Positions 1 through 64,000 are shown, counted from the first letter of the stretch. The stretch: DNA of 64,000 bases from Candidatus Latescibacterota bacterium (GCA_965198115.1 OZ240241.1:5472001-5536000); one strand, 5' to 3'. The notes: generated from the letters alone by a model not told the origin. A program made the numbers and translations.

Positions 1-1181
1 GTGTAACCGCCGTGACGGATCTCGGTCTCCTCGAACGTTCCCTCGTGCAAGCTCTTCACCGTCACTTCCGTCTCCAGCGGCTCCCCGTGTCGATCGTCCG
101 TTTTTCCACCCATCACGAGTGTCAATCGCGCACCCACACCGGCCGCTCTCGCCTGGTCCTGCGATTCTCGATCGAACAGACAGACGTGACCTGTCGTGTC
201 CGCCCGTCGATGGATCTCGTGGGCAATCAGCGTGCTATCCCCCGCTGACCCGCCTCCCACGTTGTCTCCCATATCGAGCAAGCAGACCGGACCTTCCGCT
301 CCCACGGCCTCCTCGACCGTTTCAGCCACCGTCTTGTACTCCCCGACGAATTCTTCCCGGTGCTCGAGCATGTAAGCCGTCAATTCATCGGCCAACCGCT
401 GGGCGAGCGCCGGATCGTCGTCCGTCACGACAATCGCCGACGACCCCATCTCCTCCACATCCGCATACGGAAAGCCGAGGACGATACTGTTGGACAATAC
501 CTCAGGACGCTCCAATTGCCCATCTGCGAGATCGTAGAGCGGCAAACACGGCCGATAGGATGTTCCCTGCCGTTCGATGTTGATCCCGAAGGGGGGGAAG
601 GATGCCCGATGGACCGGTCTGATTTCGCCTCGCAGAGTTCGAGCTATCAGATCGACGGCTTCGTGACCTCGCTCTTTCTGATCGAGATGCGGGTTCGATC
701 GGTAGGCAATCGTCGCATCGCACGATTCGACCATGCGTTCCGACAGATTCGCGTGTGGATCGATGACGCAGATGACCGGCACGTCGGATCCCACGCTCTC
801 CCGCAGTTTCGCCAACCAGAATCCATCCAGATCGCGATACGCTTCACCTTCACCCGCATTGGCGCCGTGCGGCGAAACCAGATACCCGTCGAGAGGCCCC
901 GCCTGAGCGAGCGCGTCGAACATCATTTCAACCAACGCTTCACACGTTTCCTTCGTGATCGTCCCCGACGGAGCGGTCGACGCGTGGAAAATCGGAACCG
1001 CATCGACATCAGCCTCCGAGAGCCCTTCCAGGAACCCCGTAATCTGATGAAGCCCACCCTCGAACGCGTCACGTACAGCCTCTCCGACGAACAGATTATC
1101 TCGCCTAAACGCCTCGATCGTCGTCGGCGTCACCGCAAACGTATTCGACTCGTGAATCAGGGAAATGATTCCAACGCGCAT
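1..1181 (-). CDS. M81 family metallopeptidase (MlrC-like), runs off window start
   Basis: Manual translation from ATG 1181: MRVGIISLIHESNTF... GFPYADVEEMGSS... DMGDNVGGGSAGDST, typical MlrC motifs. Absent from the ORF track because there is no stop in the window. Confidence 0.85.
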   Translation of the reverse strand, partial: MRVGIISLIHESNTFAVTPTTIEAFRRDNLFVGEAVRDAFEGGLHQITGFLEGLSEADVDAVPIFHASTAPSGTITKETCEALVEMMFDALAQAGPLDGYLVSPHGANAGEGEAYRDLDGFWLAKLRESVGSDVPVICVIDPHANLSERMVESCDATIAYRSNPHLDQKERGHEAVDLIARTLRGEIRPVHRASFPPFGINIERQGTSYRPCLPLYDLADGQLERPEVLSNSIVLGFPYADVEEMGSSAIVVTDDDPALAQRLADELTAYMLEHREEFVGEYKTVAETVEEAVGAEGPVCLLDMGDNVGGGSAGDSTLIAHEIHRRADTTGHVCLFDRESQDQARAAGVGARLTLVMGGKTDDRHGEPLETEVTVKSLHEGTFEETEIRHGGY

Positions 1182-1331
1182 AGAACTCTACACCAAGAAA
1201 TCGGGTCCTCGTGCTGCACCACCATCAGGTTTGGCAGTTGCGCTATACAAAGCGTCCCTGTGCACAGCACAGGGACGAGCTTTACGCGTTAGCAAATGGG
1301 TGGGACAGGACGGCAGTTCAATACTCGATTC

Positions 1332-2507
1332 TCAATCTTCGATTCTCAATTCCTCAACCGCTTTCCCCACCGCCTCCACCAGCCCGTCAATATGGCGCTC
1401 TTCCGTCGGCAGACAGATCGCGTTCATCGACATACCCTGTGACAGATAATATCCCTGCGTGACGAGCGACAGAAACACGGCTTTCGCCATTTCCTTGTCC
1501 GCCCGAGCCATATCGCGATAGGTACGCACCTGCTCCACCCCGAAGTGGATGCTGAACACGGACCCGGTGACGACGACGTGCGCGGTCACGTCCATTTTCT
1601 CGAACAGCGCATCCAGACCCTTCTTGAGCCGGATGCCCAGACCGTTCATGTGAACGTGTGCGTCGTCCGTCAGCTGCTCCATCGTCGCGAGTCCCGCCGC
1701 CATCGCAACCGCGTGCGAGCTGTGCGTACCGCTTTGGAAGACCGTCGCGGAACCTTTGGAGTTGTCCAGCTGATCCATCAGGTCCGCCCGCCCCCCGAAG
1801 GCGCCGACCGGAAACCCCCCACCGACGATCTTTCCGTAGCACGACAGATCCGGCTCGACACACGCAAGCTCGTCCCGGTGACGCGAAAGAAGGCGCTCGA
1901 TACTCTCCTCGTCGTCGTATGGCAGAACCACGACGTCTTCGTGGGCACGTGGGGCCATCCCACCGGCCGTCGGCACGGCATTAGGCTCATCGGCTTCGCC
2001 CGCGTCGTCGAGCGAGGGCGACGTGCTGACTTCGACCGCGTCGTGGCTCCCGTGATAGCCCCCCTCGAACTTGGCGATCTTCGGCTTGCCCGTGAACTGA
2101 CGCGCCAGCCTGATCGCGTGCAACGTCGCTTCCGTCCTCGAGTTGACGAAACGTACCCGCTCCACGGATTTAACGCGGTCGCACATATGCTGCGCCATCC
2201 GCGTCTCGATCCCCGTAGGACCGCCCAGCGCGATCCCCTCGCTCAACTGCGACCGGACCGCAATCACCACGGCCGGATGGTTGTGTCCCAGAACCTGAGC
2301 CGTGTGGTGGTTGCAGAAGTCGATATACGTCCGACCATCCACGTCGTCCAATTCGCAGCCCGAACCGCGGCGCCACGTTATTGGGTAGGGAGGGTAGAAA
2401 TACGCACCCTTCGACGCGCCCGCGTTGACTTCCCGTCCCTCCTCGAACAACTCCCGCGACGCTGGAGTCAGCTCCTGATACCGCGCTTCGATTGCCTTGA
2501 GCCCCAT
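1332..2507 (-). CDS. Class III PLP aminotransferase (GSA-aminomutase-like) with apparent internal deletion
   Basis: DVDGRTYIDF, LGHNHP, KFEGGYHG and YGKIVGGGFPVGAFGG are present; the IFDEV..GFR segment is missing. Confidence 0.8.
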   Translation of the reverse strand: MGLKAIEARYQELTPASRELFEEGREVNAGASKGAYFYPPYPITWRRGSGCELDDVDGRTYIDFCNHHTAQVLGHNHPAVVIAVRSQLSEGIALGGPTGIETRMAQHMCDRVKSVERVRFVNSRTEATLHAIRLARQFTGKPKIAKFEGGYHGSHDAVEVSTSPSLDDAGEADEPNAVPTAGGMAPRAHEDVVVLPYDDEESIERLLSRHRDELACVEPDLSCYGKIVGGGFPVGAFGGRADLMDQLDNSKGSATVFQSGTHSSHAVAMAAGLATMEQLTDDAHVHMNGLGIRLKKGLDALFEKMDVTAHVVVTGSVFSIHFGVEQVRTYRDMARADKEMAKAVFLSLVTQGYYLSQGMSMNAICLPTEERHIDGLVEAVGKAVEELRIED

Positions 2508-2563
2508 ATCCTCACCTCGGCCAATGCAGCGACCTTCTTTGGTCACTGGTCAATGGTCACCGG

Positions 2564-3307
2564 TCAATTCAATTTCAAAATTCGCTTGGCGTTTTCCCCA
2601 AGCACGAGGCGCTTCTCATCGTCACTGATGTCCGCCGTGATGATTTTCCCCAACTGAGAACGCGGGTCCATCAGCGGGATATCCGACCCGAACAACACGC
2701 GATCGGCGCCCGCCTCGTTTACCAGACGCTCGATCACACCCGGTTCCCTGAACGTCGAACACGTCTCGAGATAGACATTCGGGTTCGCCTGTGCCGCTTC
2801 GATCGACTGGGTCCGGTAGGGTTCCGAATTTCCCGAATGCCCGATCACGAATTGCACGTTCGGGAAGCGGGGTGCGATCTCCCCAACCTGCACTGGCTGA
2901 CACGTTGCTTCCTGACCCGTATGCGTGATCAGCGCCAGCCCGCGTTCATTCGCGAACGCATAGATCGGATCCCAGACCGATTCCGTCAGCAGCCACCGCG
3001 AATACGGCGGATAGATCTTGATGGCGGGGAACCCCAGCTCATCGATCGCCCGTTCGAGCTCGGGAACCATCCGCTCCGGCATCAGCGGCGAAACATACGC
3101 AAAGCCGATGAACCGATCCGGGTTCTTGGCCACGAAGTCAGCCGTCTCGTCATTGCCCGTCGTCCCGTCCGGATGGAAGATATTGAACAGACAGCTCTTG
3201 TCGATCCCCATCGCGTGGAGGAAGGCAGCCGGGTCGTCGTCCATCTCGTAGATGTCCCAACGTCCCGTGTGCCCGTGAAAATCAATGATTTCTTGCCCGT
3301 CAATCAT
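2564..3307 (-). CDS. Amidohydrolase family protein (TIM barrel)
   Basis: IDFHGH, HTG, IGHSG and LFGSDIP motifs. Confidence 0.85.
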   Translation of the reverse strand: MIDGQEIIDFHGHTGRWDIYEMDDDPAAFLHAMGIDKSCLFNIFHPDGTTGNDETADFVAKNPDRFIGFAYVSPLMPERMVPELERAIDELGFPAIKIYPPYSRWLLTESVWDPIYAFANERGLALITHTGQEATCQPVQVGEIAPRFPNVQFVIGHSGNSEPYRTQSIEAAQANPNVYLETCSTFREPGVIERLVNEAGADRVLFGSDIPLMDPRSQLGKIITADISDDEKRLVLGENAKRILKLN

Positions 3308-3459
3308 CTTCGCACCGATGGATCAAGATGGCTGTCATACTGCGTCGTCAGTTCGAGCGGAGTCGAGAACTCGGCCATCGTTTCAGGTTCGAGCCGAATC
3401 TGTTTTCGTGTGCGGTCCATCAGGTAGCCGCGTAAGTGACGTATCGAGAGTGGCCCCAC
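3304..3459 (-). CDS. Possible 51-aa small protein
   Basis: Fills the gap between two amidohydrolase genes. GTG lies 3 nt after the upstream stop and its TGA overlaps the next ATG (ATGA). No recognisable motif. Confidence 0.25.
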   Translation of the reverse strand: MGPLSIRHLRGYLMDRTRKQIRLEPETMAEFSTPLELTTQYDSHLDPSVRR

Positions 3460-3462
3460 GCT

Positions 3463-4215
3463 TTATGCCTTCTCAAGTATCCGTTCCAGATTCCCCGCAC
3501 AAATCGCCGCCAAATCCTTCTCGTCAATGGACAACTGATTCAGCATATACAGCATCGGACCCATCGCATACCGCGGGAAGTAGGTTCCATAGATCAGACG
3601 TTCTGCTCCGATCTCATCGACGAGCCGCTCGATTCCTCTGAGGTTTTCGTATCGACTCAGCTCGAGCACCGCGTGTGGGAGGACTCGCAGCATCGGGCGC
3701 AGCACCAGGCTGTGCGAGTAATGCCCGCCGACGAGGACGAGGCGAAGGTTGGGATAATGTTGGAGCGTCTCGACGACCTCGGTCGATGGGGTATCCGCCA
3801 GCGACATCCACAGTGGAATACCTTGATCCACAAGCCAGGAAAGAGCATCACCGTAGACCCACTGGACGAACGGCAGCCGTGACATCTCGGTACTGTGGAA
3901 TCGAACGCTCGACACGAGACCGGCGGCGTGCAGTTCCTCGATATGGCGAAGCGAGTCTGCATCGGGTCCGATCACCTGCTGGGGGACGAGGCCGCTATTC
4001 CCTTCAGTCCACCGCGCCACCGACTCGTTTCCGCGAATCGCGCTGACCAGCTCACCCTCACACGCATACACCACCGCCCGATCGACCCCGTGACGGTTCA
4101 TCTCGGCCAGAAGCTGCTCGGGTCCGTCGTACGGGTAGGCCCGATCCTTACGATGGCCGACCCCGATGTTCGCGTCGAAAGTCGGCACGCGGGATTTGAA
4201 GCTCAAACCTGACAT
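3463..4215 (-). CDS. Amidohydrolase family protein, degenerate metal site
   Basis: RHGVDRAVV and GAERLIYGTYFP; the HxH motif is replaced by DANIG. Confidence 0.75.
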   Translation of the reverse strand: MSGLSFKSRVPTFDANIGVGHRKDRAYPYDGPEQLLAEMNRHGVDRAVVYACEGELVSAIRGNESVARWTEGNSGLVPQQVIGPDADSLRHIEELHAAGLVSSVRFHSTEMSRLPFVQWVYGDALSWLVDQGIPLWMSLADTPSTEVVETLQHYPNLRLVLVGGHYSHSLVLRPMLRVLPHAVLELSRYENLRGIERLVDEIGAERLIYGTYFPRYAMGPMLYMLNQLSIDEKDLAAICAGNLERILEKA

Positions 4216-4278
4216 AGGCCACAAGATCGCTTTCAATCAAGCCAACGTCCAATAAAGTTTCATTGGCGCGAGCAACAG

Positions 4279-4312
4279 AAAAAGGCCGCCAGAACAAGTC
4301 ATTCTGACGGCC
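4279..4312 (-). terminator. Intrinsic terminator
   Basis: Minus strand GGCCGTCAGAA-loop-TTCTGGCGGCC followed by TTTTT. Confidence 0.7.
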
Positions 4313-4335
4313 CTCTGCGTTTCGGACAGTGTCTG

Positions 4336-4655
4336 CTAATTCCCAACGTGGTCCCTTGGTCGAAGGTAGTTCCCCTGGCCCAAAGAATTCAGAACGTGAT
4401 ACTCCCACGTGTCCCAGATAGCCCAATCAGGATCGCCCCGGTATCGCGGGTCTGATTCGTGGACGATCTGGTAATTGTAATGGTCGTTCCCGCTGTATCC
4501 CGAACACCGAATGTGATTCTGGATCCAACCGGAGTCCAGAAACGGATCGTTATCGAACTGGCCGCGATAGTTAATCACATAGTCGCAGATGTCAAGCGTG
4601 GCCGCATCGAGCTCTTCGATGGATCCGACAGTGCCCTGAATGCGACCATCACCTA
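4336..4655 (-). pseudogene. 3' remnant of a hypothetical protein truncated by IS630
   Basis: Frame is open from the IS junction (LGDGRIQGTVGSIEELDAATLDICDYVINYRGQF...) to the stop at 4336, followed by a terminator. The 5' part is absent. Confidence 0.6.
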
Positions 4656-5494
4656 GTGTCTCGTCTCAGGAATAACTAGAAAAATTCGTGATACAGTCGT
4701 AAGGTTCCTCAGGCACTCATTGTGAGGAGGAACCGATGGCAAGAGGTCGTCCGTTACAACCACTGAACATCAGTGATGAAGTCCGCGATCAACTCCAGTC
4801 GTTGTCCGGTTCGCGCAGCATGCCTCACGCTCTGGTGCGTCGGGCGAAGATCGTCCTGCTGAGCGATGGTGGTCTGACCAATCAGGAGATCGCCGAACGA
4901 GTCGGGTTGTCCGGAGCGTCCGTTGGCAAATGGCGCCGTCGCTTCTGCGAGCAAGGCTTGATGGGACTGTATGACGAGTTACGTCCTGGTGGTCCGCGGT
5001 CCGTTAGCGACGAAGAGATCTCCTCACTCATCTACAAGACGCTCAAGAAGAAGCCGAAGAGTGCCACCCACTGGACCTGTCGAGCGATGGCCGATGAGAC
5101 GGGCCTCTCAAAGTCCACAGTGCAACGTGTATGGAGAGCCTTTGGACTGCAGCCGCATCGTCAGAAGCACTTCAAGCTGTCGAACGATCCCTTCTTCGTC
5201 GAGACAGTCAGGGATATCGTCGGTTTATACCTGAACCCGCCGGACAACGCAATGGTGCTCTGCATAGACGAGAAGAGCCAGATTCAAGCACTCGAACGGA
5301 CGCAACCGATTCTCCCTTTGGGCCTCGGGTATGTCGAGGGCGTCACTCACAGCTATACACGGCACGGCACGACTACCCTCTTTGCGGCGCTCAACATCGC
5401 ATCAGGAAAAGTCCTGACTCAGTGCAAGCCCAGACATCGCAACAGAGAGTTCCTTCAGTTCCTCAAGCACATTGACAAAAACGTCCCAAAGGAT
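4656..5494 (+). mobile_element. IS630-family element, truncated by IS256
   Basis: Begins at a CTAG (TA target): TA|GTGTCTCGTC. No right end is present. Confidence 0.85.
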
Positions 5495-5503
5495 GAGCTA
5501 TAA
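4736..5503 (+). pseudogene. IS630 transposase, C-terminally truncated
   Basis: HTH, THWTCRAMA, LCIDEKSQIQALER and YTRHGTTTLFAAL; ends before the second catalytic Asp and the Glu. Confidence 0.85.
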
Positions 5504-6868
5504 TCAAAAGGTGTGGAAAAAGAGAAAGGGCGACCCTACCCTTCCCGTGAGATAGTTGATTCACACAAAACCGGGTGAGAGGCCCGGTTGGGAAGGAGGA
5601 TCGCCGTGAAGGAACATACGCATAGAGCCCCATTGAAGTCCATGCCGACGTGGGAGACGGTTGACGATTGGATCCGTGAAGAGATCCAAGGCCGGTTCCA
5701 GTCCATTCTGGAGGAGGAGGCGACCGCGTTCTTGGGCCGGTCGTGGTATGAGCGCCGAGCCGAGGTCGATAGCTCCACGGGCTACAGGAACGGCTACGGC
5801 AAGCCCCGGCGTCTCTCGACGAGCTGCGGAACGATCAAGGTCCGGCGTCCCCGGGTTCGTGGTCTGGAAGAGCGGTTTGAAAGCCGCATCCTCCCCCTGT
5901 TCGCCCGGAGAACCAGGGCCATTGGAGATCTGCTTCCCGACCTTTATCTCCACGGTCTCTCCCAGGGCGACTTCGAGTTGTCTTTGCGTGCGCTGCTCGG
6001 TGATGGCGCGCCGCTTTCGCCGACCTCGATCGCTCGTCTTCGAGGGAAGTGGGAGGTCGACTTCCAGGACTGGAAAGAAAGGCGTCTGGATAATCGCGAA
6101 CTGGTCTACGCCTGGGCTGATGGCATCTACGTCAAAGCCGGGCTCGAGCGCGAGAAGGCGTGTCTGCTGGTCGTGATCGGCGCGATGAGCGACGGCAGCA
6201 AGGAGATCCTGGCGATAGAACCCGGTTATCGAGAGTCTACAGAATCCTGGCTCACGGTGCTACGGGATCTCCGGGATCGCGGGCTCGAACATCCTGTCCT
6301 GATCGCCGCGGACGGGAATATGGGCATCTGGGCGGCCGTTGATCAGGTCTGGCCAGAGAGCCGGCAACAACGGTGCTGGAACCACAAGATCCTCAACGTG
6401 CTCGACAAGGTCGCCAAGCGTGCACAGGCTGAAGCCCGCGCACTGCTCGTCCAGATCCCCTATGCCGGCACGAAAAAGGAGGCCGAGAAGCTCCGGAAAC
6501 GCTTTGCCGCACGGTATCGCTCACAGTTCCCTGCCGCCGTGGAGACGCTCGAAAGAGACTGGGATCGGATGGTCACGTTCTACGACTTCCCGAAGGAACA
6601 CTGGAAACACCTGAGAACCACGAACGTCGTCGAGAGCCCCTTTGCTTCCGTTCGGCTTCGCACAAACGCCGCCAGGCGATTCAAGAAAGTCAGGAACGCC
6701 ACGGCTCTCATCTGGCGTACGCTCAAGGTCGCAGAGAGCCGATTCAGGAAACTCACCGCGCCACACTTGCTACAACAAGTCTACGATCAGAAACACTCAA
6801 CCGGACCGCAGGTCGAAACCGGGAAGATGGCCGCCTGATTTCTTTTACACACCTATTGACCTGAGCTC
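5495..6868 (+). mobile_element. IS256-family element
   Basis: Terminal IRs GAGCTATAATCAAAAGGTGTGGAAAA vs GAGCTCAGGTCAATAGGTGTGTAAAA (20/26 match). No target duplication. Confidence 0.9.
5588..6838 (+). CDS. IS256 (mutator) transposase
   Basis: YRNGY, WADGIY, ADG, QRCWNH and LRTTNVVES motifs. Confidence 0.93.
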   Translation: MGRRIAVKEHTHRAPLKSMPTWETVDDWIREEIQGRFQSILEEEATAFLGRSWYERRAEVDSSTGYRNGYGKPRRLSTSCGTIKVRRPRVRGLEERFESRILPLFARRTRAIGDLLPDLYLHGLSQGDFELSLRALLGDGAPLSPTSIARLRGKWEVDFQDWKERRLDNRELVYAWADGIYVKAGLEREKACLLVVIGAMSDGSKEILAIEPGYRESTESWLTVLRDLRDRGLEHPVLIAADGNMGIWAAVDQVWPESRQQRCWNHKILNVLDKVAKRAQAEARALLVQIPYAGTKKEAEKLRKRFAARYRSQFPAAVETLERDWDRMVTFYDFPKEHWKHLRTTNVVESPFASVRLRTNAARRFKKVRNATALIWRTLKVAESRFRKLTAPHLLQQVYDQKHSTGPQVETGKMAA

Positions 6869-7351
6869 CAACTAAAATGAGTGCGCCTGACTCCAACAGT
6901 GTGTCAAATCAGCTTCCCCCAAACACAGTCGCGAACCGGAGAAAGTCCGCGAAATCGACCCGACCGCTTTCATCCAGATCGAACAGCTCCTCTGTGGAAC
7001 CGAATGCGGGCGCAAAAAGGAGGAAATCATTGAAGTCGACGCCCCCGCTTGCGTCGAAATCTCCGGTTCTCGGTTCTTCTATCGAGCCCACCAATGACAG
7101 GACCATTTCGATCGTGCGGTCGATCTGAGGTCGACTCCTCGGACTCTCGAACCGCAGGATCCCCTCGGGATCCACCACCCACAGTCCATCGACCGCCCCC
7201 TTCGAAAGCACACCCAGGGCGTCAGACGCTCTCATCAACAGCGGGAAACTGACTTGCGTCACCTGCTGGTAGAGCCTCAGCTGTGTCGCACTCCCATTCC
7301 ACACGTCCATACCCAACACCTGGATCTTCCGGGAGTCGATGGCGTTCCAGA

Positions 7352-7394
7352 TCTGCGATTCTACGGACGGACCCGTCCCGAAGCAGAGGTGTCA
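7352..7394 (-). promoter_or_regulatory. Sec UGA codon plus bacterial SECIS element
   Basis: UGA-CACCUCUGCUUCG-GGACG-GGUC-CGUCC-GUAGAAUCGCAGA; apical loop at +19..+22 after the UGA. Confidence 0.8.
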
Positions 7395-7474
7395 GTCGTA
7401 GCCCATCAAGTAGAGAACCAGAACTTTGCCCCTGAACTCAGACGGCGTGTAGATCTCGCCATCGAGGGCCCTTA

Positions 7475-8768
7475 GGGTTTGCCACGAAATAAGTGCTGCA
7501 CTTTTCAAGGTAATGATCTTACGCTCGGAGTGTGGACGTCGAAACTCTCCGAACGAAGTATGAAGCCTTGGCTCCGGTGCTGACGGAACGCACGCGTCGT
7601 CTGTGGGCCGCCACGGAAGCCGAAGCGTTGGGTCACGGTGGGATCGCGATTGTGGCTCTGGCGACAGGAATGTCCAGAGAGCGGATCTTTCGTGGCATTC
7701 AGGAGTTGAGGTCGGACGAACCTTTGGACCCGGCTCGCATCCGGCGTCCAGGCGGCGGTCGTAAGCGGAAGGCCGACACGGACCCGACGCTGTGGCAGGA
7801 CCTGAATGATCTGGTCGAGCCAACGACTGCGGGGTCGCCTGACGACAATCCTCTGAGATGGACATCGAAGAGCACTCGCAAACTGGCCGCCGAGTTGCAA
7901 GCGATGGGGCATTCGGTGAGCCCCAGGATCGTTGCCAATCTCCTGCACGAACACGATTACACGCTGCAGGCGAATCGGAAGACAAGGGAGGGATCTGCAC
8001 ACCCGGATCGGGACGCTCAGTTCGTTTACCTCGATGATCGGATTAGCCAGCAGCAGCAGCAGGGCCTTCCCGTTATCTCGGTGGACACCAAGAAGAAAGA
8101 GTTGATCGGCGACTTCAAGAATCCTGGCCGAGAATGGCGACCCAAGGGAGACCCGGAGCGTGTGAAGGTACACGATTTCATAGTGCCTGCTCAGGGCAAG
8201 GCGATCCCTTATGGAGTGTATGATCTGAGCCGTGATGAAGGCTGGGTAAGTGTCGGTATCGATCACGACACGGCCAGCTTCGCCGTGAATGCGATCCGAA
8301 GTTGGTGGAAGAACATGGGACGGCCCGCCTACGGCACTTCGACGCATCTGCTAATCACGGCGGACGCAGGCGGCAGCAACGGCGCCAAGACGCGGCTGTG
8401 GAAGTGGGAGCTGCAGCGCTTTGCGAATCGCACTGGCCTGACGATCACCGTATGCCACTACCCTCCTGGCACTAGTAAGTGGAACAAGATCGAACATCGC
8501 CTGTTCTCCTTCATCGCTATGAACTGGCGAGGCAAGCCCCTGGTCAGCCTGGCTGCAACCGTGAATCTCATTGCCGGAACGACCACTCAAGCCGGTCTCC
8601 GAGTACGCTCCGAGATCGACAAGCGACCCTACCCTAACGGGGTCAAGGTGACCGATGAACAGATGACCCAAATCGATCTCACTCCGCACGATTTCCACGG
8701 CGACTGGAACTACACGATCCGGCCAATGGCTCAACATTGAGATCGACCGTTTATTTATTCGCGAACCC
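7475..8768 (+). mobile_element. ISAzo13-family element, copy 1
   Basis: Ends GGGTTTGCC...GCGAACCC; TTA duplicated at 7472-7474 and 8769-8771. Confidence 0.92.
7532..8740 (+). CDS. ISAzo13 transposase
   Basis: LRWTSKS, ISVDTKKKELIG, TADAGGSNG, PPGTSKWNKIEHRLF and FHGDWNY motifs. Confidence 0.95.
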   Translation: MDVETLRTKYEALAPVLTERTRRLWAATEAEALGHGGIAIVALATGMSRERIFRGIQELRSDEPLDPARIRRPGGGRKRKADTDPTLWQDLNDLVEPTTAGSPDDNPLRWTSKSTRKLAAELQAMGHSVSPRIVANLLHEHDYTLQANRKTREGSAHPDRDAQFVYLDDRISQQQQQGLPVISVDTKKKELIGDFKNPGREWRPKGDPERVKVHDFIVPAQGKAIPYGVYDLSRDEGWVSVGIDHDTASFAVNAIRSWWKNMGRPAYGTSTHLLITADAGGSNGAKTRLWKWELQRFANRTGLTITVCHYPPGTSKWNKIEHRLFSFIAMNWRGKPLVSLAATVNLIAGTTTQAGLRVRSEIDKRPYPNGVKVTDEQMTQIDLTPHDFHGDWNYTIRPMAQH

Positions 8769-9001
8769 TTAGTGCAAACTGAGGCACCGGCTCTCCGACA
8801 TCGGCAGCAATCGGGGTCGACAACAGGACAGCAACGAGCAGACTGCTCAAAAAACGTCGACTGCACAGCTTCATAGGCCATCATCCATTCCCCCGGCATT
8901 CATGGGAACGGTAGAAGAATACGCCTCGTGGTTGGAGATATCAACTCGGCAGGCCACAAGGGCGAAGCCGTCGTCCGCCCACCGCCGACAGCCGATCGGC
9001 T

Positions 9002-10005
9002 TCACCGCCATACGTAGTCCGGTTCCCCTTCATCAAAACGCTGCGCCGAAGCCATCATCGCTGCCAGGTCGCCCTTCGGCCGGTAGCCGATCAACGATTT
9101 AGCCTTCCCGATGGCGTGGTCGTAAATGGATCGGACCGGCAATCTGATCTCCAACGGATCCATTTGTTTGATCTCGCCAAGCAGTCCGGCGCCCTCCGTA
9201 AACGAAAGGGCGCAGGCGCACCGCCGTTGAACGCTTCCCCCAGAGCGGCGTTTGACTCGACCGCGCAAACGAGGCAATGCGCGATGTCCCGGGCGTCGTT
9301 CGGCTGATACATCCACGGTCTGCCGTCCAGATCGGTGACCGCACACGGCTGATCCGGGCCTGACGCGGCTTCTTCCACCTGATGCCACAACTCGGTCCCA
9401 TCCGCCATATAGAGCTCGGTCCCCGGTCGTTGTCCGCGCTGCAGCAGTGACACGACGCGGGCAACCGTGAACTGTCCGTAGATCTTCGTCTCCGACAGAA
9501 CGTGACTCGGCCGCACGATCGAGATCCTGAGCCCCGTTTCTCGCGCCGTCCGCTCCGCCAGCAACTCGCCGATGTACTTCGAAAGAGAATATTCGTTGTC
9601 CGGACGCTTCGGATGAAGCTCGTCCACCGGATGGTAGGCGCAGGCGATATTCTCGCCGTTGTTGGGATAAACACCGGACGACGAAACGTAGACGTAGCGG
9701 TCCAGCTTGTCCGCGAACTCGCCGCACGCACGCGCCACCTGCAAATTGGTCGTGACGTTGTTTTCAAAATGCGGTCCCACGAGATTGGCCGTATGAATAA
9801 CCGCATCGACGCCGTCGACCGCTTCCGTCACGAAGTCGAGATCGGTCAAATCACCTTCACGACGCTCGATATCCAGACCCGCGATACGATCCGCGGCCGG
9901 GTCATCGGGCAACAGCGTCCCGCGAATCTCGTTGTTCCCGACCAACAGCTGGCGCACCAGCCGGCATCCGACCTGACCCGCGACACCCGTGATCAGAATC
10001 TTCAT
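9002..10005 (-). CDS. NAD-dependent epimerase/dehydratase (frameshift near 9200)
   Basis: ILITGVAGQVG, SSSGVY and YSLSK; the C-terminus (KAKSLIGYRP) continues in another frame to 9002. Confidence 0.85.
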
Positions 10006-10021
10006 CGTTGCCTCTCCTTCG

Positions 10022-10216
10022 TTAATTCTCTTCGCCCACGAGCGCTTTCAGCCGTTCGATCGATTCGGCATCCGTGATCGGAATCGATCCCGCATTGTCC
10101 TCTCGACTCGTGAACACGGTCCATTTATTTCCACCGAGACTGGCCATAATCTGGACGATGTGGTCGGTGTTCACCAGGTGTTGCCCGAGCTCGGTTTTCA
10201 GTGTGATGTAGGCCAT
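10022..10216 (-). CDS. Small hypothetical protein (64 aa)
   Basis: GGAGGT RBS before ATG 10216; co-oriented with the epimerase. Confidence 0.6.
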   Translation of the reverse strand: MAYITLKTELGQHLVNTDHIVQIMASLGGNKWTVFTSREDNAGSIPITDAESIERLKALVGEEN

Positions 10217-10317
10217 CGTACCTCCGTGTAGATCGATGAGATAGCATCTTAGCAATAGTGCATATTAACGCCTGACCACCAGCATCGCACGATCATCGTC
10301 AGACGCGAGGATCACCG

Positions 10318-11337
10318 ATGGAAACCAACCAACTCTACATCGTCGAGCCGGGAAAAATCGAACTACAGAAAAAAGAGATCGACGAGTCCCTCGAGCCCCA
10401 TCAAGCCCTCGTCAGGACGGAATACTCTGTCGTCAGCGCAGGAACGGAAGGCGCGCGTTTTACGGGACTGGACCAGCAGATGCCGGCTCGGAACAGGAGC
10501 AGCTACCCACGATACACGGGCTATGGAAACCTCGGAGAAGTCCTCGCGGTCGGTGATGCCGTGGCGATGTGCGAACCGGGCGATCGCGTGCTCAGCTTCT
10601 CCCCCCACGGCTCCATCGTCAAAGCCGACGCCACACGTATGGCGTTGCCCGTGCCCAAAGACGCCGACGGCAAGCGTCTCGTCTTCTCGAGAATGGCCGG
10701 CGTCAGCATCAGCGCCCTTCGGTCGTCCTCGGTCCAGCCGGGTGACACCGTCGTCGTGATTGGAATGGGGTTGGTGGGCAATTTCGCTGCCCAATTGTTC
10801 AAAATGGCGGGCGCGGACGTGATGGCCGTCGACCTGTCCGATTTCCGGCTCGAAAAAGCGAGGGCGTGCGGCATCGAGCGAACCGTCAACTCCGGTCAGC
10901 AGCATCTTCTCGACACGGTCCACGAATGGACCGCGGGTAAAGGCGCTCACATTGTCGTCGAGGCCATCGGAATCAGCGAAGTCATCGACCAGGCGGTCAC
11001 GCTGACCCGACGCTACGGCGAAGTCATCCTGCTCGGGACGCCGCGGGCCCACGCGACCTTCAACGCCACCCCTATGCTTCTACGCATCCACATGGAAGCG
11101 ATTCGAATGATCGGTTCGCTCGAATGGCGCTGGCCGCAACACGAAACGGATCGGGTCCGCGACATCGAGACGAACTACCGCCAGATCACCGACTGGATCG
11201 CTAGCGGGCGGATCATCGCTGACCCTCTCCTGACGCATCTGGCCTCTCCCGCCGATTGTCAGCAGATCTACGAAGGCCTCACCTCAAACAAAGAAGAATA
11301 CCTCGCCGCGGTCTTCGACTGGTTACTGCTGTCCTGA
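10318..11337 (+). CDS. MDR-superfamily (zinc-binding-type) dehydrogenase
   Basis: VSAGTE, YPRYTGY and VIGMGLVG; the catalytic Zn Cys is absent. Confidence 0.85.
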   Translation: METNQLYIVEPGKIELQKKEIDESLEPHQALVRTEYSVVSAGTEGARFTGLDQQMPARNRSSYPRYTGYGNLGEVLAVGDAVAMCEPGDRVLSFSPHGSIVKADATRMALPVPKDADGKRLVFSRMAGVSISALRSSSVQPGDTVVVIGMGLVGNFAAQLFKMAGADVMAVDLSDFRLEKARACGIERTVNSGQQHLLDTVHEWTAGKGAHIVVEAIGISEVIDQAVTLTRRYGEVILLGTPRAHATFNATPMLLRIHMEAIRMIGSLEWRWPQHETDRVRDIETNYRQITDWIASGRIIADPLLTHLASPADCQQIYEGLTSNKEEYLAAVFDWLLLS

Positions 11338-11342
11338 CACAG

Positions 11343-11398
11343 AAAAAGGGGATCGCGAAACTCATCACGATCCCCGGCCGGGCATCACCCGTTTTTCT
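11343..11398. terminator. Back-to-back terminators between convergent genes
   Basis: AAAAA-GGGGATCGCGA..TCACGATCCCC (minus-strand terminator) and CGGG..CCCG-TTTTT (plus-strand). Confidence 0.65.
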
Positions 11399-11486
11399 GT
11401 TCGCAGCCGGAGGCTGCTCCTACCCGTCTACTACTGTCTACCGTCCACCCGTCCGAAGCGGTGCAGCCGCGAAGGCGGGTCAACCG

Positions 11487-12914
11487 CTACTGCAACAGCC
11501 TCCAAACCTGTGCAACCAGGAAGCAAACGACAAACCCCATCCCAACCGGCAGCAACGCGGAAATCGTCGTCCACTTCGGGCTCCGCGTCTCTTTCCAGAT
11601 CGTGTAGATCGTCGTCGAGCACGGATTGTGGATAAGACTGAACAACATCAGATTGACAGCCGTCAGAAGCGTCCAACCCCCAGCTGCAAAGATCGCAGCG
11701 GTCGCCGTTTCCGAATCCAGCTCGAACATCACGCCTGCGCCTTCACCCATCCCCGCCATCTTCGCGCTCAAAACCGTCAGCATCAGGATCGTCGGAACGA
11801 CGATCTCATTCGCGGGAATCGCCACCACGTAGGCAAGCAGGATCACGCCATTCAGTCCGAGTAACAACCCGAACGGGTGTGTGAAATCAATGAAGTGCTC
11901 GGCCAAGCTCGCTTCGCCAACCACGATGTTCGAAGATAACCAGATGACAGCACCCGCGGGCACAGCGAATATCACCGCACGCCACAGGACGATGAGTGTA
12001 CGATCGATGATCGACGTATAAATCGTTTGAAACACGCGTGGCGGGCGGTATGGTGGAAGCTCTAGACTGAACGCGGAGGCCTCCCCCCTGAGGATCGTAT
12101 GAGAAAGTACCCAGGATACGACAAATGTGAGCGTAATCCCTAAAACGGCCACACCGACGACCGCCCCTGCGGACAGGATACCCGCAAGATGGGCTGGCGC
12201 GAGTCCTCCGATGAAGATGGAGGCCACCAGAATCTGGGTCGGCCATCGGCCGTTACAGAGCGCGAAATTGTTCGTCACGATCGCGATCAAGCGTTCTCTC
12301 GGGCTGTCGATCACCCGGGTCGAGACGATCGCCGCTGCATTACATCCGAACCCCATACTCATCGTCAACGCCTGCTTCCCGTGTGCGCCCGCCTTCCTGA
12401 ACAGATTGTCCAGGTTGAACGCCACCCGCGGCAAGTAACCGAAATCCTCCAGAAGCGTGAAGATCGGGAAGAAAATCGCCATCGGGGGCAGCATCACCGC
12501 TATCACCCACGCCATCGCGAGATACACGCCATCGAGCAGGAAGCCGTCGATCCACCACGGAATGCCCAAATCGGCCGAACCCGCCTTGAGCGTCGTATGA
12601 ATGTTGTCGATCAGAAGCGTGGCCAACATACTCGATGGAAGATTGGCGCCCTCGATCGTCAACCAGAACACCACCGTCAGAATGCCCAGCATCATCGGGA
12701 ATCCCAGCCACCGGCTCGTCACGAGCCGATCGATCGTCCGGTCCAGATCGAACCAAGGCTGCTCCCCGGTTCGGGAGACGGCACGATCCGCGACCTGCGA
12801 GGCGTCCGTGTAAATCGTCTCCATCAGCGAATCGTGAAAATTCGGGCCCGCCTCCCAACGGATGGCGGCGGCTTCCGTTAAAATCTCCTCACCTCTGTTC
12901 TCAGCAACACTCAT
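11487..12914 (-). CDS. feoB: Ferrous iron transporter FeoB, membrane (gate) part
   Basis: [34 protein letters not shown] and HNPCSTT motifs. Confidence 0.9.
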
Positions 12915-13729
12915 TGGGATACCTCCAGCGCCTCTTGCTCCGATGGCATGCCTCGATTTAAATCACCCAGTTCCCCCGTTCGAACAGCTTCGACGATACG
13001 CTTGTCGCCCTCCAGCAGACGCAGCGCCACCCACCGGGAGTTGGGAAGATCCGGAAACACCGACTCGATTTTTTCGACCAATCGACTGATCGCCTGACCC
13101 ATCGCCGGAGGCTCGTTCTCGAGTCGGTGGGGTTTGCAGATGACCTGCCCCGTCGCAACCTGCCCCAGGGTCTCGATCAGGAGTGGGATGCCTTCGTTCT
13201 GACGAGCCGCGGTGGGAACGACAGGCACGCCCAGGTCCCTCGCCAGCCTCCGGTCGTCCACCTGCAGGCCGTGCCGCTTCGCCTCATCCATCAAATTCAG
13301 ACAAACCACCGCGCGATCCGTGATCTCCAGCACCTGAAGAACCAGATTGAGATTCCTCTCCAGCCGCGTCGCGTCCACAACGATGACCGTCACATCCGGC
13401 TGCCCGAACAGAATGAAGTCTCGCGCGACTTCCTCGTCGAGACTCGTCGACAGGAGCGAGTAGGTCCCGGGCAGATCGACCAGCTTGTATCGCGACTCGC
13501 CATACGAGAAGCCCCCTTCGGCACGAACGACCGTCTTCCCCGGCCAGTTACCCGTGTGTTGCCGTAAACCTGTCAGTGCGTTGAACACCGTGCTCTTGCC
13601 CGTATTGGGATTGCCGGCCAGGGCGACCACGAAATCCCAATTCGACATGTTCACCCCGAGCTTGATCAGGTTCCCTGCGTGGTGCGCGGGGCAGGCTTCG
13701 CAACCTTCTGCCGTCATCTCAGTCGCCAT
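12911..13729 (-). CDS. feoB: FeoB N-terminal GTPase as a separate polypeptide
   Basis: [20 protein letters not shown] and NLMDE; ATGA overlap with the membrane part. Confidence 0.9.
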
Positions 13730-13730
13730 C

Positions 13731-14765
13731 TTAGTGAGCCTCCAACGTCCGATTAATCTGAATATGATCGGCTTGTTCTCTACGGAGGGCCACGGTAGCG
13801 CCTCGAATCCGATAAGCCGTGGGGTCGCCACTTGGACTCTTCATCTCCGCGTGTATCGCCGTACCTGGAAGAATACCCAGATCCATCAGCCGTCGGCGAG
13901 CCAATCCTCGACAACGACGGGAAATCCTGATGACCTCGCCCGATTCTCCCGGTCGCAGCACAGCCAGCGTATCCTGGAACTCTTCCTCTTCCTCCTCGAT
14001 CGGCCCGGGGGCGACAACCACGGCCACATTCGCCGCAATAATGGGCGCGAGAATGCACTCGGTCCCGTTCGCCCAGAAGCGCACTCTTTCTGGTGTTAGC
14101 TCGATCAGATCGAGGCGAACTCCCGGCTGCAATCCCTCCGCCACGATCTGAGCATACACCGCTTCGGGTTCATCCTCGACGTGCACGACCGTCACGGGCG
14201 ACCCGACCTCCGCCTCCGAAAGGGGCACACCCCGTTGCGGTGCGATTTCCCCATCGGCCGTCGGGATCGGATCTCCGTGCGGATCGTAGGCCGGATTCCC
14301 CATCTCAAAGGCCAGCTGGTCGACATCGTCATCGGCCAGGTCGTGTTCTCTTTCTTCGGCCAGTCGGTGCCAGTCCTCTTCTGTCACACCTGTCTCCTCA
14401 GACAGGTAGTGCTCCCAAAGCCTGTGGACGCGAATGATCCGAAGCGCATAGGATCGACCGATCGGCGTCAGATGGATCACCCCGCTTTCGGACTTCACCA
14501 GACCTCTTTCCTCAGCTCGAACCAACAGATCCGCAGCCTCATTCCGCGACACCTCGAGCGCTCCACCAAGGCTCTCCACGGACGCCGGTTGGTTCCGATA
14601 CTCGAAATTGTAAAGATGTTTCAACGCATCTTCCAGCAGCACACGGCCGCCCTGGCGTCGTACGCGTTGGGTCTGCCAGTAATAGCCACGTTGGGGCCAG
14701 AACAGAAGCGCCGCGACGAGCGCAATCGCAATAGCCACAAAAAGAGCCGTCAGAGGATCGGCCAT
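13731..14765 (-). CDS. DtxR/MntR-family metalloregulator with N-terminal TM helix and two FeoA domains
   Basis: [45 protein letters not shown] and [13 protein letters not shown]. Confidence 0.88.
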
Positions 14766-14805
14766 CTCGATCTCCTACTCAAACACGATATAGGTTCTCA
14801 ATAAT

Positions 14806-14825
14806 TATTTAGGCGTACCTAAATA
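14806..14825. promoter_or_regulatory. DtxR/MntR-type operator palindrome
   Basis: TATTTAGG-cgta-CCTAAATA, 40 bp upstream of the regulator and overlapping the -10. Confidence 0.75.
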
Positions 14826-14851
14826 TAACAGGGATCGGCGGGGTCTGTCAA
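14822..14851 (-). promoter_or_regulatory. Sigma70-type promoter of the feo operon
   Basis: TTGACA-18 bp-TATATT with a TG extension. Confidence 0.6.
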
Positions 14852-15008
14852 GAAAGTCGGGAGCCCGGGACTCGGGGTACCGAACGCACGTGGGCTGTCT
14901 GTGAAACACAATGTCGTTTGCTACCACGTTGCCTGTCCTGAGCACCAGTCGAAGGGAACCATCCCAACGCCAATGCGTTTCACCCGATTCACTCGCGGGT
15001 GATCACTC

Positions 15009-15996
15009 CTATTGCACTACAACCGTCTCGCCCTGCTCGGCCGATCGCACGATCGCGTCGGCGACCTTCACGTAACGAAGACTCTGCTCGGGCTTGACGA
15101 TGAGCTCCGCCTCGCCACGGATCGCTTCGAACACATTCTGATAGAACGGGCGGCTCTGGAGATGGAACTCGGGGGGCTCGAGAATGAGCTCCTCGGTTAG
15201 ATCCTCGCCATCGCGCCGGATCTGAAGCGCGTACGGATCCTTCCGTCCGGTGACGAACACGTCCCCCTTCTCGAACGACACCTCGAAGCGGCGATAGTCC
15301 CTGATTCTCGACGCCTTGCTCATCTCCACGCGTGCTGTCGAGTCATCTGAGAAGGTGAGGAAGCAGTTGAAGTAGTCGTCCTCGTTCAGGATCGACTTCA
15401 GAACGCCCGAAACCCGAACCGGACCGTCTGGCGACATCGACAGGACCTGGTCGAGCAGGTGGGGACCGAACGACATAAACGGTCCCTTCCCCGTCCATCT
15501 GCTGCTGTCCGCCCACGTCTTCTTCCACGGCCCGCCCAGGTGTCTCGACTGAATCATATACAGCTTTCCAAGCTCCCCGCTCCGAAGAAGCTCACGAATC
15601 GCGACATAATTCGGATCCCATCGCCGGTTCTGGTGCGTCGTAACCACCAACCCATTCTCACGCCCCGTCTTCACTAGGTGTTCAGCTTCCTCCGGACTGA
15701 ACGACATCGGCTTCTCGGACACCACGTGCTTTCCCGCGGCCTGCGCCCGCACCGCCGTCGGACCGTGCAGAAAGTTGGGCAACGGAATCACCACCAGATC
15801 CAAACCGGGATGATCGAAGAACGCGTCCAGATCCGTGTAGCCCTTGCACAGATACGTGTCAGCGGAGTGCGCCAGCCGCTCTTCCCGTTCGTCCGCAAAC
15901 GGCGACGATCTCGCATTCATCCATTCCCGCCAGACAAGGCCCATGAAGTTCTTCGGAGATATTGCCCCAGCCTGCGATTCCCACACCAATGCTCAT
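15009..15996 (-). CDS. Gfo/Idh/MocA oxidoreductase (frameshift near 15897)
   Basis: The true N-terminus MSIGVGIAGWGNIS is in another frame; PNFLH, GKHVVSEKP and HQNRRWD follow. Confidence 0.85.
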
Positions 15997-16235
15997 TCAT
16001 TTACTCCAGGCAAAGAAGGCCAATTGAGATCTGCAGGATCAGGAGGCCAATGTCACCCCGGTACGTTCTTAGCCGGGATCATTCTGACTCTCGTGAAAGA
16101 GAAAACGGATCCCGGCTCAACTTGATTTTGGTGGGGTTCTACGGGCAACCCGGGCACCTCACCCAAGTCTTGCCTTCGGGTTCTGTTTTCCTTGGTGTCT
16201 TCGTGTCTTGGTGGTTCAAACCTCAGAGTCCACGA

Positions 16236-17002
16236 ATGGATAACCGACAGGATTTCTGGCAGGGCGAAAATCAAGGCGCCGTCTCGTTGACCTTCGACGA
16301 TGGAGTCAAAACGCACATCGACAACGCCATACCCACCCTCGATCGACACGACCTCAAGGGCACCTTCTACGTCAATCCCGGGCGTGGACCGAGGTGAGAC
16401 GCGTTCCTGACTGACTGGAAAAAAGCCAGCGTGAATGGCCACGAAATCGGCAATCACACCTGTGATCATCCCTGCTCGTGCAACTACGGGTTCCACGATG
16501 ACTACTGCCTCGAAAAGCTCGCATTACCCGACATCGCCGACACGATCGACCGAGCCACCGCCATCCTCGACGCCGAGTTCCCAGAACAGAACGGAAACCG
16601 TAGCTTCTGCTACCCCTGCTACCAGAGCCACGTGGGGTCCGGCGTCGACCGACAGTCCTACGTCCCCATTGTTGCCGAACGGTTCAAAGTCGGGCGGGGC
16701 GGTGGCGAGCGCTCCAACAATCCCGACCTCATCGACCTGTCCTACGCCTGGGCGTGGGCGGTCGAAGACGTCAGTGGCCAGGCCATCATCGACCACATCG
16801 AAAAGGCCGTCGATCAAGGCCAGTGGGCCATCATCTGTATGCACGGCATCGGGGGCGAGCACCTCGCCATCTCGACCGAGGCGCTCGACGAGGTTAGTGC
16901 CCACCTCACAGCTCATCGCAACCACATATGGACAGCCACGTCGATCACGTCGCCGACTACATCATCGATCGTCGCGCCGAGCTGAGCATCGTCGCCCCCT
17001 GA
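16236..17002 (+). CDS. Polysaccharide deacetylase (NodB-like), in-frame TGA at 16395 and probable 3' frameshift
   Basis: SLTFDDG, GTFYVN, GHEIGNHT, SFCYP and ICMHGI motifs. Confidence 0.8.
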
Positions 17003-17026
17003 AACCAGCCTGATACCCGTTTCCCC

Positions 17027-18067
17027 GTGATTCCTACCGTTACGCCCGAGTGGCTCACTGAAAGACTCCGCGAAATGGGCGCGCTCCCATCCGGCTCGGC
17101 CACCGGAGTCTGGCCGGGCGATCCTGAATCCGACGTCCTCCTCCCCTTCGAAGTCCTCTACAGTTCGGATGCTCCAGCCAACGCACCGCGGCATCTCCTC
17201 ATCAAAGCCAACACCAAGGGGGATAGCTACGGGGAATGCGAGGCCCGTCTCTACGGGGACATTCTTACCAACGAGTCGGATCCACCCGTCCCCCCGACCT
17301 ACGATGTCCGGTTCGACGCAAAGACTCGCAACAGCTACCTGCTCCAGGAAGACCTTCGTCCCACGCACCGACTCGCGGTGAGGGAGGACGCGCCACCCAC
17401 GATTGACGGTATCGGCGCCATCGTCGACCAGGTGGCGCGCGTCCACGCCCTTTGTTGGAACCGGTCCTTCATCGACGAGCCCCTCTTCGTCGAGCCTAGG
17501 AATGACATCATCGCGATGTCTCAGGCCACGTCGAGCGAGGGGCTCAGAGCGGCCACTGACGAAATCCTCCGGAATCAGCTGCCGCGGCTGTTCAAAACCG
17601 CCGAGGACCTGCCGGCCGAGTGGCTTTCCACCTGCAGACACGCGATTGAACGCTGGCCCGACCTCTATACCTCACGCATCGCGACAAGGAACCTCACCCT
17701 CATCCACGCCGATCTCCATCCCTGGAACGTCTTCGTACCGATCGACGGGAGTGGACCGCCACGCATCTTCGATTGGGAGCTCCTTTGTCGCGGTCTCGGT
17801 GTCTACGACGTGTCCTACCTGATCATTCGCTGTCGACTGGATCCTGAAACGAGACGCGAATTCGAAGCGGCATTCATTCCTCGTTACCACGAACGCCTCG
17901 TGACACTCGGGGTTTCGGACTACACCCTCGATGCGTGCCACGAAGACTACCGATTCTCCATCGTTCCGAACATTCTCCCCCCGCTCGCGTGGCAGCGACC
18001 GCACAATCTGGTCTCCACGATGGAAGCCTTTTCCGACTGGGACTGCGGGGATCTCGTCGGTGGATGA
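17027..18067 (+). CDS. Aminoglycoside/choline kinase-like phosphotransferase
   Basis: LLQEDL, LIHADLHPWN and IFDWE motifs. Confidence 0.85.
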   Translation: MIPTVTPEWLTERLREMGALPSGSATGVWPGDPESDVLLPFEVLYSSDAPANAPRHLLIKANTKGDSYGECEARLYGDILTNESDPPVPPTYDVRFDAKTRNSYLLQEDLRPTHRLAVREDAPPTIDGIGAIVDQVARVHALCWNRSFIDEPLFVEPRNDIIAMSQATSSEGLRAATDEILRNQLPRLFKTAEDLPAEWLSTCRHAIERWPDLYTSRIATRNLTLIHADLHPWNVFVPIDGSGPPRIFDWELLCRGLGVYDVSYLIIRCRLDPETRREFEAAFIPRYHERLVTLGVSDYTLDACHEDYRFSIVPNILPPLAWQRPHNLVSTMEAFSDWDCGDLVGG

Positions 18068-18515
18068 AAAAGAAATCGAGGGGATACGCGTAGGCGTCTA
18101 CGGCCTTGTCATCGCCGAAGAGCACATCCTGCTCGTACACTCTGACCGGGGACCGGACACGGGTCAGTGGAGCTTGCCCGGAGGTGGGATGGAACCGGGT
18201 GAAACGACCCTCAAGACCCTCGATCGGGAGATAGAGGAGGAAACCGGTCTAATTCAGTTGCCTGAACCCAGGCTGTTCACGACAATGTCCACAATCGTCG
18301 AGGGAGCATCCGTTTCAGGCAAAAGCCTGCAGCTGCTTGGCATCGTCTATCTCATCACCTTAGATCGCAGAATGACCGTCCTCGTACGGAATGTGGACGA
18401 GGACATCAGCGCCTGCGAATGGCAACCGATCGAGGATCTGGATCAGCTGAACATTTCAGCATTTGCCGGACAGGCCATCGACGATTTCCTGAAAACCAAG
18501 AGAGGCAATGAATGA
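18060..18515 (+). CDS. NUDIX hydrolase
   Basis: Nudix box GGGMEPGETTLKTLDREIEEETG. Confidence 0.85.
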   Translation: MDEKEIEGIRVGVYGLVIAEEHILLVHSDRGPDTGQWSLPGGGMEPGETTLKTLDREIEEETGLIQLPEPRLFTTMSTIVEGASVSGKSLQLLGIVYLITLDRRMTVLVRNVDEDISACEWQPIEDLDQLNISAFAGQAIDDFLKTKRGNE

Positions 18516-19291
18516 AACTATCGTGCTGCATCTGGGCACTCGGCGAACCTGAGGCGGTTGCTCACCGGAAACTGAAGGACCTCGGCTTCACAGCCTTCGA
18601 TATCCGTCCATCGCTTCTGCGTTCGGATGAGGCAGATACCTCTCGCAAAACGCTGGGCTTCGAACTCTGTTGCATCGCGCTCACTCACGAGCGGCCGGAA
18701 GGCGCCAAGATCGACACCGACGATGCGGATCGCGTGAAGCTGGCCATCGACCACGTCAAAGATGGCCTCGATCACGCCGCAAGTCGCGGAATCCCGTGGT
18801 CCTACGTCGTGCCCGAACCACCCGTCGACGATCGCACCCTGGAACGCTATGCCGAGCGTTACGCCGAAATCGCCGAACACGGGAGGGCACAGGGCGTCAA
18901 AGTCTGCATCGAACATTTCCCTGGCACCGCCTTTCCCACCGTCGCCTCCACACTCGACTTCATCGAGAGCGTGGGCCACGACAATCTGTATCTTCTGTTC
19001 GACATCGGTCACGCGCAGATGGCAGATGAAGATCCCCGCGCCGAGCTCACGGCCGCGGGCGATCGTCTAGGCTACGTCCATCTCGATGACAACGACGGGG
19101 TCGGGGACCTACACCTGGCCCTCACCGATGGCGTGATGACCGAAGATTCGTTGTCCAGCCTCTTCCAGGTCTTGTCCGACGTCGGCTACGAAGGACCCGT
19201 CAGCCTGGAGATGAAGGATAACCTGCCCGATCCGCTGGACGCCATCGACCGCAGCCAGCAGGTTGTCTGTCGACTCGCAAATGTCTCCTGA
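18512..19291 (+). CDS. Sugar phosphate isomerase/epimerase (xylose-isomerase-like TIM barrel)
   Basis: CIEH, FDIGH, YVHLDD, DLHL and SLEM motifs. Confidence 0.85.
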   Translation: MKLSCCIWALGEPEAVAHRKLKDLGFTAFDIRPSLLRSDEADTSRKTLGFELCCIALTHERPEGAKIDTDDADRVKLAIDHVKDGLDHAASRGIPWSYVVPEPPVDDRTLERYAERYAEIAEHGRAQGVKVCIEHFPGTAFPTVASTLDFIESVGHDNLYLLFDIGHAQMADEDPRAELTAAGDRLGYVHLDDNDGVGDLHLALTDGVMTEDSLSSLFQVLSDVGYEGPVSLEMKDNLPDPLDAIDRSQQVVCRLANVS

Positions 19292-19325
19292 ATAACTTAT
19301 TTATATAAGTTTACGTTTTTTCTCG

Positions 19326-19353
19326 TTAAAAGTGGCCCCGGGGCCACTTTTAA
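19326..19353. repeat. Perfect 28-bp palindrome between convergent genes (possible bidirectional terminator)
   Basis: TTAAAAGTGGCCCC|GGGGCCACTTTTAA. Confidence 0.8.
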
Positions 19354-19386
19354 GGCAGACTACTCCGAGACAGACTGTATCGAGGA

Positions 19387-20652
19387 CTATCTTATCCTGG
19401 TGCCGGCCTGGAAAACGGCGGCGGCCTGGCCCGCAGCCTCTATGTCCACGGTCGGGTCACCTCGAAGCGCGACGAGGTCGGCCACCTTCCCTTTTTCGAT
19501 CGTCCCGATCTCATCGGTGAGCCCGATCGCCTCCGCCGAAACTCGCGTCGCCGACAGCAGGGCTTCCGCGGGCGTGAACCCTACCTGCACGAACAATTCC
19601 AGATCGTAATCGAGATGACCGAACGCAAGGATCCCCACGCCAGAATCCGTACCCGGCAAGACGCGTTCCTTGATATCGTACTCCATCAGCTTCCGCATCA
19701 CGTCCAAACGTCCCTCGGCCCTTGCTTCCAATTGATGAAGCTCGACTTCTCCATCGTGGGACAGCGCGCCGATCTCGCGCTGGTTTCTCAATTCGACAAT
19801 CCGCGGGTACTTCGTCCAGGCCTGTAGTGTCGGGCTGATCCAGATTCTGGATTCGGCCATCATCTCCGCCAGTTTGGGATCGAACCGCATCTCGTCGTCA
19901 GGATCCAGAAACTCGGCGTGCTCCATCAGATCGATCCCGGCCTTGACCGCGTTGATCATCGACTCTCGAGCACGACAGTGGGCGGCCGTCGGTCGATCGT
20001 AGTTGTGGGCTTCGTGCACGGCGGCGTGCAGCTCCACCTCGGTATAGGACGCCCGACCCGGGACCGTCCCTCGCGTACCACCCCCCGAGGCCATAATCTT
20101 GATGTAATCGGCACCCTCGTGAACCAGCCGGCGAACTGATCGCCGAATCTCCTCTTCCCCGTCCGCTACCTCGTTACAGAAGTGAAAATGGCCACCCGTG
20201 CACGTAATAGGTCGACCACTCACCATCATCCTCGGTCCTGGGATGTATCCGCGTCCAAGTCCCTCCTTGAGTGCAAAGCCGACGCGGTTACGCGCACCGT
20301 GTTCGCGAATCGTCGTGATGCCCGCGTGAAGGTGCTTGAACATATTCATCGCACCCGTCACGACCATCATCTCGTCCGACTCATTGAACATCTCGTCATA
20401 CGATCGGCCATCACCCGCCAGACTCAGATGCGTGTGACCGTCGATCATCCCCGGTGCGAGCGTCGTTCCTTCCAACCGAACCTCGACCGTGTCGTGAGGA
20501 CAGTCTTTCCGAATCGCGTCGACGGGACCGATCGCATCGATGCGATCGGCGGACACAAGCACACCCAAACCGGTCTTCACGTTCCCGTCAACGCCATCGA
20601 ACACCCTGTCGGCAATGATCAATTGTGGATGCGCCACCTTCGGATACATCAT
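19387..20652 (-). CDS. Metal-dependent amidohydrolase (prolidase-like subgroup)
   Basis: PGMIDGHTH, TGGH, IKIMASGG, AAH, MEHA, GTDSG and GKVADLV motifs. Confidence 0.88.
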   Translation of the reverse strand: MMYPKVAHPQLIIADRVFDGVDGNVKTGLGVLVSADRIDAIGPVDAIRKDCPHDTVEVRLEGTTLAPGMIDGHTHLSLAGDGRSYDEMFNESDEMMVVTGAMNMFKHLHAGITTIREHGARNRVGFALKEGLGRGYIPGPRMMVSGRPITCTGGHFHFCNEVADGEEEIRRSVRRLVHEGADYIKIMASGGGTRGTVPGRASYTEVELHAAVHEAHNYDRPTAAHCRARESMINAVKAGIDLMEHAEFLDPDDEMRFDPKLAEMMAESRIWISPTLQAWTKYPRIVELRNQREIGALSHDGEVELHQLEARAEGRLDVMRKLMEYDIKERVLPGTDSGVGILAFGHLDYDLELFVQVGFTPAEALLSATRVSAEAIGLTDEIGTIEKGKVADLVALRGDPTVDIEAAGQAAAVFQAGTRIR

Positions 20653-20691
20653 CTCTCGAGCCTCCGTCCTACAGGGATAGACATCTGATCC

Positions 20692-21977
20692 TCACACGGA
20701 CCCACGTTCCTCAGTGATCTCAGTGCCCTCAGTGGCTGTCTTGTGTTCTCCCGGTTCCGTCAGGGAACCGTGGCGCCGCAACCGAGGCGACACCGCCGCC
20801 ATCGTCAACACGACGCCGATCGTCCCCATCCCGCCGCTCACGACCGAAACCACCGGCCCAAACCAATGGGCGACCACGCCCGACTCCAGGCCACCCAGCT
20901 CGTTCGACGCGCTGATGAAAACGCCCGTCACCGCCGACAAGCGGCCCCGCATCGCGTCCGGCGTCGTCAGCTGGATCAGCGTGTGACGGACGACCATACT
21001 GACGTTGTCGAACAGACCGGTGAAAAACAGCATCGCGAAGGACAGCCAGAAACTTGTCGACAAACCGAACACGATCGTCACCACGCCGAAAGAACCGACC
21101 GCCAGTAGCAGGTTCCGCCCGGCTCGCTTCATTGGTGGCAAGTGCGCGATCAGAAGTGACATACAGAACGCGCCTACCGCCGGCGCCGCCCGCAGCCAGC
21201 CGAACCCTTGGGCCCGACCTTCAGAATGTCCTCGGCGTAGATCGGCAACAGATAGACCGCGCCACCCAGCAGTACGGCGAACATATCCAGGGACATCAAC
21301 GAGAGGACGAGTCGATTGTCCCGAACGAACCTGAGCCCGCCGACCAGAGCCTGGATCGGTGGTTCCGACCCTGCGGCTCCGCCGCCACGAAAAGTCATCG
21401 TCGCAATCAGGACCGCGTAAAGAGCCGAGCTCGCCGCCGCGATGCAAAACGCCAGCGGGACGCTCCACAGAATGACGATACCCCCGATTGCCGGGCCCGT
21501 CATCCACCCGAGCTTCATCATACTCAGGTTCCACGCCACCGCATTCGGGAAAACATCCTGCGGCACGAGCTGAGGCAACAGGGCGGTGCGAGCCGGACGT
21601 CCCAGAATCACGAAAGTCGCATCGAGCACGAGTAATGTGTAAATCCACCCGACAGAACCCGAATAAAGGGACACGGCGGCCAACCCGATGGAGGTTGCCG
21701 TCATTCCGAGCAGACTGATGATCAGGATCGCGCGACGAGAAAACCGATCCGTCAGGTAGCCGGCCGGCAACGCGAAGATCATCGTCGGCGCCGCCTGCGC
21801 AAGTCCCACGAGGCCGAGCGCAAGCGCCTCTCCAGTCAGCTGGTACATCTCCCACGCAATCGCCACACCCTGCATTTGCGTCCCGATCAGCGCGCCAAAC
21901 GAGCCCAACAGATAGCGTCGGTAGTCGGCAATCCTGAACGCTGCGTATGCGTCGTGACGCTCCTGCTGCGCTTCTAT
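20692..21977 (-). CDS. MFS transporter (EntS/H+ antiporter-like), frameshift near 21210; predicted start codon ATA
   Basis: LPAGYLTDRFSRR, LDMFAVLLGG, TPDAMRGR and ASNELGGLESG. Confidence 0.85.
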
Positions 21978-22089
21978 CTATTTCCTCCAGAGTCAACACG
22001 AGATGCAGCGGTCTTGACCAGGTCTACGCCATCCCACCCATCTGGTATTCTCAGCGTCCTCAGTGGCTGCCTTTGTCTCCCACCGGAAA

Positions 22090-22872
22090 TCACAACTCAG
22101 TCGCCTCGCGATCTTGTCCGAACGTCATCAGATCCAACCGTGTGACACTCACATCGCCCTCGAGAATCGCTGCCGTGTCGGCCCCCGGTGATTCATCCGG
22201 GATCGGAGACTCCATATTGTGCCGATAGACATCGTCATCTTGCTTGAAACAAGACCCGTAAAACACGCGCCCTAGATGCGTCGGTGCCAGTTTCCAATCC
22301 GTCCGGAGTTCAGCTGGAATGTTGACGTTCCAGGTCACGGGCTCTTCCAAGAACCCGGGGCGTATCAGCAGTCGATCGAACAGGTGGCCCAGGACCTCCT
22401 CCGTCTGTCGACGCAATTGCGTCATCTCAACAGATGGAATCTGACGGCTCTCCACCCACGCCCGAAACAGCCCACGCTTCAGCGTCTGTGAAAGCGCGAC
22501 CGCTGGAAGTCCGGCGATGTTCGCCTCCAAACAGGCTCCGACCGTGCCGGAAGACGCGGCGAAACCCAGGCCGGTGTTCGCCCCGATGTTGATGCCCGCC
22601 ACCACCAGGTCCGGCTTCCGATCGCCAAAAAGATGGTAGATACCGAAATTCGAGCAATCTGCGGGTGTTCCGCTGAACGTGCACGCGTCAACGCCATTGA
22701 GCGAGAGAGGCGCTCTGGTCAGCGGATCGAACCGCGTGATCGATTTGCCCTTCCAACTCTGCTCCTCCTTCGGCACGACGACCTTCACGTTTCCCAGCGG
22801 CTTCAGACAATCGATCGCCAGGGGTAGCAGGGGCGAATCGGCACTGTCATCGTTCGTCAACAGGATTTCCAC
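22090..22872 (-). CDS. surE: 5'/3'-nucleotidase SurE
   Basis: ILLTNDD, GTPADC, GINIGANTG and SGTVGA motifs. Confidence 0.88.
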   Translation of the reverse strand: MEILLTNDDSADSPLLPLAIDCLKPLGNVKVVVPKEEQSWKGKSITRFDPLTRAPLSLNGVDACTFSGTPADCSNFGIYHLFGDRKPDLVVAGINIGANTGLGFAASSGTVGACLEANIAGLPAVALSQTLKRGLFRAWVESRQIPSVEMTQLRRQTEEVLGHLFDRLLIRPGFLEEPVTWNVNIPAELRTDWKLAPTHLGRVFYGSCFKQDDDVYRHNMESPIPDESPGADTAAILEGDVSVTRLDLMTFGQDREATEL

Positions 22873-22901
22873 TTCTCTCCCCTACACAGACCAGAACCTT
22901 G

Positions 22902-23011
22902 AACCACGAAATACACGAAAGGGGGATCAACGCCAAACTTGCTTGCCGACAACCGACGTCTGGATCCGCCCCCGGTCTGGTTTGTTCGTGATTTTCGTGT
23001 ATTTCGTGGTT
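22902..23011. repeat. 110-bp MITE/REP-like unit with perfect 19-bp inverted ends built from 9-mers
   Basis: AACCACGAAATACACGAAA (22902-22920) is the exact reverse complement of 22993-23011. Confidence 0.8.
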
Positions 23012-23041
23012 GGTGCTTTTCCCGTGTGTTCTGTGGTTCCA

Positions 23042-24235
23042 TCAGTATCGACCGTGCTGCGACTCGACGGGTGCATCATACACGACTGACAGGTGCGGGG
23101 TCTCCAATCGTTTACCCTCGTGAAGCGACTGGAGGCAACTCTCGAGCATCCCGCATACGATCAGCGTCCGCTCCGCTGGAATCGGTGACGAACCCGTCTC
23201 GAGCATCTCTACGATCTTCTGCACGAGGCAGGCTGAGTAAGTCACGTTGGGCGTCGGTGGCAAAAAGAACTGAGTCGAGACCGGCTCCGACTCTCCCCGC
23301 ACCTGGGCGGCAAAGCAATAGTCCCGGATCGCCCCGTTGAGCATCATCATCGTCGCCCGCAGTCCGTCGCGATACTTGATGAAATACGCTCGGGGTTTCT
23401 CGCACAGCCGCATCAGCTCGCCGGACCCCAAAAGATCCTGTGTCCGCCCGTCCTCGATCGTCAACCCTTGCGGCGAGTCCGCTCGTGACAGCGCCGCCTC
23501 AAACAGCCTCCGCGAAATCCTCCCTGCGCCCAAGGCGTCCCAGACAGCATCCCCTTCGACAAGCTCGACCGCGGCAACACCTTGTTCGCCCGCTCGCTCC
23601 TCGCCCCGTCTCCCGCTCCGCCTTTCAACCATACACTGCATCGCCTCGAGCGTGTGATAGTCCATCGCGTCCGATCCACCGACACCGACCATCACCACAT
23701 CTTCTATCTCGCACCCGAGCGGCAACTCCAGATCGGGCAATCGCCACGTCACCGGAAGCGACGATCCCGACAGGATCGGAAAACCGATCCGATGCCCGTC
23801 CGCCACCATCTCGTCAGCCTTCTCGAAGTTGTAGGAAAGGTGCTTGTCGTTGTAAATCGGAACGGACCGACCATCCGCCTCGAACACCTCGACGCACTGC
23901 TTGAAGAACTCAAACCTCGGGTAGAGCTTCTGCCCCAGCTCGTTCGACGGATACTCGCCGTGCTCGCCGATGATCAACACGCCATCGACGCCCAGTTCAT
24001 TGCCTCCACAGCGCAGGGCTTCCGCGATCGTCGGAAAGATCTCAAAACCGAATTCCCGAGCCCGATCCAGAGCCTGATCGCCTTCGGGGCGCTGGTCGAC
24101 ATAGAGCGACACGACCTTCACGTCGGGTCTGATCCACTCACCACCATACGGATAGCCAACGAACAACCGGTCGATAAAATGCTGCGTATGTTTCAAATAC
24201 GCATAGATCGTCGAAATGACTGCCACCCGCTTCAT
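23042..24235 (-). CDS. Conserved hypothetical protein (oxidoreductase-like), paralog of 24302-25504
   Basis: SLYVDQ, DGVLIIGEHGEYP, NDKHLS, GSSLPVTWR and YHTLEAMQCMVERR are shared with the neighbour. Confidence 0.8.
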   Translation of the reverse strand: MKRVAVISTIYAYLKHTQHFIDRLFVGYPYGGEWIRPDVKVVSLYVDQRPEGDQALDRAREFGFEIFPTIAEALRCGGNELGVDGVLIIGEHGEYPSNELGQKLYPRFEFFKQCVEVFEADGRSVPIYNDKHLSYNFEKADEMVADGHRIGFPILSGSSLPVTWRLPDLELPLGCEIEDVVMVGVGGSDAMDYHTLEAMQCMVERRSGRRGEERAGEQGVAAVELVEGDAVWDALGAGRISRRLFEAALSRADSPQGLTIEDGRTQDLLGSGELMRLCEKPRAYFIKYRDGLRATMMMLNGAIRDYCFAAQVRGESEPVSTQFFLPPTPNVTYSACLVQKIVEMLETGSSPIPAERTLIVCGMLESCLQSLHEGKRLETPHLSVVYDAPVESQHGRY

Positions 24236-24301
24236 CGCCGCCTCAATTCATAGATTCTAAATTTCCTGATTCCACAATTTCCCAATTTCCTAATGGTTTT
24301 C

Positions 24302-25504
24302 CTAGGTCTGCCAGAACATCGACGCCTCGGGCGCTGTGTATTCGATCCCCAAATGAGGCGTTTCCACTCGCTTCCCATCTTCGAACAAACTGTCCACACC
24401 CGCCGCCGTCAGACCGGTCGTGAGCAGGGTCCGCTCGACTGGATAGGGCGATTCGCCCGTCAGAAACAGCGTTTCGATGTGGTTATTCAGCGGCGTGAAG
24501 AAGTTGGCCAGCGACGTCCTCGCCGGCGGCATCGGCAGATACATTTGCGTCGAGAGTTTCGACCCATCACCCATTCGGGCGGCGAAATTGAAATCCTGAA
24601 CGAGTCCACTCATCAAGCACATCGTCGACCTGAGGCCGTCAGCGTGTGTGTAATGATACGCCACGGGATTCTCCACGAGATCCATCATCTCGTCGATCGT
24701 CGGAAAAACGTGGTTGAACCCGCGGCGGGCGGGCTCGAGCGTGTGACTCCGGGTCAGGGCCGCTTCGAACAGGTCACGGGACCAAACGCCTTTCGCAAAC
24801 GCTTCCCAAAACGTGTCTCCCCGATAGGCTTGAAGCCACGACACACCGGCTTCACCCCCGGATCGTCGCTCCACCATACACTGAAGCGTCTCCAGACCGT
24901 GAAAGTCGTAACTGTCGACACCCCCGCAACAGACACAGACTGCTTCTTCTACCTCGGCTCCGTAAGGGAAGTCGATCTGCGGTGTTCGCCACGTCACCGG
25001 CAACGACGACCCGGCCATCAGACCGAAGCCGAGTTCCTGCGCTGAATCATACATCTCCCGAGCCCAGTCCCAGTTCCAGGACAGGTGCTTGTCGTTGAAC
25101 ACGGGGGCCGACTTGCCCGATTGCCGGAACGCGGAAAGGATCTGCCGATACAGCTCGTAACGCGGGTAGAGGCGCTGACCTTTTTCATTCTGCGGGTAGG
25201 TCCCGTGCTCTCCGATCAGCAGCACGCCATCCACGGCCAGATCGCTCGTACCCAACGTCAGCGCGTCGGCGACCGTGTGAAAGATCCCCATCGTTGGGAA
25301 CCGACTCGCCCGATCGCGAGTCAGATCGCCGTCGGGCGTCTGGTCGACGTAGAGCGACACGACATCCATCTCGGGACGATGGTGACGTCCGTTCCACCCG
25401 TAGCCTTCTAGAAACCGATCGACGATGTGCTGAGTGTGTGAATATTTGCGATATTCCGTCGTGATGGCCGCGATTTTCGGCCTGACTGCTTCGGTCGACA
25501 TCAT
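24302..25504 (-). CDS. Conserved hypothetical protein (oxidoreductase-like)
   Basis: Same motif set as the adjacent paralog. Confidence 0.8.
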   Translation of the reverse strand: MMSTEAVRPKIAAITTEYRKYSHTQHIVDRFLEGYGWNGRHHRPEMDVVSLYVDQTPDGDLTRDRASRFPTMGIFHTVADALTLGTSDLAVDGVLLIGEHGTYPQNEKGQRLYPRYELYRQILSAFRQSGKSAPVFNDKHLSWNWDWAREMYDSAQELGFGLMAGSSLPVTWRTPQIDFPYGAEVEEAVCVCCGGVDSYDFHGLETLQCMVERRSGGEAGVSWLQAYRGDTFWEAFAKGVWSRDLFEAALTRSHTLEPARRGFNHVFPTIDEMMDLVENPVAYHYTHADGLRSTMCLMSGLVQDFNFAARMGDGSKLSTQMYLPMPPARTSLANFFTPLNNHIETLFLTGESPYPVERTLLTTGLTAAGVDSLFEDGKRVETPHLGIEYTAPEASMFWQT

Positions 25505-25688
25505 TGCGTTTCCTTTCGCGCCTGACGTTTGGCGACGAATGATCTTCTTCACTCGTCGGTTTGTCAAACCTCGACTCCACCAGCCTCCGACACATCGGTA
25601 TCGAAACTCCACGCTATGATTGCGGAGTCCGCTTCAGCAGGCTATCCTGCGATAGCCCACTCACACCGACCTTCTATGTCCGACAACT

Positions 25689-26150
25689 ATGAAACTGGCC
25701 ACACTCGTTTACCTCAAACGTGATGGCAAGACCCTGATGCTCCATCGGGTCAAAAAGGAGAACGACTACCACCGGGGGAAGTACAACGGCCTGGGGGGCA
25801 AGCTCGACGCCTGCGAGTCCCCCGACGAGTGCGCGATTCGCGAGACGCGTGAGGAAAGCGGTTTCGAGCTCGTCGACCCGATTCTCAAAGGCGTCATCAC
25901 GTTCCCCAACTTCGACGGCGTCGACGACTGGTATGTCTTCCTGTTCGTGGGCACTTCTTTCAGTGGCGAGATGATCGACTCACCCGAAGGCAACCTCGAG
26001 TGGATCGATGACGACAAGCTTTCGAAGATCCCGCTCTGGGAGGGCGACTACATCTTCCTGCCGTGGCTTAACGGCGACCGGTTCTTCTCCGCAAAATTCA
26101 ACTACGACAAAGGCCGCTACATCGACCATACCGTCACGTTTCACACTTGA
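25689..26150 (+). CDS. 8-oxo-dGTP diphosphatase (MutT/MutX-like NUDIX)
   Basis: YNGLGGKLDACESPDECAIRETREESG, SPEGNLEW and LWEGD. Confidence 0.88.
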   Translation: MKLATLVYLKRDGKTLMLHRVKKENDYHRGKYNGLGGKLDACESPDECAIRETREESGFELVDPILKGVITFPNFDGVDDWYVFLFVGTSFSGEMIDSPEGNLEWIDDDKLSKIPLWEGDYIFLPWLNGDRFFSAKFNYDKGRYIDHTVTFHT

Positions 26151-26332
26151 AAAGACACGAAGCCTACCACGGAGAACACGGAGAGGTCGGTGGAAAAGCT
26201 GAGCGACACAGGCCCTATCGGGAAGAAGGTTACGGGGAAGACCGGAGCGAACAAAGCTGCCACGCGTTTTCTCTGCAATGCAGCTTATCTCCTCTGCGTC
26301 CTCAAACGATCCCTGCGTTGAAAGGTTTTCGG

Positions 26333-26997
26333 ATGGATATAGACAACATCAGACAGGCGATCGGTTCGGTTCGCTCGTTCTACGAAGAGCAGGGCATTTT
26401 CATGAAACAGTTCGGCTACGGCGAGCGGCCGGCGATGGTCATCATCGATATGGCTTACGGATGGACCGACCCCGAATATGCCACGGGTTCGGCTCGGCTC
26501 GACGAAGCGGTCGAGGGCATCCAGTCCCTGTTGCCGGTCGCACGCGCCAAGCACATCCCCATCATCTACACCACCTATCCGCCACCCCGCGGTGAAGAAG
26601 AACCGATGCACACGACGGATGGCGCCAAACAGCAGTATCGCGTCTGGGACCCACACGCGTGCGAAATCGATCATCGGCTGGCCCCGCTTCCGGCCGACCT
26701 CATCATCTACAAAGAGAATGCCAGCGCCTTCTTCAACACAGCCCTCATCACCTACCTGACCGAGCATCACATCGACACCTCATCATCACCGGCTGTTCCA
26801 CCAGCGCCTGCGTCCGGGCAACCGCTACGGATGCCCGTGCCTATCGCTTCAAAGCCATCGTGCCCCGAGAGTGCGTTCAGGATCGCGCCGCGGCCGCACA
26901 CGAGTGGAACCTCCTCGACATCGACGCCAAGTTCGGCGACGTCGTCAGCCGCGACGATGTCATCTCCTACCTCCAGGGCCTTCCCGACCGGGCCTAA
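26333..26997 (+). CDS. Isochorismatase-family cysteine hydrolase (frameshift near 26778)
   Basis: VIID and KENASAF; GCSTSACVRATATDA and DIDAKFGDV lie in the second frame. Confidence 0.85.
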
Positions 26998-27149
26998 AGC
27001 GAGCGAATTCCCACGCAACAGGCTGTTTTGTTTACATTTGTTCCGCTTCTACCTCGATAGTGTTTCCCTGAGTCTTTCTAAACCACCGTCAGCCCGGGAA
27101 AACGCGTTCGTGTTTTTCGTGTATTTCGTGGTAATCCTTTGAGGTTCAC

Positions 27150-28976
27150 TTGAGTCAGCAAGCATCACACATCCGCAACATCGCCATCATTGCGCACGTC
27201 GATCACGGCAAGACGACGCTCGTCGACGGGATGCTCCATCAGACGAACGTCTTTCGCGCCAATCAGCAGGTCGGAGAACGCGTGCTCGACTCGAACGACC
27301 TCGAGCGCGAACGTGGTATCACCATCACGGCCAAGAACACGGCCATCCTCTACAAAGACACGACGATCAATCTGGTCGATACACCCGGTCACGCCGACTT
27401 TGGAAGCGAGGTCGAGCGCATCCTTAATATGGTCGATGGCGTGCTCCTCCTCGTCGACGCCGTCGAGGGGCCAATGCCGCAAACCCGTTTTGTCCTCCGG
27501 CACGCCCTCCAGCGAGGACTCAAAGCCATCCTCGTCGTCAACAAGATCGATCGCCCATACGCCCGGCCGGATTGGGTCGTCAACGAAACCTTCGACCTGT
27601 TCATCGAACTCGGCGCAACCGATGAGCAGGCCGATTTTCCGGTTCTCTACACGCACGCCGTCGAGGGGAGGGCTGGCCACGAACCCGGAGACCTCGCCAA
27701 CGATCTGGGCCCGCTATTCGAAACGATCCTCCGCCGCATACCGTCCCCCGTCATCGACGCCGAGGCGCCCGCCAGGTTGCTTGTGACGACGCTCAATTAC
27801 AGCAGCTATGTCGGCAAGATCGCGATCGGTCGCCTGTCCAGCGGGGTCCTCAGACCGGGACAGCCGATCGTCCTCATCGCCGACGGCCGGCCCAGACCCG
27901 GTCGCGTCGGCGAAGTCTTCACCTTCCGCAACCTCCAACGCGAAACACAAGACGCTGTCTATGCCGGCAGCATCGTCGCCGTTTCCGGCGTCGAAGACGT
28001 TTCTATCGGCGACACCATCGCCGCACCCGAAGATCCCCGCCCGCTTCCCCGCATCGAAGTCGAGCAGCCAACCGTGCGGATGACCTTCAGCGCGAACACC
28101 AGCCCGTTCTCCGGGCGATCGGGCAAATATCTCACGAGCCGCCAGATTCGGGAACGGCTGATGAGAGAACTCGAGAGCAATGTGGCTTTGCGCGTGGAGG
28201 AAACGGAAGCGGCGGGCGAGTGGGTCGTCTCCGGCCGAGGCGAACTTCACCTGGCCATCTTGATCGAAACGATGCGTCGCGAGGGCTACGAGTTTTCGGT
28301 CAGCCAGCCCGAGGTCATCTACCGGGAAGGCGATCGCGGTCAGCGATGTGAACCGTTCGAAGAAGTCTACATCGAAGTTCCAACCGAATGCGTCGGCCCC
28401 GTCACCGAAATGGTCAACCGCCGCAAGGGGCGACTGACGAACACGCGCCACGGCGACGATGGAACGGTCCACAGCACCTACATCGTTCCCACCCGGGGGA
28501 TGCTCGGTTTTCGACAGCCCTTTTTGACTTCAACGCGAGGCAACGGCATCTTTCACAGCGTCTTTAACGAGTACGACGACTACGCGGGGCCCATCGAATC
28601 GAGCGAGTTCGGTTCGCTCGTGTCCCAGGACACGGGCGTGGCCACGTCCTACGCGCTCACGAATCTGCAACAGCGAGGCACCTTTTTCGTGCCACCCGGC
28701 GCGGATGTCTACAACGGACAGGTCATCGGCCAGCACATTCGAAACGGCGACCTCACGATCAACGTCTGCCGTCAGAAGGTTGGGACCGGCCATCGTGCCA
28801 AACCGACCAAAGACGCCGAGCACCTGGCCCCGCACCGAATAATGTCTCTCGACGATGCCATTGAGTATCTCCGAGCCGATGACCTCCTCGAAGTCACTCC
28901 AGACGCCCTCCGAATCCGAAAGAAAGAGCTTCGTCACGACATCCGTGAAAAGGCTACAAAACGCTCCGAAGTGTGA
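27150..28976 (+). CDS. typA: Translational GTPase TypA/BipA
   Basis: [35 protein letters not shown] and GRGELHL motifs. Confidence 0.93.
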
Positions 28977-29085
28977 CCTCCGTCGTTTGTTTCCTTCCTC
29001 GAATCGCCTATTTTACAAGCCGTAGACTCGTGTCCGCGCCCCCCAAACCGTCCCGGGCACCCCACTCGCAGAATCTTCGGAATCT

Positions 29086-31137
29086 ATGATCCGGCTGGCC
29101 GCGAACCTGTCCGTAATCCTGTTGTTGCTCCTTTTCACCCAACAGGGCCACACCGAAGTAACTCTTCTGGCGGAGGGCGAGTATCGGCTTGGTGACTCAC
29201 CGCAAACGCCCGAGGCCGGCCTCGCATGGCTCTCGGCCGAGCTGAACAGTCCGGAGTGGCGACCTTTCCAAATCGTCAACGGTCACTCGTCGGATGGATT
29301 CGACCACGCCTGGCGCCGATTCCGGCTTCCCGCACTGAGCATCGAAAACCCCACGCTCTATCTGTCTGACTGGCCAGCCTTCGAAGCCTACCTGGATGGC
29401 GACTTGATCTACAGGTCGGGGGAGCAGCGGGCGAGTCCCCAAAACAAGGTGATGCACCACGCCTGGCATCTCGTCTCGCTTCCCCCCGATTTCGGCGGCA
29501 AGACGATCTATTTCAGGGTCTACTCGGAATACGACCACTGGCTCGAACATCCCGGCGGTCTGTCTATCGCCCCGCAGTCCGAACACTTCCTCGAAATGGT
29601 GCGGAGCGAGCTCGCGCAGACGGTCGTCAGCGCCTTTCTCCTCCTCATCGGGATTGCCTGCGTTTACATCTATGTCCGGCGTGGGGAACCCGCCGCACGA
29701 TCGCTCGCGATCCTCTCAGGATGCGTCGGGCTGTTTTCGATTATGCACACCGACATCGCGTGGATGGTTTTCGAACCCTCGATCGTTACCTGGTATGTCG
29801 AACACATACCTCTGTTCGTATTTCCTGTTGGACTCTGGCTCTTCCTGAACGATCTCGTCCAGGGCAACTGTCCGATCATGAAGAAGCTGGCTCTGGTCCA
29901 AGTGGCCTTCGCCGCCAGTGCGATTTTGCTCGACGTCGCGAACGTCTACCCGATGATCATGACCACACCCTATCTGGTCCTGCTTTCGTTGAGCCTCGCG
30001 GTCAGTGGGATCTGCACGTTCTGGCATCTTTATCAAACTCAAAGTCCGACCGAAGCCCATACGCAGGACAGAAAGCTCCTCCTCGTCGGCTATGGGCTTC
30101 TTGCTGCCGGAGGCACTCACGACCTGTTGGCTGGATTCCGAGTGATTCCGTTCATCCTTCCGCTTTTCCACTTTGGAGTGCTCGGATTCGTCATCTTCCT
30201 GGCCATCATCCTGGAACGTCATTTTGCCCGGGCGCACGACCGACTTCAGGACTACTCGACTCAGCTCGAGGAGGCCAACCGTACTCTGGAGCACAGAGTC
30301 GATGAGCGGACGGCCGATCTCGCGACCAAGAACCACGATCTTCAAAAGGCGATGGGTGACCTGCGAGACACGCAGCAACAGCTCGTGATGCGCGAGAAAA
30401 TGGCTTCGCTGGGCGATCTCGTCGCGGGCGTCGCGCACGAGGTCAACACGCCGATTGGCGCCGTCAACAGCTCGGCCGACGTCGCAAATCGATGCATCGA
30501 AAAGCTCGAAGGCGTCATAGATCAGAGCAGGGCGGCCGACGAACTCAAATCCCAACGGCCCTACCAGCAGGCGATCCAGCTTCTCAAGGATAACGCGGGC
30601 CTCATCCAGTCAGCGGGTGAACGCATTGCCACGATCGTACGCAGCCTCCGTAGCTTCGCCCGCTTGGACGAGGCCGAATACCAATCCGCCAACATCCACC
30701 TCGGACTCGACAGTACCCTCGACCTCGTCAACCACGAACTCAAGAATCGGATCGAAGTCGTCAAGGAATACGGCGATCTGCCGATGATCGACTGCTTTCC
30801 CAACAAACTCAACCAAGTCTTTATGAACCTGTTGATCAACGCATCGCAGGCGATCGAAGAGACGGGCACGATCACGCTGTCGACCGAGCACGACGGAGAC
30901 GAAATCGTCATCCTGATATCCGACACGGGTAAAGGCATCTCAGCGGAAAACCTTGAAAAAATCTTCGACCCCGGCTTCACAACGAAGGGCGTTGGGATCG
31001 GTACCGGACTCGGACTCGCCATCAGCTACGCGATCATAGAGGATCACAGGGGGAGCATTTCCGCCGACAGTCGCCTCGGCCAGGGTACCACTTTTACGAT
31101 CAGACTGCCGGTTCACGGAGAAGAGCAGGATCGTTAG
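29086..31137 (+). CDS. Membrane sensor histidine kinase (extracellular domain, ~7 TM, NtrB-like kinase)
   Basis: AGVAHEVNTP, QVFMNLLINA, DTGKG and FDPGFTTKGVGIGTGLGL. Confidence 0.9.
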   Translation: MIRLAANLSVILLLLLFTQQGHTEVTLLAEGEYRLGDSPQTPEAGLAWLSAELNSPEWRPFQIVNGHSSDGFDHAWRRFRLPALSIENPTLYLSDWPAFEAYLDGDLIYRSGEQRASPQNKVMHHAWHLVSLPPDFGGKTIYFRVYSEYDHWLEHPGGLSIAPQSEHFLEMVRSELAQTVVSAFLLLIGIACVYIYVRRGEPAARSLAILSGCVGLFSIMHTDIAWMVFEPSIVTWYVEHIPLFVFPVGLWLFLNDLVQGNCPIMKKLALVQVAFAASAILLDVANVYPMIMTTPYLVLLSLSLAVSGICTFWHLYQTQSPTEAHTQDRKLLLVGYGLLAAGGTHDLLAGFRVIPFILPLFHFGVLGFVIFLAIILERHFARAHDRLQDYSTQLEEANRTLEHRVDERTADLATKNHDLQKAMGDLRDTQQQLVMREKMASLGDLVAGVAHEVNTPIGAVNSSADVANRCIEKLEGVIDQSRAADELKSQRPYQQAIQLLKDNAGLIQSAGERIATIVRSLRSFARLDEAEYQSANIHLGLDSTLDLVNHELKNRIEVVKEYGDLPMIDCFPNKLNQVFMNLLINASQAIEETGTITLSTEHDGDEIVILISDTGKGISAENLEKIFDPGFTTKGVGIGTGLGLAISYAIIEDHRGSISADSRLGQGTTFTIRLPVHGEEQDR

Positions 31138-31269
31138 CCGTTTTCCGTTGCCGTTTCACTGCGAACTGACTTCGGGTCTCCCTCCGTGAGCAATTCTTTT
31201 CGGATAACGGCCAACGGATCACGGACAACATCACTGATGCCTCAAAATTCCCTAATTCCCTAATCCTCA

Positions 31270-32145
31270 ATGCTCCTAGGTCTCATCGGTCTCGGTCTCG
31301 TCGGCTCCTCGCTCGTCGACCGTTTTAAGGCGGCCGGTTTCGACGTCATCGGCTACGACATCGAACCCCCGAAGGTGGACGACGCGGTCGGTCGCGGAAT
31401 GACCCGGGGGCATTCGGTGACTCACGTCGCGGAATCCGCTCGACGAGTCGTGCTGTCCCTCCCGAACTCGGACGTCGTCGACGATGTCGTGACCGGGACG
31501 GACGGTCTCCTCTCTGCCCTCCAACCCGGTGACCTGCTCATCGACACGACGACCGCCGATCCTGAACGGGCGGTCGAAATCGCCGGACACATCAGCCAAA
31601 AGAACGCCCACTTTCTCGACGCGACGATCCTCGGATCCAGCAAGATGGTCGCCGATGGAACGAGCCTCGTGATGGTCGGCGGCGACGCGGATCAGCTGGA
31701 ACGCGGTCGCGACATCCTCGACACCTTCGCTCGCAGAACCTTCCTGATGGGCCCCAACGGCAAAGGCGCGGAGGCCAAGCTCGTCGTCAACCTGGTCCTC
31801 GGACTCAACCGCCTCGTGATGGCCGAAGGGCTGATGCTCGGTCGAATAGCCGGCATCGACCCCCACACCCTGCTCGATGTCCTCAAAGCGGGCGTTGCCT
31901 ACTCCCGGACGATGGATTCCAAGGGTGACAAGATGATCGACGAGGATTTCTCTACCGAAGCGCGGTTGTCTCAACACCTGAAAGACGTCGGTCTTATCCT
32001 CGATATGGGGATGCGCCTCGACACGAAATTGCCTGTCAGCGCGCTCCACGCAGAAATCCTTCGCGCCGGTGTGCTTTCCGGTTACGGGGATGCCGACAAC
32101 AGCGCCGTCATCAAAGCCCTCGAGCACTTCATCCAGCGCGCCTGA
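31270..32145 (+). CDS. 3-hydroxyisobutyrate-dehydrogenase-family NAD(P) oxidoreductase
   Basis: GLIGLGLVG, IDTTT, KLVVN and KDVGL motifs. Confidence 0.88.
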   Translation: MLLGLIGLGLVGSSLVDRFKAAGFDVIGYDIEPPKVDDAVGRGMTRGHSVTHVAESARRVVLSLPNSDVVDDVVTGTDGLLSALQPGDLLIDTTTADPERAVEIAGHISQKNAHFLDATILGSSKMVADGTSLVMVGGDADQLERGRDILDTFARRTFLMGPNGKGAEAKLVVNLVLGLNRLVMAEGLMLGRIAGIDPHTLLDVLKAGVAYSRTMDSKGDKMIDEDFSTEARLSQHLKDVGLILDMGMRLDTKLPVSALHAEILRAGVLSGYGDADNSAVIKALEHFIQRA

Positions 32146-32181
32146 GTTCCCTTATTCCAGATTCCCGATGTTCGACTCTCG

Positions 32182-33135
32182 ATGAAAACTCTCCTCGACC
32201 CCCGGCTGGCCGCTAAAGGATGCGGTCGCCTCGAACGTGCCTATCCGGATCACGAATTCGTCTTGCTGAAGAAGAACGAAGATTCCGTGCGACACGCCGC
32301 CAATGCGGAAGTTCTGTGCTCGATGCCCACGGGCGCGTTCGTCCAGGCAGCGTCGAACCTCCGATGGATTCAGGTCCTGACAGCCGGCATCAACAACCTG
32401 CCTTTCGACCTCATCGTCGAACGTGAGATCCAAGTGACGAACGCGGCCGGCAACTATGCTCCGAATATGGCCGACCACACGATGGCCTTCATCCTAATGC
32501 TCAGTCGCGACATCGATCGCGTGCGCAGACAACTGAGCGCCGAGGGTTGGCCCAAGGTCAAGGGCACGCCCGATCCGGGCGAGCTTACGGGTCAGACGCT
32601 CCTCGTCGTCGGTCTTGGCGGCATCGGTCTCGAAACAGCAAAACGCGCGGCAGCGTTCGGAATGCGCGTGATCGCCACGCGGCGCCGCACAGATCGTCCG
32701 GTTCCAGATTGTGTCGAAGCCGTCCAGCCACACGACGCGCTTTCCGGCCTGCTGCCACAGGCTGACTGGGTCGCCGTCTGCGTTCCCCACACGTCTGAAA
32801 CCGTCGACCTGATCCGCGACCGGGAATTCGCCCTGATGAAGAAAACAGCCCACATCCTGTGCACCACGCGAGGAGGCATTATCAACACCGACGCCCTGAT
32901 CCGTGCGCTCGACGCTGATCAAATCGCCGGCGCCGGCCTCGATGTCACCGACCCCGAACCCCTTCCGATGGATCATCCCCTCTGGACCTACGAGAACGTG
33001 ATCATCACACCGCATACGTCCGGTTACGCCGAAAGTGCCAACCAGCGCCTCGAGGACCTCGTCGTCGAAAACATCGGAAGGTATCTGGCTGGAGATCCTC
33101 TGCGGAACCCGATCAACCTCGAATTGAGATACTGA
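32182..33135 (+). CDS. D-2-hydroxyacid dehydrogenase
   Basis: GLGGIG, RG, AGLDVTDPEPLP and ITPH motifs. Confidence 0.9.
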   Translation: MKTLLDPRLAAKGCGRLERAYPDHEFVLLKKNEDSVRHAANAEVLCSMPTGAFVQAASNLRWIQVLTAGINNLPFDLIVEREIQVTNAAGNYAPNMADHTMAFILMLSRDIDRVRRQLSAEGWPKVKGTPDPGELTGQTLLVVGLGGIGLETAKRAAAFGMRVIATRRRTDRPVPDCVEAVQPHDALSGLLPQADWVAVCVPHTSETVDLIRDREFALMKKTAHILCTTRGGIINTDALIRALDADQIAGAGLDVTDPEPLPMDHPLWTYENVIITPHTSGYAESANQRLEDLVVENIGRYLAGDPLRNPINLELRY

Positions 33136-33136
33136 C

Positions 33137-33601
33137 GTGGACTACGACATACGCCGAATCGGACTCGAAGACATCGACACATTCATTCACTTTCGAGAAT
33201 GTATGTTCAGGGAAGTCGGCTTGGGCGACGGCGTGGAGGCAATGAGCCGTGACAGCGTGAGCTATTTCGAAGAGAAGATTCCAACAGATGAGTTCGTTGG
33301 CTGGCTGGCCGAAACGCCCGACGGCAAAGCCGCGGCGTCAGCCGGCCTGTCGATCTACCACCTCTCCCCCAAGCCGATGAACATCCGCGGGAAGTACGGC
33401 TACGTTTCCAGCTTCTACACGATGGAACCCCACCGTCGCAGAGGCCTTGCCAAACGGCTGCTCGACGAGGTGATTGGTTACGCGCGTCAGATCGAACTTC
33501 CAGTCTTGAAACTCCACGCCTCGCCCTACGGAAAACCGATCTATTTGGAAGCGGGCTTTGAGGATCTGAATGAAATGGGGTTAGGGTTCGCGAATAAATA
33601 A
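33137..33601 (+). CDS. GNAT N-acetyltransferase (last codons supplied by the IS)
   Basis: HRRRGLAKRL and LHASPYGKPIYLEAGF. Confidence 0.85.
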   Translation: MDYDIRRIGLEDIDTFIHFRECMFREVGLGDGVEAMSRDSVSYFEEKIPTDEFVGWLAETPDGKAAASAGLSIYHLSPKPMNIRGKYGYVSSFYTMEPHRRRGLAKRLLDEVIGYARQIELPVLKLHASPYGKPIYLEAGFEDLNEMGLGFANK

Positions 33602-34876
33602 CGGTCGATCTCAATGTTGAGCCATTGGCCGGATCGTGTAGTTCCAGTCGCCGTGGAAATCGTGCGGAGTGAGATCGATTTGGGTCATCTGTTCATCGGT
33701 CACCTTGACCCCGTTAGGGTAGGGTCGCTTGTCGATCTCGGAGCGTACTCGGAGACCGGCTTGAGTGGTCGTTCCGGCAATGAGATTCACGGTTGCAGCC
33801 AGGCTGACCAGGGGCTTGCCTCGCCAGTTCATAGCGATGAAGGAGAACAGGCGATGTTCGATCTTGTTCCACTTACTAGTGCCAGGAGGGTAGTGGCATA
33901 CGGTGATCGTCAGGCCAGTGCGATTCGCAAAGCGCTGCAGCTCCCACTTCCACAGCCGCGTCTTGGCGCCGTTGCTGCCGCCTGCGTCCGCCGTGATTAG
34001 CAGATGCGTCGAAGTGCCGTAGGCGGGCCGTCCCATGTTCTTCCACCAACTTCGGATCGCATTCACGGCGAAGCTGGCCGTGTCGTGATCGATACCGACA
34101 CTTACCCAGCCTTCATCACGGCTCAGATCATACACTCCATAAGGGATCGCCTTGCCCTGAGCAGGCACTATGAAATCGTGTACCTTCACACGCTCCGGGT
34201 CTCCCTTGGGTCGCCATTCTCGGCCAGGATTCTTGAAGTCGCCGATCAACTCTTTCTTCTTGGTGTCCACCGAGATAACGGGAAGGCCCTGCTGCTGCTG
34301 CTGGCTAATCCGATCATCGAGGTAAACGAACTGAGCGTCCCGATCCGGGTGTGCAGATCCCTCCCTTGTCTTCCGATTCGCCTGCAGCGTGTAATCGTGT
34401 TCGTGCAGGAGATTGGCAACGATCCTGGGGCTCACCGAATGCCCCATCGCTTGCAACTCGGCGGCCAGTTTGCGAGTGCTCTTCGATGTCCATCTCAGAG
34501 GATTGTCGTCAGGCGACCCCGCAGTCGTTGGCTCGACCAGATCATTCAGGTCCTGCCACAGCGTCGGGTCCGTGTCGGCCTTCCGCTTACGACCGCCGCC
34601 TGGACGCCGGATGCGAGCCGGGTCCAAAGGTTCGTCCGACCTCAACTCCTGAATGCCACGAAAGATCCGCTCTCTGGACATTCCTGTCGCCAGAGCCACA
34701 ATCGCGATCCCACCGTGACCCAACGCTTCGGCTTCCGTGGCGGCCCACAGACGACGCGTGCGTTCCGTCAGCACCGGAGCCAAGGCTTCATACTTCGTTC
34801 GGAGAGTTTCGACGTCCACACTCCGAGCGTAAGATCATTACCTTGAAAAGTGCAGCACTTATTTCGTGGCAAACCC
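33584..34876 (-). mobile_element. ISAzo13-family element, copy 2 (inverted)
   Basis: Reverse complement of copy 1 except for a 1-nt homopolymer difference; TTA duplicated at 33581-33583 and 34877-34879. Confidence 0.92.
33611..34819 (-). CDS. ISAzo13 transposase
   Basis: Protein identical to 7532-8740. Confidence 0.95.
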   Translation of the reverse strand: MDVETLRTKYEALAPVLTERTRRLWAATEAEALGHGGIAIVALATGMSRERIFRGIQELRSDEPLDPARIRRPGGGRKRKADTDPTLWQDLNDLVEPTTAGSPDDNPLRWTSKSTRKLAAELQAMGHSVSPRIVANLLHEHDYTLQANRKTREGSAHPDRDAQFVYLDDRISQQQQQGLPVISVDTKKKELIGDFKNPGREWRPKGDPERVKVHDFIVPAQGKAIPYGVYDLSRDEGWVSVGIDHDTASFAVNAIRSWWKNMGRPAYGTSTHLLITADAGGSNGAKTRLWKWELQRFANRTGLTITVCHYPPGTSKWNKIEHRLFSFIAMNWRGKPLVSLAATVNLIAGTTTQAGLRVRSEIDKRPYPNGVKVTDEQMTQIDLTPHDFHGDWNYTIRPMAQH

Positions 34877-35009
34877 TTAGTATTGTAAAAATCGATTGGT
34901 GGCATACCATTTGCCCTGCGTTGCTACGAGCGGGCGAGATGGCGAGCAGACGTGGCGATTGCTTTCGCCAAATCGCTTGGGATCAGCACTCATAGCGACG
35001 GGGGGATAG

Positions 35010-35396
35010 ATGGCGACAATCAGACACCACAGTGAGCTTGAGGTGTACAAGATTGCATTCGAATCAGCGATGCGCATTTTTGAACTTACCAAACAGTTTC
35101 CGGCTGAAGAGCGTTACGCTCTGACCGATCAGATCCGACGCGCGTCCCGCAACGTCTGTGCGAATATCACGGAGGCCTGGCGAAAACGAAGATATCGCGG
35201 CTCATTCATACTCCGACTATCTGATGCCGATACGGAGGCTGCGGAAACAACAACGTGGATTGAGTTCGCGCACGCCTGCCGTTACATTGACGATGTTGCA
35301 GAGGCCGATCTGTCAGACCGATACGACCACATTCAGGCTATCCTCGTCAAGTTGATGACCAAACCCTCACAATGGATCTTGAAGCCGCTACATTGA
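35010..35396 (+). CDS. Four-helix-bundle protein (23S rRNA IVS-protein/Avd-like family)
   Basis: LEVYK, FPAEERYALTDQIRRASRNVCANITEAW and EAAET. Confidence 0.9.
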   Translation: MATIRHHSELEVYKIAFESAMRIFELTKQFPAEERYALTDQIRRASRNVCANITEAWRKRRYRGSFILRLSDADTEAAETTTWIEFAHACRYIDDVAEADLSDRYDHIQAILVKLMTKPSQWILKPLH

Positions 35397-35443
35397 CACG
35401 CCTGCTCTCCCCAACGCCTGCTCGGACTTGAAAGGCTCTTTCA

Positions 35444-36208
35444 ATGCATCGCAACTCGATGAAGCAAAAACTCCTCTCCGGCTCCCCCGCCTTCGGCGTC
35501 TCCATCATGATCCCCTCTCCCCAGCTCGTCGAGATGGTCGGGAAACTCAGGTTCGACTGGGTGTTGATCGACTGTGAGCACGGGACGATCAATCCAGAAA
35601 CGGTCGAGACACTCGCGATGGCGGCGACATCGGTGGGGCTCACACCGATCGCCAGACCGCGCACGAAGGACCCGGCCGACATCCAGCAGGTGATGGATCG
35701 GGGGGTGATGGGCGTGCAGGTGCCGCACGTTATCACCGCCGACGACGCGCGTGCGGTCGTCAACGCCGTGAAGTATCACCCGATCGGCACGCGGGGGTTG
35801 GCCGCTGGAACACGACCGGCGGGCTACGGGTTCGGCATCACACAGTCGGAATACATCGAGCAGGCCAATCGAGAATCACTCGTCTGTGTCCAGTTCGAAG
35901 ACAAGGAAGCACTCGACCACGTCGACGAAGTCCTCGCAGTCGACCACATCAATGTTTTCTTCGTCGGACCGTCCGACCTTTCTCAATCGATGGGTCATCC
36001 CGGCCAGTATGACGAGCCCAGTGTCGCGGCCGCCATCCAATCGACGTTCGAGAAAACCCTCGCTGCCGGCAAGATCGCGGGTACGACAGCCAACATCGAC
36101 AAAGTCAAAGCGACACTCACCCGTGGTGTTCTCTATATGTACACGCACGTGCCGAAACTCATTGGCGCCGCTGTCGAAGACTATTGGGCGGCCACAGGAG
36201 TGAAATGA
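35444..36208 (+). CDS. HpcH/HpaI aldolase family
   Basis: FDWVLIDCEHG, KYHPIGTRG and FVGPSDLS motifs. Confidence 0.9.
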   Translation: MHRNSMKQKLLSGSPAFGVSIMIPSPQLVEMVGKLRFDWVLIDCEHGTINPETVETLAMAATSVGLTPIARPRTKDPADIQQVMDRGVMGVQVPHVITADDARAVVNAVKYHPIGTRGLAAGTRPAGYGFGITQSEYIEQANRESLVCVQFEDKEALDHVDEVLAVDHINVFFVGPSDLSQSMGHPGQYDEPSVAAAIQSTFEKTLAAGKIAGTTANIDKVKATLTRGVLYMYTHVPKLIGAAVEDYWAATGVK

Positions 36209-36936
36209 GTCGCTCATCCATCCCTACCTCCCCAGCCCCTCTGCCGACGATCGGGATCACCACGAGCCACGAAGTCGGCGCGAAGGGAAAGGTAAGCCTC
36301 TCCCTCGACGCCGATTACATATCAGCCGTCGAGCGTGCGGGCGGAGTCCCTGTCATCATACCGATACTGACCTCACGCGAGGCGATGCGCATCGCGATCT
36401 CAAAGGTCGATGCGCTGATCGTCCCGGGGGGGCCGGGTATCACCCAGGGTCTCATCGGCGACCTCCCCGATGACCTTCCTCCCGTGTCTCCCGAGCGATC
36501 GCAATCCGACCGATTCGCCCTCGAATCGGCTGCGCACGATCAGTTGCCGGTTCTCGGCATCTGCTACGGAATGCAGCTCGTCAGTGCCGTTCGTGGCGGA
36601 ACGATCTACGGCGACGTCCAGCAGGAATGCGGCGTCTGTGCCCACCATCCCCGACGAATTGAAGCCGATTCGATGTCGCACGCTGTCACCCTCGAACCTG
36701 GCACACGACTCTCAGGCACCATCTCGTCTCCAGATCCGGTCAACAGCTTCCACGTTCAGGCCGTAGCAGAACTCGGCAAGGAACTGACCCTTACGATCCA
36801 AAGCGAGGATGGATTGATCGAGGGATTCGAGTCGACGGATGGGCGTGTTGTCGGCGTCCAATTCCATCCCGAACGTCTGCCTGGCACGGTCTGGGATCAT
36901 CTCTTCACCGACCTCGTTGAGAGAGCAACAGGGTAG
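36205..36936 (+). CDS. Gamma-glutamyl-GABA hydrolase family (peptidase C26)
   Basis: LGICYGMQ, VNSFHVQ and GVQFHPE motifs. Confidence 0.88.
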   Translation: MSRSSIPTSPAPLPTIGITTSHEVGAKGKVSLSLDADYISAVERAGGVPVIIPILTSREAMRIAISKVDALIVPGGPGITQGLIGDLPDDLPPVSPERSQSDRFALESAAHDQLPVLGICYGMQLVSAVRGGTIYGDVQQECGVCAHHPRRIEADSMSHAVTLEPGTRLSGTISSPDPVNSFHVQAVAELGKELTLTIQSEDGLIEGFESTDGRVVGVQFHPERLPGTVWDHLFTDLVERATG

Positions 36937-37038
36937 GAGCGACCCTCTGGTCGCGATCTCATCGGCAATCGGAAGGGGGACAGGGTATCGAAGATAAGTG
37001 GCAGCGGACCCATCGTTTGTCCAAGAAAGGCAGTCTGA

Positions 37039-37612
37039 TTGGCTCAATCCGATGCCGATAAATGGAATGCGAGATACAGTGACAGGGGCGAGGTCAACGA
37101 TTCGCCGGTTTCCTTCCTCGTCGACAACGTCCACCGACTGGGCGCCGGTAAGGCCCTGGTCCTGGCCGCCGGAACCGGTCGAAACGCCGTCTATCTTGCC
37201 GAACAGGGATTCGACGTCGCCGCCGTCGATGTATCCCGGGTCGGTCTCGACCTCTGTGAAGAGCTGGCGAAGAAACGAAACGTGGTCCTTCAGACAGTTT
37301 GCGCCGACCTCGACAGCTTCGATCTTGGTGGATCGGAGTACGACCTCATCACCAAAGATCTACTACTACCAGCCGTCGCTTTTTCCTGCCATCAGGCGAG
37401 CCCTCAAACCCGGTGGCCGTCTACTGTTCCAAACATTCTCGAAGACCCACGCCCAAGTCGGCACCTTCGGCCCACGTAACGTGGACTATCTAGCCACCCA
37501 GAGGGAAGTTATAGAGCCCTTCGGCGACGACATGTTGCTCTACGAAGACACGGTGCTCGAAGCAGATGGCGACATCGAAGCTGTCATTCGCATGATCGTC
37601 GAAAGGCGTTGA
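37039..37612 (+). CDS. Class I SAM methyltransferase (TehB-like), frameshift near 37355
   Basis: KWNARY, ALVLAAGTGRNAVYLA; LKPGG lies in the second frame. Confidence 0.82.
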
Positions 37613-37710
37613 CGATGCACCGCCAATGATTTTTCATGTGGACCGATTGACCGACTGCCCGCAAGCGATTTGGGGTCGTGCATTCGGTCCAGGGCAAAGC
37701 GTGAGTCCAG

Positions 37711-37738
37711 ATGGCGACCGCCGGAGGGTAGTCGCCAT
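37711..37738 (+). promoter_or_regulatory. Stable leader hairpin (SECIS-like element or terminator)
   Basis: ATGGCGAC..GGAG loop..GTCGCCAT, starting 6 nt after a TGA. Confidence 0.45.
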
Positions 37739-37800
37739 TGGCGTTTTTGGCGCACTCCTGATACCAGTCATAACACCCCTTCACTCGGACGAGGCATAGG

Positions 37801-38658
37801 ATGAGGTTGGTTGTGACCGCACTGCTCGTGGCGACTACCGTGTTCTCCACGGCTTTTGCACAGACCTTTCGCTTTACGGCCATTCCCGATCAGAACACGG
37901 CACGTCTGAAAGAGCGCTTCGACAAGATCGCCGTCTACCTGACGAAACAGCTCGGCGTCGATGTCGAGTACATCCCCGTAAAGTCCTACGCGGCCTCCGT
38001 CGCCGCGTTCAAGAACAATGACGTCCAGCTCGCCTGGTTCGGCGGTCTCTCCGGCGTCCAGGCCCGACGTGCCGTGCCGGGCGCCTGTGCCATCGCGCAG
38101 GGCGCCGAGGATATGGCCTTCGTCACCTATTTCATCGCCAACACGACGACGGGGCTCCAGCCGTCACCCGACTTTCCGGATGCCATTAAGGGACACACGT
38201 TCACATTCGGCTCGAAGGGTTCCACGTCCGGTCGTCTGATGCCGGAATTCTTCATCCGCCAACATTACGAGATGTCTCCGAACGCCATCTTCAAGCGCGT
38301 CGGATTCAGTGGCGACCACTCCAAGACCATCGCCCTCGTGCAGTCGGGCAGCTACCAGGTCGGCGCCGTCAATTTCGCCGTCTGGGATAGGGAGGTCGCA
38401 GCGGGCATTATCGACACCAGCAAAGTTTCCGTAATCTGGAAGACACCTACCTATCCTGACTATAATTGGAGCATTCGTGGCGACACCGATACGGCCTTCG
38501 GTGACGGTTTTATCGAGCGTGTCCAAAACGCCTTGCTTTCGATGAAGGACCCAAGTCTGCTCGATTCGTTTCCACGGACCAGGTTCATCGCTGCCGACAA
38601 CGGGATGTACGAACCCATCCTCGACACGGCGATCAACGTGGGCATCATCGAAAACTAG
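37801..38658 (+). CDS. PhnD-family ABC substrate-binding protein, putative selenate-binding clade
   Basis: Signal peptide; FTAIPDQ, LAWFGGLSGVQAR, FTFGSKGSTSGRLMP, FSGDHS and TPTYPDYNW. Confidence 0.85.
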   Translation: MRLVVTALLVATTVFSTAFAQTFRFTAIPDQNTARLKERFDKIAVYLTKQLGVDVEYIPVKSYAASVAAFKNNDVQLAWFGGLSGVQARRAVPGACAIAQGAEDMAFVTYFIANTTTGLQPSPDFPDAIKGHTFTFGSKGSTSGRLMPEFFIRQHYEMSPNAIFKRVGFSGDHSKTIALVQSGSYQVGAVNFAVWDREVAAGIIDTSKVSVIWKTPTYPDYNWSIRGDTDTAFGDGFIERVQNALLSMKDPSLLDSFPRTRFIAADNGMYEPILDTAINVGIIEN

Positions 38659-38684
38659 CGACACCGACCCTGCGATAGGCACGA

Positions 38685-39335
38685 ATGTTCCAACTCGAAA
38701 ACGCATCCGTTTCGTACAACGGTCTTCCCGTCCTTCACGACATTAGTCTCTCGATCGAGGAAGGCGAAAAGGTCGTCCTCGTCGGCCCGAGCGGAGCTGG
38801 GAAATCCACGCTGCTCAGGAAGCTCTACGACTTACAAAGGGGGCGCTCCGCCTTTATTCACCAGGACTACGCGCTCGTACCCCAGCTGTCGACATTCCAC
38901 AATGTCTATATGGGAAAGCTGGACCAGCACGGTGTGTTCTACAACGGCCTGAACCTGGCATTTCCCCAAAGACGTGAGCTCGAGGCCGTCTCACCACTTC
39001 TAGCGGCCCTCAACCTGGCAGACAAATTGCACGACCGGGTTTCCGAGCTCTCCGGGGGGCAACAGCAGCGCGTGGCCGTTGCACGGGCGCTCCATCGTGA
39101 TGCGGAGGTTGTGTTCGGCGACGAGCCCGTCTCGGCCGTCGATCCCCATCAGTCCGATGCTGTGCTCGTCCTGCTGAGGCAGAAGTCACATACGTTGATC
39201 CTCGCAATGCACGACGTGGAGTTGGCCCTCAAGCATTTCGATCGGATCATCGGCCTCCGTCACGGCCGCGTTGTTTTCGACGCGTCCTCCTCCGACGTTG
39301 GCGAAGATCGCCTGACCGAGCTCTTCGCCTCGTGA
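38685..39335 (+). CDS. ABC transporter ATP-binding protein (PhnC-like)
   Basis: GPSGAGKS, LSGGQQQR and DEP motifs. Confidence 0.9.
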   Translation: MFQLENASVSYNGLPVLHDISLSIEEGEKVVLVGPSGAGKSTLLRKLYDLQRGRSAFIHQDYALVPQLSTFHNVYMGKLDQHGVFYNGLNLAFPQRRELEAVSPLLAALNLADKLHDRVSELSGGQQQRVAVARALHRDAEVVFGDEPVSAVDPHQSDAVLVLLRQKSHTLILAMHDVELALKHFDRIIGLRHGRVVFDASSSDVGEDRLTELFAS

Positions 39336-40825
39336 GCCGCACAAGCCTGATCCTCCTCGGCATCGCGATCGTCTGTTGTGCCATCGCCGACATTGAAATC
39401 ACCACGCTCCATCCCTGGGGCGAAATGCGCCGAATGGCATTAGGCGCCCTCACGCCAGATCCGTCCGTTCTCTACACCTTTCGCCACGCGTTGCTGAACA
39501 CCGTCACCTTCGCCATCTGCGGGATCACGGTGGGAGTCATTGCGGGCAGCATCCTTTCCGCCGGGTTTCATCGCACGCCGATTCGTCTTTTCTGCGCGTT
39601 CATCCGTGCGATCCACGAAATCTTCTGGGCCTTTCTCTTCTTGCCCGTTGTCGGTCTCAATCCCGTCTGCGGCATCCTGGCCATCGGTATCCCGTATGCA
39701 GGTGTTTTCGCGAAGGTCTACTCCGAAATCTGGCAGGAAGCCGATCGCCGTCCGCTCCGTGGGTTGCCGGCAGGAGCAGGAGGGCTCTCACGTTTTCTCT
39801 ACGGTTTGTTGCCCCTGACCTGGCGCGGTCTCCACCACTACACGTCCTACCGATTCGAGTGCGCGCTCAGGTCCAGCGCAGTGCTCGGATTCATCGGACT
39901 CCCCACGCTCGGCTTCCATCTCGAAACGGCCTTCCGGGAAGGGCTTTATTCCGAGGCAGCCGTCCTGCTTTACGCGTTTTACCTGCTCATCGCATCGCTG
40001 CGCTATTGGATCAAGCCCAGACTCGTGCCGATCTACGTGGTGGTTTCCGCATCCCTCGTCGGTACCGCCACCCGACTGTCCTGGGCGAACGTAGAGCGTT
40101 TCTTCACGTATGAGATCGTGCCCTGGCCGATGCGTCGAGATGGATTCCTCGCTGGATCTGGCGACCTGTCATTGCCTGTGGATCAGACCTGGGTCTGGCT
40201 CATCGATCGATTCACGGATCAAGCCCTCCCCGGCATCTACCAGACGGTTGTGTTGACGCAAGTTGCCCTCGCGGCGACGGGCATCCTCACCCTCGTGGTA
40301 TTTCCCGGCATCAGCCGCCACTTCGTAGTGCCCTTTTTTTCCCGATTATGGCACTACGTCCTCATCGTCGTTCGAACCACGCCGGAATACATCCTCGCCT
40401 ACATCTTCGTGCAGCTGTGGGGGCCCTCCCTGCTGCCCGCTGTCGTAGCCATCGCTTTGCACAACGGAGCGATTCTGGCCTATCTCACGGGCCAACACGC
40501 TGACGGTCTTCGCCTCAGGCTCGATGCACCGGCTCGAAAGCTCGATCGCTACGGGTTCGAGGTCTTGCCCCGTGTCTACGGCCAGTTTCTGGCGTTTCTC
40601 TTCTATCGCTGGGAAATTATGATGCGCGAATCGGCCATTCTGGGGATCCTGGGTATCACGACGCTCGGATTCTTCATCGACAGCGCAATCGCCGAAGACA
40701 AGATGGACCAGGTCGTTCTGCTTCTGCTCGTCACTGCAATCCTCAATATGGGCGTCGACACCCTGTCGCAACGGATTCGGAGGGAACTGCATATTTCCAT
40801 CGGCGACATTAAAACCGTCGAGTAG
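39332..40825 (+). CDS. ABC permease, double PhnE-type domain
   Basis: YRFECALRSSAVLGFIG and YRWEIMMRESAILGILG repeats. Confidence 0.88.
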   Translation: MSRTSLILLGIAIVCCAIADIEITTLHPWGEMRRMALGALTPDPSVLYTFRHALLNTVTFAICGITVGVIAGSILSAGFHRTPIRLFCAFIRAIHEIFWAFLFLPVVGLNPVCGILAIGIPYAGVFAKVYSEIWQEADRRPLRGLPAGAGGLSRFLYGLLPLTWRGLHHYTSYRFECALRSSAVLGFIGLPTLGFHLETAFREGLYSEAAVLLYAFYLLIASLRYWIKPRLVPIYVVVSASLVGTATRLSWANVERFFTYEIVPWPMRRDGFLAGSGDLSLPVDQTWVWLIDRFTDQALPGIYQTVVLTQVALAATGILTLVVFPGISRHFVVPFFSRLWHYVLIVVRTTPEYILAYIFVQLWGPSLLPAVVAIALHNGAILAYLTGQHADGLRLRLDAPARKLDRYGFEVLPRVYGQFLAFLFYRWEIMMRESAILGILGITTLGFFIDSAIAEDKMDQVVLLLLVTAILNMGVDTLSQRIRRELHISIGDIKTVE

Positions 40826-40948
40826 CAAGTGTCTGTTTTGAAGCCGGATTGAGTCCAGCAGTCAGGGAACGTATCTTGAGACGCTCAGGATATGTGAAGA
40901 CGCCTACGGGCGTTGCGACGGTCCGACGTGATAGCAAGGGAGGTCTCG

Positions 40949-41667
40949 ATATATCGATCAGAGACGCTGGATGTTCAGGGCAACCCGATGCACACCCTCG
41001 TCTTCGAGCCGAGTGGCAGTGGGCCGCATCCTGGCTTGCTGATTGCACAGCACCTGCCCGTCGCCCACGAGGGACTCGAAAAGGATCCGTTCACACTCGA
41101 CGTCGGTGAGCGTTACGCTGCGGCTGGCTACGTTTGCGTCATCCCTTTCATCTTCCACTGGTGGCCGGATGACGAGGACATCGCCGTCAAGCGCGATGCG
41201 TTCCGAGACGATTGGACCGTCGCAGATCTGGAAGCGGCATTTACGTTGTTGGCTGGAATGGACTCGGTCAACGAGAACAGGACCGGCATTCTCGGTCACT
41301 GCTGGGGCGGTCGCGTCGCGTGGCTTGGTGCGTGTCACATCGAAACGCTGGCCGCGTGCGCCGTCTTCTACGGCGGCCGCATCAAGGTCCCATTCGCAGA
41401 CGGTGGCCCCGCGCCCATCGAGCTAGCGGATCGAATCGCGTGTCCTGTGCTCGGCATCTTTGGAAACGAGGACGCGGGCCCTTCACCCGAGGATGTGGAC
41501 GACTACGAACAGGCACTGAAGGACGCCAAAGTAGCTCACGAATTTCATCGCTACGACGGGGCCGGCCACGGGTTCCAGGACCACACCAACCCCGAACGCT
41601 ATCGCCAGGATCAGTCGGAGAACACTTGGAAAAGGCCATCGCCTTCTTTGATCACCACTTGAAGTAG
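40949..41667 (+). CDS. Dienelactone hydrolase family (3' frameshift; predicted start ATA)
   Basis: GHCWGG nucleophile motif, FYGG and YDGAGHGF. Confidence 0.85.
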
Positions 41668-41731
41668 TGCGACCGGTGGGAGCGGAGACCAAAGGTCCCG
41701 CCGTGAACACATCGCACCTACGCACAAATCA

Positions 41732-41764
41732 AGGGCCCGCGAGTCACTTCGACTCACGGGCCCT
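41732..41764. terminator. Hairpin between the convergent hydrolase gene and nrdB
   Basis: AGGGCCCGCGAGTC-acttc-GACTCACGGGCCCT. Confidence 0.65.
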
Positions 41765-41876
41765 CTCCTGATGTGGCTCCCCACGTCTCACACCCACACC
41801 AGATCGATCTCTAACTATTCTTCTCTGCACTCGAGAAGTGCGATTCCTCTCGCTCAGGGATCTCTTTCCTGTCCCT

Positions 41877-43037
<1,161 letters not shown>

Positions 43038-43132
43038 TCGTTGCGTCCCCCCCGGTTCAACTCTATCGATTCAAGGCGTGATTCAAGCCTCGCTCCGGTC
43101 AATCCTTCGTAGCTACGCGCCTTGTGTTCGCA

Positions 43133-45997
43133 CTACTGACACGCCTCGCAGTCTGGATCCGTCATATCGCAGACTGCGCCGGCCACCGTCACCCTCGGTC
43201 CCTCTTCCGTCTCCGGGGTTTGCTGTACCCCGTCGGCAATAATCTCTCTGGTGACCTGAATATCACTCGACGCGGAGCGGCTCTTCATCCATCGCGGTTG
43301 CAGACCCCGCTTGTTGACGTCTACCGTGGACTTCTCGATCTGCGTTGGCGCGACTGAACGCAGGTAGTAGGTCGTTTTCAAGCCACGTCGCCAGGCCAGC
43401 ATATACATATCGCTCAGGGCTTTCCCGCTCGGTTGGGCGATATAGAGATTCAACGACTGCCCCATATCCAGCCACTTTTGCCGCCTGCTGGCGCACTCGA
43501 TCAGCCAGATCGAATCGATTTCGAACGACGTTCTGTAGAGCGCTTTCATATCTGCGGGTATGCGATCGATCTCCTGCAACGACCCATCGTAATACTTCAG
43601 GTCCTCGAGCATCTGTTCGTCCCAAAGACCCAGTCGCTTGAGGTCGTCGACCATGTATTGATTGATGATCGTAAAATCGCCCGACAGATTCGCCTTCACG
43701 AACAGGTTTCGATAGGTCGGTTCGATCGACTGTGTCACCCCGGCTATATTTGAAATCGTCGCCGTCGGCGCGATAGCCATCACGTTGCTGTTTCGCATCC
43801 CGTGTTGTTTCACCGCCTCGCGAACGACCGTCCAGTCGAGAGCTGTCGAACGATCCACTTCTACGTTGCCGCCACGTTCCTCGGCAAGCAGATCGAGTGT
43901 ATCGATCGGCAAGTGCCCGCGGTCCCATTTGGAGTCTGCGTAGCTCGAGTAGGTCCCGCGCTCTTCCGCGAGCTCGGTCGAAGCCAGGATCGCGTGATAG
44001 GAGATGAACTCCATCGTCCGATCCGACAATTCGATCGCGCCATCCGACTCGTTGGGGACACGCAGCTTGTAGAGCATATCCTGGAAACCCATCAGACCCA
44101 ATCCGACCGGTCGGTGCCGCTCGTTGCTGTTCTTCGCCTCTGGCGTCGGGTAAAAATTGATGTCGATCACGTTGTCCAGCATCCGTAGCGCCGTATGGAT
44201 CGTGTCGGCCATCCGTTCGAAATCGATCCCCCCCGACCCCGTGTGTTCGCCCAGATTGACCGAACCTAGGTTACAGACCGCCGTCTCGTCCTCGCTCGTA
44301 TTCAGCAGAATCTCGGTGCACAAATTGGAGCTGTGGACGACGCCAACGTGGTCCTGTGGCGATCGAATGTTCGACGGATCCTTGAACGTGATCCAGGGGT
44401 GCCCCGTCTCGAACACCATCGACAACATCTTTCGCCACAGCTGCACGGCGTCCACCTGGCGGTATTGACGCAACTCACCAGCTTCCGCCCGCCGCTCGTA
44501 CTCGACGTATCGCGCTTCGAATGCCGATCCGTAGAGGTCGTGGAGGTCGGGTACTTCGTCGGGACTGAACAAGGTCCACGATCCGTTCTCTGCCACACGC
44601 TGCATAAACAGGTCGGGGATCCAGTTGGCCGTGTTCATATCGTGCGTGCGACGCCGTTCATCACCCGTGTTCTTCCTGAGCTCCAGGAAATCCTCGATAT
44701 CCAGGTGCCACGTCTCGAGATACGCACAGACGGCGCCTTTTCGTTTGCCGCCTTGGTTAACGGCAACAGCCGTGTCGTTGATCACCTTCAAAAAGGGAAC
44801 GACACCCTGACTCTTACCGTTCGTCCCCTCGATGTGCGCGTTCGTGGCACGCACGTTTGTCCAGTCGTTTCCGAGCCCACCCGCCCACTTGGACAAGCGC
44901 GCGTTGTCGGACACGACCTTGAAAATGTGGCCAAGATCATCTTGCGTCGTGGACAGATAGCACGAGCTGAGCTGAGGGTGGCGCGTACCCGAATTGAACA
45001 GCGTTGGCGTAGCAGAAACGAAGCGGAATGTCGAGAGTACTTCGTAGAATTCGATCGCCCGCTCGTTCATCTGCTCGCCTTCTTCGACAGCCAACCCCAT
45101 AGCCACGCGCATCCAAAAGAACTGTGGCGTTTCGATCCGGCGTTCCGAAACGTGAATCAGATAGCGATCGTAGATCGTTTGGAGGCCGAGATACCCGAAG
45201 GCGGCGTCCCGTTCGGGTTTGAGGGCGGACGACAGTAGGCCGATGTCGAAGTTCAGCAACCGGCCATCGAGCCGCTTGGCACGCACCCCGGCTTCTAGAT
45301 AGTCACTGAACCCTTCACGGCACGTCGATGCGACATCTTGTTGAGAAGGCTTTTGCCCCAGCGTGTGGCGATAGATGACGTTGAGTAGAAGACGGGCCGC
45401 CACCTTGCCGTAAGCCGGTTCGCTCTCGACTCGCTGACGAGCGGACAGGATCATCGCCCGCTCGATGTCCTCCGCCTTGATGTTGTCGTAAAGGGAACGG
45501 TAGACTTCCTCAAGCAAATCGCTGGGTTCACATTCGGTCAACCCTTCACAGGCAGAGAAAATCTCGACCCGAATACGTGTCGGATCGAGAGGTTCGTGCT
45601 TTCCGTCCGCCGTCAGAACGCGGAGTTTGGGTGCCTGCGGCGACGGGGCTTCACGCCCGCTCAGCACGCGGGCCTTCGTATGGGCCTCGCGATAGACGAT
45701 GTAGCGACGGGCAACGGAGTAGTGCTCCGCTCGCATCAGCTGGATTTCGACCTTATCCTGGACCCGCTCGACCTCGATCGTCTCACCCTCTCGGAGCGAA
45801 CCCTGTACATCCCCCACGACCGCGTTGGTGATGTCTGCAATTTCTGCTCTCACGGACGGGTCGAGGGCTACGCTCGTCGGCAACTCGGCGTCTGCACGAA
45901 ATGCCTTCTCGATGGCGCTTTCGATGCGATCACGATCGAATGGAACGGTACGCCCATCGCGCTTGCGCACGCTGACGCCCTGGGCGAGCTGAACCAT
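43133..45997 (-). CDS. nrdA: Ribonucleotide reductase alpha subunit with two ATP cones
   Basis: VRKRDG cone, [36 protein letters not shown] and C-terminal CEAC; GGAGG RBS. Confidence 0.95.
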
Positions 45998-46274
45998 TGG
46001 GCCTGGCCTCCCTGTGGACTTAGAACGAACGTGGAGTCGACGCGTCAGACAGGGTGAACCCGAATGGAAAAGCTCGAGACCCATCGGACCGACGATCGAG
46101 TAGAGTATGGGGATCGCGTTTTGAACCGTCTCAGGGAGAGGGGAAAGCAGCGAGGAAACTGCAAAATCAACCTGAAATTATGTGGTTCTGGATGGTGCAA
46201 ATTCCGGCTCGGGGAAGCCGAAAACGCGCACACTGAGGAAGTGTGCGAACAACGCCAGAATAAGGTGACGACCG

Positions 46275-46342
46275 TCACCTGTATCTTGAGCGCTCCACAA
46301 TATATTGTGGTTTCTGCCTAAAGTCAACCCCAAATGTTGCAG
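46275..46342. promoter_or_regulatory. NrdR boxes and nrdA promoter
   Basis: Perfect CCACAATATATTGTGG (46295-46310) covers the -10 of a minus-strand TTGACT-17-TATATT promoter; weaker boxes at 46327-46342 and 46275-46290. Confidence 0.8.
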
Positions 46343-46525
46343 TCCGGCTACAACCGCTAACTGACTGCGTCACAACGAAATCGATCGAAATCGGACGAAT
46401 TGCGGTCTCCGGAATCCGGATAATATGGCGCAAAACACCAACTCTGCGAAGAGCCCCGCAGAATCGATTTTCGCTTTCATTCCAAGCGTCGATTTTGTTT
46501 ATTGCGCGCGCGGAAAACCGATCCA

Positions 46526-47548
46526 ATGACCGATCTCCGTAACATTCCCACGAACCTATTCACCGGGCTCCTCGGGGTCGGCAAAACGACCTCCATCCTC
46601 GACGCGATCGCCCGAAAACCCGGAAAAGATCGGTGGGCGATCCTCGTCAACGAATTCGGGGATGTTCCGATCGATCAGGCCGCATTCGAGGCTCACGGTA
46701 ACGAAACGATCGCAATCAAGGAAGTCGCTGGCGGATGTCTATGCTGCACCGCGGGTCTACCGCTCCAGGTCGCTCTCACGCTTCTTCTTCGTGAGGCGAA
46801 ACCCGATCGACTCTTGATCGAAATGTCAGGGATGGGTCATCCAGGATACGTGCTCCGGTCGATCCGCGACGGCCGATTCGAGGGAGTCCTCGATCTGAAG
46901 GCCACGATCGGCCTCGTCGATCCCCGGGATTACGAAGATCCTGGAATTCGGGACACACAGACCTTCCAGGATCAGTCTCATCTTGCCGATGTCCTCGTCG
47001 TGACCAAAACCGACCTCTGCGACTCGGATTTAGTTGCAGAATGCACACGTTGGGCCAAAGCACTGTTCCCTCCGAAACGGATCGTCGTCAACACCGAACG
47101 TGGCCGCATCGAGCCCGAGTGGCTGGACCTCGATCCACGTGCCGCGCAGGTCCCGCTCTTTCACGCTTCGCACGAAGAAGCGCGGGACCACCACCACCAC
47201 GCCCCTTCCGAAGCGATCACGATCGGCGTCGGACGGCCTCACCGGGCGGAAAATCACGGGTTCGATCACTACGCTTGCGGCTGGATCTTCGACCCGGAAG
47301 AGATCTTCGACGAGGATCTGCTACTCGAATGTCTGGCGGACGACGACGACATCGTACGGATCAAAGGCGTGTTCCGAATCGGCGGTGACTGGATTCTTCT
47401 GAACCGAACAGGTGAAGAAATCGAAACACGTCGCAACGCCTACTGCCTTGACAGCCGGATCGAAGTCATCACACGAAGCAGCAACCCCGATTGGGATCGA
47501 TTGGAACACGAGCTCCTCGCCTGTCGACTTCGGAACCTCGTTCCTTGA
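46526..47548 (+). CDS. COG0523/CobW-family G3E metallochaperone GTPase
   Basis: GLLGVGKTT, VNEFG, GGCLCC, His run and RIKG. Confidence 0.9.
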   Translation: MTDLRNIPTNLFTGLLGVGKTTSILDAIARKPGKDRWAILVNEFGDVPIDQAAFEAHGNETIAIKEVAGGCLCCTAGLPLQVALTLLLREAKPDRLLIEMSGMGHPGYVLRSIRDGRFEGVLDLKATIGLVDPRDYEDPGIRDTQTFQDQSHLADVLVVTKTDLCDSDLVAECTRWAKALFPPKRIVVNTERGRIEPEWLDLDPRAAQVPLFHASHEEARDHHHHAPSEAITIGVGRPHRAENHGFDHYACGWIFDPEEIFDEDLLLECLADDDDIVRIKGVFRIGGDWILLNRTGEEIETRRNAYCLDSRIEVITRSSNPDWDRLEHELLACRLRNLVP

Positions 47549-47820
47549 AGAGCCACCCACTCATCCAACTGCCGACCGTAGTCATCCGAGCACTCGTCGT
47601 CGGCTATCGTGCACTGCTTTCCCCGTTCCTGCACACCCTGATGCCGGGTTTTGGCTGTCGGTTCCACCCGACCTGCTCCGAATACGCGCTCCAGAGCCTG
47701 AACGCACACGGGCTCATCCGGGGAGGACGACTCGTGATCTGGAGACTCGCAAAGTGCCACCCGTTTCATCCAGGCGGATGCGATCCCGTTCCTCCGCCAG
47801 CGACTGAACTGAAAACCTGA
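47545..47820 (+). CDS. yidD: Membrane protein insertion efficiency factor YidD
   Basis: [11 protein letters not shown] and [14 protein letters not shown]. Confidence 0.88.
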
Positions 47821-49349
47821 TGGACATTCGATTCTACAACACGTTGACCAACGTGGAGCAGACGTTCGCGCCTCTGGAACCGCCCGATGTAAGGATCTAC
47901 TCTTGCGGCCCGACCGTCTACGACTTCTCCCACGTCGGCAATTTCCGCTCCTTCCTGTTCGCTGACCTGCTCAACCGGTTTCTCACCGCGGCTGGCTACA
48001 ACGTGATTCACGCGATGAATCTGACCGACGTGGGACACATGACCGAGGACGATGTCGCTGACGCCAGCGGGGAAGACAAGATGGCCGTGGCGTCCCGGCG
48101 CCTGAAAGAGGCAAAGAGAGCAGGCACGCTCGAACCCGGCGCTGTAGAGGATCCCGACAATCCATTCGAGGTGGCGCGCTACTACACCAGAGCCTTCATC
48201 GAAGACGCCAAAACGGTTGGAATGAAGCTGGCCTGGGATTACCCCGGGAAAGTCGTGCACGCAACCGACCACATTCCGGAGATGCAGGAACTCATCCAAA
48301 AGCTCATCGGCAGCGGGCACGCATACGTCGCGGATGACGGCGTTGTCTACTACCACGTCGAAAGCTATCCCGAATATGGGCGTCTCAGCGGCAACGACAT
48401 CGCGAACCTCAAGGAAGGCGAGGGGGGGCGAATCTCCGAGAAGCATCAGGCTCAAAAGAAACATCCCGCCGATTTCTTCCTGTGGAAACCCGACGCACAC
48501 CACATCATGAAATGGGACTCACCGTGGGGAGAAGGCTACCCCGGATGGCACGTCGAGTGTTCGGCGATGGCCATGAAGGTGCTTGAGCGTGAAGTCATCG
48601 ACATCCACACCGGCGGCGAAGACAACATCTTTCCCCACCACGAGTGCGAGATCGCCCAGTCTTGTGGTGCAACGGGACACGAGGAGTTTGCGCGGGTGTG
48701 GATGCACCCTCGCCACCTGTTCGTCGAAGGTGGAAAGATGTCCAAGAGCGAGGGCACTTTCTACACAGTCGGCGATGTCCTCGAAGGCAAAGTCACGGGA
48801 CGTCCCGTCGATCCCGGCGTTCTCCGTTTCGAGCTGATCAAAACCCACTATCGAGCGAACTTGAACTTCACCGAGAAGGGGCTTCACGACTCCGCGAACA
48901 CGGTTCGGCGACTCCGCGAGTTTCGCCAGGGTCTGGAGGCGGGGGGCGACGGCCGTCCAGCGCAGATCGATGGCTCGCATCCCGTCGTGGCTGAGTTTCT
49001 TGGTGCACTGAGCGAAGACCTGAATATCAGCGCTGCCATGGCCGTGGTGTTCGAATGGATGTCGCAACCTGTCGGGGATCCGGTCGAGTCATTGGGCGTC
49101 TTCGAAATCGTGAACAACATTCTGAATGTCGGGCCCGTGAGGGATGGAGCCGGACGGGAGATCGAATCGCTTGCGGACGGAGGCGACACAGGCGAACTTG
49201 ACCCCGAAGCGCTTTGCCGCGGGATCGACGAAGCGAGAGCATCGAAGGACTATGCTACGGCGGATGCGCTTCGTGATGAGCTCGTATCGAACGGCTACGA
49301 AGTCAGAACGACCCCGGAGGGGACGGTTGCCAGGCGGATGCTCGCCTGA
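47820..49349 (+). CDS. cysS: Cysteine--tRNA ligase
   Basis: [29 protein letters not shown] and KMSKS. Confidence 0.95.
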
Positions 49350-49385
49350 GCAATCCAGCTGATCGGGATAGACGTACCAGGGAGG

Positions 49386-50352
49386 GTGTTGAAGCGAAAT
49401 AAATCGCCAGATGGAGTCTATACCATTCTCGCCGTGCCACATCCTGGTGGTCAGAGACGAGAATGGGTCATCAGTGCACCGCTCCTGCGCGGCACCAAGC
49501 TGGGCGTGCTCGGCATCGTGATCGCAACCTTCCTCCTGGCCGTCAACTACCATATTAGCGCACTCAACGGGATCAGAACTGAAAAACTGCGGCTCGAAAA
49601 CCCGTCTGAGTCACGCACTCGCTACGGTTCAGGACCGGCTGTTCGAAGCGAACGAAAATCTCGAGCACCTGTCCGATGCCGACCGCAAATTGCGGGTCTG
49701 GGCGGAAATTCAGGACGTCGACAGCGATACACGACAGTTGGGTGTAGGTGGAGGTGAAAGTCCCTCGCCGGCCTGGGCCGGCAAGGTAGAGGACCGAACA
49801 GCGGAAGCGCTTCGATCCGCGTACGTCGACCTCGACCGTCTGAACCGAAGGTCAAGGTTCCTGGCCGACAGTTTCAGTCAGATCGAGGCCGCCCTCACAC
49901 GCAACGCCGTCGTGCGGGACCATACACCCTCGATCCTCCCGATTCCGACCCACGTCGATCACTGGATCTCCTCGCGCTACGGCTACCGCAACGATCCCTA
50001 CACCGGACGTCGCGAGTTTCACAACGGTATCGACATCGCCGGCCATCGAGGCACGCCCATCGTTGCAACGGCCGACGGCCTAGTCGAGAAAATCCAAAGA
50101 GACCGCCGCATCGGCTTCTACATCGCGCTCGACCACGGACACGGCATGCGTACGATCTACGGGCACCTTCAGAGTCGCCCTGACCTCCGAGTGGGCCAAC
50201 GCGTCGAGCGAGGAGAAGAAATCGGTAAAATGGGGAACTCGGGTCGATCGACGGGCCCGCACATCCACTACGCCGTCTACCAGGGCGGCCGCACGAAGAA
50301 CCCTACTTCCTTCATCTTCAACCGCGGCATCGACCTCGCCTCCAGATATTGA
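49386..50352 (+). CDS. M23 family metallopeptidase (frameshift near 49600)
   Basis: N-terminal TM segment; HNGID, YGHL and GRSTGPHIHY. Confidence 0.85.
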
Positions 50353-50373
50353 TCGTGCGGGACCCGATTTGAT

Positions 50374-50412
50374 AACGAAGAGGGCGGCTCATCACGAGCC
50401 GCCCTCTTCGTT
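50374..50412. terminator. 17-bp-stem hairpin after the M23 gene
   Basis: AACGAAGAGGGCGGCTC-atcac-GAGCCGCCCTCTTCGTT. Confidence 0.7.
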
Positions 50413-50468
50413 CCCCTATTGGTCTACAATTATGACTTTGCCGCCGTATGAGTGGACGGTTTTCGCTT

Positions 50469-50505
50469 TTGCCAGAGGCCCCCGTGATACGTATATTATA
50501 CGTAT
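50469..50505 (+). promoter_or_regulatory. Toxin-antitoxin promoter with palindromic operator
   Basis: TTGCCA-17-TATATT; ATACGTATA-T-TATACGTAT (50487-50505) covers the -10. Confidence 0.75.
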
Positions 50506-50529
50506 TCATCACGTGTAACGGAGGCTGCT

Positions 50530-50760
50530 ATGCAGAAGAAGCTCACAATCACCATCGGCGAAGACCTCTACCATGCGCTACACCGAACTATCGGTCGGGG
50601 CAAGATCAGTCGATTCATTGAGGATCTTCTGAGACCGCACGTGCTGCACAAGGCGTTGGACTCGGCTTACGCCGAGATGGGTGCAGATCGCGCCAGGGAG
50701 GAAGAAGCATTCTACTGGGCCGAGGGAACAATCGGAGACGCACTCGATGAATCGGGGTGA
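50530..50760 (+). CDS. Type II antitoxin (RHH-like)
   Basis: [15 protein letters not shown], acidic C-terminus, overlaps the toxin gene. Confidence 0.8.
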
Positions 50761-51091
50761 AATCTGGTGGGTCAATTTCGATCCTTCGGTCGGTGGCGAA
50801 ACCCGAAAGCGTCGTCCAGCCATCATCGTCAGCAACGACGCATCGAACCGACACCTGAATCGCCTCCAAGTCGTTCCACTGACCTCGAACGTTTCCCGAC
50901 TTTTCCCGAGTGAGGCCTTCGTCACGCTCCGTGGCCGAGCGACAAAGGCAATGGCTGATCAGCTGGCCACGGTAAGCAAGCGCCGTGTATCAGATCGAGT
51001 CGACGTTCTGGACCAGAACGAAATGCGGGGAGTGGAAAGAGCGATCAGAATACAACTCGGACTCGCCGCCTTTGAGGAAACTGTCGAGTAA
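50747..51091 (+). CDS. PemK/MazF endoribonuclease toxin
   Basis: [31 protein letters not shown] and DQL. Confidence 0.92.
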
Positions 51092-51240
51092 ATACGAAAG
51101 GGGCGACTCAACCAAATGAGCCGCCCGTGCACCACTTTCGATTTTGCAACGTCCGTCCTGCGTATCTGCCTATTCCCCGTAGGGCCTCGCTGTGACGACC
51201 AACCGCCGCCCCCGTGCTCTCCGTGGTTCAGCCTCTTCCT

Positions 51241-52227
51241 TCACCCCCGGAGGGCCGTCGCAGCCTCCCTCGAGAAATACGTCAGAATCATGTCTGCTCC
51301 CGCCCGTTTGATCGCCGTCAGCACCTCGAACATCGCCGTCTCGCGATCGACCCAACCCTTCTCGGCCGCTGCCAGGATCATCCCGTACTCTCCTGACACG
51401 TTGTAGGCGGCGATCGGCACGTCGAACACCTCCTTCGCGCGTGCGATCACATCGAGATACGCCAGCGCGGGTTTCACCATCACCACATCGGCCCCCTCAT
51501 CGATGTCGAGCGAGATCTCCTTGATCGCTTCGTCGACGTTGGCCGGATCCATCTGATACGTCTTCTTGTCCTTCGGCACATCTTCCCGCTCCCGCGGGGC
51601 CGACTTTAGCGCACCGCGAAACGGGCCGTAGAAACAGGATGCATACTTCGCCGAATAGGCCAGGATGCCGACCTGATCGAACCCGTCGTCGTCCAGTGCC
51701 ACCCGAATGGCCCCGATCCGTCCGTCCATCATATCCGACGGCGCGACCCAGTCGACACCAGCTTCAGCGTGCGAGAGGGCCATCTTCGTCAACACCTCGA
51801 CCGACGCATCGTTCGCGATTTCGCCCTCTATCAAGACCCCGTCGTGGCCGTGATCGGTGTAGGGATCGAGAGCCACATCGGTCTGAACGCAGACCTCGGG
51901 CATTTCCTGCTTCAGCTTCCGGATTGCCCGCTGGATCAGTCCGTCCTGGCGATACGACGCCGAACCTTCCGGATCCTTTTCCTCGGAATAGCCGAACAGA
52001 TTGATCGCCGGTACACCCAATTTGTGAAGTGCCATCGACTCCTTCACCAGCTCATCGATCGACAGTCGAAACTGACCGGGCATCGAATCAATCGGTTCTC
52101 GAATTCCCTCACCGTCGATCACAAACATCGGCTGGATGAAGTCACCCGAATGCAACTGTGTCTCGCGAGCGAGCGTACGAATGGCCTCGGTGCGACGTAG
52201 GCGGCGAGGTCTGTGTGTCAGGTCCAA
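51241..52227 (-). CDS. hemB: Porphobilinogen synthase, Asp-type (Zn-independent) metal site
   Basis: RPRRLR, DVALDPYTDHGHDG, PSDMMDG, YSAKYAS, MVKP and AYNVSGEY. Confidence 0.95.
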   Translation of the reverse strand: MDLTHRPRRLRRTEAIRTLARETQLHSGDFIQPMFVIDGEGIREPIDSMPGQFRLSIDELVKESMALHKLGVPAINLFGYSEEKDPEGSASYRQDGLIQRAIRKLKQEMPEVCVQTDVALDPYTDHGHDGVLIEGEIANDASVEVLTKMALSHAEAGVDWVAPSDMMDGRIGAIRVALDDDGFDQVGILAYSAKYASCFYGPFRGALKSAPREREDVPKDKKTYQMDPANVDEAIKEISLDIDEGADVVMVKPALAYLDVIARAKEVFDVPIAAYNVSGEYGMILAAAEKGWVDRETAMFEVLTAIKRAGADMILTYFSREAATALRG

Positions 52228-52303
52228 ACCGGCCCCCGGGTTGAAGTTGAGCGAGAAGTCACTATGTTAAGAGCCCCATCTCGACAATCGAAACGGAACT
52301 CAC

Positions 52304-52714
52304 GTGACAATCGATCGCATCATTGAAAATTTCGAGATTCTGGGCGACTGGGAAGAAAAATACCGCTACGTCATCGACCTCGGTCGCAAACTGCCTGGCC
52401 TCGACGAGCGCCATAAAACCGAAGTAAACCGAGTCAAAGGATGTGTCAGTAACGTTTGGCTTCTCACGCGTGTGAACGACGACAGCCCACCTCGTCTGGA
52501 GTTCGAAGCCGACAGCGACGCCCATATTGTCCGCGGTCTCGTCGCCATCCTCCTCACCATCTTCTCAGGCAGAACGCCTTCCGAAATTGTCGACACCGAC
52601 GTGCGCGCTATTTTCGAACAACTGGACTTGGAAAAGCACCTCAGCCCGAGCCGCAGCAACGGCTTCTTCTCCATGGTCGAGCGCATCCAAACCCTCGCCA
52701 AAGCGGCCGCCTAG
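52304..52714 (+). CDS. sufE: SufE family Fe-S sulfur acceptor
   Basis: WEEKYRYVIDLG, VKGCVS, ADSDAHIVRG and LSPSRSNG. Confidence 0.9.
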   Translation: MTIDRIIENFEILGDWEEKYRYVIDLGRKLPGLDERHKTEVNRVKGCVSNVWLLTRVNDDSPPRLEFEADSDAHIVRGLVAILLTIFSGRTPSEIVDTDVRAIFEQLDLEKHLSPSRSNGFFSMVERIQTLAKAAA

Positions 52715-52848
52715 AGAGAACCCCGTGGTCCGTCGTCGGCCCACATTGCGTCCCACTCAACGCCGGCCCAACATACCGCTCACCGCCTACTGCCCACGAA
52801 TTCAAGCCCTGCTCTTTCCCGAAGCGGAGCCTTCCTCCTAAGCTCGTG

Positions 52849-53694
52849 TCAGGGAACCGAACTCCCCGCCTCTTGAGCCCGCTTGGGATGCATCACCGAA
52901 CCTCGCTCGCCCCGTTCGATCTTGGCGAAGGCATCGTGATTGTGGATGCTTTCAAAGTTGTTGATCTGGACGTTGAACCACTTGATGCGCTCCAGGTTCA
53001 GCAGCTCTGCAAGATCGACGGAGACGTCTCGAACAATGTCTTCGACGAACTTGGGATTGTCGTAGGCCGATTCGGTCACGTGCTTCTCATCGGGCCGCTT
53101 TAGCACGGGATAGAGGGCAGAGGATCCGTTGCGCTCGGCGATGTCGATCAAGTCTTCGAACCAGAGGAAAGTGTCGTCGCTCGGACGAACGTCCATCTTG
53201 ACTTCGGACCTTTGATTGTGCGCGCCACGGTCGCTGATCTCTTTACTGCACGGACACAGACTTGTGACGTTTGCCCTGATTCCGATGACCTTGTCGTGCT
53301 GTCCGTCACGGGTGTGCATCGCTCGCAGGTGGCAATTGAAATCCAAAAGCCCTTTCTCTCCGGTTACCGGGGCGGATCGTTCGAGGAAGATCGGGAAGGT
53401 CAGGTCGACGAAGGCCTCCTCGGCTCCCAATCGCTTGAGCAGCTCTTCCAGGATCAGATGAACGGATTCGGGATGAAAGTGATGGTTTCGCTCGTTGAGC
53501 GCGATCATGAAACGGGACATGTGCGCGCCCTTCTGGTAGTGCGGAAGACTCACCGTCATCGACACGTCCGCCACCGTGTGGAAAGTGCCCCCATTCCGGA
53601 GCGGGAGGGTCAGCGGATAACGGACGTTGGAAGCGCCGACCTGGTCGATCTCGATCCCCCGGTCATCGGGGAGTTGCTGTATGTCGCGTAACAT
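52849..53694 (-). CDS. folE2: GTP cyclohydrolase IB
   Basis: KGAHMSR, TSLCPCSK, GAHNQRS, LKRPDEK, NPKFVED and ESIHNHDA. Confidence 0.93.
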   Translation of the reverse strand: MLRDIQQLPDDRGIEIDQVGASNVRYPLTLPLRNGGTFHTVADVSMTVSLPHYQKGAHMSRFMIALNERNHHFHPESVHLILEELLKRLGAEEAFVDLTFPIFLERSAPVTGEKGLLDFNCHLRAMHTRDGQHDKVIGIRANVTSLCPCSKEISDRGAHNQRSEVKMDVRPSDDTFLWFEDLIDIAERNGSSALYPVLKRPDEKHVTESAYDNPKFVEDIVRDVSVDLAELLNLERIKWFNVQINNFESIHNHDAFAKIERGERGSVMHPKRAQEAGSSVP

Positions 53695-53786
53695 TCGTAT
53701 TCCTGACTGGATAAAAAGCGGATGGGAGCCGATCGGCAACTAGGTTATCATAACCCGCCAACGCCGTCAATACCCATCGGGAAAAC

Positions 53787-54587
53787 ATGCTCTGGAACAT
53801 CGACCCCGAAGTCTTTTCGCTCGGACCGCTGTCCATCCGCTACTACGGGCTCCTGTTCGCGGCCGCCTTTTTGGTGGGATTCGTCATTATCAGGCGGATC
53901 TACGAGAAGGAAGGAAAACCCGAAAAAGACCTGGACAGCCTCCTGACCCATATGATGGTTGGAACGGTCGCAGGCGCCCGCCTGGGCCATTGCCTCTTTT
54001 ACGATCCGGGCTACTATCTGACCCACCCGATCGAAATCCTGAAGGTGTGGGAGGGGGGACTGGCCAGTCACGGCGGCGCGCTCGGTATCTTCACGGCACT
54101 TTACATCTACACGAAAAAGCATCCCGACCAGCCGTATCTGTGGATCCTGGATCGGATGGTCATCGTCATCGCTCTGGCAGGTCTTTTCATTCGCACAGGC
54201 AACTTCCTCAATTCCGAAATTATAGGGCTTTCCACGAACGTTCCGTGGGCGGTCGTGTTCGAACGGGTCGATGCGGTCCCGCGCCATCCCGCCCAGCTCT
54301 ACGAAGCGATCGCCTACGGCTCCATCTCAGCGGGCCTCTACGCCACCTACGCTCGATTCCGTGCGGCCACACCAGCCGGGCTGCTGCTCGGCCTCTTTCT
54401 TGTAATGGTCTTCGCGTTTCGGTTCTTCATCGAGTTCCTCAAAGAGCGCCAGGCTGCCTATGGAACAGACCTTGCGCTTAGCGTCGGCCAACTCCTCAGC
54501 ATACCCCTCGTGCTGTTGGGAGTCCTACTTCTCATTCTGGCGCTGAAATCTTTACAACCTCCTGATTCTCAAGAAGATATGCGATAA
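53787..54587 (+). CDS. lgt: Prolipoprotein diacylglyceryl transferase
   Basis: [27 protein letters not shown] and RHPAQLYE. Confidence 0.93.
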
Positions 54588-54678
54588 TCATTGCGACCGG
54601 ATTCGGATTCCTGTAACTTCTTTCTGCTTCAAATCAGACCTCTATCAGTGTGAACAGTGGAACATCAGGAGGCCGTCA

Positions 54679-54843
54679 ATGGCCAAAGGCAGGGGAAATC
54701 GCGTACGGGTCACACTCAAAAGCACAGAGAGCGGCCACGCTTACCACACCTTCAAAAATCGACAGAATAATCCCGAGCGAATCGAAATCAAAAAATTTGA
54801 TCCGGTTGTGAGGAAGCACGTCCTCTATCGCGAAGACCGATAG
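54679..54843 (+). CDS. rpmG: 50S ribosomal protein L33, Cys-free form
   Basis: Manual translation [54 protein letters not shown]; AGGAGG RBS; below the ORF-track length cutoff. Confidence 0.93.
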
Positions 54844-54912
54844 GCTGTGCGGCTATGGCCGCGCGGCAGTTGTCAGTGTTCGGACGGCCGCAACACCTGC
54901 AATTGGCACTAA

Positions 54913-56174
54913 GTACTCCTGTTCTCAAATACGGTGACGTATTCTAAGCAGACTTTGCCAAGGGCGTATCGTAGAACCTGAGTTTGTCGATCATCTCCGC
55001 GAGATCTGTTCGTGTGAACTTCCATTTGAAGGGTGTGGCGATACGTCCGTAGCGTTCCTGAAAACCGAGGATTCTTGCCTCAAGCTCTTCGAGCGATGCA
55101 AATTCGATAGGTGTCAGAGCCTTGCGTTTGAGGATCGAGAAGTAGATCTCGATCTGATTGAGCCAGCTTGCGTGGATCGGAAGGTGAACGGGGTGGATGT
55201 TTGGCCACTTCCCCTGGATACGGTCGATGCATGTTTGCCCTCGGTGCGAGGAGCCATTATCCACGATGAGGTAGACTTTCTTTGCCGAGCAATAGGGTTT
55301 CCGGCTCATGATCAGGCTCAGGAGCCGGTTGAAGGGCTCGATACCCGAAGAAGACTCACAGAGACCGAAGATTCGACCATTGTGCACGTCGAGAGCAGCC
55401 AGATAGGCCAGGGCTCCTTTCCGCTCGTATTCGTGTTTCAACGCGTGCCGCTCTGTTCGAGGCTGGCGGTAGGGTAACGTGCTTGCGAGCTCGTGCTTGA
55501 ATACTGGTCTTTTCGTCGGCAGAAAGTACATATTCCCTCGGCCCTAAAGGCTTTCCTTGCCATTGGCGGTGATACAGATCAAGGACTCTACCTGCTTTGG
55601 TTTGGAAGTCCGGGTCCCGTGGGAAAATCCAGGAGCGATGATACCAAGGACGAATCGCGTCCTCGTTCAACCAGCGCCAGACAGTGGCGCCGCTGATCTT
55701 GGCAACGAAGCCCCTTTGCACTGCCTCGGCGGCAATCTCGGAACAGCTGAACCGCGAGAGCGGTATCCCGCTCTCGCTCGGTAGTTCACACGCCAGCGCC
55801 TTGATCTGAACGACCACCTGAGGGGGGAAAACCGGGCGGGCGCCCGGGACGAGATCTATCTTCGAGTCCCGAAAGACGCTCTTCGAAAAAGCGCTTACGC
55901 CATTTGCTTACGATCGGACGCGGGACATCCAACCGTTGGGCGATACTCTTGTTGGATAATCCCTCGGCGGCGAGAAGCACGATTTTCGATCGGATCACTT
56001 GATAATACGGTAACGTATATTGTCCAGCCATTCGCTCGAGGTCGACCCGTTCCTTCTCAGACAGTAGCACCACATAAGGCGAACGTCTTGGCATTGTTCT
56101 CCTCCTTTTGAAGGAGAACATAAGCTACAAATAATGTTCAAGACATACGTAATAATATTTATGAAACCATGCAC
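54913..56174 (-). mobile_element. IS630-family element
   Basis: Imperfect terminal IRs (19/31), TA(A) at both flanks. Confidence 0.85.
54944..56094 (-). CDS. IS630 transposase in three frames (likely one programmed frameshift plus one extra shift)
   Basis: HTH orfA 56094-55786; ADEKTSIQAR, YERKG, IVDNGSSH and HASWLNQIE. Confidence 0.85.
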
Positions 56175-56227
56175 TAAGGTTGATACCGAGCGAGCGTAGT
56201 GATAACAGTCACCGTATCTCAAACCTG

Positions 56228-57617
56228 GGTGAGGTCCCTATCCTAGTTGAAACTTAAAGGGCTCCAAACTTACGTTGTGGGTAGACGTGTGAGAGCGTGT
56301 ACCCGTAAGAAAGGAGCCCACGATGGAGAAGCTATTTGCAGGGGATGGCGAAGTCAAGGTTGGGTCAGACGTTATGGATTTGGAGACGCGTTTATCGGTG
56401 ATCCGGGCGCTGATTCCGCTGGGTCTGGAGGCCGTTGCCGACGTGCTCCAGCAGGAGGTGGAGCAGCTCGCAGGCGTTCGGTATGCGCGTAAGGGTTCAG
56501 AGCAGTCGCATCGTCGATGGGGAAGCCAGAAAGGGTCCGTGTATCTGATGGACCAGAAGCTGCCGGTGGCCGTTCCCCGTGTGCGCGACGTCGAGTCCGA
56601 TACGGAGGTTTCTCTGGCCGCATACCGGGGGATGCAGAGGCCCAGAGCGATGGATGAGAAGCTGTGCTGCTTCGTGTGCTCAAGGGAATCTCCTGTCGCA
56701 ACTACAGAGCCTGTGCAGAGTCGGTACCCGAAGCGTTCGGAATTTCGGCATCCTCCGTCTCGCGACGGTTCATCAAAGCCACCGCAAAGAAGCTGAAGCA
56801 GTTCCAGGAACGACCGCTCGACGACTACGACTTGGTCGCCCTGTTCATCGACGGAAAGAGCTTTGCCGACGAAGAGATCGTGATCGCTCCGGGCGTCACG
56901 ACGGACGGCCAGAAGATCCCCCTGGGCTTCGTCGAATCGGCGACGGAGAACGAACGGATCTGCCGTCAGCTGATCCAGGATCTCATCCGGAGAGGCCTGT
57001 GCTACGACCAGGGCCTTCTCGTTGTGCTGGACGGCTCAAAGGGACTCCGCAGTGCCGTCACCAAAGCCCTCAAAGGGGATGTGTGCGTGCATCGCTGTCA
57101 GTGGCACAAGCGCGAGAACGTCGTCAGCTACCTCCCGGAGGCAGAACGTCCAAGAGTTCGACGGAAACTTCAGAAAGCCTATGACTGCGACACCTACGAG
57201 GAGGCAAAGGCCGCACTCGAATCACTCAAACCCGAACTCAAGCTGATGAATCAGTCTGCCGTGGCAAGCCTCGAGGAAGGACTGGAGGAAACCCTGACCC
57301 TCCACCGGCTGGGGATGCTCCCGTTCTTGAAGCGAAGCTTCCGAACCACCAATTGCATCGAGGCGCTCAACAGCATGACCGGCAACCTGATACGGAAGGT
57401 CAACCGCTGGAACAACTCTCCTCAGCGACACAGATGGGTCGCGGCCGCACTCCTCGACATCGAACCACGCCTGCGACGCGTGAGCGGATACAAACACCTC
57501 CCGCTGCTCAGGCAAGCACTGAAAAACAACCTGAATCTCGGCGACAATCAAGATGCTCGGCAGAGAGCATGAATACCACGGAGCCCGATGAGTTTCAACT
57601 GACTATGGGACTTGACC
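56228..57617 (+). mobile_element. IS256-family element (distinct from the one at 5495)
   Basis: IRs GGTGAGGTCCC..AGTTGAAACT vs GGTCAAGTCCC..AGTTGAAACT (19/27). No target duplication. Confidence 0.85.
56323..57572 (+). CDS. IS256 transposase (frameshift near 56665)
   Basis: FIDG, VLDGSKGL, HRCQWHK and RTTNCIE. Confidence 0.88.
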
Positions 57618-57722
57618 ACGAATGGTTGCCTCTCAATGTCTGGAAAATGATGTTGAGCATGGAGATGGGCCCCTTCCCCTGGCGGCCTGAACCTGATAAT
57701 GAGGCGACACAATAAGGAGCCG

Positions 57723-59705
57723 ATGGCATCTCCGCCCAACACGGACGACTGGATCAACAACCTGCTGCCGCTGCCGCGGGAGGTTTCGATCGCCACCTGG
57801 GTCTCCTACGCGCCAGCTGCGGTTTCCGTGCGCACGCGACCGGAGGCAGCTGATGTCGAGCTGCAGGCCGCCGCAGAACTGCGCCAGCTCTTTGTCGACA
57901 AGGCGGGCGCCGAACCAAACGGCGACGACTTCGAGATCCTGCTCGGCGTGGTGGACGCTGACGGCATCCTCGACGCTACTGCTGTCGACACCCGTCCCCT
58001 GCGGGATGTGCCCAACCGCGAGCAGGCCTACCTGATCCAGCCCGATGGGAACGCAAGGCTCGTGCTCGCAGCCCTCGACGGGCACGGCGTCTACTACGCG
58101 GCGCAGACGCTGACCCAGCTCCTCGAGAGGACCGTGTCGAGCGACAGCGTCTCCATACCCCTAGCCACGATCCGCGACTGGCCCGACATCGAAGAGCGCG
58201 GGCTGTGGAACTTCCCCGATGTCGCCGAGTGGATCCCGTGGATGGCGTCACTCAAGCTCAACTACGGCAAAATGGCCGACACGCGTCTGACCACCGTCGA
58301 GCGCGGCCAGCCGAACAACGCCACCATCGACGTCGACCTCATGCGCTCGGCAGCGCGGCGCGCCTTCAATTACGTACCCTACATCCTGCATCTCAACTTC
58401 CTCCACGACGTCGGCCTGTTCCGCGCGTATCCTGAACTGGCCGGAAAGGGAGACGGCGCCCTGGCCGGCCGCTACTTCGCGCACAAACAGGGCAACCAGC
58501 ATCGCGTGCCGTGTCCGTCGCAACCGAAGCTGGTCGAGATCCTCACCGAGTTGATGGAGTCCATCGCCGCGCAGGGGGCGCACGAGATCAGCTGCTGGCT
58601 GAGCGAGCGCCCGGCACAGTGCGGCTGCCCGGCGTGCACCGCGGTCGGTCAGTTCGTACTCGAGGCGCGTTCGTTCACCGCGGCGTGGCGCAAGGCACAG
58701 GAGCGGTTCCCAGAGCTGCAGATCCGGCTGTTCCTGTCAACGACGACGTCGGAGCGCGATCATCAGGTGGTGGCCGAGGCGCCGCCGGACGTCAAGATCG
58801 AGCGGGCCTGTGCCGGCTGGCTCGAACGCTTCCCACACCATCCCCGCGACCTGATCGCCAATCCACTTCTCGATCGTTCCGCCGCCGAAGGCCGCTGGGT
58901 CGCCTCCTACGACGTGCCGATCGGCGCGTTCGGTCGTGTCGACACCCCCGAGTACAAACTGCCCGAGCGCTCGGCCCATCGCATCCGCAACTATGTGGAG
59001 CAGCTGATCGCCCGGCGCTACAACGGCGCCTACGGCATGCTGGCGTGGCAGGCGTTCGCTCGAGAGATATGCGGCTTCAACATCGCCGCACTGGCCGAAT
59101 GGTCGTGGAACGGCGGCGGCCGCGACGAGGAGGCGTTTGCCACGGCCTGGGCACGTCGCAGCGGCTATGACGACCCCGAACGCGTGGGACGCTGGGCCGC
59201 ATTGATCGGACCAATCGAGTTCGACGTCTACGACTCCGACTTCCCGTTCTGCTACTCGTGGGGTCAGGCGATCGAGATGGTGGACCGGCGAGATCGTCCG
59301 GTCCTCGGTGAGGGGATGTTCCGATATTACGCGAGCACCGAAGACTTCGAGCACAAGAAAGCGGTCTGCACCGAAGCCCTCGAACTCGTATCCGATGAAT
59401 CGTACGCCGACCTCGCCCACGAAACTCAGGTCGTGCGCACCTACATCGGCCTGACTGAAGGCATCTGCCGCGTCGCCGAACTGGTTGCCGCCGTCGATCT
59501 CACTGATGCACCCGCTCAGACGCAGCTGCTGGAAGCGGTGATGACACTGGAACGCGCCGGCGCCGACAACACAGCCGCCATCCGCACGTGGCGAAACGGG
59601 CTGGGCCCCGAGCCGTGGCACTACCGCGTGCACGACGCGATTCAGGGAACGGAGCACACCGTAGCGGAGATTGCCCGTATCGTCCGCGAGCGACATCTAC
59701 ATTGA
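57723..59705 (+). CDS. Protein with GH20-type N-terminal zincin-like domain; putative glycoside hydrolase
   Basis: LLPLPRE, EQAYLI, GVYYAAQTLTQL and IRDWPDIEERG; AAGGAG RBS. Confidence 0.7.
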   Translation: MASPPNTDDWINNLLPLPREVSIATWVSYAPAAVSVRTRPEAADVELQAAAELRQLFVDKAGAEPNGDDFEILLGVVDADGILDATAVDTRPLRDVPNREQAYLIQPDGNARLVLAALDGHGVYYAAQTLTQLLERTVSSDSVSIPLATIRDWPDIEERGLWNFPDVAEWIPWMASLKLNYGKMADTRLTTVERGQPNNATIDVDLMRSAARRAFNYVPYILHLNFLHDVGLFRAYPELAGKGDGALAGRYFAHKQGNQHRVPCPSQPKLVEILTELMESIAAQGAHEISCWLSERPAQCGCPACTAVGQFVLEARSFTAAWRKAQERFPELQIRLFLSTTTSERDHQVVAEAPPDVKIERACAGWLERFPHHPRDLIANPLLDRSAAEGRWVASYDVPIGAFGRVDTPEYKLPERSAHRIRNYVEQLIARRYNGAYGMLAWQAFAREICGFNIAALAEWSWNGGGRDEEAFATAWARRSGYDDPERVGRWAALIGPIEFDVYDSDFPFCYSWGQAIEMVDRRDRPVLGEGMFRYYASTEDFEHKKAVCTEALELVSDESYADLAHETQVVRTYIGLTEGICRVAELVAAVDLTDAPAQTQLLEAVMTLERAGADNTAAIRTWRNGLGPEPWHYRVHDAIQGTEHTVAEIARIVRERHLH

Positions 59706-59805
59706 AGATGGATGATGTGAGAATAGTATCGTCGACAGATTACCCTCAAGGCCTCTCAATTCTCACACGTTTTATGTTCACATCTACTATGCCTAGGAGA
59801 ACCCC

Positions 59806-60897
59806 TTGCTAATATTCGACGGCGACTACCCGATGGCCTACGGTGCGCTCGACCTGAACCGGGACTTGACGCTTCCGTTGGACGAAGTGCGCGCAGCCGA
59901 ATCCGACCCGGCGAACGTCCCGTTTGCGTGCCTGCCCGAGATGCGCAAGGGCGGCGTTTACTGCGCCCTGATGAAGATCACGGCCCGCCGCCAGCGGGAA
60001 AGCAGTATCCTTCCGGGGTATCGTGGCAAAGAAGCGGCGCACGGCGCTGCAAAAGGGAACCTGGCGTTCTACCGGGCGCTGGAATCTACGGGCGAGGGTG
60101 TTGTCATCACGACGGGAAAGCAGCTCGATCACCTGGCCGAGCAATGGGAGCAAACCGACAACCGCGCCGAACTCCCTGTCGGTCTGTTGATCGGCCTGGA
60201 GGGGGCCGACCCGATTCTGACGCCGGACCAGGTGCACGATTGGTTCGCAGACGGCGTGCGCGTGGTCAGCCTCACGCACTACGACACGAGCCGGTACGCG
60301 CACGGGACGGGCACGGGCACAGAGGGTGGGTTGATGGCGCCGGGGCCGGAACTGCTGCGCGAGATGACTAGCTGCGGCATGCTGCTCGACACGACGCACA
60401 TCGCAGATCGCAGCTTCTGGGAAGCGCTCGAGCATTATCAGGGGCCTGTCCTGGCGAGTCACCAGAACTGCCGCGCCCTCGCGCCCGGTGAGCGCCAGTT
60501 CGACGACGATCAGCTGCGAGCGGTGATCGAAAGGGATGGCGTCATCGGCGCGTCGATAGATACCTGGATGCTGCGGGAGAAGCAGGACATCGACTGGGCG
60601 TCGACCGCATCCTACTCGCGCCGGGACTATTTCACCCGCGACGAAGTCACGCTCGAGCATATCGCCAACCACGTGGACCACGTCTGTCAGTTGGCCGGAA
60701 ACGCCCTACACGCGGCAATCGGCGGCGACACCGACGGTCAGGGAGGCGTCGACGGCGCGCCGTTCGAGATCGACACCGTAGCCGACTACCAGCAGATCGC
60801 GCAGATCCTAGAAAGACGCGGCTACAGCGATGAAGACGTGGCCAACGTGATGCACCGCAACTGGCACCGTTTCTACACGACCTATTTGCCCAACTGA
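59806..60897 (+). CDS. Membrane dipeptidase (M19) family
   Basis: GLEGAD, SLTHY, LDTTH, ASHQNCR and IGGDTDG. Confidence 0.85.
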   Translation: MLIFDGDYPMAYGALDLNRDLTLPLDEVRAAESDPANVPFACLPEMRKGGVYCALMKITARRQRESSILPGYRGKEAAHGAAKGNLAFYRALESTGEGVVITTGKQLDHLAEQWEQTDNRAELPVGLLIGLEGADPILTPDQVHDWFADGVRVVSLTHYDTSRYAHGTGTGTEGGLMAPGPELLREMTSCGMLLDTTHIADRSFWEALEHYQGPVLASHQNCRALAPGERQFDDDQLRAVIERDGVIGASIDTWMLREKQDIDWASTASYSRRDYFTRDEVTLEHIANHVDHVCQLAGNALHAAIGGDTDGQGGVDGAPFEIDTVADYQQIAQILERRGYSDEDVANVMHRNWHRFYTTYLPN

Positions 60898-61072
60898 ACG
60901 CGAGCGCGTGGACCTGGCGATCGACGGCAGTTATCAGATCAAAAGAGATTGCAGCAAGCCATTCACAGCGAATCGCCAATCACCTGGGATGGCCGACGAT
61001 TGCTTTGCGTCGTGAAGGACTGAGGGCATTCCGGCGGCGACAGAGAATCAGGATCAGGGAGAGAGAACCCAC

Positions 61073-62692
61073 GTGAATGAGAGCAGGAAAGCAGCCCGCT
61101 GGCGCAGGCGGCGGATAATCTACAACAACGACGGTGATGACGTGAAGGAGGCGCAAAATCGCCACGACGTCCACTGGCAGCTTATGGTGCGGAGTGGGGG
61201 CGAGCTGATCGATGATTTTCTCCAAGCACGTACCACATCGCTGGTGGACACCCAGGTTGACAGCATCTGGTATTCTACCTGCACGGCCGGCCTCCTGTTC
61301 ACGCACCACACAGAACTGGGTGGGTATTGCGGCAAAGGGATCTCACAGGAGCTCATCGACACCTACGGGCGCGACAATCTCCAGATTCAGGTGGACTACG
61401 CTCACGAGAACAACCTGGAGGTCTTCTGGTCATTACGCATGAACGACACCCACGACGCCCATCCGAAAGGCTACCGCAGCAACTACTGCGGGGTGGCACC
61501 CTTCAAAACGGAAAATCCGCACTATCTGTTGGGAGAGGCAGACGATTGGTACAAGTACCCCGGTGAACCGCGACAATGGTGGACTTCTCTCGATTTCACT
61601 TATCCAGAGGTTCGTGAGCACATATTCTCGTTGATTGAGGAGGTGTGCAGGGGATACGACGTCGATGGCGTCGAGTTGGACTTCCTTCGCCATCCCACGT
61701 TCTTTCCGCCTACTCTGGATGGAAATCCAGTGGATCCGGACCAAGTGGAGATGATGACCGACCTCGTACGGCGTATACGAAAGATGGCCGATGAGGTGGA
61801 ACGAGAACGAGGGCGTCCCCTATTGCTGGCAGTGCGCACGCCGTTTGCACTCGCAGACGCGCTATTCGTTGGCCTGGATCTGCAACAGTGGCTCGCGGAA
61901 GATCTCATCGATGTGCTGATAGCGGGCGGGCTCTTCGAGCGGATCATGACCGAGCCGCTGCAGGAGGTCGTGGAGCTGGGACACGAGTTTGAGGTCCCGG
62001 TGTACCCTTGTGTCGGGTGGCCATTCTGGCACTACTGGGCTTTTCTGGATCTGGGAGCGGGCGAACACCGGACCCGCGGTTCGTGGGTGGAAACCCTGTA
62101 TGGCGGTCACCCTAACGACATCGACAAGCAGTGTTACATCGTCGCTTGGAATGCTTGGAAGGGATCCGCGGCGGCGTGGCGTGGGGCCGCGATGAATGCG
62201 TGGAACGCTCGTGCGGACGGGATCTATGTGTTCAACGGTTTCCACAGTACGCCAATCGAAAGGTGGCGGGAGATCGGTGATCCCAAAACGCTGGCGAACA
62301 AGGAAAAGGTGTTCGGCGTGGATCGGTTCCCTGGCGAGTCCAACCTCTCAAAACCGGGAGAGCTGGAACTGAAACCGAGGCAACCCGTCACCGCCCACTT
62401 TCAGATTGGCGAGGATGTAGCATCGGGAAACGTCTCCGGGTTGCGCTTTCGTCTTCACCTGTGGGACTTTTCAGACGATGACGAGATCGAAGTGAAGCTC
62501 AACGGTGGCTCCCTCGATGACCTAAGACGGGCCGGATTACCCCAGACATCGACGTCGGGGCAATGGTTGGAATGCCGGCTGAATCCCGAACAGGTCAAAA
62601 GAGGCGAGAATAAAGTTGAACTGATGGTGAGTAAGCGGGATGCTGCAATGACCACGCCCCTTGTCGTGGATGCTGTGCAATTGCACGTTTAG
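61073..62692 (+). CDS. Glycosyl hydrolase-like family 10 (GHL10/DUF187-type) protein
   Basis: IIYNNDG, SLRMNDTH, LDFTYPEVR and YDVDGVELDFLRHP. Confidence 0.7.
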   Translation: MNESRKAARWRRRRIIYNNDGDDVKEAQNRHDVHWQLMVRSGGELIDDFLQARTTSLVDTQVDSIWYSTCTAGLLFTHHTELGGYCGKGISQELIDTYGRDNLQIQVDYAHENNLEVFWSLRMNDTHDAHPKGYRSNYCGVAPFKTENPHYLLGEADDWYKYPGEPRQWWTSLDFTYPEVREHIFSLIEEVCRGYDVDGVELDFLRHPTFFPPTLDGNPVDPDQVEMMTDLVRRIRKMADEVERERGRPLLLAVRTPFALADALFVGLDLQQWLAEDLIDVLIAGGLFERIMTEPLQEVVELGHEFEVPVYPCVGWPFWHYWAFLDLGAGEHRTRGSWVETLYGGHPNDIDKQCYIVAWNAWKGSAAAWRGAAMNAWNARADGIYVFNGFHSTPIERWREIGDPKTLANKEKVFGVDRFPGESNLSKPGELELKPRQPVTAHFQIGEDVASGNVSGLRFRLHLWDFSDDDEIEVKLNGGSLDDLRRAGLPQTSTSGQWLECRLNPEQVKRGENKVELMVSKRDAAMTTPLVVDAVQLHV

Positions 62693-62724
62693 CCGGCGTC
62701 TTTCAGAATCAGAAAGGAAACCAT

Positions 62725-63501
62725 ATGCCTCCCGACATCACCGACTACGGCAACTCCTACGTCCGTTGGACCGGCAGGCGCTCCGCCGACGACAAGCGCA
62801 AACCCGGACATATGCCTGGGGACAACACCGTGCGCATCCTTCTCGACTCGCGTTGCTGGATCACGGATGCATCCGGAGAGACGCGTGAGTACAACATGAT
62901 TTCTCCATGCCGCACGGAGTGGATGTACCGCACAGACGTTCTGTGGCAGCAGCCCAATTACGAATTCGCCGGCATATACTCCGCCACCGAGTGGATGGCC
63001 GGACACATCAGGGCCGGCGACGTGCAGGAATTCGGCGGCGACTGGCGGGTGGCTCGCAAGATCGACGATCTTTTCCGCGAGCTCCGAACCGATGTCAAAC
63101 ACCATCAAGAAGTCGAGGAACTGGAAAACGACGAGCAGGTTGTCAAGGCAACGCTGACTTCCGACCCGGTCGTTGCCCGCACGGAAGTGTGGAGTTCAGA
63201 CGAGAGCACGCGAGCCGTCATCGAGTACCCGATCAAGACCATGAACGTACAACTCGACCGGCGTCGCTTCCAGGTCGACACCGGTCCCCTCATCTACCCG
63301 GATCTCGATGCCGACGAAGAGAGCGAGATCAAGAAGCTCCACTTCGCGTTCGTCTGCTTCAATGTCAACGACGTCGCCGAGTTCATCCTTCGCGGCCCGA
63401 CACCGGTGATGCGCGACGACGAGCAGGTCGGAACTTACATCGACTATTCGAACGTCCGCCGGGTACCGATCAAGAACACCTTCTACGCAGCACGGCGGTA
63501 G
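62725..63501 (+). CDS. Hypothetical protein
   Basis: AAGGA RBS, coding-like codon usage, co-oriented in the cluster. Confidence 0.75.
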   Translation: MPPDITDYGNSYVRWTGRRSADDKRKPGHMPGDNTVRILLDSRCWITDASGETREYNMISPCRTEWMYRTDVLWQQPNYEFAGIYSATEWMAGHIRAGDVQEFGGDWRVARKIDDLFRELRTDVKHHQEVEELENDEQVVKATLTSDPVVARTEVWSSDESTRAVIEYPIKTMNVQLDRRRFQVDTGPLIYPDLDADEESEIKKLHFAFVCFNVNDVAEFILRGPTPVMRDDEQVGTYIDYSNVRRVPIKNTFYAARR

Positions 63502-63658
63502 CGATCAGCCTCCTGTCTACGACAGCCGCGAAGCAGAAGGTGCTGGCAGCGGATATCTACGAGTGGACATTTCGACGTGAACCTTGGAACAAAAGAAGAG
63601 AAAACCAAAGTGGAGCGTCGGGCCCGTTTGCTCGCATAAGTGCCACTAGGGGAAAAGG

Positions 63659-64000
63659 ATGCGATCTATTGAGCTGGCCGTCCGCTACGGCCGGGAGATT
63701 GCAGATCCAGGGGTAGAATCGCACGAGGCGAATCTGCGCTACGGCGAACTCAGCTGGCGCCTGCCAGTGGCGGAAACCGCGCTGGTGCTCGTCGATTGCT
63801 GGGAATATTTCCCTCTGGAGAGTTTTGTCGCGCGCGCCGCAGAGATCTGCGAGATGAAGATCCGGCCCGTGCTCGCAGCGTGCCGCGGGTTGGGGGTTAC
63901 CGTCGTCCACGCGCCGAGCCCGAATTGGGCAGCTAACTATCCCGAGTTTTTCATTATCGGCTCGAGCCCCAGAGCGCGCCCCACACAGCGGCCACCAACG
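63659..64000 (+). CDS. Isochorismatase-like protein, N-terminal part (runs off window end)
   Basis: Manual translation MRSIELAV...ETALVLVDCWE...ACRGLGVTVVHAPS. Confidence 0.65.
   Translation, partial: MRSIELAVRYGREIADPGVESHEANLRYGELSWRLPVAETALVLVDCWEYFPLESFVARAAEICEMKIRPVLAACRGLGVTVVHAPSPNWAANYPEFFIIGSSPRARPTQRPPT

Follow-up and report, generated by a model that had tools for sequence, protein, structure and literature searches.

The locus described here is read, with slightly better than even confidence, as an insertion sequence (IS)-interrupted and probably dead gene for an exported selenocysteine (Sec) redoxin of the UxxC type, whose dockerin tail would place it on T9SS-displayed cohesin scaffolds. 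It lies within a 64,000-nucleotide stretch of DNA, hereafter the window, from the genome of a Candidatus Latescibacterota bacterium (8.43 Mb, single contig). Positions are counted from the first letter of the window, whereas coordinates marked G000:C1 refer to the whole contig. Comparison with relatives across the phylum places it in a selenoprotein subfamily that is well supported and likely to be located at the surface.

The gene runs on the minus strand in two pieces (Table 1). Excision of positions 7473-8769 yields a single 669-nt frame of 222 codons plus stop, in which the sole internal stop is the TGA at codon 62 (7394-7392), followed by H-L-C. This reproduces the joined 222-codon frame that the original prediction had obtained by removing the ISAzo13 element and one TTA copy. 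The split frame is not a product of chance, because relatives hold the same gene uninterrupted, and two of these (L080, with TGA, and L060, with Cys) share the same short layout of signal peptide, redoxin, and tail. The 5' piece shows 74% DNA identity with the uninterrupted paralog at 7.692 Mb.

Table 1. Features of the interrupted redoxin gene and its insertion element in the window
Feature	Position	Strand	Basis
5' piece (codons 1-35), with the first redoxin strand after a predicted Sec-pathway signal peptide (residues 1 to about 24)	8770..8874	-	Translation; 10-residue hydrophobicity 2.76
Redoxin domain of thioredoxin fold, from codon 36 to about codon 162, with G-x-x-U-x-x-C and G-x-D-x-W/Y-x-G	7092..7472	-	PF00578 E 7.7e-5
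TGA at codon 62, in frame; predicted Sec residue opening the UxxC motif	7392..7394	-	TGA at 59 and Cys at 6 of 65 aligned sites
Predicted SECIS of bacterial type, upper stem-loop: GGUC loop on a 5-bp stem, 18 nt from UGA	7365..7378	-	Agrees with published consensus
Predicted dockerin tail, two calcium-loop repeats, invariant Asp at 1 and 12	6912..7064	-	Profile match 2y3n_B; loop columns
Terminal TGA, true stop	6909..6911	-	Homologs terminate within a few residues of the same point
ISAzo13-family insertion sequence, 1294 bp	7475..8768	+	Genome copies; contig depth
ISAzo13 transposase, 402 aa	7532..8740	+	NF033519 574 bits (cut-off 200); PF07592 467 bits
TTA target duplication, left copy	7472..7474	+	Sequence
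TTA target duplication, right copy	8769..8771	+	Sequence

The interrupting element belongs to the ISAzo13 family by its transposase model, its terminal inverted repeats, and its short target duplication. The genome contains 83 matches to it, 73 of them aligning over at least 1250 nt, all at more than 99% identity. A perfect 3-bp duplication, nearly always TTA or TAA, flanks 34 of the 47 copies that have both ends. Short-read contigs are identical to the stretch, with a depth of about 700 over the element against 15 in the flanks (about 47x); the junction contigs reach only 24-26 letters into the IS side, and both read runs derive from one sample, which may be the source of the genome. Other mobile elements also occur in the window. 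A further copy of the same ISAzo13 element lies at about 33583-34877 (G000:C1:5505583-5506877), and an IS256 transposase (5588-6838, +), adjoined by a piece of an IS630 transposase (4736-5503, +), finishes 70 bp beyond the stop of the gene.

Six copies of the gene are present in this genome, five damaged and one intact. The intact copy, located at G000:C1:121 kb and carrying two Ig repeats, would provide the function. A scan of the genome contigs with the window protein found no match. The closest paralog of the window copy is that at 7.692 Mb (83% identical in DNA along the 3' part), which has a frameshift as well as an IS256-type element at its 5' end. Among the remaining damaged copies, two are frameshifted and one is without its 5' part. 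An assembly error was considered for the 7.692-Mb frameshift and rejected, as a short-read contig spans the site gap-free. The IS256-type element cutting the first codons of this paralog (L101 ~3477; G000:C1:7692477) supplies an in-frame ATG from its own end.

The window copy is most likely a recent pseudogene. The IS parts the promoter and signal peptide from the rest, and the copy would, with high probability, yield no product. Alternatively, the element could act as a reversible switch: by excising precisely, it would restore the gene in some cells of the population. Both gene pieces are in frame and free of other lesions, as would suit such a switch, yet no contig joint omits the element (among short-read contigs of one sample, which drop rare variants), and its 73 near-full, near-identical copies resemble the outcome of a recent burst. 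A switch is considered highly improbable.

The in-frame UGA is very likely read as selenocysteine. This genome carries selA (565 bits), selB (347), selD (363), and the tRNA-Sec gene selC (74.6), every one above cut-off. The genes selA, selB, and selC form one cluster, and selD has its own in-frame TGA and GGUC-loop hairpin. Across the 168 genomes of the phylum, 104 have a match to the redoxin domain, all inside one class of 132. Of these 104 gene-bearing genomes, 102 possess selA, and the remaining two consist of 430 and 820 contigs. Seven class genomes are without selA, five of which are also without a redoxin match.

Among the 150 phylum matches listed, beyond which there are 18 more, 144 have an in-frame TGA, five have no stop, and one has TAA. 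Reading of 65 distinct aligned sites gave 59 TGA, 6 Cys (TGT or TGC), and 0 Trp, although the relatives are kin and such counts overstate independence. A quick unrooted tree requires five changes for its five Cys rows. The original prediction depended on homologs having neither Trp nor a true stop at this position and on the presence of Sec machinery; the site counts and the gene complement agree with it. A contrasting explanation treats the UGA as a real stop or a Trp codon in a decayed Cys redoxin gene, as might be expected in a genome full of broken genes where five of six copies are damaged. This is exceedingly improbable. TGA occurs at one position across four families (f1 to f4), aligned with Cys only, and hairpins are in excess after these TGAs. 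Moreover, TGA does not encode Trp here, because the gene itself ends on TGA. With the UGA taken as selenocysteine, SelB would almost certainly read the hairpin and insert Sec, after which the selenolate would attack and Cys65 would resolve.

Several side observations concern the wider use of Sec. Tandem arrays with adjacent Sec and Cys paralogs occur at L028/L060 (G036), L058 (G082), and L080 (G079), and such side-by-side pairs possibly hedge against selenium shortage. Within this genome, likely selenoprotein genes include a UGC-motif redoxin between selB and the tRNA-Sec gene (G000:C1:3586006, -), a Prx-like UxxC protein (G000:C1:6232016, -), a formate dehydrogenase (G000:C1:1088596, -), and selD (G000:C1:4008906, +). 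The underlying selenoproteome screen was quick and is no census: it kept 15 candidates, several of them clearly false, and missed selD.

The hairpin following the UGA has the form GGACG/GGUC/CGUCC, with its loop at +19 to +22. It agrees at every point with the bacterial SECIS consensus given in a 2026 review (PMC13188914). The loop has 4 nt (consensus 3-9 nt) and begins with GG (G in the first two loop positions), the stem has 5 bp (at least 4 bp), the spacing from the UGA is 18 nt (16-37 nt), and the MFE is -14.2 (at or below -7.5). The GGUC loop that the original prediction gave for E. coli fdhF at the same offset is indeed found there, beginning at +19 as well (NC_000913.3).

Conservation of the hairpin was assessed with the protein sequence held fixed and synonymous codons redrawn 300 times, counting structures of the consensus type with a spacing of 16-21 nt and an energy at or below -3 kcal/mol (both our own settings). 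Such hairpins follow 49 of the 59 TGAs, compared with 9.2 expected from the shuffles. Individually, 42 of the 59 TGA sites reach p 0.05, and the window copy stands at p 0.04. The Gly codon at +7 is GGT in 38 of 40 cases, against 411 of 1789 elsewhere within these genes. Conservation exceeds what the protein sequence explains, and the dependence of the original prediction on a conserved hairpin is borne out. The hairpin is also kept in three of six Cys paralogs (0.7 expected), as might be expected after recent reversions. In one register, pair covariation reached 0.142, no better than the 0.146 of a slid control; subgroups pair in different registers. Rfam gave no match within 6800-9100.

The head of the protein is a redoxin that fits no curated seleno-redoxin model. 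PF00578 exceeds its cut-off in at least 12 of 13 full-length homologs, mostly together with PF08534; the window match (Table 1) falls just under the cut-off because its first strand is cut off. The nearest solved structures by sequence are 2ls5, 3kcm, 3hdc, and ResA. The TGA had been placed at the first Cys of the TlpA/ResA motif, a resemblance that holds only in part, as the cis-proline position is occupied by Asp in the window copy. Pro occurs there in 1 of 49 rows parsed, and alignment column 94 contains D in 16, E in 16, and H in 8 of 52 rows, with Pro in ResA, 3kcm, and 3hdc. A TlpA/ResA identity was rejected, with the cis-proline missing and the curated TlpA/ResA/DsbE models (NF002854, NF047696, TIGR00385) missed by far (best 61.8 of 170 bits). 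A peroxiredoxin identity was likewise rejected; the PxxxTxxU/C motif is absent, and Gly rather than Thr stands three residues ahead of Sec in 52 of 52 rows. A link to deiodinases was dropped, PF00837 matching 1 of 52 rows at E 0.056. None of the 13 full-length homologs scanned passes a curated NCBIfam seleno-redoxin model, and matches to TUGYCR (NF053656), WAxxUGC (NF041054), and PrxU (NF040737) are weak, at no more than 30 bits versus cut-offs of 100-300.

Outside this subfamily, the G-x-x-C-x-x-C signature is found with Cys in 127 of the best 150 matches in a 50%-cluster library. The Sec form is thus the version that this lineage has of a more widespread exported redoxin, itself uncharacterised. 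A T9SS sorting domain (CTD; own profile) ends 59 of these best 150 matches. Three library relatives (P0111, P0130, and P0136) have AxxC where CxxC is usual, along with an end of the TWGxIK type; they are probably inactive or single-cysteine forms. In another variant, L086:563-2479 (G115), a beta-lactamase-fold serine hydrolase sits between the UxxC head and a CTD-like tail.

The absent cis-proline weakens the case for a classical disulfide-reductase role. Its replacement by Asp, Glu, or His, together with the weak matches to peroxiredoxin and deiodinase-related models, would accord with a protein that, at the same location, acts in a peroxidase-like way or binds metal instead of exchanging disulfides. 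This alternative is regarded as unlikely: all 52 rows retain the second Cys, the peroxiredoxin PxxxTxxU motif is lacking, and a ResA-type model is the best match in 48 of 52 rows.

The tail was classed as a dockerin by its two calcium loops, in which Asp at positions 1 and 12 is invariant in 37 of 37 rows, and by the helix segment after each loop. Compared with PDB sequences, the tail profile scores highest against the dockerin chain 2y3n_B, with a full-length match (E 1.7e-10) ahead of calmodulin-type ones. The best scores against curated dockerin models lie below cut-off (PF00404, 22.3 of 22.9 bits in one homolog; NF041540, 26.7 of 29 bits). A single-sequence fold prediction gave a pLDDT of 38, too low to use. 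In this genome, 61 ORFs carry the tail, 40 of which have the tail alone at the C-terminus. It is borne away from the C-terminus in 10 of 50 tail-only ORFs, and placements inside proteins and beside the signal peptide also occur. Judged from its profile and distribution, the tail is a general lineage-wide dockerin tag.

Cohesins are encoded in the same genome, with 12 matches, 10 of them over cut-off, and 17 ORFs detected by our own profile, which matches cellulosomal cohesins. Seven of these ORFs join a cohesin with a T9SS CTD, some bearing their own dockerin, and the scaffolds have 1-3 cohesins each along with a dockerin of their own. Comparison of the tail and cohesin profiles gave no homology, as expected. 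Large proteins ending in dockerin-cohesin-CTD or similar are located at G000:C1:6987369-6992345, 5024476-5027295, 7645438-7651818, and 8209469-8211505, and this ending recurs across f1-f4 genomes. Proteins with both dockerin and cohesin could polymerise into a surface mesh.

Components of the T9SS are also present. SprA passes TIGR04189 at 645 bits, sprA occurs in 130 of 132 class genomes, and eight PorV-family genes exceed the cut-off in this genome, with a PorU-like gene below it (207 of 420 bits). In many f4 genomes (e.g., G097:C2, G098:C1, G106:C1, and G157:C15), selA lies about 9-12 kb from sprA; the arrangement is otherwise in G000.

The C-terminal end of the redoxin differs by family. 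The window gene has no T9SS C-terminal sorting domain, whereas homologs of the sister family f4 carry a CTD. The dockerin tail occurs in 45 redoxin rows, all of families f1-f3. From the 72 f4 matches, 15 rows were taken in hand-picked regions; a CTD ends 11 of these rows, SWGxxK ends two, and the other two are cut or frameshifted. TIGR04183 exceeds its cut-off in four of six f4 proteins scanned. Cohesins are found in 55 of 55 f1-f3 genomes versus 35 of 76 f4 genomes, and tail copies per genome mostly number at least 39 in f1-f3 and 1-25 in f4. Between 0 and 11 Ig repeats separate head and tail. A hydrophobic N-terminal stretch is present in 59 of 61 rows and a lipobox-like motif in 0 of 61.

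Export is predicted from the hydrophobic N-terminus and would in all probability proceed through the Sec pathway into the periplasm. Calcium-dependent binding of the dockerin to a cohesin on a CTD-bearing scaffold would then fairly probably place the redoxin at the surface, as the CTD would do directly for f4 homologs. A CTD-less passenger riding on a scaffold would be the simplest reading of outer-membrane crossing. Surface display via cohesin scaffolds is likely because the tail is swapped by family, ORFs combine cohesin with CTD, SprA and PorV are encoded, and cohesins are distributed as described. The earlier expectation of an exported, possibly Ca2+-binding or surface-anchored protein gains support, at the level of prediction, from the cohesin scaffolds, T9SS genes, and tail swap; it loses force for the window copy itself, which is probably a pseudogene.

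Two other placements were weighed against surface display on scaffolds. The selenoprotein might be periplasmic, acting like ResA/DsbE from the inside on cargo or on the cysteines of the DUF6029 barrel discussed below, with a tail that binds periplasmic cohesins or only calcium. The redoxin does lack its own CTD, its closest solved relatives include ResA, and gldM and gldN were not found in the genome, where the controls were likewise silent. On the other side, a CTD ends the f4 homologs and many Cys relatives (59 of 150, own profile), a stalk of 11 Ig repeats better suits a surface protein, and seven cohesin ORFs bear CTDs. A periplasmic location is hence rated as unlikely, while retaining appreciable weight. 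Alternatively, the tail might itself be an outer-membrane sorting signal for a PorV-type receptor, cohesin binding being secondary or absent. It occupies the place of the CTD in f4, and the genome has eight PorV-family genes and 40 proteins ending in the tail alone. This proposal is nonetheless quite improbable, since a solved dockerin is matched over the whole tail length, cohesins occur in all 55 genomes of the families that use the tail heavily, and the tail is also found internally or next to the signal peptide.

A candidate partner for a surface-displayed redoxin is the DUF6029 outer-membrane barrel, whose gene is found within the short flanks at 26 of the 55 loci. It lies upstream on the same strand in f1 and f2 and is convergent in f4. 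A CxxxxC motif close to the C-terminus is common to all 26 of these DUF6029 proteins. The genome studied here has two barrel genes, both intact and placed ahead of the two frameshifted redoxin copies of a 3.76-kb duplication; no barrel gene stands beside the window copy. One paper naming the domain suggests, in its available part, a function in polysaccharide export. The redoxin might, with somewhat less than even probability, trade electrons with the DUF6029 CxxxxC loop and keep surface proteins reduced or remove oxidants. A bolder and only tentative proposal, which we consider doubtful, is a class-wide selenium redox relay outside the outer membrane. The Sec redoxin would be displayed through a T9SS signal of its own or, in members that have a dockerin instead of that signal, aboard cohesin scaffolds exported by the T9SS, and it would exchange electrons with the DUF6029 CxxxxC loop.

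Known systems resemble this protein in part. Table 1 of PMC13188914 predicts UxxC classes termed "Prx-like thiol:disulfide oxidoreductase" (PF00578), "Redoxin family" (PF08534), and "thiol-disulfide isomerase-like" (cd02966). The thioredoxin fold, the PF00578/PF08534 match, the UxxC motif, and a SECIS after the UGA are shared with the gene described here, and full-length homologs qualify for the Prx-like and Redoxin classes by a Pfam match over cut-off plus UxxC. In contrast, the available part of that paper mentions neither dockerin, secretion, signal peptide, nor Latescibacterota. A 2008 ocean survey reported a UxxC redoxin fused to a C-terminal domain called unknown, without using the word dockerin. 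By our own reading of its supplement, that C-terminal region comprises acidic repeats and a paired calcium-loop, dockerin-like domain, and other survey entries have a CTD-like end and lack the cis-proline. Six motifs typical of the present subfamily are absent from the four supplements of the survey (Sec written as U).

ResA, TlpA, and DsbE are exported redoxins with a four-residue active site too, but the present protein has Sec for Cys, G-x-x rather than W-x-x-W ahead of the motif, no cis-proline, no membrane anchor, and a dockerin or CTD tail. The T9SS-CTD Cys redoxins of other bacteria share G-x-x-C-x-x-C, mostly Asp at the cis-proline position, and a signal peptide; they differ in having Cys for Sec and mostly a CTD for the dockerin, and are uncharacterised. 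One library cluster member is named as a redoxin of Ca. Marinimicrobia, and redoxin-dockerin clusters occur elsewhere too. The architecture, described in the original prediction as not recognised as characterised, is less unusual than thought, given the general tag, these clusters, and the 2008 survey fusion.

Cellulosome-like systems with CTD scaffolds have been inferred for Cloacimonadota, including Ca. Stygibacter (PMC8542988, available part), and one is cited for Latescibacteria (PMC7081726, available part). As in the present system, these sources describe proteins that have a signal peptide and a C-terminal dockerin, along with a cohesin scaffold that carries a CTD at its end, whereas the passengers described there are hydrolases, peptidases, and a halomucin-like protein rather than a redox selenoprotein. 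Selenoproteins exposed outside the cell are known from the SAO system, which occurs chiefly in Firmicutes (bioRxiv 2022.07.06.499078, available part). A literature search found no paper on this Latescibacterota UxxC redoxin family, with subscription papers and preprint supplements lying outside its scope.

The window locus is itself of lesser weight: insertion sequences have swept this genome, and the locus is a single damaged copy. The subfamily, which occurs in 104 of the 132 genomes of one class, would add to the bacterial selenoproteome a group that is named by no curated model and whose gene is split in two by ordinary gene calling. The exchange of T9SS signal and dockerin on the same head makes two questions testable, namely the surface route of dockerin proteins without a sorting domain in two-membrane cells and the electron supply to a surface redox protein. 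If the proposed relay were true, it would amount to piggyback export through the T9SS and to a first electron-transfer role for DUF6029.
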